The position numbers and the translations under genes were made by a program. Of a DNA stretch of 64,000 nt, positions 1 to 64,000 are shown one piece after another. The first letter of the stretch is position 1. The number at the start of each line of letters is the position of its first letter. The DNA is from Wickerhamiella versatilis. Taxonomy: Eukaryota. Under the pieces are notes generated by a model. That model saw only the letters and a list, made by a program, of their open reading frames with translations. It was not told the DNA's origin and ran no database searches. The stretch spans positions 806,001 through 870,000 of the forward strand of contig JAQOWU010000003.1 of assembly GCA_030867685.1 (NCBI GenBank), given 5' to 3'.

Positions 1-1052
1 AACTGGACACCAGGAGCTACATGGCGGTCTTTTACTACAGCCGCAGCAGCCTCGATATCAGAAAGCCTTGAGTTAGTACAGGATACCAGGTAAGCTTTAT
101 TAACCTTGATTTTTTGTTCAGAAAGTGTGGAGAGGGGCGTTGATACCTTGACAGAATTCGGTCCGCTGACGCAGGGACTCAAACTTCCTAAATCTAGGGT
201 AAGCTCCTTTGCATAGTATGCATCTGGATCTGACTGGATAATTTGAAGATTATCAACTCGAGAAGCATTGATCCTAGCATGTGGCTGGGGAAGATCATGC
301 ACGCGCTGGTGGTACCATTCAAGAGTAGTGCTATCAATTGGAAATAGTCCTGTCAGAGCCCCCCATTCAGTGGTCATGTTGGCTATAGTAAGTCTTTCAT
401 CTATCGAAAGACTGGATACGCCATCACCAACGAATTCAAGTGCGTGATTTAATACCTCATCGTGATTGAATAAACCACATAGTGCTACGATAACATCTTT
501 ACCTGAAACCCCAGCAGGTAGAGATCCTTGAAGATGTATTCTGGCCACGGGAGGGATCTGCCACCAAGTCACCCCTGTCGCCCATATCGCAGCAGCATCA
601 GTTCTCACAACAGGAGTACCCAAACAGCCTATTCCTCCATATGTGTTACTGTGAGAGTCTGAGGCCACTGTGAGATTATAAGGAAATGCATATCCCTCCT
701 CAATCATAATCTGATGACCTATACCTCGACCGGCAGGATAAAAATCGACACCTTGGTCCTTCGCAAACTGTTGAATATTCCGATACTTAGCAAGGTTTTT
801 TTCACTATGGTTTTGAACATCATGATCTAGGGTCATCACAACTTGCCGATTATCTGAAATCTTTGAAGCACCAAGACTTTTAAACTTCAGAGCAACCGGC
901 CAAGAGTTATCATGCGTCATACAATGAGACGGCCTTATTGAGACATAATCACCCGAGTGAACGTCTTTTTTAGCTCCGACAGCATATCTCTGAATGATCT
1001 TTTCTGTCAGATTCTGCGCGAGCCTAGTTCTACCCGTCGAGAAACGTCGCAT
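1..1052 (-). CDS. LYS4: Mitochondrial homoaconitase (5' part; continues beyond window start)
   Basis: Hand translation of the minus strand from ATG at 1052: [26 protein letters not shown]...[15 protein letters not shown]...[11 protein letters not shown]...[11 protein letters not shown]...[13 protein letters not shown]; aconitase-family motifs typical of Lys4. Not in the ORF track because it runs off the edge. Confidence 0.93.
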
Positions 1053-1379
1053 TTAAGTGACTAATTTGGAGACAGCCGAAAGGATTTTTTTGGCTTGACT
1101 TAACAGTACAGAATTTAGATAAAGCTGGAGTTGATAGTTGATAGATTTTGCATTACCAATGAGAAAAGATACTTATGCTTTTTCTCTCAGGTCAGCGATC
1201 TTGAATCGGGGTCTTCTGATTCGTCGGTCCCACTTCATCCACAATACACACATTACGGTGGATTTCCAGGATCATACCTCGGATTTTAAGTGAGCTACGA
1301 CGAAAATAATACCTTTACCGCCATTAATAAATGTCTAATCCTTCCTCCAGAGTAAAAAATGGCTAAATCACTACACAAT

Positions 1380-2390
1380 TTAAGGGGCGTTTTTAGATAC
1401 AAACTTATTGACCTTGTCCTGGTCAATAGGAATGTTACCGGCCAGAGAGGGCACACTGTCAAACTTCGAGAAAACATCCTCAGGCACCTGTGCAGTATGT
1501 GTAGTAGTAGTGGTCTTGGTCTCAACTGGAATGGAACCAGCAGCCTTAGATGGAGAGACGGTCTCGCCAGTAGTAGTAGACTTAGGGGCAGCGCTGGGAC
1601 TCTTGCTGGTTACTGGAGCTGAGGGAGCTGCGTGAGTTGCGGAAGCCGCGGAAGCCGCAGGACTTGTCGAAGCACCAGAAGTGAAGGCTGTAGGTTTTGC
1701 ACTAGCACCATCGAAATCCTTGACAGGGCTTACATTAGCCTTAGCTGGAAACCCGCCACGGTTTCCGACGAGCTTCTTAACGAAGTCGATCTGAGGACCA
1801 GCCTTAGCATATGCAGCATCACCAACCTTTTTGGCATGGTCAGATGCCTGGGAGCGCAACTCCGTGATGGCATCATCGACTTGGGTCTTGAACTGCAGAT
1901 ACAAAGGTGGGAGACCAAATACAAGTACAATGGAAAATAGTACGAGGAACTTCACGCTGAAAATTCCAAGCAATGAGTAAACTAGTCTGCATACAGCGGC
2001 GATTTTCAGTCCCTTGACTGGGTTCTTAGCATCCAGGACATTTTCCACGCCGGAAATGACCTTACGTAGAAGATTTGACAAAGCGTTAGCCGCTTGGTTT
2101 GCGACAGTGTGGTTGAGAGGAAGGAACCTGGAGGGCTTAGCAGCAGCAATAAAACCCTGCTGTTGGCCATTAAGATGCTTGCTGACCAGCTCAATAAGGC
2201 TAAACAACCCCACAAGCCAGAAGCTCAGGCGCAAGAACAATCTGAGAGTAAGGGGGCTGGACAAAACAACAAAAATCCCAAGACTTTCTGCGAGCAGCAG
2301 ACCAGTCTCCTGAGGATTCCGCCAGCTCAACGCTGGCGGGACATTGAAACCCTGAAATCCGGACTTAGGTGTCGTAGGTTGTGTGGACAT
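1380..2390 (-). CDS. RTN1: Reticulon-like ER-shaping protein with Ser/Thr/Ala-rich C-terminal tail
   Basis: LSWRNPQETG start of the reticulon domain, two long hydrophobic hairpins, LPPLY..FKTQVD motif. Confidence 0.85.
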   Translation of the reverse strand: MSTQPTTPKSGFQGFNVPPALSWRNPQETGLLLAESLGIFVVLSSPLTLRLFLRLSFWLVGLFSLIELVSKHLNGQQQGFIAAAKPSRFLPLNHTVANQAANALSNLLRKVISGVENVLDAKNPVKGLKIAAVCRLVYSLLGIFSVKFLVLFSIVLVFGLPPLYLQFKTQVDDAITELRSQASDHAKKVGDAAYAKAGPQIDFVKKLVGNRGGFPAKANVSPVKDFDGASAKPTAFTSGASTSPAASAASATHAAPSAPVTSKSPSAAPKSTTTGETVSPSKAAGSIPVETKTTTTTHTAQVPEDVFSKFDSVPSLAGNIPIDQDKVNKFVSKNAP

Positions 2391-3340
2391 ATTCGTGAAA
2401 AGGGCAAGTAGGATTCTTTGTTGCTTAGTGGTTCATTAAAATCGATTGCTACAAACAGTGGTTAGGTAGCAAATGCATATATTGGGTAAGGGCTACCGGC
2501 AAATAGCAAGCCACCGTCTCTTATTTTGAAAAGCTATATCTAGAGACGGATTTTCAGTGATCTAACGTTAATATCTGAGGTAATTACATGGTCCCCACCC
2601 AAAGTATGACATGATCGCGTGACCTCAATCTTATCGCACAGTCAGCTATTTTCTAAGTCAAGCTTCTTACTTTCTGACTTCCAGTTCCAGATAGAGGAAT
2701 GACACCAATATCGGTACGATAACTTTAAACCGCAAGAAATCAGGAATACTCTTCGATTTCTGATCTTAGTGTTTCCCAATGCCGCATGAAGCTTTTCGGC
2801 CGATGTGATAAAACGTCGGTTTCTGGCATTGAACTATAGTATGGATATTGAGATAAAGGAAACGATCTACACATCCTATATATTGGGCTTGCAACAAGAT
2901 AAAGTGTTTTGAAGACTGTGTTTTTCTTTTATTTTGCCTATCGCGAGACACACGGCAACCTTTCCTATAACACGTCCAAGCGGCCGAGCAAATGGTGGTG
3001 GATGGCGCACAACTGATGGTTAAATTTATCTAAATTCTACCTAAATACTTCCTGTTCCAGTTTTCGAAGGAATGATATAAAAATCTCTTAGCTAATAAGC
3101 CACAGAAATATGTCACCGTACCAAACGGCTGCATGCTTTGAATTTATACGAAATTGAATTCGGTGTGTTCATTATTGTATCAAAAGCGCCTATATAAATT
3201 GCTATTGAATAAACCTAGGGTAGATAGGGTAGATGATCCCGTTACCGTTAGATCTGTGATTAGTTGCGTATTCATCGCAAAACTTCAGCTTGTCCCAAAA
3301 TATCGAGAATACAATTGTCAAAAAAAATTAAATAGCAGGT

Positions 3341-4312
3341 TTAACCATATATTTTTTCAAGCCCATCTCTCAAAACTTGAACATTGTACTCTATCAAGGT
3401 CATTTTTTGAGAGCTCTCAGCCGTGGACATCCCAACTAGCAATAGGCCTTGCAACATTTGGGAAAGATAAATAACTGTTCCATTTTGAAATCTTGATGAG
3501 CATAAACTGCGTTCCTTATCCATGATACGGCTTGACATGGACGGTTGGGTGGCAGATGGCGTTAAAACCTGTGACCCCATACTTTGGGAATAAAGTGAGC
3601 CAAGGTCTAGAGCAACATCTATAAAATCTGAGCAGACCTGGTACGTTTCCACGTCTACAGGACTTGAATCTGTAGCCAGGTATATTTTTGACACAGCATC
3701 AAACAAGAAAGCTTTCTCGACCCCACTTCGCAAACAGAAAAGATCAAGAAGCTGCGTCAATGTGCTGAATTCAGGTACCAGTTTTTGCACAATTCTTGAG
3801 AATGCTTCAATAATAGACTGGTCGAATATAGAAGTCATGTGAAATGTCAGATCAGTGTCATATGTGCCAACATCAACCAGGTCATCATTGATTCTCTGTA
3901 TTATGTCTCTCTGTGTATCTTGCCGAAATTCTTCATTTAATCCATCCACTTTGTGTATTAAGACTTCAAAGTGTATCTTGGGATTGACTTTATAGGCCTC
4001 CTCGATGACTTGGACCACATTCTGCAATGCGAGTAAATACTCATCCTGAGAATCAATAACATATACAATAGAATTCACTTCCCGGAAAAGTTCCGTGTGG
4101 TCGATGGTCGAATCCCAAATATCAAGCTGTCCAGGGATTTCTTGTAAGTCAAATCCCACTAGAGAGTCCAGTCTTTCTGTGGTTGGCTTGGCAGTGGATT
4201 CCAAGTAAAGCGTCTCCAATGGCTGCATATTATGAAAAATTACCTGGCGAATGCTACTTTTTCCGCCTCTGCGCAGGCCCATCAGCAAGATTTTGGGGCG
4301 ATTGTTCGGCAT
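3341..4312 (-). CDS. GTR2: Rag GTPase Gtr2 (RagC/D)
   Basis: ILLMGLRRGGKSSI P-loop, HKVDGL, TSIFD, SKIYLATDSSPVD; first in-frame ATG at 4312. Confidence 0.95.
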   Translation of the reverse strand: MPNNRPKILLMGLRRGGKSSIRQVIFHNMQPLETLYLESTAKPTTERLDSLVGFDLQEIPGQLDIWDSTIDHTELFREVNSIVYVIDSQDEYLLALQNVVQVIEEAYKVNPKIHFEVLIHKVDGLNEEFRQDTQRDIIQRINDDLVDVGTYDTDLTFHMTSIFDQSIIEAFSRIVQKLVPEFSTLTQLLDLFCLRSGVEKAFLFDAVSKIYLATDSSPVDVETYQVCSDFIDVALDLGSLYSQSMGSQVLTPSATQPSMSSRIMDKERSLCSSRFQNGTVIYLSQMLQGLLLVGMSTAESSQKMTLIEYNVQVLRDGLEKIYG

Positions 4313-4448
4313 GTCTGATGACAAAGAAGAGCCATCCGATTCTTGTACAACTACTTCATTCTCTATAAGGATGTAGACCCCACCAACATTAAGGACTAGG
4401 AGTGTTCGGAATCTTTTTATCTATCGCCGATTCCATCAAAGACTGGGT

Positions 4449-4490
4449 CTTTGACTTTGACTTTCACTTTCACTTTCACTTTCACTTTAA
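4449..4490. repeat. Hexanucleotide tandem repeat (CTTTVA)x7
   Basis: ctttga ctttga ctttca ctttca ctttca ctttca ctttaa read directly. Confidence 0.9.
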
Positions 4491-4780
4491 ACTCAATTTT
4501 TTAGCTTTTTCTGCGCATAACATTGAGAGTTGGGCAAAGTCTTGGTAGACCAAATTGCTAAGAAATGGAAACAGAGACTTTCGGGATATATATAATTCCG
4601 ATTCTAACTAAGTAAGTAGCAAAATATTGATTTTAACGTTTCTTCAAACATGCAAACTAAACAACGATTTTTTTTATGGGAAGTTCTGAATTAAGCCGAG
4701 CTGGATTACTAGTGGAAATTCGACTGCCACTATCCCGACTTGGTGTGATTTGCCGATTTGGAGAAGTTGCGTCATTTCAA

Positions 4781-4791
4781 GTGATCACGTG
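4781..4791. promoter_or_regulatory. E-box (TCACGTG, Cbf1/bHLH-type) within GTGATCACGTG
   Basis: The same 11-mer occurs inverted at 14880-14890, also intergenic. Confidence 0.4.
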
Positions 4792-5579
4792 ATTTTTATT
4801 TGCAAACCGAAGAAAACTTCTTTTCTAAACGAGGAACGACGAGCATTGGGAATATACGAATCAATGAACAGAAAATTAATATCCCCACTGTATAAGTCTA
4901 TATTGCTATATATATATATAGTGTAAACTATTAATGGTGAGACAACGATTCTCGAACATGCCCTCGGACCTTAGCTGATTTCATTAGGTGATATATTCTA
5001 CAACAACTCTTTGAATAAAAACTTAATCACTATAATACATTCCAAGAAGTTACTGAGGAGATGCTGTCCCCTTTTGCTGAGAAAGATAGAGGGTTCCGTA
5101 TTGACTCTCCCAATTAGCGTATTCTCGCTGAGGATTGTGACGCACTAGTTTCTAAATTTACCATTGACCTCTTTCGGAAGTATATTTTAGTGAATGGACT
5201 TGATGGTATCGGCCTTAACATTAAGAATGAATGAGATATTTCCAACTTTGGAGAAGCGCCCTAACCCGGATAACAAACATCATGAACCATGAAAAAAGGC
5301 AAATGCTTGTGTTTTCGACAGTAGTTTTTTGCTATACTTCCAAATATGACCTTTTATATTTCAATTATATATTTTTTTTCGAGTTTTATTCACCTATTGT
5401 CTAGAGTATACATACTGCGTTCTAAAAATGCAGTTATGTTCTGACTAAGAGAGAGAATCCTGAGCTGGGTTTGGGTAGAAGGCTGGACTTTTATTATTTA
5501 TCTCGGGTACACCCCTCTGCTCACAATCAGGTGTACTCCTATCACACATTCAGAACCAAAACCATCTTAATCAGTCACA

Positions 5580-5843
5580 ATGGACTCTAATAGTCTGAAT
5601 ACAGCATTCGAGGAGTTGTACATTCCTGAGAGCCCACGGAGAGAGCAGCCAAGCGTTCCTCCCGTGGCGCCATCGCTCGTTATGCAAGATAAAACTACTG
5701 ACACCACTCACCATTTGAGGTGCGGCTGTTGTCCTAATGCCTGCATTCATCAGAAGGCATGGTGGAACTACGAGGAGCCTTTCGTGCGCCCGTCGCTTGC
5801 CACTGCCCGATCATCAAGCAGTATCCAAACTGCCGAATATTAA
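5580..5843 (+). CDS. Small hypothetical protein (87 aa) with HHxxCxCCxxxCxH cluster
   Basis: ATG in A-rich context (cacaATG), coding-like composition, AT-rich 3' flank; no recognised family. Confidence 0.5.
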   Translation: MDSNSLNTAFEELYIPESPRREQPSVPPVAPSLVMQDKTTDTTHHLRCGCCPNACIHQKAWWNYEEPFVRPSLATARSSSSIQTAEY

Positions 5844-6142
5844 GGAACTGCGCCATGTTTTGTGAACTAGCTCACCTAACAATGGATTATTTATTCATCC
5901 ATCTATATAGTGCTCTGTAAGAATTAAGACACATTTTAACGCATTGAACTCGTAGAAGCGGCTGGACTCGACAAACTTGGTAACGGGTAATTACTCTTAT
6001 TCATCACAACTGTAATCAGGTGGGTATAGCTAAATGATATGATAAAGCTTTGATTGTTGCTTATGAAATTAAGTTCTCATTTAGTCTAGTTATATTACTC
6101 AAGAATAAATTAAAATGATTTTCACCTATTTGGAATCAACAA

Positions 6143-6766
6143 ATGTGGTATGGCATACTGTTCGTCCTTCTTCACACCGTCCTAGCTGTCTACTTTCCCG
6201 ATTCTCTTGTAACTAGGGACCTTGATACTGCTAATGTGCCCCTTGTACGACCTAGATCTGATTCTTTACAGGCCGCTGTACAATCTGCTATGGATGCTTT
6301 AACCCAGAACTTCAATCAACTGAATAATGGCAGCACCCAATCAATGAACGAGTTAATAGATCAATTTGACAATAGCGTGGAAGTAATTGCCAGTGACCTC
6401 CAGAGCTTTGCACAGCCTGGAGATAATGATGGGTATCCGACCTGGATTTCAAAGCTCCTGATACAACCATTCGCGAACATAGTGTCGAAATCAACTGCAC
6501 AGATGACCAATGATGTATACAGTGGCTCTTTCAACACTACACAAGTCAATATAGAGGCATATATTCGTACCTTGGGCACAGTATCCCAAATCGTAGATAT
6601 GTATGGGTACGACAGCGGCCCCATTTCGAATGCCGCAACACAGCTACGTGATGCAGTGACCTGGCGTTCATCTCATCCTGAAGGAGTGCGTCAGAGAACA
6701 ACACCGAGTGTTACAATCAGTGAAGTTTTCGAGGGACCTACACATTCTGTGTCTGGTTGGGACTAG
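6143..6766 (+). CDS. Hypothetical secreted protein (207 aa)
   Basis: N-terminal signal peptide MWYGILFVLLHTVLA, helical-looking mature region, N-glycosylation sequons NGS and NTT. Confidence 0.7.
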   Translation: MWYGILFVLLHTVLAVYFPDSLVTRDLDTANVPLVRPRSDSLQAAVQSAMDALTQNFNQLNNGSTQSMNELIDQFDNSVEVIASDLQSFAQPGDNDGYPTWISKLLIQPFANIVSKSTAQMTNDVYSGSFNTTQVNIEAYIRTLGTVSQIVDMYGYDSGPISNAATQLRDAVTWRSSHPEGVRQRTTPSVTISEVFEGPTHSVSGWD

Positions 6767-6956
6767 AAAAGTTACAGGATGAAAGATCCAGGTGCATAGA
6801 TTGTTGAACCCTAATCGCACTTCGCGAAAGTCGAATATGAATGATAGTAGTATACTTTTTAGAAGATAGATAGCTAGAAATAACTATTCAGGCTTTACTG
6901 GAGCTCATATAGATGGTGAGATTTAGCATGAAGTGATGCCTGAATGATTAGCCGGC

Positions 6957-7328
6957 ATGTGGTCCGGTGGTTATGTAAGAGATCCACCAACGGGCGCAGA
7001 GAAGTCGATGAGTATGAACACTATGGCCTCAATTCCTTCGTTGCATCAAAGGCGCTTATGGCAAAGGGAGAGGCAGTTTGAGGAAGAAGCTGATAGGCTT
7101 AATCTTCTCATTGCGTCTCAGAATCTCCGTGATCTTTCAGCAGCACTACATAAGACGGGTAGACGAAGGGCAGCGGCATTTATCCAAATATGGGTTTTCG
7201 ACCCCCTGAAAAGGTTTATAAGTTGGCTCTATACCCAGATTGAACAGGCTAAGAGGAGTGGTGCATTTCGTGCAGTAATTATGGCAGTGCTACGATTTGT
7301 TGTATGGTTAAATTTCAATAAATGGTAG
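6957..7328 (+). CDS. Hypothetical protein (123 aa) with hydrophobic C-terminus
   Basis: ATG-initiated ORF, coiled-coil-like middle, C-terminal AVIMAVLRFVVWL segment. Confidence 0.5.
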   Translation: MWSGGYVRDPPTGAEKSMSMNTMASIPSLHQRRLWQRERQFEEEADRLNLLIASQNLRDLSAALHKTGRRRAAAFIQIWVFDPLKRFISWLYTQIEQAKRSGAFRAVIMAVLRFVVWLNFNKW

Positions 7329-7551
7329 TTAGCAAAAAGGACTATTCTAGTAAACACTATTACCTGTTTCCGCTAAAAAACGGTAGCAACTCGTCTAAGG
7401 ATGTTTTATTTCAGACATGTTGTGAGTGTTAATTTGGAATCACTAACCGTAATAGTCATCCGCTAATCAATATCAAATCAATATTTTTATAGCTTTAATA
7501 ACCTGCTAAATCCCTGAAACTAAAGATCTACAATACGGCTAGAGGCACTGT

Positions 7552-9204
7552 TTAAGCAAATTTGTAGTCACCTCCAATCCAGCGTTCAAGCAGTTCAAGA
7601 GAAGATTCGGGTTGATCATGAGGCACCATATGACCAGCACCATAGACTCTCAGGAATGTATAATGTTTGTAGTTACGCTTCTGACCAACCTCAGTACCGT
7701 TTGAAGATACCCATGGCGTCAATGGCTTCTCAGCAAATTTCTCATGGCCTGACCATGGCAACTCATGTGTCCAATGCTCATTCCCCACCCAGTTGCAAAT
7801 GAAGTCAAGATCGCCCGAGTAGTAGAGCTGGGGCAAACCTGCCTCCAGGAGATCAGCAACGGCAGTGTAGTATGGCTTCATCCAATCTCCATGGAAAAGG
7901 AATGCGCCATTGAGGTCAAAGTTACAGCCGTGGTACTCCTCAGTTTCCTCAGTTCCAAGTGCCTCCTTCACATGATCCAGATTTAGGTATTGTTCAATCA
8001 AGTCCAGCTCCGGGTAGCATAGCCCATTGTCACCAGAACAGTTCTGAGAGATGTCATAGACATTTCTTCCTGTACGCTGGTAGGGTCCCATCATGACGTT
8101 GTTACAGTAGATAGATGCAGGGACACAGACCCAAGCCGATTCACTGGCATAACAGGATTCAATAAGCTGGTTGCACCGTGGTTGCGCATTGATCATATCT
8201 TCACACTCTTCCTCGTCTAGGACGGCAGGGTAGCCACCGTCTCCGCAAGCCATCTTCTCGTAACCATCATACTGGCGAAGGGGGTCAGTGAGACCATTTC
8301 CTACGAGCAAAGATGTGAGATTGAAGCTACGATCTTCGTGGCTTAGAATTTCCTTACCGAAAACGGGAATGTAATGGCCAGCATAAGATTCCCCGGCAAT
8401 ATGGAAATCCCGTCCAAGATACTCTGGGAATTGCTGGAAAAACAGTTCTAAGAAGGCGTAGGTATCCTGACCGGCGGTTACTGTATCAGTAACATCTTCT
8501 TCACCCTCATTATATGAGTAGCCTGTTCCGACAGGCTGATCAAGGTAGATAACATTGGCATTCTTATTCCAGGCATGTTCGTTACGAATGGGTTTCAGGT
8601 CTGGCCCAATTGTGGACGGTCCGAGCTCAAAGAACAACCCAGTAAGAGAGGAGCATCCTGGGCCACCATTGAGCCACAAAACGACAGGTGCATTTTTGGG
8701 GTCATTACGGGCCTCAAAGAACCAGAAAAAGAGGTGCTTCTCTTCCTCACTACCAATATCCAGGTATCCGGAAAGTTGCTTTGTATCGTCGACACCGAGC
8801 TTACCAGGATGCTTTACCCTGAGACTATGCTCCGGGAATTTCGAGGAAGACACATGGTAATCCCAGCCATCAGTCTTGATAGGCTTCTTCAAGTGGTTCT
8901 TTGACTTCTTCATGATCTTATCAAGTCGGTTACGCATGCCCTGCTCGAGCTTACGGCTACCATCAGGGATTTCATCAACCACAGTTCTCCAAGCACTCTT
9001 AGCCTGCTCTGGGACGGCACCCAGTAACGATCCTGTCTCTTTCTGGACTTTTTGGAGCAATTGCTGCGTGCGGTCCGTAATATCAGACAAGTGATCGTCT
9101 GCTGGTGAGACTAGATCAAAAAAGGAATCTTCAATCGTATCAATAAGGCCTGCCTGTACAGAGGCAGCACCCAAAAGTGCAATGTTCAACAAACCCGGGT
9201 GCAT
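7552..9204 (-). CDS. PRC1: Vacuolar carboxypeptidase Y (peptidase S10)
   Basis: Signal and propeptide, WLNGGPGCSS, GESYAGHY catalytic Ser, GAGHMVP catalytic His. Confidence 0.97.
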   Translation of the reverse strand: MHPGLLNIALLGAASVQAGLIDTIEDSFFDLVSPADDHLSDITDRTQQLLQKVQKETGSLLGAVPEQAKSAWRTVVDEIPDGSRKLEQGMRNRLDKIMKKSKNHLKKPIKTDGWDYHVSSSKFPEHSLRVKHPGKLGVDDTKQLSGYLDIGSEEEKHLFFWFFEARNDPKNAPVVLWLNGGPGCSSLTGLFFELGPSTIGPDLKPIRNEHAWNKNANVIYLDQPVGTGYSYNEGEEDVTDTVTAGQDTYAFLELFFQQFPEYLGRDFHIAGESYAGHYIPVFGKEILSHEDRSFNLTSLLVGNGLTDPLRQYDGYEKMACGDGGYPAVLDEEECEDMINAQPRCNQLIESCYASESAWVCVPASIYCNNVMMGPYQRTGRNVYDISQNCSGDNGLCYPELDLIEQYLNLDHVKEALGTEETEEYHGCNFDLNGAFLFHGDWMKPYYTAVADLLEAGLPQLYYSGDLDFICNWVGNEHWTHELPWSGHEKFAEKPLTPWVSSNGTEVGQKRNYKHYTFLRVYGAGHMVPHDQPESSLELLERWIGGDYKFA

Positions 9205-9455
9205 TTAGTGGGGAGTTAAGATAGTAATCCTGATGGTGGCAACACCCACCCATAAGTGCTTACCCTGTTCTGGAATACCCTTACCCACACACGTACAAAT
9301 CGGGAAAGGGGCTAAACTGTTTAGCAGCACGAAGAAAGTGAACTGATAAGAGGTCAGCTATGAGATATTTCGTTTCATAACTGTGGTACAAAGCTTTTGT
9401 GTCACTGCTATCCTATAAAGTAACCTATGCTGCGTCTTCCACATCTGACATAATC

Positions 9456-10649
9456 ATGTCAGATGACCTTGAGCTTAAAGACGTCTTCGCAGCCGCCACC
9501 AAGCTTGTAGATACGTTAAAGTCTGGGGAGCTCCGACCGCTAAGTAGCGAATTTAAAGAGACGTATGCTGAGTGCCTGAAACTTCTAGCGTTATCCACTC
9601 AGAGGGTGGATCAGCTTGACTTGTTCAGCAGCAACGAAGAAGTGGATGATATCACCACATCCACACTAAAGTATTTCAACATTGATTATTACGCCGCCCT
9701 AGTATTGGAGTCTGTACCAGTTGATGTAAGAGGTTTAGGCGTGCTTAGCCGCGTCGCGTCTATAAAGGTTTCTGTGAGGAAATACCTCGACTTTTTGATT
9801 TTGCTTGATTCTGTGGGTATGATAAAAGACAAAAAGACGCTATTGGAGCAGGTATTCCCCAATGGCTTCGGTGGTGCGTTCGATCTCGAAATTTTCAAAG
9901 GGAACCGCCCTAGAGACTCGGTAGTATCTGACTTTAAAAAGGTGCAGAGGGAAAAGATGTTATTCGAGAACGCCTCAAATAAGATGGACAATGATGAGGA
10001 AGCTGCTCGTAACTTCGAACTAAGACAGCTCAATTACCACGCTGCTATAGCGTGGGATAATGTTCGTCAGTCAACACAGGAACTCAACATGCTGGGAAGC
10101 GCTCTTTCACAAGCTAATGATGATCCTAATTTTTCTAAGGCTGAAATCCTTTATCGGGAGGATGCGTATCCACATGTTCCTGGCATTTCATATGACGTTT
10201 TAAAAGTGCTTTTGGGCCGCAATCGGGCTGTCCCGCCAGAGTCTTTAGCTGAGAATGATGGGAAAGTCACTCTTGCTGACGTGCAGAAGAAGCTTGAGTC
10301 CTCTACACAAGTTGAGCCCCCTAATAATATTCCAAACAAGTTACTAAATAAGAAAGGGCAGCCTATGAAACCGTTTCGAATCGTACCATCTCGTGAAGAT
10401 GTCGGTCGACAAGTTTTCGGCACTGGTCAACAGATGCCAACAATGACGGTAGAAGAACTATTGGCAAAGGAAATGGCTGATGGAAGGATTGTCCAACCAT
10501 CTTCACAAAATTATACGAATGGAGAAGAACATCAGAGCGTGGAAGAAGAATACCGGAAGGATGATGAGGCTACAATGAAAGCACGAGTATGGGACGATTT
10601 CACAGAGGCAAATCCCCGCGGGTCGGGAAATACATTGAACCTAGGATAG
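9456..10649 (+). CDS. TAP42: Tap42/alpha4 PP2A-associated protein
   Basis: LFSSNEEVDDITT, G.PMKPF, QVFG.G..MPTMTVEE, KARVWDDFTEANPRGSGNTLNLG C-terminus; first ATG at 9456. Confidence 0.93.
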   Translation: MSDDLELKDVFAAATKLVDTLKSGELRPLSSEFKETYAECLKLLALSTQRVDQLDLFSSNEEVDDITTSTLKYFNIDYYAALVLESVPVDVRGLGVLSRVASIKVSVRKYLDFLILLDSVGMIKDKKTLLEQVFPNGFGGAFDLEIFKGNRPRDSVVSDFKKVQREKMLFENASNKMDNDEEAARNFELRQLNYHAAIAWDNVRQSTQELNMLGSALSQANDDPNFSKAEILYREDAYPHVPGISYDVLKVLLGRNRAVPPESLAENDGKVTLADVQKKLESSTQVEPPNNIPNKLLNKKGQPMKPFRIVPSREDVGRQVFGTGQQMPTMTVEELLAKEMADGRIVQPSSQNYTNGEEHQSVEEEYRKDDEATMKARVWDDFTEANPRGSGNTLNLG

Positions 10650-10789
10650 AATAGCATAGTGAAGGATCGCATAATTTGCAACTATTTGCCCTATTGAATT
10701 ATTCGCACTTAGATTATAGCAAAAAGGCCCAGGCTAAGTTCATCTGTCGTGGGGTGGAATTTCTGAGTCAGCTCAGACGAGGAACGAAG

Positions 10790-13522
10790 ATGTCACTAGG
10801 AGAGCTTCCGCTCTTGACCGACCCTGCCGACCGGGTAGGTGCGCCTTCCCTTGTCATTGCAACACTTCCATTGCCAGAGGCGCCTGTGAAGCCAAATATT
10901 TCCTCGTCTGATGATGCTCTCTACTCACCACCTCAATTCGACTATCTAACAACTCGTGGCGGTACCTTACGCATAAATCAGAGCTGCTTTGTTACATGGA
11001 GGCTAGTTGATAAAGAAACTTCTTTAATTCTGGATTCGGTGGATTTCTCTGGAAATACAGGGAAGTCAGCATCTGTCAAGTTGCAGTGTCCAGCTCGAAT
11101 CCTTTCTGATTGTATCGCATTTTCGGTCACAAAAGATACTGTTGTGGTTGATTTTATTAGTTTCTCCGGCTTTTTATATACGGCGTGTATTCCGTTCTCC
11201 GTCTTTAGTGGGAAAGAAACACTCTCAGGTAGAGAATGGAGAGTGGTAAAAAAGCCATATGCCTTTGATTTAATTCGACCACGTTTGCTCTGTGCTTCTG
11301 AAGCATCTAAGCTTATAGTGGCTTTAGCCGATGGACAAATTCTCTTGCTAACCCGAGATCCCCTGCGCCCTCTTGGTGACTTGACAAGTGTCATCCTGCA
11401 AGATCCGCAACAGCCACATGGCTTCAGTTGGGCATTTAGGTCAATAAGTGAAAAAGTTCCTGGATATCCGCATCTTAATCTTCGTTCGGCTGTTTCACTC
11501 ACAGTTCATGGTGACCTTATCGCTTCCTATCACGTGAATAACCAAGTCCGTCTTTGGTCGATAGAACAGTCCAAATGTATTCAGACTATCGGTTTGGGTA
11601 GCTCGCCTACAAGAGTTCAACCATCAAAATATATTGAATGGTCACCTGACGGATCACTCCTAGCGGTCGTGGGACAGCAATCACTCACAGTTCTGGCGAT
11701 TCAGGACGAAGGCCTCATTCGCCAGCGCGAGATAGAGCTACCTCCAGAAGTCCACGGAAAGTTTGTTATTGGTCTAGAGTGGTCTGGATCGAAAGTGGTA
11801 TGCGCCTGGAAGCAGAACTTGTCCGCTTGGCTCATGGCCTTCGGAGATGCAAATGTGGAAAAATTACTACACCGCGATTCAAGTAAACTTATGGCTCTTC
11901 CTAATGAAAATGAGGACCCGAAAAAGCTTGTTTATGCAAGTTATTCCACCTCAACGCGCAAAATGGCACTCGATATATGTAAACCGGCGAAAGACGCAGA
12001 TGAAGACTGGCTCAGGATTGACCGTGTCTGCCGTGAAATAGAGGTCCAAGGATCTGAGATGCTTGCCTTCCTCCCTTTGAATACTGACGCAGATCAGCTC
12101 CTTATGGTGTGCGGGTCACACCTTTCCCTCGTGGGGCAGGTAGATCTTGCTCCTGTGCCACTCAACGGCCCGTCATATATATGGGATGCCGTCGATGATG
12201 ACATACGAGATGATATTTTGGGGTTGCTCAATAGTTGGAACCCTCAAGGGTCTATCTTGGATGATATTAATACTATTGGCTTAGAGGTCTCCGTTCCTGA
12301 AGAGGCTGGTGCAGAGTCTATTATTGACCGCTGGATTGAGCAGTTTGAAAGCCGGCTAAACAATTTTGGTAAGTGCGATGGAGCTTGCGCAGAAACACTG
12401 GCACGCTTGGCTCTGAGAAGGGCTGAGCAACTAAGGCCACAGCTTCAAAAACTAGCCCTGTATATAATAGCATCGTTTTCGGAAGGTCTACTTAATGATG
12501 CTGTGGGTCTGTATTCACGTATCTGCCGACTATATCAATCGACGAATTTTGTTTCTATTTTCATGGAACACGTTGAAATACTAGAAATTGGTGTCAGCGG
12601 AATAGAATGGACAGGTCTGGGCGAGGCAGCGGAGAATGCTTGGAGTTTTGTGCATTGGCATCAGTTCAACCTCTTTCGATGCTTGCTTGATAGCCAACTT
12701 GTTCAGCCGGATGTTCTGTATGCCGTAGCCAACAAAATTATTCCTGGTATTCCTGCTACATTTGCCAAGGGACTTGCTCTACTCCCATCTTCGGAGGGGG
12801 AGACGCTTGTGCGGCAAACTGCAATCCCATTGGCTTCAGGAAAATATGGGAAATTACTGCCATTTGTGGGCTCTGGGCTCGGTGAATACTATTTAGGTCT
12901 ATCGCGGTTGACCACAGGTCCTACCGCATTGAGCCTCTCTATCAGTGCTCACTCGTCTTCTCCAGATGCTGAAGAAATAGCATTACACCTTTTGAAATGT
13001 GCAAGAGATGATAATAGCCTTGAGTGGGCGTATGAGGCTGTTTGCGTTCTTGACCGTCTTAACAGTCCAGAAATAAATTTTGCCCTGTCTACCGTTCTTA
13101 TATTAGCCTGCAATCAAGGACTTGCCGCTGCAGAAGCTGTATTACGCGACCTCCCTTTCATAGGAATGGCTCGTAGGGTCCATCGCCTTCTCAGTTCTAA
13201 CGATGTCTGTGGAACTTTACCCAGCTACAAGTTACTCTACCGCTGGCATGTTGCACGGGAGGACTACGTAGGAGCTGCAGCGGCCCTCTATGTTCAAATT
13301 TGTCGACTACAAGCACAAGCAACGACGGCATCTGTATCGAAGCCTTCGCCCAAGGTCGAAGCTCTATTTGATCTTTATACGATCACCCTCAATGTAATTA
13401 AATTGGCACCACAGAACGAACGATGGATTGTGGCATCTGGCAGACTCGTAACCGCCTCCGATATTCAAAGTGAGTATCACAAACTATTGTCTTCCATGAA
13501 TCAACAATTACAGCATGTTTGA
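10790..13522 (+). CDS. NUP120: Nucleoporin Nup120/Nup160 family
   Basis: N-terminal beta-propeller-like region (FVTWR, PYAF..RP, VRLWS) plus helical C-terminus with Y.LLY.WHV.REDY.GAA.ALY motif; first ATG at 10790. Confidence 0.75.
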   Translation: MSLGELPLLTDPADRVGAPSLVIATLPLPEAPVKPNISSSDDALYSPPQFDYLTTRGGTLRINQSCFVTWRLVDKETSLILDSVDFSGNTGKSASVKLQCPARILSDCIAFSVTKDTVVVDFISFSGFLYTACIPFSVFSGKETLSGREWRVVKKPYAFDLIRPRLLCASEASKLIVALADGQILLLTRDPLRPLGDLTSVILQDPQQPHGFSWAFRSISEKVPGYPHLNLRSAVSLTVHGDLIASYHVNNQVRLWSIEQSKCIQTIGLGSSPTRVQPSKYIEWSPDGSLLAVVGQQSLTVLAIQDEGLIRQREIELPPEVHGKFVIGLEWSGSKVVCAWKQNLSAWLMAFGDANVEKLLHRDSSKLMALPNENEDPKKLVYASYSTSTRKMALDICKPAKDADEDWLRIDRVCREIEVQGSEMLAFLPLNTDADQLLMVCGSHLSLVGQVDLAPVPLNGPSYIWDAVDDDIRDDILGLLNSWNPQGSILDDINTIGLEVSVPEEAGAESIIDRWIEQFESRLNNFGKCDGACAETLARLALRRAEQLRPQLQKLALYIIASFSEGLLNDAVGLYSRICRLYQSTNFVSIFMEHVEILEIGVSGIEWTGLGEAAENAWSFVHWHQFNLFRCLLDSQLVQPDVLYAVANKIIPGIPATFAKGLALLPSSEGETLVRQTAIPLASGKYGKLLPFVGSGLGEYYLGLSRLTTGPTALSLSISAHSSSPDAEEIALHLLKCARDDNSLEWAYEAVCVLDRLNSPEINFALSTVLILACNQGLAAAEAVLRDLPFIGMARRVHRLLSSNDVCGTLPSYKLLYRWHVAREDYVGAAAALYVQICRLQAQATTASVSKPSPKVEALFDLYTITLNVIKLAPQNERWIVASGRLVTASDIQSEYHKLLSSMNQQLQHV

Positions 13523-13670
13523 AGGTCTAACAGTTTTCTTCTCTAATCATTAGTGTGACATACATAATACTTACTTACTAGATGCAAAAGATTTTGATCG
13601 CAGTCGAATTTGTTAACTTTTTTTGCGACACCAGAATCCACGCACTTCGCCTTTCTTTCTATCTTTCTTT

Positions 13671-14645
13671 TTACAAATAGAGGACCTTTTCCCCGGGTGT
13701 CCCTCTCACAATAGCAAAACCTTTAAACTGTCCTAGATCTTTCCGGGCCAGCCGGGGAACCTCTGATAATGCATAGCCTTTTGCAGAGCGACTCCCTTGT
13801 CTTAATGCGTTCATGAGTTCCTCCGAGAGATAAAGAGTCTCACCGCACAGCACATATGGAAAACTATAACAGGATCGCCAGAGAACGATTTCATCTGCAT
13901 CAACAACGCTGGGAAGCTTGGGAAGATCATCCCACGGTACCTCTGAATACTGATTCGCATACTGTTGTCCAATTGCCCCTCCTGGGTGGCATTTACTAAA
14001 AATTTTGACTCTCTTACAGGAATCTTGCTCAATGGCTTCGTATAACGCAACGCACATAGCATCACCAACTGCAAGGCAAGCAGTGGTGGTGACTGTGGGG
14101 GCTGTGAGCCCATATATTTGCTCTTCCGAGTACTTTTCAGGAACACTTGCTGCAATTACAGCTGAAGACAATAGACCCAGAGGGCTTCGCGCTTTACAAG
14201 TGATACATATTTTCTCCATCTGTTTGGGAAGGTGCTTAAGCAACAATAATAGCTCAGGCGTGCTTCCCGATGCTGAGATCATTACAATTACATCGCGTCC
14301 ACTAGTATTGCCAAGGTCACCATGTAATGCTTCACTTGGGTGTAGAGTAGCAGCAGCTATACTGAAACTCTGGAGGGTTGACACAAGTTTTGACGCGATT
14401 TTAAAACTTTTCCCCATTCCCGTAATGACGATCTTTCCCCCTGACAGAAGCACAAACTGCATAATGGATAGTGCCCGACCGAACTGAAGTTGTGTTTCCT
14501 TGTCGCACTCATAGTTATCGGCAATCGATGACAGAGCTCCAGCCTTGGCACGAAGCAACTTTGAGGCAATGGCAATCACAGGCAGGTCGTCATCCCTTGG
14601 CGGAGATGGCGGTAGGATGTTTTCATATGCTCTATTAATATCCAT
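13671..14645 (-). CDS. SIS-domain sugar-phosphate isomerase, KpsF/GutQ-like
   Basis: GKIVITGMGKS, LHPSEALHGDLG, ISASGSTPEL, APT.TTTACLAVGDA, HPGGAIG. Confidence 0.88.
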   Translation of the reverse strand: MDINRAYENILPPSPPRDDDLPVIAIASKLLRAKAGALSSIADNYECDKETQLQFGRALSIMQFVLLSGGKIVITGMGKSFKIASKLVSTLQSFSIAAATLHPSEALHGDLGNTSGRDVIVMISASGSTPELLLLLKHLPKQMEKICITCKARSPLGLLSSAVIAASVPEKYSEEQIYGLTAPTVTTTACLAVGDAMCVALYEAIEQDSCKRVKIFSKCHPGGAIGQQYANQYSEVPWDDLPKLPSVVDADEIVLWRSCYSFPYVLCGETLYLSEELMNALRQGSRSAKGYALSEVPRLARKDLGQFKGFAIVRGTPGEKVLYL

Positions 14646-15139
14646 CTGATCCACTGAGGCTTGTTCGAGGAGTCCCTGAGACCCAATGTATATATGCAGT
14701 TGGTCTGGACTCCTGATGGCATTATTAACGCATCCATGTTAGTCTTGGGTTAGGGTACATTCGTCACGGAAGCGCCACTTGCTGCTTCAGACAGGAAAAT
14801 ATCCAGTAAAGTTTCAGTTAAATAAGGTTTCAACACCTAATTGCTATGTAGAAATCGAATGGCCCGTGGTGGGTACTAGCACGTGATCACTGAGGCATTT
14901 TACATAGCCATAACATCAACTTACTCCTCCCCATCAATCTTCCTTAAACTCGTTTCGTAATCACTAGCTTAAGAATATCAAACCAATCAATCTAATTCAC
15001 AGGCTAATAATAATTTCGTACAGTAATCAAGAATATGCCATCAATAAAGTTGGCTTATAGTTTTCGGCACAGCCAGAGTTTGAAATATTTTTCATTTGTG
15101 GCATGGATAGGTAGATGCATAACCCTTAGAGAGAATATC

Positions 15140-16270
15140 TTACCCCCAAAGGCGATCAATCCAAAAGCACAGCCAGCCATTATAGAAAATAATCGCAAAT
15201 ATTGGCTTCAGCAGTGTAGGCACGTGCTGGAGGATGGCATCGCAGCCTGATGCCTCTGACTCAAGGCCTTCACCAGGTGTTACACGGTTGCGGATGCGAC
15301 ACGAATGAAGAAAATTCCACCATTTAAACCGTTCACATGGCTTGTTTCTCATTAAATTTTTTGAGAGGGGTCCTGAAGGTCCATCGATAATACGCCATTC
15401 AAAGGGAGACCACTGTTGGCGTAGGTCGTCAGGATCTAATTGTGGGTTCCCCCAATAACCATCATATAGAAGCCAGTCCCCCCAATCGAGCTCCCTTTTT
15501 TCCACAGATCCATTTGCGGGCCGCAGCGTTGTCCCATCGAAGGTATAAGCAACATAATTTTTTGCCGGATCCCAGAGGCTGCCTCGATCTGTAAAATCTG
15601 ACAGCATGTGCCAAGGGATGTCGTGGGAATGCCTTCCTCTGGAGACGTACTGTGCGTGAGTGCCCCTCGCTGAAAATAGTGCTGGTCGACCGTCCTGCCG
15701 TTCTAAACTATCCCAGACATATGCAGTACCACCACCATGGGCACTCATCCATACCAATTCCGGCTTCCCACCTCTGAAGCGAGTCAATGTATGCTCCCAA
15801 TCGCCCAAATGATTGCCGAATGGACCCCGTCCCATCACAAAGGGCCCCAAATTAAACGGATAGAAATAGAACCAGAACGCATCTACAACATCACCTGGCT
15901 TTTCAACCACAATGAGAGTTGCCGGAGCATCAACATAACCATCTTCTGCTCTTGGACTTAGTCCGCGAAGCCATGGCGGATTATCATACCATTGTTCTCG
16001 GCAAGTTAGGTATTTTTTGCTATCCACATCCCACGAATTAGCCATTGATGTTAATTCCGATAAACACACAGGCGCAGTAATATTTCTGCTTTTCGTCGAT
16101 ACCATGAAGTGGCGAATATACTCTTCTATAGATCCAGGTAAATATCGCTCCTCCGAGTACAAGTACAAGACTGGGGAATGATCTGTAACGAATTTAGGTA
16201 TATTGGTAGACAATGGGTGCCATTGAATTGCTTGAACAGCCCCCAAGAACCAAAACCATGATACAAGCAT
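15140..16270 (-). CDS. VPS62: Vps62 family protein
   Basis: P.LYLYSEERYLP, DAFWFYFYPFNLGP, FGNHLGDWEH, WMSAHGGG, FSARGTHAQY, DFTDRG.LWDP. Confidence 0.92.
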   Translation of the reverse strand: MLVSWFWFLGAVQAIQWHPLSTNIPKFVTDHSPVLYLYSEERYLPGSIEEYIRHFMVSTKSRNITAPVCLSELTSMANSWDVDSKKYLTCREQWYDNPPWLRGLSPRAEDGYVDAPATLIVVEKPGDVVDAFWFYFYPFNLGPFVMGRGPFGNHLGDWEHTLTRFRGGKPELVWMSAHGGGTAYVWDSLERQDGRPALFSARGTHAQYVSRGRHSHDIPWHMLSDFTDRGSLWDPAKNYVAYTFDGTTLRPANGSVEKRELDWGDWLLYDGYWGNPQLDPDDLRQQWSPFEWRIIDGPSGPLSKNLMRNKPCERFKWWNFLHSCRIRNRVTPGEGLESEASGCDAILQHVPTLLKPIFAIIFYNGWLCFWIDRLWG

Positions 16271-16650
16271 CGAGATTCAGCTCATGTAATTAGTAATGGT
16301 GTTTCGGGCGAAGTGTGTTTGTTGGCCGCCTGCACTTCGCGGCAATTAGATTGATGAAAAAAAACAGCAAAGCGTCCAATTATTTAGCCTAGGAATGTGA
16401 TAAGTTTTGTATTTTCGGACTGATCTGAGCAATTCCCGCCTTCGATTATCTTCTGCGTGTGCTATTTATAACTATCACTTTAAAGCTATCACTCTCCATT
16501 TCACATCTTTTTGTATGTTGGTACTTTGACATTTCTGTCGTATCATCCGACAACGGTGTAAACCCTGAACATTTACCGGTAGGTGTTAACCTTCTAGTAG
16601 CTTAGATAACAGAACGTCCCAAGTTGATTCAAGCGATCTCACCGCCGGAC

Positions 16651-19600
16651 ATGGCGGAAGGCGCCTATTATTCCAGGTCGCAGGACAGGTATGCAGCTTT
16701 TTCTGATATATTTGGTGCTGAACCACCGCCTGGCCGCATACCGGGTTCTATCGAAGCTCCCCCTGCGGTGCAAGGTCCTATGAACTCACATATGACCAGT
16801 GTGCCCATCAGCACGACTACACCCATACCAGCTCATGTGAGCTCCAGCCCGAGAATGTCTCCAATTCCACTACAGCTCAAGATGCCTAGCTCGCGGGCAC
16901 CGGTGCCGACGTCAGTAATGCCCTCGGGCCCTTCGACACCCACAAATCCCTCTGGAAATTCAGAAGACATGCCGTCGCCTGTCACGAGATCCGTGTCCCA
17001 AGTATGGACTGGCTTTAAGAAACAGGTGCTTCCTCAGCGTTCGGCCAGTGCTTCTGTTCCTAGTCTCCAGGGTCATCATCCCAAGCGCTCGGGAATAACA
17101 CGAGGTGGAAGGGCCATACCCAAGAGACAGGCGGCAGTACAGGATGAAGTGCGTGCATTTTCAGACACAGCTAATGGAGCTGTAGCTGGTGCCCCTAGTC
17201 GTAAACCATCATCTTCGACCATCTCGTCCCTCTCGCGGTCCACCATTGTTACAACTTCTCGCCGTGAGCCCTTGGTGTATCCGGCCTTGTTATCCCGTGT
17301 TGCTACAAAGTTCCGTGAGAGGATTGTTGTCGGTGAGCGGGTCAAGAACGAGTTGTCCTACAAGCAGGCGTTTACTGGTGCTGAGGCGGTCAGCATCATC
17401 GCTGAAATTGTGCGCACCCCGGATCGAAACTTAGCGCTTCTGTTAGGACGAGCCTTAGATGCCCAAAAGCTTTTCCATGATGTCACGTATGACAGCCGTT
17501 TGCGAGATTCAACGTCAGAAATTTACCAACTCACGGAACCTCCAGCGGCGGTTAACGGTGTGTTCACGCTCTTAGCTGAATGCTACTCCCCTACATGCAC
17601 CAGAGATCGCCTCTGCTACTCAATTGCGTGCCCACGAAGGCTTGAGCAACAGGCACGATTGCACATGAAGCTTGATCCAGGTCTGAGCTCTCTCACTTTG
17701 AGTACTGCCGAAGAGCCCAAGGAACAACTCTGGAGTCATAGTGTGCCTCCAGAAGTAGTGGAAGCGACACCACGTGGTGAGCAGAAGCGCCAAGAAGTCA
17801 TCTGCGAGCTGATTTATACTGAACGACAGTTCGTGAAGGACCTTGAATATTTGCGGGAGTTTTGGATAAAACCATTACGCCGCAGTAACCACATTATACC
17901 TTCAGAAATACGCCGTGATAAGTTTATCCGATCTGTGTTCTTAAATGTTCTGGAGGTCCATGCTGTTAATCTTAAATTTGTGGAGGCGTTGTCCAAGCGC
18001 CAACACGAGAATCCTGTGGTCTACCAGATTGCAGATGTGGTGGTGGAGTTTGCCCCAAAATTCGAACCATATGTTCGTTATGGTGCAAACCAAATGTGGG
18101 CTAAGCACGAATTTGAGAGGGAACGGGCTACTAATCCTGCATTTGCTAGGTTTGTCGCAGAGACGGAGAGACTGCCCGAGTCTCGTAAATTGGAAATTAA
18201 TGGTTTTTTGACGAAACCCACAACGCGTCTCGCGCGCTACCCGCTTCTTCTGGAAAGCATATTGAAGCATACTAGCGTCGAGAATCCTGATAGCGTGAAT
18301 ATTCCTACGGCCGTATCAATGATACGTGAGTTCTTGTCAAAGCTCAATTCAGAAACTGGATATTCCGAAAACAGGTTCGCTTTGATGCATCTCAATCAAA
18401 AACTTGCATTCCGCCAGGGCGAGTATTATGACCTACGACTTACTGATGATCACCGCCGGATCATATACCAGGGTGAAATGTTTAAGCGCCCGCCGTCACA
18501 AGAAGTACCGGGGATAAAGTTATTCTTGTTTGACAATGTTTTATTGTTTGCTAAAAGTAAAACAGCAAATAAACGGGAATATTTGCGTGTTCATATGAGG
18601 CCTATACCTCTCGAATTATTGCAGTTATCTGAAGGTGATGAAGTGACCAGGCGTAAAGCAACGCATATGATCCGAACAACTGTTGCTCGTCAGGATTCGA
18701 GCAAAACGTTTCCTCTTACATTCCAGCATATAGGCCGTAGAGGCTACGACCTTACGTTGTATACAGACAGCTTTCAATCACGCAAAACCTGGGCAGAAGT
18801 AATATTGAGGCAACGTAATGAGGAGCGGCAGGCATCGGACGTTTTCACTAAGCACGTTCTTCAGGCAGCATTTTTCCGATCAGCCTCTCTACGTGTTACT
18901 TGTGTCAAGCCCTTTGATGGTGGGCGCAAAATGCTGTATGGTACAGATACAGGAATTTATTTAAGTGATATTTCAGCAGATTTTGTGGCTTCTAGTCCAC
19001 GGCTTGTTGTTCAGATGGCCAATGTATTACAAGTTGGAGCACTGGACAAGTACCGCATCCTTTTAGTCCTTGCGGACAAAACCGTACATGCCCTGCCGCT
19101 TGATGCCCTAGAGTCTAGTGATCCTCAAGCATTGGGAAAGCGTGCGAAGCAGGTTGCTTCCAATGTCACTTTCTTCAAAGTTGACGAGTGTCTGGGGCGC
19201 ACCCTCCTCAGCGCGGTTAAATCACACTCTTTGTCGGCCACAATACGAGTATATGAGCCGGCAAACCCTATGGAGCATTCGTCTAAACGGCCACCTCTTC
19301 GTCGACTTTTGACTTCTCAACAACCGCTTAGCGAGGGCTTTTGCATGTTCAAACCGCTTATAGAAATACCCTCAGCTACTCAATCCCTTACTTACTTGAG
19401 AAGCCACCTGTGTCTCGGCTGTTCGAAGGGGTTTGAACTTTTGGATCTAGAGACACTTAAGATCGAAAGTTTGCTTGATCCCGCTGATACGTCTTTGGAC
19501 TTTGTTATAAGACGTGAATCGCTGCGTCCTATTTCCTTATACCGTATTGGCAAAGAGTTTCTTCTCAACTACTCAGACTTCTCTTTCTTCATTAACTCAA

Positions 19601-19875
19601 ATGGCTGGCGCTCGCGTCCTGATTGGATGATTCAATGGGAATGCATGCCTCAGGATATCATCCTCTCTTATCCCTATTTAGTTGCGTTTGATAACAACTT
19701 CATTGAAATCCGTTCAGTCGAAAGTGATCTACTTCGCGTGATTTCGGGCGATAATATCCGATTTCTACATGAATCAACGCATGATATATTGTACGTCCAT
19801 GAAAATGATCGTGGATACGACGAAGTAGTTTCGCTCAACTTTTGGGAAAAGCAAAGGCGCTTGCACAAGGCATGA
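16651..19875 (+). CDS. ROM2: Rho1 GEF (DEP-DH-PH-CNH)
   Basis: VYPALLSRVA, LFHDVTYD.RLRDS, CYSPTC..CYSIACPRR, KRQEVICELIYTE, LTKPTTRLARYPLLL, C-terminal CNH domain. Confidence 0.95.
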   Translation: MAEGAYYSRSQDRYAAFSDIFGAEPPPGRIPGSIEAPPAVQGPMNSHMTSVPISTTTPIPAHVSSSPRMSPIPLQLKMPSSRAPVPTSVMPSGPSTPTNPSGNSEDMPSPVTRSVSQVWTGFKKQVLPQRSASASVPSLQGHHPKRSGITRGGRAIPKRQAAVQDEVRAFSDTANGAVAGAPSRKPSSSTISSLSRSTIVTTSRREPLVYPALLSRVATKFRERIVVGERVKNELSYKQAFTGAEAVSIIAEIVRTPDRNLALLLGRALDAQKLFHDVTYDSRLRDSTSEIYQLTEPPAAVNGVFTLLAECYSPTCTRDRLCYSIACPRRLEQQARLHMKLDPGLSSLTLSTAEEPKEQLWSHSVPPEVVEATPRGEQKRQEVICELIYTERQFVKDLEYLREFWIKPLRRSNHIIPSEIRRDKFIRSVFLNVLEVHAVNLKFVEALSKRQHENPVVYQIADVVVEFAPKFEPYVRYGANQMWAKHEFERERATNPAFARFVAETERLPESRKLEINGFLTKPTTRLARYPLLLESILKHTSVENPDSVNIPTAVSMIREFLSKLNSETGYSENRFALMHLNQKLAFRQGEYYDLRLTDDHRRIIYQGEMFKRPPSQEVPGIKLFLFDNVLLFAKSKTANKREYLRVHMRPIPLELLQLSEGDEVTRRKATHMIRTTVARQDSSKTFPLTFQHIGRRGYDLTLYTDSFQSRKTWAEVILRQRNEERQASDVFTKHVLQAAFFRSASLRVTCVKPFDGGRKMLYGTDTGIYLSDISADFVASSPRLVVQMANVLQVGALDKYRILLVLADKTVHALPLDALESSDPQALGKRAKQVASNVTFFKVDECLGRTLLSAVKSHSLSATIRVYEPANPMEHSSKRPPLRRLLTSQQPLSEGFCMFKPLIEIPSATQSLTYLRSHLCLGCSKGFELLDLETLKIESLLDPADTSLDFVIRRESLRPISLYRIGKEFLLNYSDFSFFINSNGWRSRPDWMIQWECMPQDIILSYPYLVAFDNNFIEIRSVESDLLRVISGDNIRFLHESTHDILYVHENDRGYDEVVSLNFWEKQRRLHKA

Positions 19876-20061
19876 TGATACCTAAATATTATATAGCTCC
19901 TTAGTCCTGTATTCTTTTGATCTTATACGTTTATATTAGAATTATGATCCTAAATTTAAATATTTGTTCTAATCCGATGCGGGGCTTGTTCCTTTTGGCT
20001 GGCCTTACTGGCGCTATGGAATGTAATTATGTAAACAACGTGAATAACTAGCAAGTCGGAG

Positions 20062-20070
20062 CCCTTACCC
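20062..20070 (+). promoter_or_regulatory. CCCTTACCC promoter motif (one of at least 9 CCCTWRCCC copies; see findings)
   Basis: About 55 nt upstream of the elongase ATG; recurs in many promoters in this window. Confidence 0.55.
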
Positions 20071-20123
20071 TACCGCGTGTTTTTCAGCCCAAGAAACATC
20101 TTCCTTCTACGCAGAGAAAGAAG

Positions 20124-21167
20124 ATGAGTGCAGCGCAGGAGTTTCTACATAAAGCTGAAGAGACGGCTGGTCTCACCAGTACTTGTCCTTTGGTTTACGG
20201 GGTTCCAACACTCGAAAGACCCTATGGTGTCGCGCTCTGGCCCTTATTTCGTTACGCGTGCCAGAAGGTTTTTCAGTGGGATCCTGAGAGCTTCCATTAC
20301 GAATTCAACAGTAGTGTTCCGTTGAGCTCTGTCCCCTCGGTTACGCTCGCGATATTGAGCTACTATGTGTTGATATTTGGTGGTAGCGAGTTAATGAAAT
20401 ACTCGCCCCGTCCATTTCGGTTCCACGCCCTCTTCGTGGTCCATAATGCGATTCTTACCGCGTTTAGTTTGCTTCTGCTCTTGTTGCTATGCGAGCAGCT
20501 TACACCTATCGTCTGGAACCATGGCATCTTTTACGCAATTTGCAATACCGCGGCCTGGACTCAAAAAATTGAGATTTTGTACTATTTGAATTACTTGACA
20601 AAATTCTACGAGTTGTTGGATACTATGTTCCTAGTGGTTCGTAAGAAGAAGCTTACTTTTTTGCACACCTATCATCATGGCGCTACTGCAGCATTGTGCT
20701 TCACCCAGCTTAACGGACGCACGAGCGTCTCGTGGGTGCCTATCACTCTCAACCTCGGTGTACACGTGGTGATGTACTTTTACTATTTCTTAACCTCTTT
20801 GGGTGTTCGCCCGTGGTGGAAGACTTGGGTAACACGGTTTCAAATCATCCAGTTCATTGTGGACCTCGGATTTGTGTACTTTGCTACTTACACTTATTTC
20901 ACTAATCGTTTCTGGCCGTGGTGGCCGAACTGCGGAAACTGCGCAGGTAAGCCATCCGCGGCCATTAATGGATGCCTGATCTTGACGTCCTATTTGTTCC
21001 TCTTTATTTCTTTCTACATCAAGTCATACCTCGTTCCTAAGGCTAAGCGAGTTATATCTGAGAAACAGCAGTCGACAGCAGCCAAAGAAGAAAGTGATCC
21101 TTCGACAGCGCTGAAGTCTAGTGCGCGCCCAGCGACGACGAAGAAACCTCGCAGCAGACGCGCATGA
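20124..21167 (+). CDS. ELO2: Fatty acid elongase (ELO/GNS1/SUR4 family, Elo2-like)
   Basis: KFYELLDT, FLHTYHHGAT, HVVMYFYY, TRFQIIQF motifs; paralogue assignment uncertain. Confidence 0.85.
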   Translation: MSAAQEFLHKAEETAGLTSTCPLVYGVPTLERPYGVALWPLFRYACQKVFQWDPESFHYEFNSSVPLSSVPSVTLAILSYYVLIFGGSELMKYSPRPFRFHALFVVHNAILTAFSLLLLLLLCEQLTPIVWNHGIFYAICNTAAWTQKIEILYYLNYLTKFYELLDTMFLVVRKKKLTFLHTYHHGATAALCFTQLNGRTSVSWVPITLNLGVHVVMYFYYFLTSLGVRPWWKTWVTRFQIIQFIVDLGFVYFATYTYFTNRFWPWWPNCGNCAGKPSAAINGCLILTSYLFLFISFYIKSYLVPKAKRVISEKQQSTAAKEESDPSTALKSSARPATTKKPRSRRA

Positions 21168-21460
21168 AACCTAAAAAAGCTTATACTAATCTTTCTAGGC
21201 TGCATATATAAATAGGTTAAAAAAGCTGCAGGATTAAGTCCAATTTTGACATACAAGTTCCTGGCAATGAGCTATCTCTGGGTGAAGGGTTATTATAGCC
21301 TTTGTACTCTTTCTACTGCACTCACATAGATCATAAATTCTTGAAGGGAGAGATCTAGTTCGATGAAGGGGAGAAAAGAACTATGAAGTATACGAGCACC
21401 GACAGCTACAACTTGAGTATTGACTTTTGCAAACCAATATGTGCAGCTCGATTTAAAGCC

Positions 21461-23320
21461 TTACCTTCGACTATTACGGCCGTTGCTCCTTTCCACGACT
21501 TCGTCAACACCACCCATCTGCTCCATCCGATCTTCTGAAGCGCGTACCGACTCGCGACGCTCCCACCACCGGCTTTGGCATAGCTCGAATGCCATTCTGC
21601 GGAGCTCCTTGCTTCGCGCATCACGGTCCTGCTTCAAAGCCCACTCAACAAATGCATTGATATGGTTGCGATAGAAGTTCGACATACTTTCAAATGGCTT
21701 CGGGTGTGGAAGCCAGGGACGTTTATCTGGATCCTCTTCTTCCTCAACAGTATCCTCTTCCTCCTCTTCCTTAACCTCAGGTTCTTCGGCAACAAGTTGC
21801 TCTTCTTGCTCAATGTCCTCAGGATCAGAACTGGATTCTTCCTCAGAGTCGTCGTCATTGTCGTTGTCTTTGGAATCCGGTGCAGTAGGATCAACACCAA
21901 GATTCTCCCAGTACACTTTGACACCATCAAGTTTCCCAAGATCGATACTGTAGAAACTGTCAAACGCATATTCTGATTCTTCTTTCTCCCAGATACCGCC
22001 GTAGATGAACAATTCATCATTACTGACAGCCAAAGCGGCATTGAAGCGGGGATGCGGTAACTGATTTACAACAGTGTAGCTTTGGGGGCGCTCTTCGTTT
22101 TCCTGGACTTCCTCAGGTTCTTCTGATCCCTCTAACATCTCATCAATATTGATATTGAGGCTCTTCAGCACGTCAGATAGGTCCTGAGTCTGGGATTTCT
22201 TCTCTGCTTGTTTTTGCTGGGGCTTATTCTGCTGAGACTTCCGGAGGCCTAGGCTGAACCAGCGGTTCGACTGAGGGTTGTAGCTATAAAGCTGGTTGAA
22301 AAAGATGCTTTCCATTGATTCCTCTGTCTCTTGGGTATCATAAACCCCACCAAACAATATACCACGAGATTGATGAGGAACCATAGAGCACCCGATACGT
22401 GGCGATGGGGCAAAGGGCCCCTTTTTCCTGCGTTCCCACCGAACCCCAGTAAGATCACCTTTCATAATTAGTTGCCAAGTATCTTGATGTACCCGACCTT
22501 TTTGTACACCCTTTGAAGCTTTGACCTTAGAATAACCGCCCCAAAGTATTGCACCATCGGGTGTTGGCAACAAACTATGGCCTGACCTTGCATCTGGTAG
22601 TGACATAGTACCCGGGAACTCTATATGATGCCACTTATAGTCAGAAACATCAAAAGCCCATAGATCATTTAGGTATTGGGTTGAGGTGCCTAGATCACGG
22701 AACCCTCCATGTAAGAGGATATAGTTCTTCCATACACACATACGATGTCCTGAGCGTGAGGATGGAGAATTACGCAAATCTATTTTGGTCCACTCTTTTG
22801 TTGCGGCATCAAGAACCCAAGTGTCACCATAATGATAAAATGTAGTTTGCTTTGGTGATGAAAATTCACCACCATGAACAAGCACTATACCCGTCGGGTG
22901 TGCGCACATAGCATGACCACTACGAGGCATCGGTGAGTTTGGAGAAGTCACAAGTCTCCAGATATCATTATCTGGATTGTAAACAAAAAGGTCATTATGA
23001 AATTTATAGTGATCATCCACCATCGTTTCTCCACCAAAAAGTAGTAGTTCACGCTTGGATCCTTGAACTGGTGCAGGCACCAAAACTGATCCCTGGCGTT
23101 TCGAAGGTCGCTCGACAGTCTTTATAGTGACTTCCTCAAATTCCCGCTGCTGTTGCCGAAATTCCTCGAGCATAGCGTCAAGGTCAACATCCTCCTCTTC
23201 ACCTGACTTCGCAGCAAGCTTCTTGTCTTTTGATGCCGACTTCTTGGCTGCTTTAGCCGCTTTCTGATATCCTCTCTGTTGTTTTGCCGCACGAGCTGCC
23301 TTAGAATCTTTCTTTCCCAT
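21461..23320 (-). CDS. KEL3: Kelch-repeat protein Kel3 (KLHDC4-like)
   Basis: Lys-rich N-terminus, repeated LFGG/HGG/WGG and PRSGH kelch motifs, acidic linker, PHPKPFES...WWERRE tail. Confidence 0.9.
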   Translation of the reverse strand: MGKKDSKAARAAKQQRGYQKAAKAAKKSASKDKKLAAKSGEEEDVDLDAMLEEFRQQQREFEEVTIKTVERPSKRQGSVLVPAPVQGSKRELLLFGGETMVDDHYKFHNDLFVYNPDNDIWRLVTSPNSPMPRSGHAMCAHPTGIVLVHGGEFSSPKQTTFYHYGDTWVLDAATKEWTKIDLRNSPSSRSGHRMCVWKNYILLHGGFRDLGTSTQYLNDLWAFDVSDYKWHHIEFPGTMSLPDARSGHSLLPTPDGAILWGGYSKVKASKGVQKGRVHQDTWQLIMKGDLTGVRWERRKKGPFAPSPRIGCSMVPHQSRGILFGGVYDTQETEESMESIFFNQLYSYNPQSNRWFSLGLRKSQQNKPQQKQAEKKSQTQDLSDVLKSLNINIDEMLEGSEEPEEVQENEERPQSYTVVNQLPHPRFNAALAVSNDELFIYGGIWEKEESEYAFDSFYSIDLGKLDGVKVYWENLGVDPTAPDSKDNDNDDDSEEESSSDPEDIEQEEQLVAEEPEVKEEEEEDTVEEEEDPDKRPWLPHPKPFESMSNFYRNHINAFVEWALKQDRDARSKELRRMAFELCQSRWWERRESVRASEDRMEQMGGVDEVVERSNGRNSRR

Positions 23321-23366
23321 TGCTTACTTCATATTTTATGTGGGACCTAGTTGTGTACTATTCAAG

Positions 23367-23945
23367 TTATAGTTCCTCGTGTGGAAATACAGGAGTTTGC
23401 TCCTCATATATATTTCCAAGTTCGCCAAAAGATTTAGTATTTTCAAGATCGATTATCGCAGCAATTGTTGTTATGAGTTCATTTTCAGGAGTTATTGCCT
23501 CAGCGATGAAAGAGAATCTACCTGGACTGGCATCGTCAGGTACTAATAAAGTTCTTTCAATGGTTTCAGGTGCAATGTATTTTTCAATAGGACATTCAAA
23601 CTTTGCAAATTTGGTGTAGCTGCACAAGTCTACTTCACCGTTGAATCCGGGCTCATCGCCTACGAAGCTGCTAATTTTCAATCTGCTGTCCGGTGGTATT
23701 TTAGAGAGCAATTCGTGGCTCAGCCAAAATTTGACATGTCCTGGCTTCAATGGATATGGACTTATGACCAAATCATGTATTTGCAGATTTGCCGTGTCAT
23801 TGCGAGCTATAGCCACGTTTGGTAGAGATGGAAGTGGTGTGAATGTAGGGGTATCACTTCCGGAATACACCAAATCCAGTAAGGAGCTGATATTTTGCGG
23901 ACCACTGAGGGCGGCACATACTGTCATAATTGCTGCAAAAACCAT
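23367..23945 (-). CDS. Divergent ML (MD-2/NPC2-like) lipid-binding domain protein
   Basis: Signal-like N-terminus, ISPYPLKPG, DLC...CPIEK, VP..SPGRF...AEA.T pattern of ML domains; ends in HEEL. Confidence 0.65.
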   Translation of the reverse strand: MVFAAIMTVCAALSGPQNISSLLDLVYSGSDTPTFTPLPSLPNVAIARNDTANLQIHDLVISPYPLKPGHVKFWLSHELLSKIPPDSRLKISSFVGDEPGFNGEVDLCSYTKFAKFECPIEKYIAPETIERTLLVPDDASPGRFSFIAEAITPENELITTIAAIIDLENTKSFGELGNIYEEQTPVFPHEEL

Positions 23946-24168
23946 TTCAGTTAGGAAAAAGAATGCATCACCATCCTGTCCTGATATAAGTACTTTGGAT
24001 CCATTTTAAGCTGTGAGAAATACGCTGTCTCAAACTTTGAGGCATGAGTAGTAATACGACGTTTCTTCAAACTATACATATAATTGATCCCGAAATATCA
24101 TGCTATGATAATAATGGATCCTTCAAATATTATAGAGCACCAGTGGTTTACAATCTAATGGCTTTGTC

Positions 24169-25134
24169 ATGATACGGGTCTTCTCAGCGCTATTAACGTT
24201 AGCTTTCGCTGTCGCGTCTTCGGGGGACAGAATCCCGGAATTTCAATATTGTGTACAGCAATGCTGCACTGAAAATTGTCCTTCCGTTCTTCCTTTTGAT
24301 CTTCGCCTGCTGCAGTGGACCTGCGAAGCCAACTGTGATTATCTATGCCAACAATTCTTGACTGATATGCATGAATCTTCGAAAGTGAGAGTCCATCAAT
24401 ATCACGGAAAATGGCCTTTCGTTCGGATATTTGGTATCCAGGAGCCAGCTTCTGTTATTTTCAGTTTGATGAACTTGTGGCCAAATTGGCGTGGCATGAA
24501 GATACTGCTCAAGCGGACCCATAATTCTGAGGCGTTTCGCATGAAGCCTTATTATATCGTTTTTGCTATTATTGGTGTAAATACCTGGCTCTGGTCAGCA
24601 GTTTTCCATACGAGAGACTTTGTGCTTACAGAACGTCTTGATTACTTCTGTGCGATTGGAAGTATTTTATACGGTCTGTTTCTAGCTCTTGTTCGCATAT
24701 TTAGGTTGGATAAAGATTCGAAGGCTGCTTGGAGATATCTGGTGGCAGCGATTTGTGTTTCTTTTTATTCTGGTCATGTGTACTATTTATCTTGTATCCG
24801 ATTTAACTACGCTTATAATATGACAGCAGGCGTAGTCATCGGGCTTCTTCAGACGTCTCTTTGGGCGACATATTCAATCTTGGCATACCGGCGTACTCGT
24901 GAGGTGGTGGACTTGCTACCTTTAGGTATTGTCTCTTGTGTTCTTTTGGGAATGAGCTTCGAACTTTTCGATTTCTCCCCATATTTCCGAGCAATTGATG
25001 CTCACTCACTTTGGCATCTTTCCACAGTTCTGCCGACATTTGCCTGGTACCATTGGATGCTTTCTGACATGCGTCGTAATTCTCAAACCACCGGGCAGCA
25101 AAACAGCAAAAATTCTCATCTGAAATATAATTAG
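24169..25134 (+). CDS. PER1: GPI remodelling factor Per1 (PGAP3)
   Basis: ASSGDR, W.C..NCDY.CQ, QYHGKWPF.R.FGIQEP, WSAVFHTRD, DAHSLWH. Confidence 0.95.
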   Translation: MIRVFSALLTLAFAVASSGDRIPEFQYCVQQCCTENCPSVLPFDLRLLQWTCEANCDYLCQQFLTDMHESSKVRVHQYHGKWPFVRIFGIQEPASVIFSLMNLWPNWRGMKILLKRTHNSEAFRMKPYYIVFAIIGVNTWLWSAVFHTRDFVLTERLDYFCAIGSILYGLFLALVRIFRLDKDSKAAWRYLVAAICVSFYSGHVYYLSCIRFNYAYNMTAGVVIGLLQTSLWATYSILAYRRTREVVDLLPLGIVSCVLLGMSFELFDFSPYFRAIDAHSLWHLSTVLPTFAWYHWMLSDMRRNSQTTGQQNSKNSHLKYN

Positions 25135-25321
25135 TTAATGGGAATGAAAGGTGGAAGAGTAAGAAAAATAAAAAATAAAGCACCATTAAAAATTCTAACG
25201 CAAAGGGCATAGGGACACATAATGCTCCATTGAGGGCCCGGGGCTGCATTCACCCCTTCCATTCCTGTCTATCTCAAGCAAAGTTTAAGGACTACATACA
25301 TGCAATGTATATTCTACGCAT

Positions 25322-26863
25322 TTATGCATAGTCAATTAGTAGTTCTAGTACCCCGGACGCTAGAGAATCTGCTGCTTCTTTCGTAGCTGCTTCCGCGTAG
25401 ATGCGAACGACATTCTCCGTACCAGATGCACGCACAAAGCTTCGACCACATTCGTACTGCTTTACTAGAGCATCAATCCTGTCCTGCAGGCCTCTAGGTT
25501 TAAGAAGTCTGCGTTCTGCATCGGTAGTTTCAAACATATATCTATCTTTCACTGCAGATTTCAATAAACGATTTGGCAAATCGTGATAGCGTCGGTCCCA
25601 ATCTGGAGCACTAATACCTTCTAATGTAAGAACAGCAATTACAGCTAAAAGGTCCGTCAGAGCATCACCAGTAGTTTGGTTTATGAGATCCATAAACGCC
25701 AATAACGCATCTACCCGATGCTTTTCCATTTGATTTGTGACTCTCCGGGTTTGCGACTTAGATTTCGCATCTGATGAGAAAAGAACTGTGCCGTGACCGT
25801 TGGCTTCAAAATAGATTCCCGCATCAAACTGCTGAGCGGCATGGTGAAGGTGCTTCACTCCTGTAGGTGTGCAAACCACAGGAACCTGAAGCACATTTTT
25901 GATATAGTCAGTGGATGCACCGTTGGCGTAGGCTGTTTGTACGACACCGACATCTAAGCCTGTCTTCTGAAGGAACTCGGCTAGGAGGGTCGCGATCTTG
26001 TCACCATCAAGAAGATGAAATTGTCCATCTTCCGAAATATAGTAGAATACAATTCTGTCAGCATCACCATCAAGTGATGCACAAAGTTGGTTTGGCTTCG
26101 GCGAAGCATTAACGGGAAGACGTTGGTTCACCTTTACGAAATCGGCACCACAATCAACATTAAGCATTTCAGGATCTTTGTTATTATTGATAATGTTGAT
26201 AGTTACCGAATCGTCAATGTATTTCAGCAGCTCTGCTAGTTTCAACGCACCTACTCCGTTTGCACAATCAACGGTCAAAGGAAACTGCACTTTTAGTTCC
26301 CTTAAAGTAGCTTTAAAAGCCCTTGAGAACATAAGATAGTACCCTTCAATCGAAGGAACGCCGTATGATTCCATCAAAGGGTCTCCCAGGGTATTCAAAG
26401 ATCTTACCAAGTAGTGCAACTGTGGCGTGGTAACGGTTCCAAAGTACTGTCCGTTGCCACGTACTTTTTCAATCCCATCTATTAAAGAATTTACAAGCAC
26501 ATCACCTGATGCCCGCGTGTCTTTTCCATATATTACAGAGGCCGGGGAGTTGAGATCTATTTTCAGACTCCTTCCCAAATCTTCGATATATTGCTTGGCA
26601 TCTTGACAAATTGATATTTCATTAGCGTACTTTTCCCAGCTCTCAGCCAGCATTTCTCCCATAGGGTCTACTATTTTAGCACCATTGTCAGAGGGTGGAT
26701 TGTGAGAAGCTGTTACCATCACTCCGATTGATTTACCATTGAGAGATCGAGAGCGGAGACATGCAAGCATCCCGACACGAAATAATATAGGGGGCAGCAC
26801 GCTAGCGTCGTCACGAAAGCCGGCTGTCCCATACACCACCCGCCTCGACGGTTGGATGTGCAT
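25322..26863 (-). CDS. PCM1: Phosphoacetylglucosamine mutase
   Basis: YGTAGFR, TASHNP, DGDADR, YFEANGHGT, RSFVRASGTENVVRIYAEA. Confidence 0.96.
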   Translation of the reverse strand: MHIQPSRRVVYGTAGFRDDASVLPPILFRVGMLACLRSRSLNGKSIGVMVTASHNPPSDNGAKIVDPMGEMLAESWEKYANEISICQDAKQYIEDLGRSLKIDLNSPASVIYGKDTRASGDVLVNSLIDGIEKVRGNGQYFGTVTTPQLHYLVRSLNTLGDPLMESYGVPSIEGYYLMFSRAFKATLRELKVQFPLTVDCANGVGALKLAELLKYIDDSVTINIINNNKDPEMLNVDCGADFVKVNQRLPVNASPKPNQLCASLDGDADRIVFYYISEDGQFHLLDGDKIATLLAEFLQKTGLDVGVVQTAYANGASTDYIKNVLQVPVVCTPTGVKHLHHAAQQFDAGIYFEANGHGTVLFSSDAKSKSQTRRVTNQMEKHRVDALLAFMDLINQTTGDALTDLLAVIAVLTLEGISAPDWDRRYHDLPNRLLKSAVKDRYMFETTDAERRLLKPRGLQDRIDALVKQYECGRSFVRASGTENVVRIYAEAATKEAADSLASGVLELLIDYA

Positions 26864-27233
26864 GTTGATGATTATTTGGTTTTGTAAGCAGATTATATGT
26901 CTCGAACTAAACTGTCCTATGTAGGCAATGTAAATAGCAAGGAAAAAATCCTGCCATTATTGATTTTAAAAACCTTTTTATTGAGTTGTTGCTACTAATT
27001 ATGTTTAAGTCCAATTTGAGTCAAGTATGCTCACTCGTGAGGCTCACCTTGAAATATTATTTATTTGCATATTACCAATGTACACTTCACCCAATATCCA
27101 ATGTATACGAGTATAGTATCTTTTTTCCCTCTTCGAACCCGAGACCTGACCTCAGCCTCACACTGATAACTGTTAGAGGGTAGTTAAGTAAGCCCTCTCC
27201 TATACATTGACATAGCAGGAGCGGTGCGTGTTT

Positions 27234-27509
27234 ATGGCACCTCCTACAGTGGTCTTAGACCGTACTGAGCTATCTATTCCTGATGATTGCCCATTGAAGA
27301 AACTTACTCAGTATGATTGTAAACTCGCTGATAACGATCAGTCGGTACTATGCATTCCAATCGTACGCCACTTCCGAGCTTGTCCCAAGGGTAGTCGAGT
27401 ACAATTATTTGAAGTAACTGATCCTCAGAAAACAGACGATGCCCTCAATATTCGTGAAATCACACATCATGTTCTTTCGCTGGCACCAGAACTGGCCAGG
27501 GAAAAGTAA
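27234..27509 (+). CDS. SOM1: Mitochondrial inner-membrane peptidase subunit Som1
   Basis: MAPPT N-terminus, C.LK.L.QY.C, C.P..R.F..C, EVT motif; ATG at 27234. Confidence 0.85.
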   Translation: MAPPTVVLDRTELSIPDDCPLKKLTQYDCKLADNDQSVLCIPIVRHFRACPKGSRVQLFEVTDPQKTDDALNIREITHHVLSLAPELAREK

Positions 27510-27540
27510 ATAACCTAAGTAAAACTAAAATAGCATAGTA

Positions 27541-28016
27541 TCATGTCGACTCCTCGTAAGTGGACCCTTCAGCTGGCTGGCGAAGCTTACGATTGGCAGG
27601 CGCAGCCATCTCACGGCGTATGTCCAAGAGCACACTCTCCATTGTGTACTCGAATTTCCATTCAGCCAGTGAAGGTACTAGTGAAGGTATGACGTTTCCT
27701 TTTTCGTCAACACAGGGAACGTTCACTTGGGTGAGAAACTTGATTTTCGGTGGTTCCTTTGGATAATTTGGACCCGCCTCCAAAGTGACCGAGTAAATCC
27801 TGTTCTCATGAGCTGAGTGTGGGGGACCTAAAATTGTGCCATTCCAGAATGTCATATCTATGTCGTCACTATCGGCAAGACCAATTGAACATGCCTCTGA
27901 GCCTCCTCCTTTTTCACCCTTTTCAAGCTCCTCTAGGAGACGGAAACTCCGTGGTCTGTCATTGTTAGTTCTCGCATCAATTGGCTCTGTCGCAATACCT
28001 ACACTTCTGCAGTCAT
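27541..28016 (-). CDS. MMS2: Ubiquitin-conjugating enzyme variant Mms2 (2 exons: 28016-28003, 27955-27541; 142 aa)
   Basis: Spliced start MTAEVPRSFRLLEELEKGEKG, WNGTILGPPHS.HENRIY; intron GTAGGT...ACTAAC...CAG restores the frame. Confidence 0.93.
27956..28002 (-). other. Spliceosomal intron (47 nt) in MMS2
   Basis: 5' GTAGGT, branch ACTAAC, 3' CAG; removal gives a conserved N-terminus. Confidence 0.88.
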
Positions 28017-28212
28017 ACTGACTCAGCTGACAAGATTGAACCACTTGTTTTCTAAGGTTATCTTTGATAGCACATTTGAGCAATTTTTAATAAAAGTCAT
28101 AGCAAGATTGTTCAGCTGAGTTTTAATTTTCTTAAGCTGACCATAACAGCAACCTTTCTATAAGATTCTATAATTACAAGAGCGAGTTACGCTGACTACT
28201 GAAGGTAAACAT

Positions 28213-28908
28213 ATGCCTCGAGACCCAGATGCTGAAGGGCCTAAGTTCCAGCCAACTGGCAGTTCCTTAATATTCGATGCTGCTTTTTGTGCTACTGTAA
28301 TAGGTGGGTTTTTTGCATGGAGACGTTACTTAAGGCAATTTTCGTCGGCTATGCAGATTCCGGATAGTCAATTGCGTGGACGCACGATCTTCGGAAAGGT
28401 ATTAAGTGTTGGTGATGCCGATAACTTTCGTCTTTATCATACCCCTGGTGGGTACCTCGCTGGTTGGGGATGGTTGAGGCGTATCCCTCGAGTAAACTCT
28501 CGTGGGATAGGCAGCAGCACTATTCACGTTCGATTGTGCGGGGTGGATGCACCTGAATGCTCTCATTTCGGGAAGCCTGCACAGCCATATAGTAAAGAAG
28601 CGTTAGAATGGTTACGAAACTATATTTTAGGCAGAAGGGTTCGTATTGTCCCTCTTGCCAAGGACCAGTATGAGCGTGTGGTAGCTGAAGTTCGCGTTTG
28701 GAAACTAACGGGATTGAAAAACGTTAGTCGAGAAATGCTCCGCAATGGTTGGGCCGTTGTTTACGAAGGAAAAACTGGGGCAGAGTTTAATGGCCTAAAA
28801 GACGGGTTTCAGCTGTTGGAAGATTTGGCCCGCTGGAGAAAAATCGGTATATTTCAGAAAGGTACAAATATAACTACACCTGCGCAATACAAGCGCAAGT
28901 ATTCATAA
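28213..28908 (+). CDS. LCL3: Staphylococcal-nuclease-like endonuclease Lcl3
   Basis: VGDADNFRLYHTPGG, RLCGVDAPE..HFG.PAQP, DQYERVVA, TPAQYK. Confidence 0.93.
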   Translation: MPRDPDAEGPKFQPTGSSLIFDAAFCATVIGGFFAWRRYLRQFSSAMQIPDSQLRGRTIFGKVLSVGDADNFRLYHTPGGYLAGWGWLRRIPRVNSRGIGSSTIHVRLCGVDAPECSHFGKPAQPYSKEALEWLRNYILGRRVRIVPLAKDQYERVVAEVRVWKLTGLKNVSREMLRNGWAVVYEGKTGAEFNGLKDGFQLLEDLARWRKIGIFQKGTNITTPAQYKRKYS

Positions 28909-29050
28909 ATGAGCATAATATAGAGTGGAAGATATATATACTTTGGATAGAGCAGTATTTAAGATAAGCCATATTAAGTTTTCCCTGGCTTCTTCCTGTA
29001 TATATATACTAGTTATGAACAAATAAGACAATGTCTCTTTTTTAAAGCAA

Positions 29051-30664
29051 TCAGCATTTTAAGTCGATTCCTCTCCGATGCTCAGTTTGGCGTAACTCAA
29101 ACATGAACTGAACGCCAACGGATAGAAGCAAGGAGCACAGAATCATGAAGCGTAGACCAGCCGCGGTTGAGATCATCTCGGTGAGAAGTTGACATATCCC
29201 GTCCATACCCAAGCCGAATCCCACCAAGTTTGCAATGAGCATCATCCAAATATTGATCACTGCGCCGAAGCCGGCAACATAGCGAAACCACCAGTAGTGC
29301 CGAAACTTCCTTGGTGGAAGCATCCGGGATGCAATGAGTTCAGGCATAACAAAAAGGACAATCAATCCTCCCCATATAAATAAACGTAACTGAATATCGT
29401 GCCAAATTGCTACAAATGCAAAAATTATTAGGTTGTTGCGAATCGGTCTCTTTGATCCTCCGAGAGGAATGTAGAGATAGCGAACAACCCAAAGGTGAAA
29501 GCTTCGGTGCCACGACCTCCAAAAACTAGCCGCCGAGTAATTATCAGCAACACAGCGAACCATGTTTTCTGGTGGATCAATCCCATCAATCAGAGACCAC
29601 ATGCGAAAAAATCGCCACGGTAGTAGAAGCTTGAGCCAGATATGTACCAACCCAAAGAAACCAACCATAGATATTTGCGCAGGTGTATCATTCTTCCAAG
29701 CTCTGGTAGACATTACAGCATTAACTGCGATGAAATGGAGTAGAAACTCCATCGTGAGCATACAAATGAAAAATCGCAAGGCATACAGCCCAGTTCGATG
29801 CCAGTTAATGGTTTTCAAGCGATTTTGTGACTGAGCCATATAATCGTTAAAAGTGATGAGAGGTCCTGCCAAATACAGCGGTGAGTAAAGGCAATAGGCA
29901 ACATAGGATTGGAAAGAATACTGATTAAGTGGTCTTGGAAAGCTTATGCGACGAGACTCTTCATTCCTGTAATCAGCGTCTGATAACGGAACCTTTTGAC
30001 GAGCTTCGCGATAATCAAATGTGTAACTCAGCATTCGCATCATCGTGCACTTAAAAAAGACCTCCCAATTTTGGAGGATTCCACCGTCAAGCCAACCTAA
30101 TGGTGCGTATATTTTCGATAGAGGGTACCCACGGAAGAATTCATTGAGGAATAATATCCCAATTCCAAATGCCCACGCAGTAAGCCGGCTCAGAGACACA
30201 TGGCGGGAAATTCGATAATTCACGAAGAGAATTATCATGATCTTCGAAAGCCCACCTAGTCCATGCAATGCAATGCTCATGAATAAACCAAACCAAAAGT
30301 CGAACTTTACCCTTTGAATAGGAATGATATGGCGTAGTAATTGATGGAGACCGATTAACAGCAATAAAAGAAAAAAGTTATCACGAAAGCCACTATACTG
30401 CAAATCTGAGTTATCCACATACTTACCGATCCATCCTTTTGATAGCAAATGGGAGAATTTCGAAAAATTCTCCTTATTTTCCGACGAGGTTGCTTCATGC
30501 GCGGTCTTAAACATAATTGGAATTGTCACAGCATGTATGAGTCCATAAGTCCAAAACTCCCATGTATTCCATAACGATGGCGAGGCTTTAGCTGCCACCG
30601 CATCGCTGCATCGCACAAGACGTTTGTCCAATGTGTCTAGGCTGAAAAGACGCGTAGCACACAT
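29051..30664 (-). CDS. GUP1: MBOAT family O-acyltransferase Gup1
   Basis: FSLDTLD N-terminus, DNSD.QY..FR, Y.PLYLAGP, ENM.RC..NYS..FWRSWHRSF, AIWHD; likely ATG at 30664. Confidence 0.92.
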   Translation of the reverse strand: MCATRLFSLDTLDKRLVRCSDAVAAKASPSLWNTWEFWTYGLIHAVTIPIMFKTAHEATSSENKENFSKFSHLLSKGWIGKYVDNSDLQYSGFRDNFFLLLLLIGLHQLLRHIIPIQRVKFDFWFGLFMSIALHGLGGLSKIMIILFVNYRISRHVSLSRLTAWAFGIGILFLNEFFRGYPLSKIYAPLGWLDGGILQNWEVFFKCTMMRMLSYTFDYREARQKVPLSDADYRNEESRRISFPRPLNQYSFQSYVAYCLYSPLYLAGPLITFNDYMAQSQNRLKTINWHRTGLYALRFFICMLTMEFLLHFIAVNAVMSTRAWKNDTPAQISMVGFFGLVHIWLKLLLPWRFFRMWSLIDGIDPPENMVRCVADNYSAASFWRSWHRSFHLWVVRYLYIPLGGSKRPIRNNLIIFAFVAIWHDIQLRLFIWGGLIVLFVMPELIASRMLPPRKFRHYWWFRYVAGFGAVINIWMMLIANLVGFGLGMDGICQLLTEMISTAAGLRFMILCSLLLSVGVQFMFELRQTEHRRGIDLKC

Positions 30665-30697
30665 CAAGCCTTGCTGACTACATCGATTCCGACAAGA

Positions 30698-31375
30698 ATG
30701 GTGGAAAGACGGCCAAACCCCCCTGGTTGGATTCCGCCTCGGGCTCCTTATAATCCTTATGATCCTTCTGATCAAAGACCTGCAGAGGGATACCCCTCTG
30801 AGTTTAAAACGCCTGGGAGACCGCGAAATTGGTCACTTATCCCTAAGGAGCCCACGAATTATCGTGAGGTGAAGGAAAGCATGAGACGACTCAACTATAC
30901 GCCAAGGCCAGCTTCAGAAAAATATCCTGGACAGTACAAAGTGTTGCGAAGAAAGCCTGCTGGCTCTTTCAACCGTGGGGTATTCCTGATGGCAAAACTG
31001 GCTACCAGTGGTGTGCTTATTGGAACCGTATTTTTTTATAGATGGAATGAAGGGTACGATAATATTTTCAGCGAGCCATACAGGTGGCAGCTTCGTATGC
31101 GTCAAAGAATTTTTGGTAATTTAAGTGAACAGCAGATCGAGGATCTACATGCAAAACAGAGGGGAATGCAGAAGAAGACCGTTGACCATTCTCATTCTAC
31201 AAAACCACAAGATGTTCCGGATGTCGAAGTAGCATTGGAGAGGCCAGAAAGGTCTCATGTGATTGAGGCAGAACGTATCCGACAGGAGCGTGAAGAGGCC
31301 ATTTTGCGTGCTGTGGCTTTGGCAGAGGAGAAAATTAAAAATGAGCCGAAACCGTCTAAGTGGTGGCCATGGTGA
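30698..31375 (+). CDS. Conserved-looking hypothetical protein (225 aa) with a single TM segment
   Basis: Pro-rich N-terminus, hydrophobic VLIGTVFFYRW, charged coiled coil, KWWPW end; ATG at 30698. Confidence 0.7.
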   Translation: MVERRPNPPGWIPPRAPYNPYDPSDQRPAEGYPSEFKTPGRPRNWSLIPKEPTNYREVKESMRRLNYTPRPASEKYPGQYKVLRRKPAGSFNRGVFLMAKLATSGVLIGTVFFYRWNEGYDNIFSEPYRWQLRMRQRIFGNLSEQQIEDLHAKQRGMQKKTVDHSHSTKPQDVPDVEVALERPERSHVIEAERIRQEREEAILRAVALAEEKIKNEPKPSKWWPW

Positions 31376-31633
31376 GAAGATATCAGATATAAATGGCACC
31401 AGAGAAAAAAGTACGAATATTGCAAAAGTTCATCGCAAACGTGCGAACAAACGTTTACATAAAGAAATTAATTTTCCATTGTTATATATATTTTGATTCA
31501 TAGACTACACATTTCGAATGTTACTGCTAACTGAAATGGCTGGCAATGATCCTACCTATTTCGTCCTCCAAACCCTACCCACCTGACTACTTCGGGAGTG
31601 AACCTGAGAGTTTGAACAATCGGACAGTTCACA

Positions 31634-32974
31634 ATGAGCGGCTTCATAGGATGGATTTTTGATTGTCTTATGTTGGCATCCAGCTTCCTGCTTATTGCCT
31701 CGGAGAGACTTCTTACCAGTATTACACTTTTTTTACCTCAACGAGTTCTCGACTTCTGTGGTAAGGTTGTTAGTACTTTCATCCATGCATGGCCTTCACG
31801 TGGCCAATTGGCATTTGAGGATAATGAAGAATTGTCATCGCGAGTTGACAAAGTCTGTGATGCTAGTGGTTTCTTGGAGATATGTGACATACACGGTTAT
31901 GAGGCTGAGGAGCATGTGATTCCTACCAGGGACGGGTACCTGCTGAATGTGCATAGGATAGGAGGTCCTCGACACACGAAATGGCGTTATACCACTGAAC
32001 TGAGACCTGTAGTCTATCTTCATCATGGTCTTCTAATGAATTCTGAAGTGTGGATTGCTGTTCCTGACCACAAAGATTCTATCGCCTTTGCTCTTGCAGA
32101 CCTGGGATATGACGTATGGCTTGGCAACAACAGAGGAAATAAATACTCAAAAAAACATATTTCTCGAAAACCACAGTTTGAGGAGTTCTGGAACTTTGGA
32201 CTTGACGAATTTGCTCTTTACGACATCCCAGATACCGTTGACTATATTTTGAGTGTAACAAACCAGCCCAACTTAGCATACATTGGTTTTTCACAGGGTT
32301 CTGCTCAAGCTTTTGCCGCTCTTAGCATCCACCCTAATCTCAATCATCAAATCAATCTTTTTGTCGCGCTTGGTCCAGCTATGGCCCCTCCAGGTATCAA
32401 TTCATTTATTCAGAGCCTCATAAATGCATCACCAAATTTAATATACGCCGTTTTTGGGCATCGGATACTGTTGAGGTCCACAGTTTTCTGGCAAAGTGTC
32501 ATGCTTCCTGGAATATTTATGCGCGCTATCGACGTTGCATTAGACCTCCTTTTCTCTTGGAAAGGACGAAATATCACGTATGCTCAAAGACTTACGGGAT
32601 ATGCTCATCTTTATTCTTACACCTCGGTTAAATCTGTTGTTCACTGGTTTCAAATCATAAGATCAGGTGTATTTCAAATGTATGACGATGAGATGCTTGG
32701 CCCATTCCAGTTCTCACGTTTTTCTCGAGTGCCGCATTATCCGACGAATAATATTATAACTCCACTTGAGGTCATATACGGCACTCAGGATACCCTACTA
32801 GACATTGACTCTCTATCTCAAGCCTTGCCATCTGCCACAAATTATACTCCTATCGAAGGGTATGAGCATCTGGAAATGATTTGGGGTAAAGATGTTCGTA
32901 CACTCATCTTACCAAAAATCGCGGAATGTCTGGCCAGTCGCACAATGTCTCAACTTGATAATGACGATTTATGA
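31634..32974 (+). CDS. TGL1: Sterol ester/triglyceride lipase (alpha/beta hydrolase)
   Basis: EEH.I.T.DGYLL..HRI, HHGLLMNSEVW, DVWLGNNRGNKYS, GFSQG nucleophile, YEHL. Confidence 0.88.
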   Translation: MSGFIGWIFDCLMLASSFLLIASERLLTSITLFLPQRVLDFCGKVVSTFIHAWPSRGQLAFEDNEELSSRVDKVCDASGFLEICDIHGYEAEEHVIPTRDGYLLNVHRIGGPRHTKWRYTTELRPVVYLHHGLLMNSEVWIAVPDHKDSIAFALADLGYDVWLGNNRGNKYSKKHISRKPQFEEFWNFGLDEFALYDIPDTVDYILSVTNQPNLAYIGFSQGSAQAFAALSIHPNLNHQINLFVALGPAMAPPGINSFIQSLINASPNLIYAVFGHRILLRSTVFWQSVMLPGIFMRAIDVALDLLFSWKGRNITYAQRLTGYAHLYSYTSVKSVVHWFQIIRSGVFQMYDDEMLGPFQFSRFSRVPHYPTNNIITPLEVIYGTQDTLLDIDSLSQALPSATNYTPIEGYEHLEMIWGKDVRTLILPKIAECLASRTMSQLDNDDL

Positions 32975-33192
32975 AAATAATGGACCTAAATTTTTATTGC
33001 TAATGGATGCCATATCTATAGATTCTAGTTCTTTTTCTTAAACTTGAGTCTCTCTGTGGTCTTTTAACTAGTAATCAGTCGATTGTTCCACAACAAATAT
33101 GTGGGACTCGTGAGTAACATATTAATAACTCAGCCCACAAGGATTGAACCCGCTAACATTGAGTTAAGAGTGTGTCTTGCTGAACCTCTCGT

Positions 33193-34350
33193 ATGAAAGA
33201 ATCTGCTACGCCTACACTAGATAGCCAAAGTACTTCACAAAATGCGACAGAAAAGTCGCAACAAGAGACCACTGTTCTCACACCAGAGGCAGTAAATGAC
33301 CAGCCAGATGATTCTCAAAAAGAGCATAGAGAAAGTTCTAAAACCGCGGCTGGTAAACCTGAGGCTGATGGAACATCTTCCACCGCTCCGGATGGCCCAG
33401 CCATGTCTCTGGATTTGCCAAATGGTGCACCCTCGATGGCATACCACGAGGCACAAAGCCAAAACTCAGATACGCTGAATGCAACTCAGCCAACACCTCC
33501 CCAGTCCGCTGGTCAGAATCAAGCTTTTCAGAGTCCTGAATCACTCCAAAATCATCAAATCCTTCCTGGCTTGACGCCTGCTGGAACTGTATTCGTATCG
33601 CCGACCGGTCAGCTTTTCTTTGCACCATTCCAACCTTGTTTTACACCCCTCGCACAAAGAACAGTTTTACCAGCTTTTGGGATTCCTCAGATGTCTCACC
33701 CTATGGCTATGAGTGATAGGCCCACAATGAGCCCCCAAACAGAGGATAACTCTCGCAATTCTCAAACTATTGAGCAACCATCATCCAACATGAACCCTGG
33801 TAATATTGGAAACCATATACCTCTACCTGTAGGGCCTTTAAAGCCCTCTGCAGCACACCAATCCTCTGAAGCTAATCAGATTATCACTAGATCTGAAATC
33901 GAGCGCCGACGTGAAGAGTTAAAGCACGAGCGTGATTCTAGATTTGATGATCTCGGTGTTGTGTTATCTGATGGAACTGTATTTAAGTCGCCAATACAAT
34001 TACCTGATGGTCGTTGGAAATGCTGGATCTGTGATAATACTTATAAGCATGCAAAACACGTGAGAAGGCACGCTCAAAATCATCGCAAGCATAAAAGTTT
34101 CGTTTGTGAATATTGTTCCTCGAGCTTCAATCGTAACGATACACTTCTGAGACATTTTTATAAGTGCCGTCAGCGTCATACTGAAACGCGGAAGCGCCAA
34201 CGCATGGATGTCAGATCCCCATCACCACAAGCAAGCGATGATGATATATCAGTTGCATCACAGACTTCAGACGCTTCAGATGATCGTGGTAAAACACGAC
34301 GGGATGAAGGGAACGAAATTCCACCACCAATCGCGCCGGCCGCCTCCTAA
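33193..34350 (+). CDS. Zinc-finger transcription factor (C2H2 + C2HC)
   Basis: CWICDNTYKHAKHVRRHAQNH and CEYCSSSFNRNDTLLRHFYKC; disordered N-terminus. Confidence 0.85.
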   Translation: MKESATPTLDSQSTSQNATEKSQQETTVLTPEAVNDQPDDSQKEHRESSKTAAGKPEADGTSSTAPDGPAMSLDLPNGAPSMAYHEAQSQNSDTLNATQPTPPQSAGQNQAFQSPESLQNHQILPGLTPAGTVFVSPTGQLFFAPFQPCFTPLAQRTVLPAFGIPQMSHPMAMSDRPTMSPQTEDNSRNSQTIEQPSSNMNPGNIGNHIPLPVGPLKPSAAHQSSEANQIITRSEIERRREELKHERDSRFDDLGVVLSDGTVFKSPIQLPDGRWKCWICDNTYKHAKHVRRHAQNHRKHKSFVCEYCSSSFNRNDTLLRHFYKCRQRHTETRKRQRMDVRSPSPQASDDDISVASQTSDASDDRGKTRRDEGNEIPPPIAPAAS

Positions 34351-34552
34351 GAACCTAATGTCAACTATAGACTATTGGCTTTAATCTCATGCTTCTAAAC
34401 TTCAACTTTTGCTAATTAGACAGGTATTATAATATTCAAGTTTTTCTTGTGAAAGCAGTCACGTAAGTTGTACGATAGGGGCGAATGGGTCATCTTGCTG
34501 ATAAGTGATTACTAATATTATCATCTCAGCCCCGGAAATCTACCGTGAAAAA

Positions 34553-36224
34553 ATGTCAGACTATAATGTGGCTACTGATGAAGATTTGCTAAACTCACTC
34601 GGCTACAAGCAGGAGCTTAAGCGTGAGTTTAGCACTTTCCAGCTATTCAGTGTCGCCTTTTCAATCATGTCTCTTATTCCGAGTATAGCGTCTGTCTTGT
34701 CGGATGCCCTCGGTGCAGGTGGTATTGGTATGACATGGGGCTGGTTGATCCCCAGTGTGCTTATTATGTCTGTGGGTTTGTCTCTAGGTGAGCTTGGTTC
34801 TGCGTACCCGACGAGTGGTGGCTTATACTTTTGGACGTTTAGATTCGCACCCAAAAAAATCCGAAGACCAGCATCATTTCTGTGCGCCTATGCCAATACT
34901 CTAGGTCTTATCAGTGGATGTTGCAGTATTAATTATGGGTGTGCAAACATGATCCTAAGCATTCCTGCCGTCGCACTGCCAGATAGTTTTGCTCCCACTA
35001 AATGGGAGACATATGGAGTTTTGGTGGCTGTTATTTTGGTGCAAGGTGCTATGGGTTTTCTTCCAAGCAACAAACTCAATAAATTACAAACAGCATCGAC
35101 AGGACTTAACCTGGTGCTCGTTGGCCTTATATGTATTGCCCTTCCTATTGGGGCTTCAAATAAGGGAATTTTAAATTCAGGAAAGTACGTGTTTACTGAC
35201 TCTAGCAATGGATATGAAGGTTGGTCTTATGGTGGTGCTTTCATCCTCAGTTGGATGAGTGCTGTTTGGGTAAGTACATGATTTTGTCACGATTATTAGG
35301 TCGTGTGCAACGCGTTTTTACGGAATATACTAACTATAGACAATCGGTGCATTCGACTCTTGTGTGCATATGTCGGAAGAGGCTGCTAATGCTGCTGTGG
35401 CCACTCCAAGAGGCATCATGCTAAGTATTGGAATGTGTGGAATTCTAGGCTTTGCGACGCAGGCTATTATAGCTGCGTGTGTTAAAGGTGGTGATGTAGT
35501 CTCTATCATGAACACTTCTACTGGCCAGCCTTTAGCTCAAATTATTCTGGACTGCCTGGGAAAGAAGTGGGCTATTGCTCTCATGACTTTGATGGCACTG
35601 GCCTCATTGATTATGGGTTCGAGTATGCTGACGGCTGCATCTCGTCAGACTTTTTCAGTAGCTAGAGATGGTGTATTGCCGTTCAGCAGATGGGTTCGAC
35701 AAATCAATGTCAAAACCGCAGTGCCTGTTTATGCGTTATTGTTCGACTGTGTCGTGGCGATAGTCATAGGTCTACTTATTTTGATTGATACAACAGCTGC
35801 GAATGCGTTATTCTCAATTTACAGTTGTTCCAATAATCTTGCCTGGGCCATACCAATATATATGCGTTTCTTCTTTCCGTCAGCTCACGAATTCAAGAGG
35901 GGTCCGTTTTATTTAGGACGCTGGCTGTCCCGGATCAATAATGGCATATCAGTCGTTTATCTCACCTTTGTTGTGTTTGTCCTAACACAATTGCCTACTG
36001 TTCTTCCGGCCACCGCTGATTCCATGAATTACACTTGTTTGATTAATCCAGCCGTGTGGGGTGGCTCTTTAATCTATTACTTCTTATACGCAAGAAAGAC
36101 TTTCAAGGGACCAGTACGTACACTTGATGAAAAGGTTGATTATATTGAAGGTGTGGGTGCCCAAGTGGATGCTGGATCTTCTAAAGACAAAGCATCTATT
36201 AAGGGAAAGAGCGTCTCTGATTGA
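34553..36224 (+). CDS. Amino acid/GABA-choline permease, APC-ACT family, Uga4-like (exons 34553-35269, 35340-36224; 533 aa)
   Basis: LGYKQELKREFS, ELGSAYPTSGGLY.W, spliced WTIGAFDSCVHMSEEA, ARDG.LPFS, GPFYLG. Confidence 0.92.
35270..35339 (+). other. Spliceosomal intron (70 nt) in the permease
   Basis: GTAAGT...TACTAAC-TATAG; joins two ORFs into a continuous conserved motif. Confidence 0.93.
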
Positions 36225-36329
36225 ATGTGAAATTAGTATATAGCCCATTTCTAGATAGCTAGATGTGATTATATGCTATAAGAAGGTATATAATGGTTTT
36301 TATTACAATTATGTCATTAGAACCACCAG

Positions 36330-36800
36330 ATGGCAACGTATTGGACTTCGTACGCTCAATTCATTCATTGGCTAAAACAGACTTCAATTAACGACAAACT
36401 TTTGGGTTCCATTAATCCAAGTACACCAAGTTCATCTCTGGCAAGTACACCACTGCCGGGTCGACTAACTAAACTTGCCGGTCCTCCTAAGAAAATGGCA
36501 ATATTCTGGGCCTTATTTTTTCTCCGAGACGCTAGAGGTAATCGGTTGAGTGTGCCGCGAAGTAGTGATAGATTCGATGCAGTTCAAATTGTGGAAGAAT
36601 TTCTTACGGAGGCACTACCTGAACACAAGACCATGACTTATGAAAATCTGTGGCAATACTTGGATATACTAGAAAATGATCTAAGAAATTGCCATAAGAT
36701 CAACACGCGACAACGTATTTGGGAAATCTTTAATGATGGTATAGCTATATTATGGGAATTCATGCTCGGTCTTCTTGTACTTCAATGGATGCTGATATAA
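36330..36800 (+). CDS. Hypothetical protein (156 aa) with C-terminal hydrophobic anchor
   Basis: ATG-initiated ORF filling the gap between the permease and CFT2; C-terminal IAILWEFMLGLLVLQWMLI. Confidence 0.6.
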   Translation: MATYWTSYAQFIHWLKQTSINDKLLGSINPSTPSSSLASTPLPGRLTKLAGPPKKMAIFWALFFLRDARGNRLSVPRSSDRFDAVQIVEEFLTEALPEHKTMTYENLWQYLDILENDLRNCHKINTRQRIWEIFNDGIAILWEFMLGLLVLQWMLI

Positions 36801-36814
36801 GAGTATGATAACTA

Positions 36815-38974
36815 ATGCCCTCATACGAGGCGCTTGCAAGCGATGGTGTATATCAGACTATACTGACGCTAGATGAGAATGATGCTAGTATTCTTATTGA
36901 TGTAGGGTGGGATATACTCTTGCATGAAAGTCTGAATGAGCTGGAATCACGACTACATGATATTGATTTGATTCTTCTCACACATCCGACAATTTCACAT
37001 TTAGGGGCATTTTGTTATTTACGGCATACAAATCCAACTTTCGCCTCTATTCCATGCTATGCAACGTTGCCTGTGGTAAATATTGGACAAATGTGTACGC
37101 TGGACGCATATCGAGCGCATGGACTTGTGGGTCCATTTGACAGTGCAAAAATGAAGGAAGAAGACATCGAAAGAATATTTGAGGGAATCAACCTTATAAA
37201 AATTAGCCAGCCACTTCGATTAAGGATTCCCAAAATGGAGCAGGTGATAATTACCGCCTATGACGCTGGTCACAGTATAGGTGGGACTATCTGGAAAATT
37301 TCTGATGGTGCTGAGTTTGCTTTAGTAGCTTATGATTGGAATCACAGCCGTGATGCTCATCTAAGGGGTGCATTTCTTGATAACGGGCAAATAAAAAAAC
37401 AATTGGTTATGCCAGCTCTGATGATCACTTCTACGCAAGTATCACAAGGCTCTTTACGTCGGAATAGGCAGCGGCTTGAAAGCGATATCACGGCAATAAT
37501 TCAGCGTGGTGGCTCTGTACTTCTACCATCAAGCACTGCTAGAGTCCTTGAATTAATCCTCATTGTTGACCAACTCCTAGAGGAAAAAAACTTTTCAGCA
37601 ACTATTTTATTGGTATCTCACGTTGGTCAAAGAACACTAGAGCATGCTGGTGCCATGCTTGAGTGGATGGAGGCCTCTATTGTTGAAGGTTGGCAAACTA
37701 AAAATGAATCGCCTTTTGCAAGAACCAGGTTACGGTTTGTTACGGATCCAAAAGAGGTGCGCAATTTTGGTGGTTCAAAGGTGATAATTGCTGTTGGAGC
37801 CGGTCTTGAGAGTGGGCCTTCAAGGCAAGTTTTTGTGGACTCTATTGCTCAGTCGCCAGATTCAGCTGTTATCATGACAGAGGGCTGTCATGATAGGACT
37901 CTCGGAGGTATTCTAACAGATATGTGGCTGCCCACACCTCAATTAAGGCAACTTACATGTGTTTTGCCTCAGGTGAGTCTTGCTCGAGAGAAGCAACTTG
38001 ATGGGCATGAACTTCAACAGTATGAGGCGCGAATTGCGGAAGAGGATCATCAAGAGCAGGTACGACTAGTACAGGAGCAACGAAATCGTGAAATATTAGA
38101 AGCTGCGGAGGATGAAGACGAAGAGGAGGATGCAGGATTTCAAGACGAGTCATTGATGGTCGGCAACGACTTTGACACAACTGGTCCGGGACTGCATATG
38201 TTTCCGTGGCAGCCAAAAAGGCGACGGACAGATGATTACGGTGAAGTACTGCTACCTAATGAATTCCGAGTCGTGTCCCAAGTGGAGTTGAAACCTAAGC
38301 CGGTCACGAAACGTGCATGGGAAGCTCCAGTGAAGAAAAGAAGTATTCCCCTGAAGCGAGTGGTATCGAATCAAGATGTACGTGTTATTTGCTGGTTTGA
38401 TTCTGTAGACATCAGCGGTCTCACTGATGCCCGTTCTCTTTCAATGATAGTTCGCCAGATTCATCCTACTCGATTAGTTGCTATTCCAAACTCGTTGGCT
38501 GTCTGCGAACAATTGAAGAAACTTAACATAAATAACTTTCGCATTGCCGATGGTGGCGTTGTCAAGTTTGAGCGAACAAATTTTTCACTTTCTTTGCACA
38601 TTGATCCTGAACTAGAGGAATCTTTACGCTGGCATTCGATAGCGGGAAAGTACGAAGTTGCAAGGGTTTCAGGAAAAGTCGAATTTGCAGCAAAAGAAGA
38701 GGAGAGCTCCAGACAAAGCGTTGCCGTTTTGGCACCTACAGATCATCCAGTTGCTGATAAAGAAACGACAATTGGTGATATTCACCTAAGTGAACTGCAG
38801 CAAGTTCTCGTTGCACAAGGAATAAATGCAGAGTTCCGTAGTGCTGGTGTGCTGGTGTGTAATGAAACCATCACTTTGCGGTATTCTGATGGGCGTTTAA
38901 TACTAGATGGTGGTCTGGAGTCTGATTACTATCTTGTGAAGTCAATTGTGAAGACGTTTATCGCGCAGGTATAA
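36815..38974 (+). CDS. CFT2: Cleavage and polyadenylation factor subunit 2 (CPSF100)
   Basis: ILIDVGW, ILLTHPT.SHLGA, AYDAGHSIGGTIWKI, WNHSRD.HL, LEWM, DDYGE, IGDI.L.EL...AEFR.AG.LVCN. Confidence 0.93.
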   Translation: MPSYEALASDGVYQTILTLDENDASILIDVGWDILLHESLNELESRLHDIDLILLTHPTISHLGAFCYLRHTNPTFASIPCYATLPVVNIGQMCTLDAYRAHGLVGPFDSAKMKEEDIERIFEGINLIKISQPLRLRIPKMEQVIITAYDAGHSIGGTIWKISDGAEFALVAYDWNHSRDAHLRGAFLDNGQIKKQLVMPALMITSTQVSQGSLRRNRQRLESDITAIIQRGGSVLLPSSTARVLELILIVDQLLEEKNFSATILLVSHVGQRTLEHAGAMLEWMEASIVEGWQTKNESPFARTRLRFVTDPKEVRNFGGSKVIIAVGAGLESGPSRQVFVDSIAQSPDSAVIMTEGCHDRTLGGILTDMWLPTPQLRQLTCVLPQVSLAREKQLDGHELQQYEARIAEEDHQEQVRLVQEQRNREILEAAEDEDEEEDAGFQDESLMVGNDFDTTGPGLHMFPWQPKRRRTDDYGEVLLPNEFRVVSQVELKPKPVTKRAWEAPVKKRSIPLKRVVSNQDVRVICWFDSVDISGLTDARSLSMIVRQIHPTRLVAIPNSLAVCEQLKKLNINNFRIADGGVVKFERTNFSLSLHIDPELEESLRWHSIAGKYEVARVSGKVEFAAKEEESSRQSVAVLAPTDHPVADKETTIGDIHLSELQQVLVAQGINAEFRSAGVLVCNETITLRYSDGRLILDGGLESDYYLVKSIVKTFIAQV

Positions 38975-39196
38975 CAGTTAATGCTGGTCATTCTGATAAG
39001 TTCGCTGAATATGACTAAATGATAATAATATCTGTATATACTATGGTTTTGGCTACGGCGAAAATTATGCTGATAGTCTGCCGTAGCTAAGTTTCCTAAT
39101 TTCATTTTTCTTTGTCTCTGTCACGAAGTAAAGATATTACTGATCTCATCCTCACTTCAAAACCCTTCCCTAGAACTATCCGATTTGTCATCTACG

Positions 39197-39526
39197 ATGA
39201 GCAGGAGCGACAGAGCTTGCATGGTTTGTGGTATAGTACAGCCCCAGCGTGAGTTTCTTTCGCAGGGATGTCCTAACTGCGAGAGTTTATTGCCCTTCAA
39301 AGGAGATGATGAACTTGTTCAAGACTGTACTTCCCCCACGTTCGAAGGTCTTGTCGCTCTCGCTAACAATGAAGAATCTTGGGTTGCCAAGTGGTTAAGA
39401 ATAGACGGTTTCCAAAAAGGATTGTATGCTATTAAAGTTGCTGGTAGACTTCCACCAGATGTCGTTTCGGATCTCGCAGAGCGAGGTATCACGTACCGCC
39501 CGCGGGACGGGTCTGCCCAAGAGTAA
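39197..39526 (+). CDS. SPT4: Transcription elongation factor Spt4
   Basis: [32 protein letters not shown]. Confidence 0.97.
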
Positions 39527-39531
39527 GCTAG

Positions 39532-40953
39532 CTAAATGCCGAAGGCTTCACCAAAAAAGTAATAATTATTCTCTTTGGCCCATTTTTCAGCATCCCATGT
39601 CAACTGCGGTGGTCCGCATGCAACCAAACATGAGGTTTTTTGATCATCAGAATCGAGGAATGTACCCACAGCATTGGTGAGACGAGGTCTTCCTTCATAA
39701 CGTCTAACTGACTCGGAGTTACTATAGCTTTCATCGTTGTCATGAATTTTGTATTCCGCTGCTAGGTTTTCAAGCTCTATGCCCTGAGCGTTAGCGTCAT
39801 TGTCGTATTCCTCATTCACTAGGGAGCTTTTTCGAGTGATATAAACATCACATTTCTTCACTCCAATGTTATCCAATACCTGGATGTCTTCCTCAAATCT
39901 TGTCGCCCAGATGAACTTATGACACGGATGGTTGCGAAGTGCCCCAGCCAAAGCGATTCCTGATCCTCCAGCAATTAAAACTACTTTTTTATAGCTGTAA
40001 GGGTCAAAAGGTGCATTAAACGGGCCTCTTACAGCTAGAGGCCGTGGTATGCGGAATCGAGTCTTCCTGATGACAAGTTTTATTGTATCGTCATCTGGTG
40101 TCGACGCAACAGTGTAAGGATGTGTTGACTCTAGCCACGTGAGTGGTCTGTTCAGGCGATGTGACAACCTGACATGTGCACCGACTGAGAATGTAGGTCC
40201 GAGAATATTTCGAGTTAAAGTCACGACTTCAAGTGTTGGTGAGATTGTTTCCACTTCATAGTTAGTTGTCGTTGCAGTTGTAATGATGCGCCATATCACA
40301 TTAACGAATAGTATAACCATGGCCATAATCACCATGACGTTCGCCTGCGGCCTGGAATGCCAAATAAGGAGTATTGTAGATATCCAGACGAGTGGTAAAT
40401 GAGCACCATAGAAAATATAGTACCATCTTTCTCTAAACGGCTTGAGGCTTGTAATTGCAATTATAACATAACACAAAAGAGATAACATACCAAAAACGTT
40501 GAAGAGCGACCAGAGATGACTCTGGACTCTATGCGTGGCATATTCATAATAATACGTAATTCCATGCTCTAGTGCAAACAGAACAGCGGTTCTACCTACC
40601 CATTTGTGCATGCGAGTTAATGGAATTACGTAGGTGCGCGGCAACCAGGCCGGTTTGGATGAGAGAAGCATTCCAAAAATGGAACCGCCAAATGCAAGTC
40701 GGCCACAACGCCTTGCGAGTTGTATAGCATCCGGATTATAGTGTATGAGCAGCCCAAAAAGGCATAAGACAATCCATATCGGTGCTAAGATCCACCAACG
40801 GATAGTCGGATACTGAAACTTTCTCTTAGGTCTCAAGAGACCCCATATCAAGCACGAAATAGCGTAAATAGTAAGCAATCCAACTGCCAAAGCTAGAAAC
40901 TCATAAGTCTTATGAGCATGGATGGCACTGCCATGCCGCTTGACAATAGCCAT
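39532..40953 (-). CDS. Ferric reductase-like / NOX-family transmembrane oxidoreductase (Fre8/Aim14-like)
   Basis: HKWVGR and other heme-ligand His, HPYTVAS FAD motif, AGGSGI, ACGP. Confidence 0.85.
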   Translation of the reverse strand: MAIVKRHGSAIHAHKTYEFLALAVGLLTIYAISCLIWGLLRPKRKFQYPTIRWWILAPIWIVLCLFGLLIHYNPDAIQLARRCGRLAFGGSIFGMLLSSKPAWLPRTYVIPLTRMHKWVGRTAVLFALEHGITYYYEYATHRVQSHLWSLFNVFGMLSLLCYVIIAITSLKPFRERWYYIFYGAHLPLVWISTILLIWHSRPQANVMVIMAMVILFVNVIWRIITTATTTNYEVETISPTLEVVTLTRNILGPTFSVGAHVRLSHRLNRPLTWLESTHPYTVASTPDDDTIKLVIRKTRFRIPRPLAVRGPFNAPFDPYSYKKVVLIAGGSGIALAGALRNHPCHKFIWATRFEEDIQVLDNIGVKKCDVYITRKSSLVNEEYDNDANAQGIELENLAAEYKIHDNDESYSNSESVRRYEGRPRLTNAVGTFLDSDDQKTSCLVACGPPQLTWDAEKWAKENNYYFFGEAFGI

Positions 40954-41135
40954 GTGCTGACTAGGCTTTGGAATAATATCATGCCGATATAAAGACTAGA
41001 GAGGAACATCCTTGAAATTATCTAGTACAGCAACTAGTCCTACACATCAATCTAAATACGCTTAAACAATGATCCGCCAACTTATGGGACTATGCGAGCA
41101 GTCCATCTCAGCTTTCAACAGAGGTTATATTTCAA

Positions 41136-41417
41136 CTACTTCGGAACGAGATCGAGATCCTTCAACGCAGTACGAGGATATGGATGTGTCTCAACTTTCG
41201 GTGCTGGTTTTCCAGCTTTTTCTTGCCGCTCAAGTTCTCCTGCAATCTTACGGGCACGTACAATTTCTTTGGAGTGGTGAAGGCATTCTGTATAGTCTTC
41301 CGCAAGCAATTTGCATTGGGATGGATCAGACACATCTTTGGCCGTGTAGCAGTCTAAGAACTTCTGCCACTCGTACCAGCATCGACTCGCACCACCCGTA
41401 TAGCTGACACCAGACAT
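41136..41417 (-). CDS. Complex I accessory subunit NDUFS5/NIPM-like (twin CX9C)
   Basis: GG.SRC...WQ.FLDCY...C....EDY.ECLHH.KE..R pattern. Confidence 0.88.
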   Translation of the reverse strand: MSGVSYTGGASRCWYEWQKFLDCYTAKDVSDPSQCKLLAEDYTECLHHSKEIVRARKIAGELERQEKAGKPAPKVETHPYPRTALKDLDLVPK

Positions 41418-41727
41418 TTTGTGATTGGCTGCTTACTAACGTGTAATATCGTACCTATGTAGGATGTGCCAAAAACTACATGCTAAGTCCTGTATCATCT
41501 TGTAATTAAATAGAAAAAAATATTTTGCGTATTCATTCATATCCGATGAGCTTAATTCTGTTGTACAAAGAATTTAAGTTGCAAATAGCTCTACTTGATC
41601 GAATATTGTCACGTCTCAGACTCGATTACAACAAGTAGAGATTGTGGTTAAATTAAGACTTTCGCGAAGTTTACATTAAATAGACTTGTTCTTCACTGAC
41701 ATTTATGGCTAGAAGAAATGATTATCG

Positions 41728-44700
41728 TCAATTGGTCCTACCTCCGAATATCTCCTCAAAGAGCATTTCTCGGCAGTAGTCCCAGTCAACGCGCTCCAAT
41801 GCATAATTTGCTTCGTATAATGTGACTGACAGCTGATTCCAAAAAGCGTGTAACATCGACTTTGTCGTGTTCACAGGCAATAGCGGTCTTCTCATGCCTT
41901 CAATGCCCTTGGGTAATTCACTTATGGACTGAGATGGCATTTGTGCAAGTTTTTCTGCCAATCCTCCTGTCCTATTTCCATCATTTGCCGGATGTATCGC
42001 ATCGCCACTGTCACATACAAATAACCATTCGTAAGGTTGAAACTGATCAATACCGGTTGTTAACGCCAGATCCAGAAGCTTTGCAGCGGCTATAGCTAAT
42101 TCATCATCGGTTTCTTTCAGTGACAGTAGTGTTTCCTGAAGTTTATATGACATAAAACTGAATGCTGGAAGCATCTGAAGGGCATCCTTGCGAAGCAGTA
42201 AAGAGCGCAGGAATAAGCAGACGAATGGAGCATTTCCTTGCCACATGCCTGTCAACTGAGCTACAATCCGTGTCCAGGATACGGGAAGCGTTTCTGCCGA
42301 TAACATTATGAAAGTAAGCCGTGCTAGATTTTCATCGGTAAGTTGTTGACCTCCAGACCATCCAAAAAGAATATTCGACGATCCAAAGGTCGCTATGCGA
42401 CCGACAAACTCACTTAAGCGTTCTTTATCAGCCTGAGCCCATAATCCTACGATCTCAGAAAACTTGGGTGCGAGCTGTATAGGTAAAGTAAATACCTTCT
42501 GGTCAAAAAGCAGGTCTGACACTAGCGTCCGCCAGGTACGTGTCGTTGGACAAGTATCGATAAGCACTTTTAGCATATCCAAGGCTTCAACTGTCATATT
42601 TTGTGGCATCTGGAAAAGTGGACTCACAACTGTCTGCATCACCTTGGTTAGAAGTGCACCTTGCTTTTCTGGCTCTGATATAATCACAGGAGTGGCATTC
42701 AAAGCTTTCGTCAATTCCTCACTTTTTACGAGAGTATCAGCAGGAAGCTCATTCACAGCGCTAGAGAGTAGTTTCGAGAATAAATCAGAAAAGTCTCTGC
42801 GACGACCCCTGAAATCCCCGATTTCTGACATCAACGCTAGCATAGGCAATATAATTTGAGCATACTGCGTACTCTTGTGATGGACGTCACTCAAGAATCC
42901 TGCAATTATTGGCCAAATGTCTTCAATAACATCGAGTTCAAGCGATAAACAATAAGCTACGAAAAAGTCGGCCATTGGTCTGGTGCGATTGGCTTGAAGC
43001 AGCTCCAGAAGTACACTGGTTGAATTCTTCAATTGCGTCCCTTCAATCATGTGCACTAATCTTACGCCTGAGTTCACAGTGGTGGCATGGGCCACGCAGC
43101 ACATCAGCGTTTCTTTAGTCAAATGCTGATAAAAAGGTGCAAATAACTTTCTAATTCGCGTTTTCAAACGGCCTGTCGCATAAAGGCATGTAGAGCCTGG
43201 ACTAACGGAACCCCTAACACGCTCAAGCCATGCCCAGTATTTGATGCACTGCTTCGAGATACGATTCAAGCATTCTATAGCAGTGCTCTTCGCCCTCTCA
43301 AGCTGAGTACGATCTGATGGTGTTTCTACACTGAAAAAAGATCTTGGCGCTCCAGACTCCTCCTGATCTTCAGACCAGGCACGAAGAGTGGCGTGCGTCA
43401 CCCTCTCCAGCAGCAGGCACAGCTGAATGATTACACTTGAATCACCGATTTCTGAGCTTTCGGCCTCCAACAAGCTCGAGTCAAGGGAGTTCAGTCTATT
43501 AAGAAGCTCATCTACCAGTTCAAGTGCCACAGTTGTTACTTGCGCCGGCGTCACTGCATCGATATATGCATTGAGCAAGCGTGTCCAGACGACAAACTCA
43601 TCTTCTCTCTGTAAACGGTCAATTCCGTCAATGATCCAAAAAAGTAGAGTCTTAAGTTGTAGCATCTTTTTCATCTCCTTCGCAAAAAATTCCATCGCAA
43701 CCAAGGTTGGTGGTTTTTCCAATAACACTTCTCCTACGCGAATTATGAGGTTATCATCTGCCAGCTCTATGAGTTTCAGAGCCTTACTTCCAGCAACTCC
43801 GTTTTGCTTCTGGATCCAGGATAGTATTTTCTCATAGAAGTCATCAGAGCATAATAGAAAAGCAGACTTGACCTCTTTGATCTCCACTGCAAGCAAAACT
43901 AGGGAAAGCAAATAATCCAGCACATCGCAATCAGGGTTTGACTCCAGCTCCTGGTTTACAAGACCCACCAAGAGACGAGCGAACTGCATACTAGTACCTG
44001 TCCTCACAATTGTACCTTCAGCATAGTTTTGACCCGTTCCAGTGTCTAAGAGTTCACAGAAGATTAGAGTAGGCTTTGCGAGCATTTTAATCAAGTCAGG
44101 ACGCTCCGCAGAATGAACCCACAAAAGAGACCACACATAAGCCCTTTGTTCAACATCCTCACTTATTAAATACCGAGAAATCGCACTTGTTACCGCATCA
44201 AATCCCCCTATTTCAGCCAGATACCATAGCTCACGAACCTTCTCTACTTGTTGTTCCCCTTTGTCTCTAAGAGAAACATGAATAGAGCCAACCAAGTGAT
44301 CAATAACCGAAAGTCTCTGTGGCTGGTTCAGTGATTTATAAAGTAGTTTAAACAATTCTGCTGTGGGTGCTTCAAGGAACTGCGGCACCCACTTGTCTGC
44401 ATCAGCGTGAGTCCGCTCCAAAATCTTCTGTAAGGTTGCTAATGATCCAGCATTATCAATTAGAAGTGCGGTAACCTCCCCTGGTGAGTAAGGGCATGCA
44501 GGCGCCAGCTCGTCAGAGCTATTTGACTGAACGGAAGTCTCTAGATAGTTCCGAATTTCCAAAGCAGGGTTTGCCGAAGTTGAAAAATCTTTTGGGGGCG
44601 GCGCGAGAGGAGGTAAGTATTTTGGGAGCTCACTAATTATTCCTGGTGGGCCATTGGTTGTCAAAAAGTAGAGTAAAACCAGGGGAACTTCCGCTGCAAC

Positions 44701-45933
44701 CTCCTCGTCCGAAGAATCCAAAAAGTTCAGCAATTTCAACGCTGTTTCTACGTCATTCTGCTCACCTAAGTCCAACAATGTTTTCCAAATCATATTAACT
44801 TCGACAGCGTCAACAAATTGACGAGCTGAAGTACCACATTTGCGCAAGATAGGCACAAGAATGCTCGGTACCACCGCAGACCCAACCTCCCAACGATCTA
44901 ACATGGCTCGGGCCTCCTGCAAAGCCTCCGATGATGGTAGTTCTTGTAGAAGTACTTTATTCAAGATATCAAGTCCAAATTGGGCAAAATAATGCTGACG
45001 ACTGTAGTCACCCGATTCTGGATCTGGTCCCAATAGCCAAGTCCAAAGTCTCCGATTCAAGGACATGTCACGACGAAGGACTGATGCCACAGCAGCAGAC
45101 ATCAGACCTTCGCATTCTCTTTTATGTTCTTGCACAATGGAGCATCCTAGAGGTAGACAGCGAACTAGTACGTCGAGGAATCCCCGCTGAACTAAAACAT
45201 CCGAGTCACGCAAGCCAGCTTGTATGGCTCTAAGCATCAGTCCAGGGTCTGGCGTGGTAACTATTCTTGCCTCTGTACTTAAGGGATCTGTAAACGTAGG
45301 TAGGTAGCGTGAAAAGTAGGCCAATGCGCCAAGACGAACCTCCGTAGACGTCACTACTGAAAGCATCATACACTGCCAGAAGAAACTATCATCATTGATA
45401 TGGTCTCTAAGTGCTAATACAAGGCCAAGAACTTCGTCAAAAAACTCCCCCGACTCCTCCTCCATGCTAGGCAAGCAGCTTAAAAGCAGAGGTCTCACAA
45501 TTTCACGAGAAGCAACATTTAGTATGTCGTCTTTCAAGAGACCCAAAACTAGCGGTTTAACGCTGAATGCCGCGAAAGATACCACAGGTAGCAGTCCGGG
45601 GAGCCATAAATAAATCGATTCCGACAACGCTTTTGTCCCAAGGACTTGGAACACTACTTTGTATGCCTGCAAAGCAGTCTGGTGCACACCCGTTGGCAAG
45701 GTTGGATCCAAGCAGCGCGAAAGCATTTCAGCTATTTCCCTCGCACAAGGAAGGCGAGACTCCGGGTTCGGTCGGTTTTTCACAGCCTTCTGTAGCCGCG
45801 CGAGAAAACTAATATAATCAGGCCATTCCACCACACTTTCCCAACTTCCCAGAGCGCGTTCAATAGCACTTCTCCATTTGGGATCCTCCTGGCCTGGCTC
45901 CAGAGGTGCTGACCGCCCGGAGAAGAGCAGCAT
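41728..45933 (-). CDS. DOP1: Dopey family protein
   Basis: EWPDYISFL.RLQKA, CL.P.LP.GVHQ.AL, LVQRGFLD, VLRRDMSLNRRLWTWLLG, FQ.YEWLF. Confidence 0.93.
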   Translation of the reverse strand: MLLFSGRSAPLEPGQEDPKWRSAIERALGSWESVVEWPDYISFLARLQKAVKNRPNPESRLPCAREIAEMLSRCLDPTLPTGVHQTALQAYKVVFQVLGTKALSESIYLWLPGLLPVVSFAAFSVKPLVLGLLKDDILNVASREIVRPLLLSCLPSMEEESGEFFDEVLGLVLALRDHINDDSFFWQCMMLSVVTSTEVRLGALAYFSRYLPTFTDPLSTEARIVTTPDPGLMLRAIQAGLRDSDVLVQRGFLDVLVRCLPLGCSIVQEHKRECEGLMSAAVASVLRRDMSLNRRLWTWLLGPDPESGDYSRQHYFAQFGLDILNKVLLQELPSSEALQEARAMLDRWEVGSAVVPSILVPILRKCGTSARQFVDAVEVNMIWKTLLDLGEQNDVETALKLLNFLDSSDEEVAAEVPLVLLYFLTTNGPPGIISELPKYLPPLAPPPKDFSTSANPALEIRNYLETSVQSNSSDELAPACPYSPGEVTALLIDNAGSLATLQKILERTHADADKWVPQFLEAPTAELFKLLYKSLNQPQRLSVIDHLVGSIHVSLRDKGEQQVEKVRELWYLAEIGGFDAVTSAISRYLISEDVEQRAYVWSLLWVHSAERPDLIKMLAKPTLIFCELLDTGTGQNYAEGTIVRTGTSMQFARLLVGLVNQELESNPDCDVLDYLLSLVLLAVEIKEVKSAFLLCSDDFYEKILSWIQKQNGVAGSKALKLIELADDNLIIRVGEVLLEKPPTLVAMEFFAKEMKKMLQLKTLLFWIIDGIDRLQREDEFVVWTRLLNAYIDAVTPAQVTTVALELVDELLNRLNSLDSSLLEAESSEIGDSSVIIQLCLLLERVTHATLRAWSEDQEESGAPRSFFSVETPSDRTQLERAKSTAIECLNRISKQCIKYWAWLERVRGSVSPGSTCLYATGRLKTRIRKLFAPFYQHLTKETLMCCVAHATTVNSGVRLVHMIEGTQLKNSTSVLLELLQANRTRPMADFFVAYCLSLELDVIEDIWPIIAGFLSDVHHKSTQYAQIILPMLALMSEIGDFRGRRRDFSDLFSKLLSSAVNELPADTLVKSEELTKALNATPVIISEPEKQGALLTKVMQTVVSPLFQMPQNMTVEALDMLKVLIDTCPTTRTWRTLVSDLLFDQKVFTLPIQLAPKFSEIVGLWAQADKERLSEFVGRIATFGSSNILFGWSGGQQLTDENLARLTFIMLSAETLPVSWTRIVAQLTGMWQGNAPFVCLFLRSLLLRKDALQMLPAFSFMSYKLQETLLSLKETDDELAIAAAKLLDLALTTGIDQFQPYEWLFVCDSGDAIHPANDGNRTGGLAEKLAQMPSQSISELPKGIEGMRRPLLPVNTTKSMLHAFWNQLSVTLYEANYALERVDWDYCREMLFEEIFGGRTN

Positions 45934-47241
45934 GAATAAGCCTACAGCCGGTGCGATTCAGAAGAGCTATGCCTGACCACACTGTGTCCTTGAAATAGTG
46001 GTTAAAACCTCCGAATTCATGGAGACCAAGTATGTTTAAGAATAATTACGAAAGCTGTGCTGAGCTCTGGGGAGCAATGTAAACACTATCACACTGGAGA
46101 ATTCTAGTCGGATCCGCCATATTCAATGCAATTACTTATAATTAAAAACAAAATAGGTGTAAACCATCCAAAGAGTCTCTTGAGACAGAATGCGGGTGCA
46201 AATGCTAGGGTGGATTGTTTTCCAACGATGCATCGGCTTTGTGGGCGGAGGTCTAATGCAGACTATCACGTAATTATGCTAGCAAATACATATATGCGTA
46301 TATTCGTAGTAAAAGCGAGTGGCTTCGTTGCACCATTAAGCGAGCAAATCCGACTGATAATTGTGCACTGCTGGATGAATTGAGAAAGAGTGTGTGGCAC
46401 ATATCGCAAAATGAATACTCACATTTAAGAGCTCTGATATACGTATATAAGTATATCTGAGGGGCCTCTACAACAAAGCTGGTTTTGCGAGAACCAACTC
46501 AATGTACCATGGCAGGTCTGAGTCCGACCAATTTATTGTGATTACCCTCATTCCACGAAAAATACGAGTAAAACTCTAACTTAGTGAAATGAAAGCTCAA
46601 CCATGTGATAATATTCGTAGGAACCTTTCAACAAGTATTGCAATTCCCCTGAAATGATCCTCGCTTATTATAATATGTAGGAGATGCTTTCTTGTCGATC
46701 TCTCGTGCTCAGTAATCTCTAAATATACTATATGCGTCACACATGTCAAATATCACTGACTAATAGCTGAAACGTCATCAGCCACGAGCGCCCTGCGTGT
46801 TTTCTTCGGGTTTGGGTAGTTGTTCGAAAGGATAAAATTTTAAATCAGCAAATCATTCCTCAATTTCTCATATACGTTAAATTTTAACGTGCCAAAATGG
46901 CCTGACCCTTTACTTCCATGTTGGGGAAATGATGACGGGATTACATATCAACTTCCACACTGGTCTGGGATAGTAGACTGCCTAAGGATAATCGCATCAG
47001 CGATATAGGCCTGTGATGGGTCAATCGCCAACTAGTCTGAAAAGTTTCAAAATTTTTGATAAAATAGGCTACTATCAGACGTATTGTCACGTCAAAAGTG
47101 ATGCACCCTAGCCCTGATAATTCCACCGCCACCGAGATCCAATGGGCACCGGATAAGGGTTCACGAGCCGATCCCGCGTAGTAAGAACCTAAGGGATTAC
47201 ACGATATCCCTGACTGCATAGCCTACACCTAACTTTTTGAT

Positions 47242-49044
47242 ATGGATCTCAACGAGCTGCCTGGAGAAGTGGCAGCTCAGACACCATCCCCACCGTTGTC
47301 CTCTGACAATACTCTAGGGAAGTCGCCGGGGACACCTGCGGGAGGGGCTGCGCCGGCCGTAGTACCCCCTTCAGCCGTGGGTCGTGGGTCATCGGGTCCA
47401 TTCACTCTGGACCTGAATATGGTTAAAATGCTCATGGCAGCAGTGAATGAACAACTTGGCGTTGACTTAGGTGATGCACAAATGGACGAAACCGCAGTCG
47501 TGGCAGAATCACCTGAACTTAGCCAGTCTATCAGGCAAGCTGGTGGAGTACCCCCTGAACAGAATCGGGATGCACCGCAAAAAGGTGAATATTCCCATGT
47601 ACGACTTATATGTGACGCCTGTGGCCACATAGTTGCAGCCGTGGCCGCAGCTGTCCTAAAAGCGATAATTGAGGCCGGGGAAGAGGCGGCTAGAGTAGGT
47701 GCACCACCGTCACGGATGGTTGCACCGTTGAGAAAGAAGAGAGGAGGTATTTTGGGCTTCAAGGAGCTCGCCGCCAAAGCGAATCTTAGTCCTTGGCATT
47801 TTCATCGGGTTTTCCGTTCTGTCACTGGGGTCACACCTAAAGCTTATGGTGAAGCACTATGGGACCACTTAATGCGTGAGAACGGTTTTGATGTTGAGGA
47901 ATCCTCTGTAGTTACAACATCGGCCAACGGAGGTACTTCAGGTGGGTCTGAAACTGGGGCAATGTTTGGCGTAGGATCGTCGTCAGCAGCATCATCTGAT
48001 GCGTCGAGTTCAAGCCCAAATTCAGCCCAAAAGCCGCAGGTCGGTTTTCCCTTAATTCCTAGCCCACCAATGCTGTACACTCAGAAGGATGATACCGGCA
48101 CTAATAATGTCACGCCAACTGGTACTGGAAGTGATACTTTACAGCGTACAGCTAGTATGGGTGCTAGTGGGTCGGACCGTAGTGGGAGGGTTCGCAAGGC
48201 TCGTAGTTTATCGAGATCAGGACGTTCTCGTTCTCGGCCACGGTCCGGAGCACCAGCCAGGATTAATACAGGTGTCTCATCACAGATGTACAACCAAAGA
48301 AGTCAGAGCCATGTTCGTGGACCAAGAGTATTTGGGGGTACAGTAAGTAATACGGATTTACCACCTACTCGGCTACAATCGAGATACGCCAATCGTCACC
48401 GTCATCATGCAAGCATAAGCGGAGGGGAGTTTGGTTCGAATTTCCTTGACTTGGGTCCCAGCCCCACCTCAGCCCTTGATATTCCGGTTTTCGACCCACC
48501 AGACCTCAACTCTCTGACTTTAACCATGCCACCTCTCCCAAGTACTCTGACTCCGCCACAACCGCCATCGGCATCTAGTGTCGCGCCAAGTCCTTCGGTA
48601 CTGGATCCACCCCAGCCAAATCCTGAACCTAATGCTTCTGGAGGTGCGCCATTCACAAATCTGAACCCACAGTGGCTAGCAAATCCGGCACAAGCCGTGC
48701 CTCAACAACAGGATCAACCCCTCGTGGCTCCTTCACTGTCATTCAACAATAATGTCTCTTTCCCAAATTCTGTTCCTAGTAATACTGGAGCTCTCAGTGG
48801 TATGCTTGCAGCAGAGGAATCTCCGCCAATGGCCACTCCTCCCCCAGCAGATGCTCTTGGATCGCTCCCTCAGCAATTTTATATGAGCAGTAAAGAAAAA
48901 ATTGACTTCGACAATGACTTCGGCCCAGCACCTGACCTATCTAACGATGATGATATTGGCATTTTTAACTTAGGATCTTTGGACCAGGACAACCGCCTCC
49001 TTGCAGACCCAGTCTCTAACGGAGGAAACGAAGCTCTTTGGTAA
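47242..49044 (+). CDS. Ada/AraC-type helix-turn-helix putative transcription factor (600 aa)
   Basis: KKRGGILGFKELAAKANLSPWHFHRVFRSVTGVTPKAY resembles the AraC-type HTH of Ada proteins; long Ser/Pro-rich region and acidic-hydrophobic C-terminus. Confidence 0.8.
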   Translation: MDLNELPGEVAAQTPSPPLSSDNTLGKSPGTPAGGAAPAVVPPSAVGRGSSGPFTLDLNMVKMLMAAVNEQLGVDLGDAQMDETAVVAESPELSQSIRQAGGVPPEQNRDAPQKGEYSHVRLICDACGHIVAAVAAAVLKAIIEAGEEAARVGAPPSRMVAPLRKKRGGILGFKELAAKANLSPWHFHRVFRSVTGVTPKAYGEALWDHLMRENGFDVEESSVVTTSANGGTSGGSETGAMFGVGSSSAASSDASSSSPNSAQKPQVGFPLIPSPPMLYTQKDDTGTNNVTPTGTGSDTLQRTASMGASGSDRSGRVRKARSLSRSGRSRSRPRSGAPARINTGVSSQMYNQRSQSHVRGPRVFGGTVSNTDLPPTRLQSRYANRHRHHASISGGEFGSNFLDLGPSPTSALDIPVFDPPDLNSLTLTMPPLPSTLTPPQPPSASSVAPSPSVLDPPQPNPEPNASGGAPFTNLNPQWLANPAQAVPQQQDQPLVAPSLSFNNNVSFPNSVPSNTGALSGMLAAEESPPMATPPPADALGSLPQQFYMSSKEKIDFDNDFGPAPDLSNDDDIGIFNLGSLDQDNRLLADPVSNGGNEALW

Positions 49045-49251
49045 TTTTCAGTGAGTTATGTTGCAACTGATGCAGAACGTTTAAATATTACGACTAAATT
49101 TATTTTTATCGCCATAGCGCTCAAGTATCCAGAACTAATAATATTGATGTATCAATATAACACTAAGATAGTCCCGAGCTTTTTGTCCACTGATGATGGT
49201 GTCATAATCTAGTACTTTATAATCCATTCCAGTTCCACTCATATGCTATAC

Positions 49252-50223
49252 TTACCGAGGATCGAGTCCACGCCAGAGGTAGACTTTCTGATCCCACCCA
49301 GTGGTAGCCACCCAGCCTGGTTCCCCCCAAAGACACCAATCGCCATCGCTAACGAACTCCGTATGTTGTGAGAACGTACGAATAAGGCCCTGTGGGCCTC
49401 TGCCCATTACATGACGCTCGCCCGGCATATTTAGCCACACCTTAGCCGTCATATCATAAGATGTGGTTAACAGATGTAATGCAGAGTGCGGGCTCCACCT
49501 CACCTGTTTGACAGGAAGTTGGTGACCATTAAAGACAGTTACAGGCGAGCTTACATTTCGCATATCCCAAACTTTTGCAAGACGATCTGAGCCGCTTGTT
49601 GCACATATGGTTTGGGAATATTTGTTCCAGTCACAGGCCAGGCATTCTCCACCGAGGACTGCTGGTATCTTGGCTACTTCTGGTTTTGGCGCTCTTGCGT
49701 CCCACACACGTGAAAACGAGTCCGAGTGAGCACTCAGAAGCATAGTCGGGTTCGATGGATGATACCTTGCCTGATAAATACAGCTTTGAGGCGCCTCGGG
49801 ACAAAGTGTAAGAATCGACCGATCGATATTTGGGGACCAAAGCTTGATGGTACCATCCCAGGAACTGGAGGCAAACTGGGTCTTATCCAGTGAGCTCCAA
49901 TCAACACTGAACACCTCTCGCGCATGCTCTGCCCACACACCCAACAAATCAGTGCCAAGATCAAATAGACGAACTTTACCGTCGCCACAGGCGGCAATAA
50001 ACTGGTTTTCATGAAGCTCTGACCAGGCCACACTCGACACTGAATCCTGTGTGTCAAAGTGGCGGACCTCAAGAAACTGACCAGAAGGGCCCATCTCTAC
50101 CACATGTATACGACCATTTCCTACTAGCCCGAAGTTTGCTGATGCGCCCACAACAAGACGATTGTCAAAAAATGGCGAGAATCTTACAGAAGTTGCACTA
50201 AACCCTCGAGTGTTAAACTCCAT
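49252..50223 (-). CDS. PEX7: PTS2 receptor Pex7 (WD40)
   Basis: FSPFFDNRL, NFGLVGNGR, AWSE.HEN, EH.REVFSV.W, SSWDGTIK.W, HTEFV, TGWD. Confidence 0.96.
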   Translation of the reverse strand: MEFNTRGFSATSVRFSPFFDNRLVVGASANFGLVGNGRIHVVEMGPSGQFLEVRHFDTQDSVSSVAWSELHENQFIAACGDGKVRLFDLGTDLLGVWAEHAREVFSVDWSSLDKTQFASSSWDGTIKLWSPNIDRSILTLCPEAPQSCIYQARYHPSNPTMLLSAHSDSFSRVWDARAPKPEVAKIPAVLGGECLACDWNKYSQTICATSGSDRLAKVWDMRNVSSPVTVFNGHQLPVKQVRWSPHSALHLLTTSYDMTAKVWLNMPGERHVMGRGPQGLIRTFSQHTEFVSDGDWCLWGEPGWVATTGWDQKVYLWRGLDPR

Positions 50224-50229
50224 GCCAGA

Positions 50230-50427
50230 CTACAAATGCTGTTTTCCAACGCCTGCAATGAAGTTCCCAGGTATGACGATATGGCCCACGGTTCTATGCT
50301 CACCAGTAGATTGTTGTTCTATTGCGTCTGCCAATATTAAATCCTCACGGTGATCGTAACACTGAAGCGTACCGTATATGTGCCTACCGTCCGTTAACTT
50401 AACTCTGAGGACAGACCCCAAAAGCAT
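50230..50427 (-). CDS. MAK31: Sm-like protein, NatC auxiliary subunit Mak31/Naa38-like (65 aa)
   Basis: LRV.LTDGR...G.L.C.D...LIL...E Sm1 motif and R.VG.IVIPG..I Sm2 motif. Confidence 0.72.
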   Translation of the reverse strand: MLLGSVLRVKLTDGRHIYGTLQCYDHREDLILADAIEQQSTGEHRTVGHIVIPGNFIAGVGKQHL

Positions 50428-50972
50428 TAGTAATTTCTCCTCAGATCAGCCGTCCAATGAGACACCAAGCCAGGATGACAACCTAGAAATATATGTGGTT
50501 CATGTTAAGCCTTTAACCTCTCCATTACGAATTTTGTAATTTATTGGTTCCTCCAACTGCTTGTAATAATGGGACATATTATGATACTAAGTCATCGTAT
50601 TCCCGGTATAGCCATGTCCGTAGTTCCGATGAGCGGCACAGTAATAGATCCCGTGCCCGAAGGCAGCCGTATTGAGAAGTACCGCAGTCCGCAGTGAGAA
50701 GATCATCGCAGGAGTTTTCGGTGACATATAATTTAATTTCTTTAGAACTGTTTCGGTTCGTAGACTAGATAATTATTGTTGACCACAATCAGCAGCTTCT
50801 TTCTATACAGGTATGCCTTTCTGGGACTAAATCAATTCTTCCCCACGAGCCCACGGCCTTCCATTACCCCTTACCTCGTAGTTCGAACTATCAAGGGCTA
50901 GGGTATCACTAGTGCTGCTGACCTACCATCTGCAGTCCGTGTACCCCACATAGCAATTGAAGGGAATTCGTG

Positions 50973-52988
50973 ATGCGAGACGTGCATAACCATTTCCTGT
51001 TCGAAATAGCCACAGAGGTTGCCAACCGCGTAGGTGGAATCTACAGTGTATTGAAGAGTAAGGCGCCAATTACTGTCTCGGAGTATGGATCCCGCTATGT
51101 GCTGATAGGAAAACTCAACAAGAGCTCTGCTGAAGTCGAGGTGGAACCTCTAGAACCAAAGAATGAGCACCTTGCTCTGACACTAGAGTCAATGCGGAAC
51201 AGGGGTATTCAGGTACTGTATGGGCGCTGGCTCATAGAGGGAGCCCCGCGAGTTATCTTATTCGACATGGGCTCAGCATACAACTACCTCTCGGAGTGGA
51301 AAGCAGACCTCTGGAGTGTGGCAGGCATACCGTCGCCTCCACATGATGGAGAAACAAACGATGCAATCGTTTTCGGATACGTGGTTGCATGGTTCCTTGG
51401 CGAGTACGTAAACCATGATAGCGAGCATGCTGTCGTGGCACATTTCCATGAATGGCTTGCTGGCGTTGCCTTACCTCTGTGTCGGAAGCGTCAGCTCGAT
51501 GTGACCACTATTTTTACCACTCATGCCACATTGCTAGGCCGCTATCTATGCGCTGGGAATGTAGACTTTTACAACAATTTGCAAAACTTCGATGTGGATG
51601 CCGAGGCTGGAAAGAGAGGTATATATCATCGGTACTGTATTGAACGGGCAGCTGCTCACTCATGCGATGTTTTTACAACTGTAAGTCACATCACTGCATA
51701 CGAATCTGAACATCTGCTCAAGCGACGTCCGGATGGTGTTCTCCCCAATGGCATTAATGTAGTCAAATTCAATGCTATGCATGAGTTCCAAAATCTCCAT
51801 GCGGTTCACAAAGAAAAAATTGGGGACTTTGTACGCGGCCATTTTTACGGTCATCTGGACTTCGACCTTGATAAAACGCTTTACTTTTTCATTAGCGGTC
51901 GATACGAGTATCGTAATAAAGGTGCAGACATGTTCATTGAGGCCCTAGCTCGTCTCAATTGGAGACTTAAAGCGTCAGGGTCTAAAATGACCGTAGTCGC
52001 TTTTATCATTATGCCTGCTGCCACGCAGTCCTACACTGTGGAAACGCTTAAAGGTCAAGCAGTCATGAAATCTCTTGAAAGCACGGTACATGATATAGAG
52101 TCCAATATCGGCCGCCGGCTTCTTGATCATTACTCAAAGGCAGGAGCAGTCGAGGACCCAACATCTACGCCCACAATAAATGAATTGCTTACACCTTCGG
52201 AGCGCGTAATCCTCAAGAGGCGAGCTTATGCACTGAAACGTAATACGCTGCCGCCTATAGTAACTCATAACATGGTTAACGATGCAACTGACCCAATACT
52301 GAACCAGATCCGTCGAGTCCAGCTTTTTAATCACCCATCAGATCGAGTGAAGATCATTTTTCACCCAGAGTTCCTCAGCTCAATTAATCCAATCTTGCCT
52401 TTGGACTATGATGACTTTGTGCGAGGTTGCCATCTGGGAGTTTTCCCATCGTACTACGAGCCCTGGGGGTATACCCCAGCAGAGTGCACTGTCATGGGTG
52501 TCCCCTCAGTTACGACCAATTTATCAGGTTTTGGTGGGTACATGGAAGATCTAATTGTGCGTGCTAGTGATTATGGTATTTACGTGGTCGATCGTCGAGA
52601 ACAGGGAGTTGACGACTCTATCAACCAACTCACGTATGTTCTAGAAGAATTTACGAAAATGAATCGTCGTCAAAGAATTAACCAGCGAAATCGTACCGAA
52701 CGGCTCTCGGATTTGCTGGACTGGAAACGAATGGGTCTTGAATATGTCAATGCCAGGCAGCTTGCCCTGCGCAGGGCTTATCCTTCGGCATTTGAAAGTG
52801 AGGCCAATCCATTTGATTCAGCTGCCCATCGTAAGATCCAAAGGCCACTTTCAGCGCCAGGTTCGCCGATTGACTTGGACACATATGAGATTATGACACC
52901 AGGGGATCTTGGTACGGTGCAAGAATTAGAAGGTCCCGCTCATGACTCTGATTATCTCGAGTTCAGTCTTACTGAGGAAAGTCATTAG
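50973..52988 (+). CDS. GSY1: Glycogen synthase
   Basis: [62 protein letters not shown]1/GSY2 not distinguishable. Confidence 0.96.
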
Positions 52989-53156
52989 GAGCTTATTCTT
53001 CCAGCCCCGATCTCTTTGAATTATTTTAGTATTTTTCTGTAATATTTCACTTTAATGTCGTCAAAACCTTTTCACCAGATAAACAAGTCATTAATGCTTT
53101 AGCATCATAATTCAAGTTCCGCAAAATAAATGTATCAAAGATTATAATGCAAATAT

Positions 53157-53528
53157 TCAAGTTTTAACAGTTTTTAGTATTTCCATTAGTTCAGGCGTCT
53201 TTGTGAGATCTTTTCCCAAGCCAATTAATAGTGCTTGTAAATAATCATTTATCCGTTCCAACTGAGCATCTGAATCTTCGACATGGATACTCCGCTGTTG
53301 CTGCAGACTTACTTTTTCTGCATACTCTGAGTCCAATGCGGCAAGCTCCTGCCGCAGCCTTACTACGTCGTTCATGAGATGAGCTTGCACCGAAAGCTCA
53401 TCTGCACTGAACTTTTTTGCTTCACCTGACGCTATTAGATGGGTAATTAATGGGCTAACACGATTGACTGTATCCTGCCAGAGCCTCAAGTATTCATCCT
53501 TTTGCTTGTCTGGTTCAGATCTCCGCAT
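53157..53528 (-). CDS. Hypothetical coiled-coil protein (123 aa)
   Basis: ATG-initiated ORF with helical, charged heptad pattern; family not recognised. Confidence 0.6.
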   Translation of the reverse strand: MRRSEPDKQKDEYLRLWQDTVNRVSPLITHLIASGEAKKFSADELSVQAHLMNDVVRLRQELAALDSEYAEKVSLQQQRSIHVEDSDAQLERINDYLQALLIGLGKDLTKTPELMEILKTVKT

Positions 53529-53804
53529 ATTGGCCCGCTTATGTTATCTGACAGAGCCAACTTGGAGCTGGCTAGAAGCTGGTTTGTGTTTGTTACTGAC
53601 GGGAGAAGACTAGCCCAATTGGCATATTGGGCTCGTATTCGACAATAAAAACTCCATTAAGGCCTTGGGTTGCAACTTCGTACCTATTTTCATAGTCAAA
53701 AAGATTACAATGCTATAGTGGGTTATGTTATGGTGTTAGGCAAATATCATTTTATAGTCATGAATAGTCGCAAATGCACTTACTTCCAGAGTTAAGTACA
53801 AATT

Positions 53805-54266
53805 TCAGCCTTCAAGAAGTCTCCGCTTGAGAAGCACTTGGGCTCTCAGAGCCTTTAAGTCACGCACTTTGGTGCCGATATCATCAGTTCCTGAAATAAT
53901 CGCCATTTCTATCCTGCGGCTTCTTGCCTCAGCATCATCAGCTGCCATACGGAGATACTCGGTTACTCCAGCTTCAGAAAGAGGATAAAGATTCTGATGC
54001 ATAACCTTCTCTGTACGTTTCCACTCGTTAAATGCTTCTGTTTCAGCTTTCTTCAAATCCTTGGCGGTAGAGCGCAGTTCCTCCAGTTGATTTTGCTTTT
54101 GGTTAATGGCAGTAGCGCGGTCAATATTTGAGCTAGCGAGATTCTGAAGTTCTGAGTACAGAGCTTTGCCACCTTCGCTTGATTCCCAAAGTCCTTCCAA
54201 AAGCTGCTTATCCTGTAATATGAGTTCCAAATCATTCTCTCTGAGGGCTGATAGCCCTTCACTCAT
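53805..54266 (-). CDS. SRN2: ESCRT-I subunit Vps37/Srn2-like (Mod(r) domain)
   Basis: L..L...DL..IL.D..LL N-terminus, N...A...., long coiled coil, AE..S..IE and basic R....L..R C-terminus. Confidence 0.65.
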   Translation of the reverse strand: MSEGLSALRENDLELILQDKQLLEGLWESSEGGKALYSELQNLASSNIDRATAINQKQNQLEELRSTAKDLKKAETEAFNEWKRTEKVMHQNLYPLSEAGVTEYLRMAADDAEARSRRIEMAIISGTDDIGTKVRDLKALRAQVLLKRRLLEG

Positions 54267-54382
54267 GGCAGTCCAGTAGCGAGCAGTTAGCTCCTTGGGC
54301 TAGGGTAACGCTTTCCAAACCCGGAGCCAGTGTGTTTACAAACAGTTCAACCCAAGCTCTAAGCACAAACAACAAAAGAAAT

Positions 54383-56491
54383 ATGGAAACTTTGTTCATA
54401 CCGCTTCATTATACGGTACCAAGAAAGCCTCCGAAATCCCAAATTGTATTTGATTATAATGAGAGTTTATCTGCGGATGAAGCACTGAATCATTTTGTAG
54501 CCGTCTGCGAAAGACTGAGTGTCGGACTTACGGTGAGTGGACCCAGCATTGTAGCGGTTGCATCGGGTACCTCGCTTGAACTTGAAAAAATTCGTAAAAC
54601 AGTATTGAAAAATTACCGAGAATGGACTTCCACAACTATTCCGCTCGAGGCTCCACTGGCACCACAGGCATTGGCCAAGCTCGAGGAAATTGCACATTAT
54701 TGCTCAGTAGAAATAATCGTTACCCAGAAGCCAGATATTTCTATTTTTGGTGAAGTTGATTTAGTCGCTCATGCGCGGCACAGAGTTTTGCTCATACTTA
54801 ATTGGACATACGGATATACTTTATGTGCTTTCAATGCACCACAATCAGTTCAGCCAGCAATATGTGGACCAGGACGTCAACATCTTCGTACTCTATTCCA
54901 GCAAACACGATGTAATGTTTATACTTCCCCTATTACCCGGGAAGCCTCGGAATTGTGTACTGATGAAGTTTGGATAGCTGGGGAGCCAGCGCAAATGCCA
55001 GTAGCTCAGAAAATATTGGAGGGTATTTTCACTCGAACGGAGTCGTATGTTCAAGAATGTCGTATCACTGAGCCAGCTTTGGACGGATTGAATTATAGTG
55101 ATGTCGAAAAAATGATGGTACGCCATGCTACTTTCATTCAGCTACCTCCACGTGGCTCTGGATCTACCCTTGTTCGAGTTCAAGGAGCTAATAGATCAAG
55201 TATTCAACGCAGTGTTGAGGAGTTGATGCACCTTGCAGGAGCCTATTACAGTGCAATTGTCGAATGTGAGGCGCAGGATGACGTTTTAATCGCTGTTGCA
55301 GCTACTGGGGTAACTATTCTTGGAAACGATAGCCAAGTAATTCTCTATGGTGAATCTCGAGTTGTTAAACGAGGTATTGATCTTCTTGCTTCAATGATTC
55401 AATGCGGCCGGGTGAGATATATACTAGAGCAAGCCAACACACAGAAGGAATTCATACTAGGAAAGAAGCAGGGCAAAGTTTTGAAAATTATGAATACAAG
55501 CTCATCCACGATTGCTTTGGAACCTCTTCATGAACATAACTTTCGTATCTCCATTGAATCTTCTTCTCCCTTAGCCTCTAAAACCTCCATTCGTATGCTC
55601 GAAGGTGAGCTTCCAGCTGAAAAACTCCTTTACGTACCTGAGTCTTTCCACAAACAGGTAATTGGAGCAGGAGGGCAGACTATTCAAAGCCTTATGCGCA
55701 AACACAACGTTTTTATTCGTTTTGGAACTTCAGGCGACAAATATCCAAATGCTTTCGGTAATCTCATTGTGGACAACGTCACCATACGCTGTCCCGCGAA
55801 AAACTCAAGTTCTATAGATGCCGCCGCGGAAGAACTGCAAGGGCTGGTGGATCATATCTCAACTAATCAACAACCAGATAAATGCTGGTTCCGTCTGACT
55901 CGAAATCATCGTCGTCTACTCCTTTCTGAGTGTCCTAATTTATTTCGTGACATTGAGTTTTCTACTGGGGCTAGCATCAAGCTCCCGAATGAGGAATCTC
56001 TTGATACCCAAATTATTGAAATATCAGGACTTAAAGAAAGCCCAATACAAGCGGCACATCGCTTGAAGGAAGCACTGCCTCGTGACTATCAGTTTTTGGT
56101 ACCGTGGTCGCCCCGATTTTCTTCTCTGGTCGGGCCGGATAGTGACTTTGCGCTTTCTGTAGCAGTACCACTCTTCCTGGGTCATGGAGCCCATGTTCAA
56201 GCTTTTGAGAAGGTTCAGTTACAAGAAGACCCTTCAGAGTATTCTCAAATTGTAGTCTCTTTTTCTGGTCTACTAGACATTGCGCGGATTGAAAGGATAA
56301 TAACAGTATATTTACGTCGACATGGTCTTGATCTTGTGGACAAAGGAGAATTGAAATCGAATCCAATTATTTTTAACAAGCCGGCACAAGCTACCGCTCC
56401 ACTAAGCACCAACAGGTCGAACCTTGAAACACCTGTGCCAAAACGTAGATTGGGAGACCGTAGTCGAAACCAATTACATTACGCTATATAA
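54383..56491 (+). CDS. Multi-KH-domain RNA-binding protein (Mug60/YLL032C-like)
   Basis: EFILGKKQGKVLKIM, ELPAE...YVPE.FHK.VIG.GG.TIQ..MRK.NVFI.F, DNV.IRCPAKN. Confidence 0.85.
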   Translation: METLFIPLHYTVPRKPPKSQIVFDYNESLSADEALNHFVAVCERLSVGLTVSGPSIVAVASGTSLELEKIRKTVLKNYREWTSTTIPLEAPLAPQALAKLEEIAHYCSVEIIVTQKPDISIFGEVDLVAHARHRVLLILNWTYGYTLCAFNAPQSVQPAICGPGRQHLRTLFQQTRCNVYTSPITREASELCTDEVWIAGEPAQMPVAQKILEGIFTRTESYVQECRITEPALDGLNYSDVEKMMVRHATFIQLPPRGSGSTLVRVQGANRSSIQRSVEELMHLAGAYYSAIVECEAQDDVLIAVAATGVTILGNDSQVILYGESRVVKRGIDLLASMIQCGRVRYILEQANTQKEFILGKKQGKVLKIMNTSSSTIALEPLHEHNFRISIESSSPLASKTSIRMLEGELPAEKLLYVPESFHKQVIGAGGQTIQSLMRKHNVFIRFGTSGDKYPNAFGNLIVDNVTIRCPAKNSSSIDAAAEELQGLVDHISTNQQPDKCWFRLTRNHRRLLLSECPNLFRDIEFSTGASIKLPNEESLDTQIIEISGLKESPIQAAHRLKEALPRDYQFLVPWSPRFSSLVGPDSDFALSVAVPLFLGHGAHVQAFEKVQLQEDPSEYSQIVVSFSGLLDIARIERIITVYLRRHGLDLVDKGELKSNPIIFNKPAQATAPLSTNRSNLETPVPKRRLGDRSRNQLHYAI

Positions 56492-56828
56492 ATTACCTTT
56501 TTAATGTCAAATATATTTTTTCTGTTGATATCTATGTTTTGTAGTGCTACCTGTTGAATACTACTCCGTACGACTAGAAAAGCTCGTGCGAATTTACATT
56601 TGCACTAAATTAAATGTCATAATGAGTGTAATATGTTAAGGCTGTAAACTCAAGTTGAGGGAACAAAGATGGCAATCGACAAATTCCTTTCTGAAAATCA
56701 ACAAATTTAAATATTCCTACGTCCTTCCAGTCCAAACCGGCATATTTACTGCCACTATCTACTGATTAACATTGCAGCAGCTTGATCAAGAACAGATTTG
56801 TAATACTTTATTCATCGTAGTGTCTTCC

Positions 56829-57350
56829 ATGCCCGAAACCGCCCCTCTCAATGCGGATGAGACGGCAGTAGGTTTTGAACTCGATACAATCACAATACGT
56901 GACATAGCCAGTGCACGGTATGCTAGACACCATGAGTGGCTTGACCATGTTTTGGGTTCAGCCCTGCCCACGTCGCGAATTATACCACCAAGCGTGAAGC
57001 CCCCTATAACGGAGGAGGAGCTCGAGAAGGAGCTAAGCAAAACAGAACTTGAGCTGAAGCAATTAGAAGAAGAAAAAGCGTCAGGATGGCATGTCCCGGG
57101 CACTGATGCGAAGAACACATATCTAATCGAGCAGATTCGCCGTTTACGGCAGAATTTTGGTGAAGAATCATCTCTAGACATTCTTAAAAATGCAGAGCAA
57201 GTTCTTGGAGCTCAAATTGTGACGGCAGTGCCCATGCGGCGTGTCGATGTGACTTATGATCGGCGCGCTGCAGAGGAACAGCTAGCGTCGCAGCAGCAAA
57301 ACGGGGCATTGGATTTGGATATCGATGATGTTGATCCAATGGACTTCTAG
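56829..57350 (+). CDS. Ssr4-like SWI/SNF-RSC subunit, C-terminal domain only (173 aa)
   Basis: G.ELD.IT.RDIA.ARY.RHHEWLD.V motif recalled from fungal Ssr4 C-terminal regions; start uncertain. Confidence 0.6.
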   Translation: MPETAPLNADETAVGFELDTITIRDIASARYARHHEWLDHVLGSALPTSRIIPPSVKPPITEEELEKELSKTELELKQLEEEKASGWHVPGTDAKNTYLIEQIRRLRQNFGEESSLDILKNAEQVLGAQIVTAVPMRRVDVTYDRRAAEEQLASQQQNGALDLDIDDVDPMDF

Positions 57351-57490
57351 TGTTAAATAGGGTTCTCATAATATTGCATCTTCTGGGCTAGTTTGGTGAA
57401 CTCTGACTCGATAATCATAACGAAGTATGTTGAAATATGTTTTTCGCACATTCATCTGCCTCAGAGAATTATAATTTTCACTTATGTACA

Positions 57491-60145
57491 CTAGCCAAAT
57501 ATTTTTGTAATTTTGTGTAGGGTGTGGCCACCAACTAGGATTGCAACCACTGCCACAATATCACAGATAACTAGACAGATTCCTGCCAACATGTAGCGTG
57601 GTGCAAATATCTTCCATGTCATAAGGTGCCGTCTCAATAAAGTGGCTGCGGTCATTGATCCTTGTGTTCTAAGTGCCGCAACTAATGCTGTGCCTGCAGC
57701 AGCGCGGCTGATATATGCCAGAAGTTGTCTAGGCTCTTTGAAAGGAGGCCTACGCCATGTAGCCGCTAAAACCGAAAAAAATGCCGCGTAAATATAGGGC
57801 CCTAAGGTGTTGAGAATAACAGCCAGAGGTGACCAGAAATATGATACCGTTGTTGAAGCTACAAATGCTGTATCCCATTGAATGGATGGGATTGTAGATT
57901 GATGTCCTGTAGAGTAGTAGAAAAAATGTCCTAAGAAGTCGAATAGCACTGGCACTACCAATGTGTACTTGAGATCAGCAAGGTCTATCAAATCCAAAAG
58001 ACAAAAGCCAGCATAAGCTTGTGCAGCAAGTGCAATCGTACCAGGAGGCTTGTTCACAGCAGCAAGGGCCCAAAACACAATTATTACTGGGAGGTATGCA
58101 TAACTGCCGTATACATTGGCATATCCTTCGATTTTAGGTTGATTTTTAGCCCTGAAGTTCAGTTCAATGCAGGGATTACTCCCATACCAAATCGAAATGC
58201 CAAGTCCTAGTCCACATGCAATAGCAATTCGCGAAACCAAAACTTTTATCGTCTCGAGATATAGTAAATCTGGAAGGAGTCCTCTGGCCTCTGCACCATC
58301 TAGGGTCCAGTATGTGAGGCTAAACATAAGTATTGGTGCGGAGAATCGCAGAATTAGCTGGGCAACACCACATTCATTACCCCCAATCAACCAAAACCGT
58401 TTCATAAAGTAAGAGAACGATAGTGCCATGAATGACAGGGCCCAATTAGTCCAAGCAGGGGGGAGTGATGAACCGGGCTCAAAAAAGGTGGTATAGCATC
58501 CTCGGACAGCCGTCTCTTCCCTACATACTCCCCACATCAAAGCTACGCGCAATAAAATAAGAAGCGTCAATGAATAGCGCCTACCCAAGTACTGAACCAC
58601 ACCAACCTTCGAACGAGATGTACTTAAACCAATGATGACTATCAATGTCGCCAGTAAAAAATGAATCACTCGAGGCTCCCAAATCACATAGGAATTGGAA
58701 AATCCGCTCAATATAACCAAACTCAATAGAGTTAATGCATACAAGCTGTGCTTTTCGGGCCTCATCTTCAAGGACATGAAAGGCATGGAGCTAAGCAGCA
58801 TAGCAGAATTTGAACCTGCGGCCATTCCTATGCCTAACGATAAAAATGTTGTGACCAGCGATTGCATTGGCGTACTTAGTACAAGCACTGCGGCTAGCAC
58901 CAGGCCGGCAGCACCACCGATAGAAGTGTTGCGGCAAATAATCCAGAGATTCAAAGCATGTATACTATTGTACAAAGCAAAGCAAGCAAGTATAGATGCA
59001 GCCAACAATATAAGTCCGCCATTTATTCGCACCATATTGAATTCCACCCACGTGGAGTGAAAGACTTCCAGGGTCTTACGATGATAGAGCTCCGGATCCT
59101 CGCCAGCCCACCCAGCATAGCCCAGTTTGACTGCATAATCAGAGATTTGTTGTGCGGTCTCACGGCTCACCTGGTTAAAATTCCGCTTGAAAGCTTCACG
59201 TATAGGAAAACCAAGGTTGTTGAACGGAATTGGCATTCCTAACAAGGCACTTATGGTCGGGACGAAATCTATTTGAGCGACACTCCCCGCATCAGCAGCT
59301 GCGATATTTGGAGACCACATCCAGAGCGCCGCATTGAGCTCATCGGGACTATCCCCACCATGATTGCCCGTGGAGTCCATCCCATGATCACCCATCACAA
59401 CGAACAAAGTGTCTTTTTGTAACATACCCTGAATTTCTTTTATAAAATCACCCGTCTCTTTCAGTTTGGAGGCCATTGATGGGTGATTAGGCCCAAAGCG
59501 ATGACCCACGTGATCAACACCGAGCATATGCCCGATGACAATAGAGTTACTCTCGTTAGCAAGAAGTCGTGGAAGATTAGACTGAACTCCACGATCCACG
59601 GTATTTAGATCACGTACATTCAAAGAAGGAAATGGGATACTTTCCGAAAAATATGGCGCAAAAAGTGACTCCCATGTATCGTCGCCAACAAATGCCACCG
59701 GCTTCCCCAGTCTACTAGCCTGGGAAACCCAGTTGTCTTCGAGTATTTGAACACCGGCGAAGTTGGAGCCGGCATCGATGAATGCAGGGAGTGATCCGGT
59801 TGTCAAGCCTTTGAGACGTTGAAGGGTTGTTGTCGGGGGGTCCGCCACAAATTCTGCCCTGATACCACCTTCTAGACCAAGCTTGTTGGTATAATAAAAA
59901 TCTTCCTGCTGCGGTGCCAAAAAGTCGTAGCGAAGTGCATCAACGACAAGAATTACGGCCCGGTTATACTCTGGAGTCACTGCAGTGTGTGTTGAAAAAT
60001 CTTCCAGCACGGGCCGCGTGAGCAAAAACCCGCTGCAAAACAAGGCCACTGCAATGAAATGAATGAATAACACCCATAATGCGATAATTAGGGGTGCTGG
60101 ACGTGCTGCTAGCAGCTGCCTGATCACAACCGGTTTCGCAGGCAT
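57491..60145 (-). CDS. GPI13: GPI ethanolamine phosphate transferase 3 (PIG-O)
   Basis: GFLLTR, VDALRYDF, ADPPTTTLQRLKGLTTGSLP.FIDAGSNF, HMLGVDHVGH, GDHGM, TGHQ, RRHLM.WKIFAPR. Confidence 0.95.
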   Translation of the reverse strand: MPAKPVVIRQLLAARPAPLIIALWVLFIHFIAVALFCSGFLLTRPVLEDFSTHTAVTPEYNRAVILVVDALRYDFLAPQQEDFYYTNKLGLEGGIRAEFVADPPTTTLQRLKGLTTGSLPAFIDAGSNFAGVQILEDNWVSQASRLGKPVAFVGDDTWESLFAPYFSESIPFPSLNVRDLNTVDRGVQSNLPRLLANESNSIVIGHMLGVDHVGHRFGPNHPSMASKLKETGDFIKEIQGMLQKDTLFVVMGDHGMDSTGNHGGDSPDELNAALWMWSPNIAAADAGSVAQIDFVPTISALLGMPIPFNNLGFPIREAFKRNFNQVSRETAQQISDYAVKLGYAGWAGEDPELYHRKTLEVFHSTWVEFNMVRINGGLILLAASILACFALYNSIHALNLWIICRNTSIGGAAGLVLAAVLVLSTPMQSLVTTFLSLGIGMAAGSNSAMLLSSMPFMSLKMRPEKHSLYALTLLSLVILSGFSNSYVIWEPRVIHFLLATLIVIIGLSTSRSKVGVVQYLGRRYSLTLLILLRVALMWGVCREETAVRGCYTTFFEPGSSLPPAWTNWALSFMALSFSYFMKRFWLIGGNECGVAQLILRFSAPILMFSLTYWTLDGAEARGLLPDLLYLETIKVLVSRIAIACGLGLGISIWYGSNPCIELNFRAKNQPKIEGYANVYGSYAYLPVIIVFWALAAVNKPPGTIALAAQAYAGFCLLDLIDLADLKYTLVVPVLFDFLGHFFYYSTGHQSTIPSIQWDTAFVASTTVSYFWSPLAVILNTLGPYIYAAFFSVLAATWRRPPFKEPRQLLAYISRAAAGTALVAALRTQGSMTAATLLRRHLMTWKIFAPRYMLAGICLVICDIVAVVAILVGGHTLHKITKIFG

Positions 60146-60365
60146 GACTAACTAACAACGCGTCTCGCTAACTTCTGTTGCTCGAAGTTTTCGGTGAATA
60201 AGAGATAATAAATTCATACGATAATCACCAGCAGAAAGGGTCATCTAGATTAAGTCCTAAAGTTTCTATCCGAAAAATTCTGGTGACAAGTGTGGTGCTA
60301 AGACAATTAGAAGGGTTACGAATTAAGACCAAAAAAAAATATACATTATTCATTTCCGAAGTAAA

Positions 60366-61037
60366 TCAAATTGAAGACTTCGTACGATGGCGCTTGTATC
60401 CTGATTGTTTCTTCTGCCGCCATTTGTTTCCTTTTTCCAAAAATTCAACACGGAATATCTCCCAATTTTCAATATACTGAGAGGAGAAAGCTCGCGAGAA
60501 CAAGACAATTTTAACAATTCCTGAAGGATGTGAACTGTAGCAAGGGTCCCATATGACCCGAAGAAGTCGTTCTTTTAAAGATGGCCGGCATTTCACAAGG
60601 CGAATATTGAACTGCCTCAGACCTCGATTTGTGTCTGCAATAAACCTTGGGGCAGCTATAAAAGCACGATGATACATTCCAGTAAGGAAAAAAAGACCCA
60701 AACATATATAGGTCGCAAACATAAGAAGAAGTTCCATCCAACGAATCCATAAGTATATTGAAGGTCGATGGAGATTAAGCGAGCTGAGATACAGCGCTGC
60801 CAGCACTGTACTCCAAAAAAATACAAGGGATTTCCTGCGGCCTCTCATAATCTTGCAATACTGCACCCGTAGGTTGTCTTCAATGGCCGTGAGATTTGCA
60901 AAAACAGCCTCCGGCGATGTGGGCTCAAGATCTCCAACTTTTCGTGATCTACTTGAGTGCCTTCTTCGCGTCTTGCGCTGGGAGTCTAATCCCGGCGACT
61001 TCTCATGCTGCCCTGGCTCCTTCTCCTCAGGTAGCAT
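60366..61037 (-). CDS. SPO7: Nem1-Spo7 phosphatase regulatory subunit
   Basis: F.NL..IEDNLR.QY, two TM segments, LFFLTG.Y.R....PRF...TNRGLRQFN..LV, WE.FR. Confidence 0.88.
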   Translation of the reverse strand: MLPEEKEPGQHEKSPGLDSQRKTRRRHSSRSRKVGDLEPTSPEAVFANLTAIEDNLRVQYCKIMRGRRKSLVFFWSTVLAALYLSSLNLHRPSIYLWIRWMELLLMFATYICLGLFFLTGMYHRAFIAAPRFIADTNRGLRQFNIRLVKCRPSLKERLLRVIWDPCYSSHPSGIVKIVLFSRAFSSQYIENWEIFRVEFLEKGNKWRQKKQSGYKRHRTKSSI

Positions 61038-61486
61038 TCATCGCTGACGTCATCCAGGCCATTGCCGGCAGACTAAGTAGTACGAGGGATTTTCTGGAAT
61101 TGGAGAAGACCTATAAGAAATAGGGAGCAAAAAGCTCCAGTTTATCTGGAAAGGACTAGGATCTTTTTTATAGTCCTCAATTATTTGTTCATATACTTTT
61201 AGATGATCAACTGGATTTTTTCCAGTAAGGCTATATACCAATGACAACGATAATGACAATAATAATATTAAGTAGGTCAAAATGGTGATCGACCTTACGA
61301 GAATACATTCTGTGGTTACCTATTGGATTCACCTACGGAAATGATAGACCAAATACTCTAAAGTACCATCATCTTTAAAGGATGCCCTTTGGTGCTGCCG
61401 CCTGCGTATTAATAAAGAGGTTCCAATTTTAAATTTTGGAGGGTACTTAACACATACCTCCGGCCTGTGCGACGCTATAATCAACG

Positions 61487-62112
61487 ATGACGTAAGTAGA
61501 AGGACGGACGCCCCTGATGGAATTCGACTAACCGAACAGTTCCCCGAAGAGACGCATGGAGATGGACGTAATGAAACTGTAAGTATTTCAATTGAAATCT
61601 ATGAAAGCGCTAACCATAGTTTGATGAGTGACTTCGAGGTCAGTCTGGTTAATGACAACATGCAAGAGTTTGACGTCGTCTTCCATGGACCCCAGGATAC
61701 ACTTTACGAGAATGGCGTCTGGGACGTTCATGTAGAACTGCCTGACTCTTATCCCTACCGTAGCCCGTCTATAGGCTTCGGAAATCGCATTTTCCATCCA
61801 AATATAGATGAGCTCAGTGGGTCTGTGTGCTTGGATGTCATTAACCAAACATGGAGCCCTATGTATGGGCTTATAAACATTTTCGACCAATTTCTGCCTC
61901 AGCTTCTTAGGTATCCCAACCCCAGTGACCCATTAAATACCGAGGCAGCTACGTTATGGGGGAGAGATCGCCAGCTTTACGAGCAGCGTGTGCGGGAGTG
62001 TGTTGAGAAATATGCCCGGGGATCTAACATCCAAGATAATACCTCTGGTAATGAGTCGGAAATGTCCTCCCTTGAGGATATGAGTGACGATAATCTGGGC
62101 ATGTCCGACTAA
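61487..62112 (+). CDS. UBC8: Ubiquitin-conjugating enzyme Ubc8 (exons 61487-61491, 61540-61578, 61620-62112; 178 aa)
   Basis: Spliced start [44 protein letters not shown]; acidic tail. Confidence 0.94.
61492..61539 (+). other. UBC8 intron 1 (48 nt)
   Basis: GTAAGT...GACTAAC...CAG. Confidence 0.88.
61579..61619 (+). other. UBC8 intron 2 (41 nt)
   Basis: GTAAGT...GCTAAC-CATAG; removal gives the conserved DVMKLLMSD. Confidence 0.9.
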
Positions 62113-62152
62113 ATGGATGTCCCACATGTAACCCTTACCCTTGTATATTGAA

Positions 62153-62428
62153 ATGATCGTAACGACAAATGATTGCACATGGTACACGCCATGGTGCCCA
62201 ACGAAGCCACAGAAAGCATATCTACGTCTTTCCAATGAGGCTGAACCTGTTGACTACGCGGAGCCTCGCATGGCACCTTTTCCTCCCCTTCCGGAGCCTG
62301 TACTGCCTCAGACTCGCGCACACGTTGATCGCCGCAGACAATACCTCACAACATCTTATAGTCCAAGCTCCAGGACTCACAGATTTGTGCAAGTGGCTGC
62401 AGAAAGTCCTGAGGGTGGTTGTTGTTAG
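62153..62428 (+). CDS. Possible small protein (91 aa) ending in GGCC
   Basis: ATG in aaATG context, coding-like composition, AT-rich terminator-like tract only after its stop; no family recognised. Confidence 0.4.
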   Translation: MIVTTNDCTWYTPWCPTKPQKAYLRLSNEAEPVDYAEPRMAPFPPLPEPVLPQTRAHVDRRRQYLTTSYSPSSRTHRFVQVAAESPEGGCC

Positions 62429-62512
62429 GCTATAAATACTTCGAGAGGAATTATATATATACGTATAAAATAAATATAGATGTTGATGCTTCAATGGGTT
62501 GGATGAATCAGT

Positions 62513-64000
62513 CTACCAGTGGCGATAGATAATTAGATGATCCCCGTACCTTTGCAAAAACCGTCTGAGGTCGACTCGGGTGATTCCCTCATGCATTATG
62601 ATCTGTTCCAAGCAATCTCGACCATTGAAGTACTTTGAAAGTCTCTGAAACATCTCGGCCCAATCAGGGGATTGTGTGGACGCAATATGACTGATCCACT
62701 TCTTTTCCAAAAGCGATGCTCTGATCGGATCGAGTATTATGCTCTCTTGCTGTATGTCAACATGAGTTAATGACCCAGAATTGTTCCGCGATGGTTTGCG
62801 ATCGTTATTAGGGCGACGCTTGGCAGTATTATCAGTGGCAGTGTCTGCATGCTGCGGAGATTCTTCTGTTTCCTTCGGTTTCGACTCATCCTCTTGATCA
62901 GCGTCTTCTATCATTTGGTGGAGAACGGTCAATTTTACTTTACGAGATGCCAAAATAACACAAAACGTCTGAAGATGAACCACGATATCATGCTGTAAAA
63001 GCCACGCCAATACGCGCATATAAATATCACGATGATCGCGGCTAGGTACGTGCGCAATATATGGCTGTGGCTTCCCTGTACTGAGTCCTGCTAGAAAGCG
63101 TTGAAGCGGAGGCATCGTGGGAAATAAAAGAGCGTATTGATCAACCAGCTTGGTGATATCCTGAATTGGCGCTAATGGGCTTATCCCATACACATGTCTA
63201 TGATGGAGGGGAATGATGATACGAGCACGTCTCCAATAAACTAAGGAATAAGCCAAGTTGACTATTTCCTTGATATCTATAGAGGCCTCGTTAGCTATGG
63301 CAGCCAGCGATGAGGTAGGTTGGATGCTCCGAATCATTGCTGCAACCGGACCTTGCGAATCGACATCGATTTCTTGAACAATAGCCTCAGGATCATCAAG
63401 TAACAAGAGACCGTAGCTCTCCACACATTCAGGCCCTATCTCTTTACCTGGTAGACCTGCAGTACTTAAGTATGATCCACGGTGATACTTCTGAGTGGGA
63501 AGAGGTAGGCGATTAAGCTCAAGCTGAACAGGGATTTCAAGCGCGCGTGCTCGATTGCCCACCTGCAAGCGTGCTATTCCACCGCTAACTATAGCATCAT
63601 ACAAAACGTGGAAGGCTCTAGCAAGTTCCGATTCGGTTTCAATAGCTTTTTGAACAGTATCAGTAGGCTGATCGGCGAGTTCTTCTCGAATCCTCAATAT
63701 TTTGGACGCCTCTTCCCATACGTAATTGCGAGAAGCTTGCTCGTGTCGTAACATTCGTGCAAATGGTGCGACAATAAACAATTGCTGGTTTTTAACAGCC
63801 TCTTTTGCTCGAGTTATGGGCGGATCTATGACTGCGCATACGTGGAACATGGTCATCGGACAATCCTGCTCATTGATATCGATTGGAGTATGGCTCTTCG
63901 AGCGTCGCCAAGACCCATCTTCGTGAACATGTACAGGAATCCCTACAAATATTATATCATCGACAAACAGTTCAAACGGCCTATTACTCAATTGCTTCGG
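62513..64000 (-). CDS. NPR3: SEACIT/GATOR1 subunit Npr3 (3' part; start beyond window end)
   Basis: FEL.VDD..FVG.PVH..DG.W, L.HEQ...NYV.EE, LVYWRRARII.PLH, HVPSRDHR..Y...LAWL, YFNG, HW C-terminus. Confidence 0.92.
   Translation of the reverse strand, partial: PKQLSNRPFELFVDDIIFVGIPVHVHEDGSWRRSKSHTPIDINEQDCPMTMFHVCAVIDPPITRAKEAVKNQQLFIVAPFARMLRHEQASRNYVWEEASKILRIREELADQPTDTVQKAIETESELARAFHVLYDAIVSGGIARLQVGNRARALEIPVQLELNRLPLPTQKYHRGSYLSTAGLPGKEIGPECVESYGLLLLDDPEAIVQEIDVDSQGPVAAMIRSIQPTSSLAAIANEASIDIKEIVNLAYSLVYWRRARIIIPLHHRHVYGISPLAPIQDITKLVDQYALLFPTMPPLQRFLAGLSTGKPQPYIAHVPSRDHRDIYMRVLAWLLQHDIVVHLQTFCVILASRKVKLTVLHQMIEDADQEDESKPKETEESPQHADTATDNTAKRRPNNDRKPSRNNSGSLTHVDIQQESIILDPIRASLLEKKWISHIASTQSPDWAEMFQRLSKYFNGRDCLEQIIMHEGITRVDLRRFLQRYGDHLIIYRHW

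Follow-up and report, generated by a model that had tools for sequence, protein, structure and literature searches.

A zinc-less, Ada-derived helix-turn-helix protein of Wickerhamiella versatilis belongs to a widespread budding-yeast family

Introduction

What becomes of a DNA-repair switch once the part that senses damage is gone? The question is raised by an open reading frame (ORF) of Wickerhamiella versatilis, P0001, at positions 47242–49044 on the plus strand of the 64,000-nucleotide stretch of DNA analysed here (the window). A sequence-only reading had seen in it a bacterial-type Ada/AraC helix-turn-helix (HTH) recast as a eukaryotic-style transcription factor without the zinc/methyl-acceptor domain of Ada, possibly repurposed for a regulon other than alkylation repair. 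E. coli Ada is described as reading its A box through R45 and R71, and its B box, GCAA, through F114, H115 and R118 (PMC4437013). In Aspergillus, the fungal Ada derivative AfMPT (AFUA_5G06350) is reported as a shown repair protein that induces an alkyltransferase (AGT), its regulated gene, and fungal MPT has been traced to an old transfer from Firmicutes (O'Hanlon et al., PMC3439912); AraC-type HTHs are moreover listed among fungal transcription-factor domains (PMC5415576). Here, we describe P0001 as the zinc-less form within a widespread Saccharomycotina family for which we found no characterisation.

Results

P0001 is transcribed as a single-exon gene

The intronless ORF encodes 600 amino acids and is directly preceded by an in-frame TAA (47230–47232). 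Searches of the 9.9-Mb genome returned one copy of the gene, and its AraC-type HTH was the only one found there. RNA-seq data from four runs (same species label, at most three samples from two studies, ~90% of reads at least 99% alike) placed the 5′ ends of the transcript 29–58 nt upstream of the ATG, at ~47184 and ~47213, defining a plus-strand 5′ leader (47183–47241) with no ATG before 47242. Loose read ends in run X11 carried adapter-like sequence, which we take to be the template-switch oligo, before 47183 (30 reads) and before 47212 (70 reads), and reads in runs X7 and X8 started at 47200–47222. Depth rose from ~6–15x at 46901–47160 to ~135–395x over most of the ORF, and five of the six fixed differences between a second strain and the reference in the coding sequence are synonymous. 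Loose ends together with an A>T call at 47602, 48541 and 48549 match adapter sequence and were rejected as artefacts.

No splice joint was seen in the gene's reads in any of the four runs (threshold 3% / 3 reads). Since, in addition, the 5′ ends lie so close to the ATG, no upstream exon hides a zinc domain—the outcome of a check that the sequence-only reading had proposed. A donor-like GTAAGA (47181) and a branch-like CTAAC (47229) are present, yet no joint was seen.

The gap upstream of the gene had been called one of the longest in the window, and at 1308 bp it does rank second among 40 ORFs ranked, but it is not empty. It holds a separate, unannotated plus-strand RNA (46317–46728, with a minor end near 46875) whose longest ORF has 25 codons and whose adapter-marked 5′ ends fall at 46317–46321. 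This RNA is abundant in poly(A) data, reaching ~1135x in a poly(A) run versus ~150x for the P0001 gene, and lies below the gene in depth in random-primed runs; 16 reads point to a possible antisense start at 46693. It has no Rfam match, no significant fold (z −1.0) and no second copy in the genome, and may be either an upstream lncRNA with a regulatory role or the mRNA of a micropeptide.

The zinc domain is absent from the gene, the gap and the genome searches

Pfam gave no Ada_Zn_binding match at E ≤ 1 in the 600-aa protein, and six frames of the upstream gap contain no CRPxC-type motif. An HMM built from 179 yeast zinc domains, which scored five positive controls at 37–77 bits, never exceeded 1.5 bits per domain when run against all six frames of the gap and of the 64-kb window. 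Across the genome, neither the PF02805 profile (with a control that rang in 5 of 14 genomes) nor a yeast zinc-domain query (run without a positive control) found anything. Pfam, six-frame and HMM searches hence agree with the earlier observation that ORF and gap are free of CRPxC, and the zinc/methyl-acceptor domain is absent from gene, gap and genome searches. P0001 possesses neither the four-Cys domain (PF02805) with its methyl acceptor Cys38 nor, the domain being gone, the A-box arginines R45 and R71.

Could the domain nevertheless be hidden, either in an upstream exon or in a separate gene acting as a sensor in trans? The gap is long and partly transcribed, split Ada systems are described in bacteria (PMC10957082), and some database calls of other yeasts start just after the zinc domain and may be truncated. 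However, the reads contain no joint and place the transcript starts close to the ATG, the searches find nothing, and the N-termini of twelve relatives are free of cysteine, so that we regard a hidden domain as extremely improbable.

P0001 retains the DNA-binding half of N-Ada within a largely disordered chain

An AlphaFold2 model of the protein contains ordered helices at aa 58–72, 116–152 and 173–213 (pLDDT ~83–95); the rest is disordered, with ~80% of the chain below pLDDT 70 and no ordered region after aa 220. A disordered, Cys-free N-terminus (aa 1–57; 47242–47412; pLDDT 38–46 over aa 1–50) stands where the zinc domain would be. It is followed by helix A (aa 58–72; 47413–47457; pLDDT 89–95), which in alignments directly follows the zinc domain of yeast orthologues, and by helix B (aa 116–152; 47587–47697) with its conserved H..L...AC.H motif. 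A basic arm, RKKRGG (aa 164–169; 47731–47748), which may serve as a nuclear localization signal (NLS) and/or as a minor-groove arm, precedes the single Ada-type HTH and its next helix (47761–47880), where W185, H186 and R189 take the places of Ada F114, H115 and R118. The disordered remainder comprises a clade-specific basic motif, GRVRK...RSRSRPR (48184–48249), a Pro/Ser-rich region (48454–48876) called from composition and model disorder, and an acidic-hydrophobic tail (48892–49041) that is a probable activation domain; all of these features lie on the plus strand. The last 60 residues have a net charge of −9 and six F/W/Y, and the tail charge is −9 to −14 in ten close members scored, except for P0002 (−7).

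The features named in the sequence-only reading are thus in place: the AraC-like HTH, put at about 47755–47850, coincides with a Pfam HTH_AraC match at aa 174–202 (47761–47847; E 2.6e-6; 27.8 bits versus a cut-off of 26.6), and the basic patch, RS-rich stretch (aa 315–336), Pro/Ser region (aa 401–550) and acidic-aromatic tail are all as described. An HTH_18 match covers only positions 1–30 of 80 and stays below its cut-off. The two cysteines of CDAC, C124 and C127, are indeed the only ones in the protein, and both lie inside helix B. We rejected them as a zinc-site remnant or metal site: C127 is the family-wide cysteine of the helix after the zinc domain, and C124 occurs in only 8 of 11 close relatives.

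By sequence, the PDB entries closest to P0001 are structures of E. coli N-Ada (1wpk, 1u8b and 1zgw; E 4e-5 to 1e-4), and the best NCBIfam match is E. coli Ada. The top structural match is also N-Ada (1u8b; model residues 114–209 to chain 78–138, VIA Z 7.4, rmsd 1.3, 61 aligned), with a Z score that lies within the range of common helical arrangements and is therefore not decisive alone. Foldseek returned no match at E ≤ 0.001 (best E 0.13), and the ESM Atlas gave only leads below 0.9 for aa 50–220. A zinc-bearing relative from metagenome locus L005 matched 1u8b with Z 13.7 (rmsd 10.4, 132 aligned) and 1eyf with Z 9.3, and in the zinc-bearing model helix 80–93 corresponds to helix A. In the P0001 model, the two helices A and B together with the HTH make up a helical unit of high confidence that resembles the C-terminal subdomain of Ada.

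P0001 accordingly shares with the E. coli Ada N-domain (1u8b, 1wpk, 1zgw) a linker helix and a single HTH; it lacks the zinc domain, Cys38, R45/R71 and the C-terminal alkyltransferase, and adds helix A, an RRGG arm and a 390-aa disordered tail. AraC/XylS regulators (MarA, Rob, ToxT) have the same HTH fold (VIA Z 5–6.6), but two HTHs in a domain of ~100 aa, whereas P0001 has one. P0001 would work like the B-box half of Ada, yet lacks defining features both of Ada/MPT sensors and of two-HTH AraC proteins.

P0001 is an inherited member of an old fungal Ada lineage

The ten closest proteins share 47–89% identity with P0001 over the core, and all lack the zinc domain. The only named one is Starmerella bacillaris DASB73_007040 (P0011; 825 aa, annotated as hypothetical only), which is 47% identical over the core, zinc-less, and of the same clade with the same motif. 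We call the group Wickerhamiella/Starmerella (W/S)-type, a name drawn from this protein and the tree; none of its 12 members has a zinc domain, and their N-termini, up to ~300 aa in length, have no cysteine before helix B.

The family extends well beyond this group. With a Kuraishia protein as query, 330 clusters matched, and the named members come from Komagataella, Ogataea, Pachysolen, Candida, Pichia, Metschnikowia, Brettanomyces and Wickerhamomyces. P0001 carries the family block of helix A, helix B (AC.H) and [RK]RGG-HTH, and a family profile scores it at E 6.6e-34; what it lacks is the majority state of an N-terminal four-Cys domain. This domain is kept in 147 of 175 yeast-type representatives (cluster-member duplicates, as well as P0045 and P0048, which have four Cys but were missed by the pattern, are left out of these counts), in line with the statement of the sequence-only reading that related proteins of other fungi retain it. 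Among the zinc-bearing relatives, annotated as 'Ada DNA repair metal-binding domain' proteins, are K. phaffii PAS_chr3_0778, C. albicans KAF6065177.1, Kuraishia and Ogataea proteins, ARAD1C05962p (Blastobotrys) and TRICI_002865 (Trichomonascus); they share helix A, helix B, the RRGG-HTH and the acidic disordered tail with P0001, but keep the four-Cys domain.

In a quick maximum-likelihood tree of 74 chosen rows (no bootstrap, midpoint-rooted, zinc columns kept), the 11 zinc-less W/S-type rows form one clade (SH-aLRT 99), and 60 yeast-type rows stand apart from 14 short MPT/bacterial rows (SH-aLRT 99). The W/S clade has a long stem branch (1.23) and falls among Dipodascales-like rows without a settled position.

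Gene order was compared in seven eukaryote-type metagenome loci. In the window, the convergent neighbour of P0001 is a minus-strand, PEX7-like WD40 gene (49252–50223), which marks the syntenic position. At L005, a zinc-bearing copy is likewise convergent with a PEX7-like gene, whose product is 41% identical to the window's WD40 protein (E 6e-97). A ferric-reductase-like gene (39532–40953, minus strand), presumably resembling AIM14/YNO1, also lies in the window; in L009 (61–1515) and L010 (1254–2708), which carry the same protein and represent distant yeasts, its homologue has the arrangement seen in the window, upstream of the Ada-like gene and in divergent orientation. A short Sm/Lsm-like frame (50230–50445, minus strand) immediately upstream of the PEX7-like gene has no ATG of its own in frame and is probably part of an intron-containing gene. 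In S. cerevisiae, DOP1 is the neighbour of PEX7, an arrangement that would be consistent with the Ada-derived gene having been lost there.

Because of the tree and the PEX7 synteny, P0001 is best read as an inherited gene that lost a domain rather than a new import. Recent horizontal transfer from bacteria is ruled out by the same two lines of evidence, and the idea of a fresh bacterial recast gives way to an origin in the old fungal Ada lineage.

Zinc-less proteins also occur in Zygosaccharomyces, Meyerozyma, Nadsonia and Yarrowia, and as a second copy in Blastobotrys, and these do not group with the W/S clade in the tree. Some may be gene calls started too late; taken at the sequence level, zinc loss appears clade-wide in W/S and recurrent in yeasts. 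The Zygosaccharomyces cluster P0292 (ZYRO0E05544g orthologue), with P0278 and P0299, represents a strongly diverged zinc-less Saccharomycetaceae member that starts at helix A and has its own GR[IM]xRA[ST] motif. Blastobotrys adeninivorans holds a zinc-less (ARAD1B08866p, P0225) and a zinc-bearing copy (ARAD1C05962p, P0014) in one species.

A literature search by 12 locus tags and by topic, with subscription journals outside its coverage, found no study of the yeast family, and the supplements of two Yarrowia transcription-factor papers do not contain F18458. With most representatives retaining the domain and no study found, the yeast orthologues are thus not uniformly zinc-less nor, within the reach of this search, already characterised; the two together would have undercut the original proposal. 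In Table S1 of the MPT survey, MPT is scored as absent from P. pastoris, Y. lipolytica and S. cerevisiae, and the proteins of C. albicans and D. hansenii are entered as MPT (PMC3439912). P. pastoris and Y. lipolytica do have family members (P0062 and P0038), and the C. albicans member lacks R71. The absence scored for S. cerevisiae may explain the lack of a published study.

Residue changes began before the zinc domain was lost

For comparison we used Pezizomycotina MPT-like proteins (P0279–P0298; five named Pezizomycotina), fungal Ada derivatives which, like AfMPT (itself not in the compared set), have one HTH and often an acidic tail. These canonical short proteins keep T34 (a residue with a role in Ada), R45 and R71 in 19 of 19 cases; their spacer from Cys69 to the HTH, where located, measures 45–71 aa, against 112–306 in yeasts, and they have no RRGG arm. 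When residues are matched by their offset from Cys, none of 179 yeast four-Cys domains has Arg at position 71 (one has Lys; 15 of 47 extra yeast proteins, which do not show the four-Cys pattern, were left out of this set). Among the 147 four-Cys proteins, 57 have R/K at position 45, 116 have Asp at position 43 and 22 keep T34, while R39 is kept in 142 and P40 and the four Cys are also retained. The net charge of the zinc core has a median of 0 in yeasts versus +5/+6 in two bacterial Ada proteins. In P0247, P0261 and P0269, Pichia-like members among them, the fourth zinc ligand (last Cys) is replaced; they are a possible intermediate of domain decay.

The other side of the protein behaves differently. 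The recognition-helix W/H/R is invariant in 172 of 172 yeast-type proteins (3 of 175 without a located HTH left out), with P0001 supplying W185/H186/R189, and 211 of 222 yeast-type proteins, against none of 16 controls, carry an [RK]RGG arm ahead of the HTH (the pattern missed the HTH of 5 of 227 yeast rows and 7 of 23 controls, which are left out). Since zinc-bearing members lack R71 and carry the RRGG arm, these comparisons argue that recasting began before zinc loss, in zinc-bearing yeast members. The eukaryotic-style recast is hence not confined to P0001: long, disordered acidic tails and the basic arm are found throughout the budding-yeast family, and canonical fungal MPT proteins have acidic tails as well. 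The residue analysis likewise questions the 'Ada repair' database label of the yeast family.

RGG and RS motifs also typify RNA-binding proteins. An adaptor that binds chromatin or RNA non-specifically, through RGG arm, RS motif and disordered body, would account for the solitary HTH, for the conserved gain of RGG and RS-type basic motifs, and for a chain that is mostly of low pLDDT. It would leave unexplained why exactly the three base-contacting positions are invariant throughout, and why the acidic-hydrophobic composition of the tail is conserved; we rate it as improbable.

A basic motif arose in the W/S-type clade

The pattern GR[VI]xK-x(2-14)-RSRxR lies 71–179 aa after the HTH in 11 of 11 W/S-type members versus 0 of 164 others. 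Defined on these 11 members, it was then found in a twelfth, P0276, that was retrieved later, and it arose in none of 5000 shuffles of each of the 12 tails. The RxRxxS within it is presumably a basophilic-kinase consensus. An RRxS site before the HTH shows the opposite distribution, being present in 96 of 161 other yeasts versus 2 of 11 W/S-type proteins.

The motif bears on whether P0001 is merely a decaying relic of the adaptive response without current function. The W/S clade is described as fast-evolving and prone to losing repair genes (PMC12629084), and its stem branch is long. A relic is nonetheless very unlikely, considering that the intact ORF is well expressed, that its HTH is near-identical to those of distant yeasts, and that all 12 W/S-type members share a newly conserved motif.

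Targets are probably not alkylation-repair genes

The only PF01035/TIGR00589 match in the genome (L003:1447–1863; G000:C1, near 259198) carries Trp where the acceptor Cys would stand; it reads PWWRV, a signature that we take to denote an ATL-type protein. P0001 itself has no fused alkyltransferase. PF02870 gave nothing in the genome, and none of six PCHRV-coding sites is an AGT. An active alkyltransferase gene was not found in the genome, by a search that scores best candidates only, so that the count is a lower bound. AAT-N6-GCAA occurs nowhere in the 547 bp upstream of the ATL-like gene, once in the 1.3-kb gap and eight times in the window, a scan that tells little by itself.

W/S yeasts are reported to have lost numerous repair genes: in three fast-evolving lineages taken together, of which W/S is one, most strains lack a set of seven genes that includes MGT1, although an MGT1 of putatively bacterial origin occurs in some W/S species (PMC12629084). 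Table S1 of the MPT survey scores Y. lipolytica with neither MPT nor AGT (PMC3439912). In C. albicans, MGT1 is MMS-induced (log2 2.26), partly via Rad53, and S. cerevisiae MGT1 is not (PMC9317300). A fungal Ada-like protein reported to act beyond repair is SaraC of Stereum hirsutum, a bifunctional regulator/O6-methylguanine methyltransferase; P0001 has no enzymatic domain (PMC9769804).

Only the direct sensor might be gone, with P0001 still activating genes of the response to DNA damage or alkylation, for instance the ATL-like gene, either constitutively or under the control of a checkpoint kinase. Its recognition residues equal the B-box readers of Ada, AfMPT induces AGT in Aspergillus (where its deletion did not cause MMS sensitivity; PMC3439912), C. 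albicans MGT1 responds to MMS partly through Rad53, and an ATL-like gene is present. But no AGT gene was found, the region upstream of the ATL-like gene has no AAT-N6-GCAA, and the HTH is still near-invariant in yeasts that shed repair genes; we consider continued service in repair rather unlikely. As to the repurposed regulon proposed at the outset, the Ada-derived, sensor-less protein stands, and repurposing would be a reasonable reading given that no AGT gene was found. Targets are probably not alkylation-repair genes. In view of the MMS induction of C. albicans MGT1 and the strong retention of the four Cys and R39-P40, zinc-bearing yeast orthologues may still sense alkylation, in which case the decoupling would be confined to zinc-less lineages.

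Discussion

Our best explanation, which we hold to be probable, is that P0001 is an expressed, vertically inherited derivative of the N-Ada half, of the fungal MPT lineage, and acts as an alkylation-blind, sequence-specific transcription factor. Its anatomy suggests a role in RNA polymerase II transcription, with DNA binding, nuclear location and activation all deduced from its parts. In the scheme we propose, the starting point would be Ada/MPT of ascomycetes; in yeasts, the A-box residues would then have decayed while the arm and spacer were gained, before full zinc loss and motif gain in the W/S-type clade. The recognition helix would read a GCAA-like (B-box) half-site, and the RRGG arm would supply the backbone or minor-groove contact of Ada R45/R71, so that binding would need no Cys methylation. 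GRVRK..RSRSRPR would be an NLS or a switch under kinase control, providing the input that formerly came from the lost sensor, and the acidic tail would activate RNA polymerase II transcription. Some points speak against parts of this scheme: a single HTH reading ~4 bp gives little specificity, the structural match of P0001 is modest, and early decay has to contend with retention of the four Cys, R39 and P40, and of R/K45 in 57 of 147, and with the MMS induction of C. albicans MGT1, which would suit a sensor still at work in zinc-bearing yeasts.

A broader scenario is no more than tentative. Budding yeasts may have domesticated a bacterial repair sensor as an overlooked class of transcription factor, with the arm freeing binding from the methyl switch, the zinc domain lost repeatedly (in the W/S-type clade, and apparently in Zygosaccharomyces, Yarrowia and Nadsonia and in Meyerozyma and Blastobotrys copies), and, in the W/S-type clade, a kinase-controlled motif as input for a non-repair regulon, with tuning by the upstream non-coding RNA; the conserved ferric-reductase-like neighbour would make an iron/ROS-related regulon possible.

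Domain loss is in itself a familiar process; the feature described here is real, clade-wide and testable. It belongs to a family whose DNA-reading helix is near-invariant and which is present in most of the budding-yeast lineages sampled, among them Komagataella, Ogataea, Yarrowia and Candida. Within that family, nature has in the zinc-less W/S form uncoupled DNA binding from sensing, which allows a test of how a repair switch obtained by horizontal transfer can turn into a general regulator in eukaryotes.
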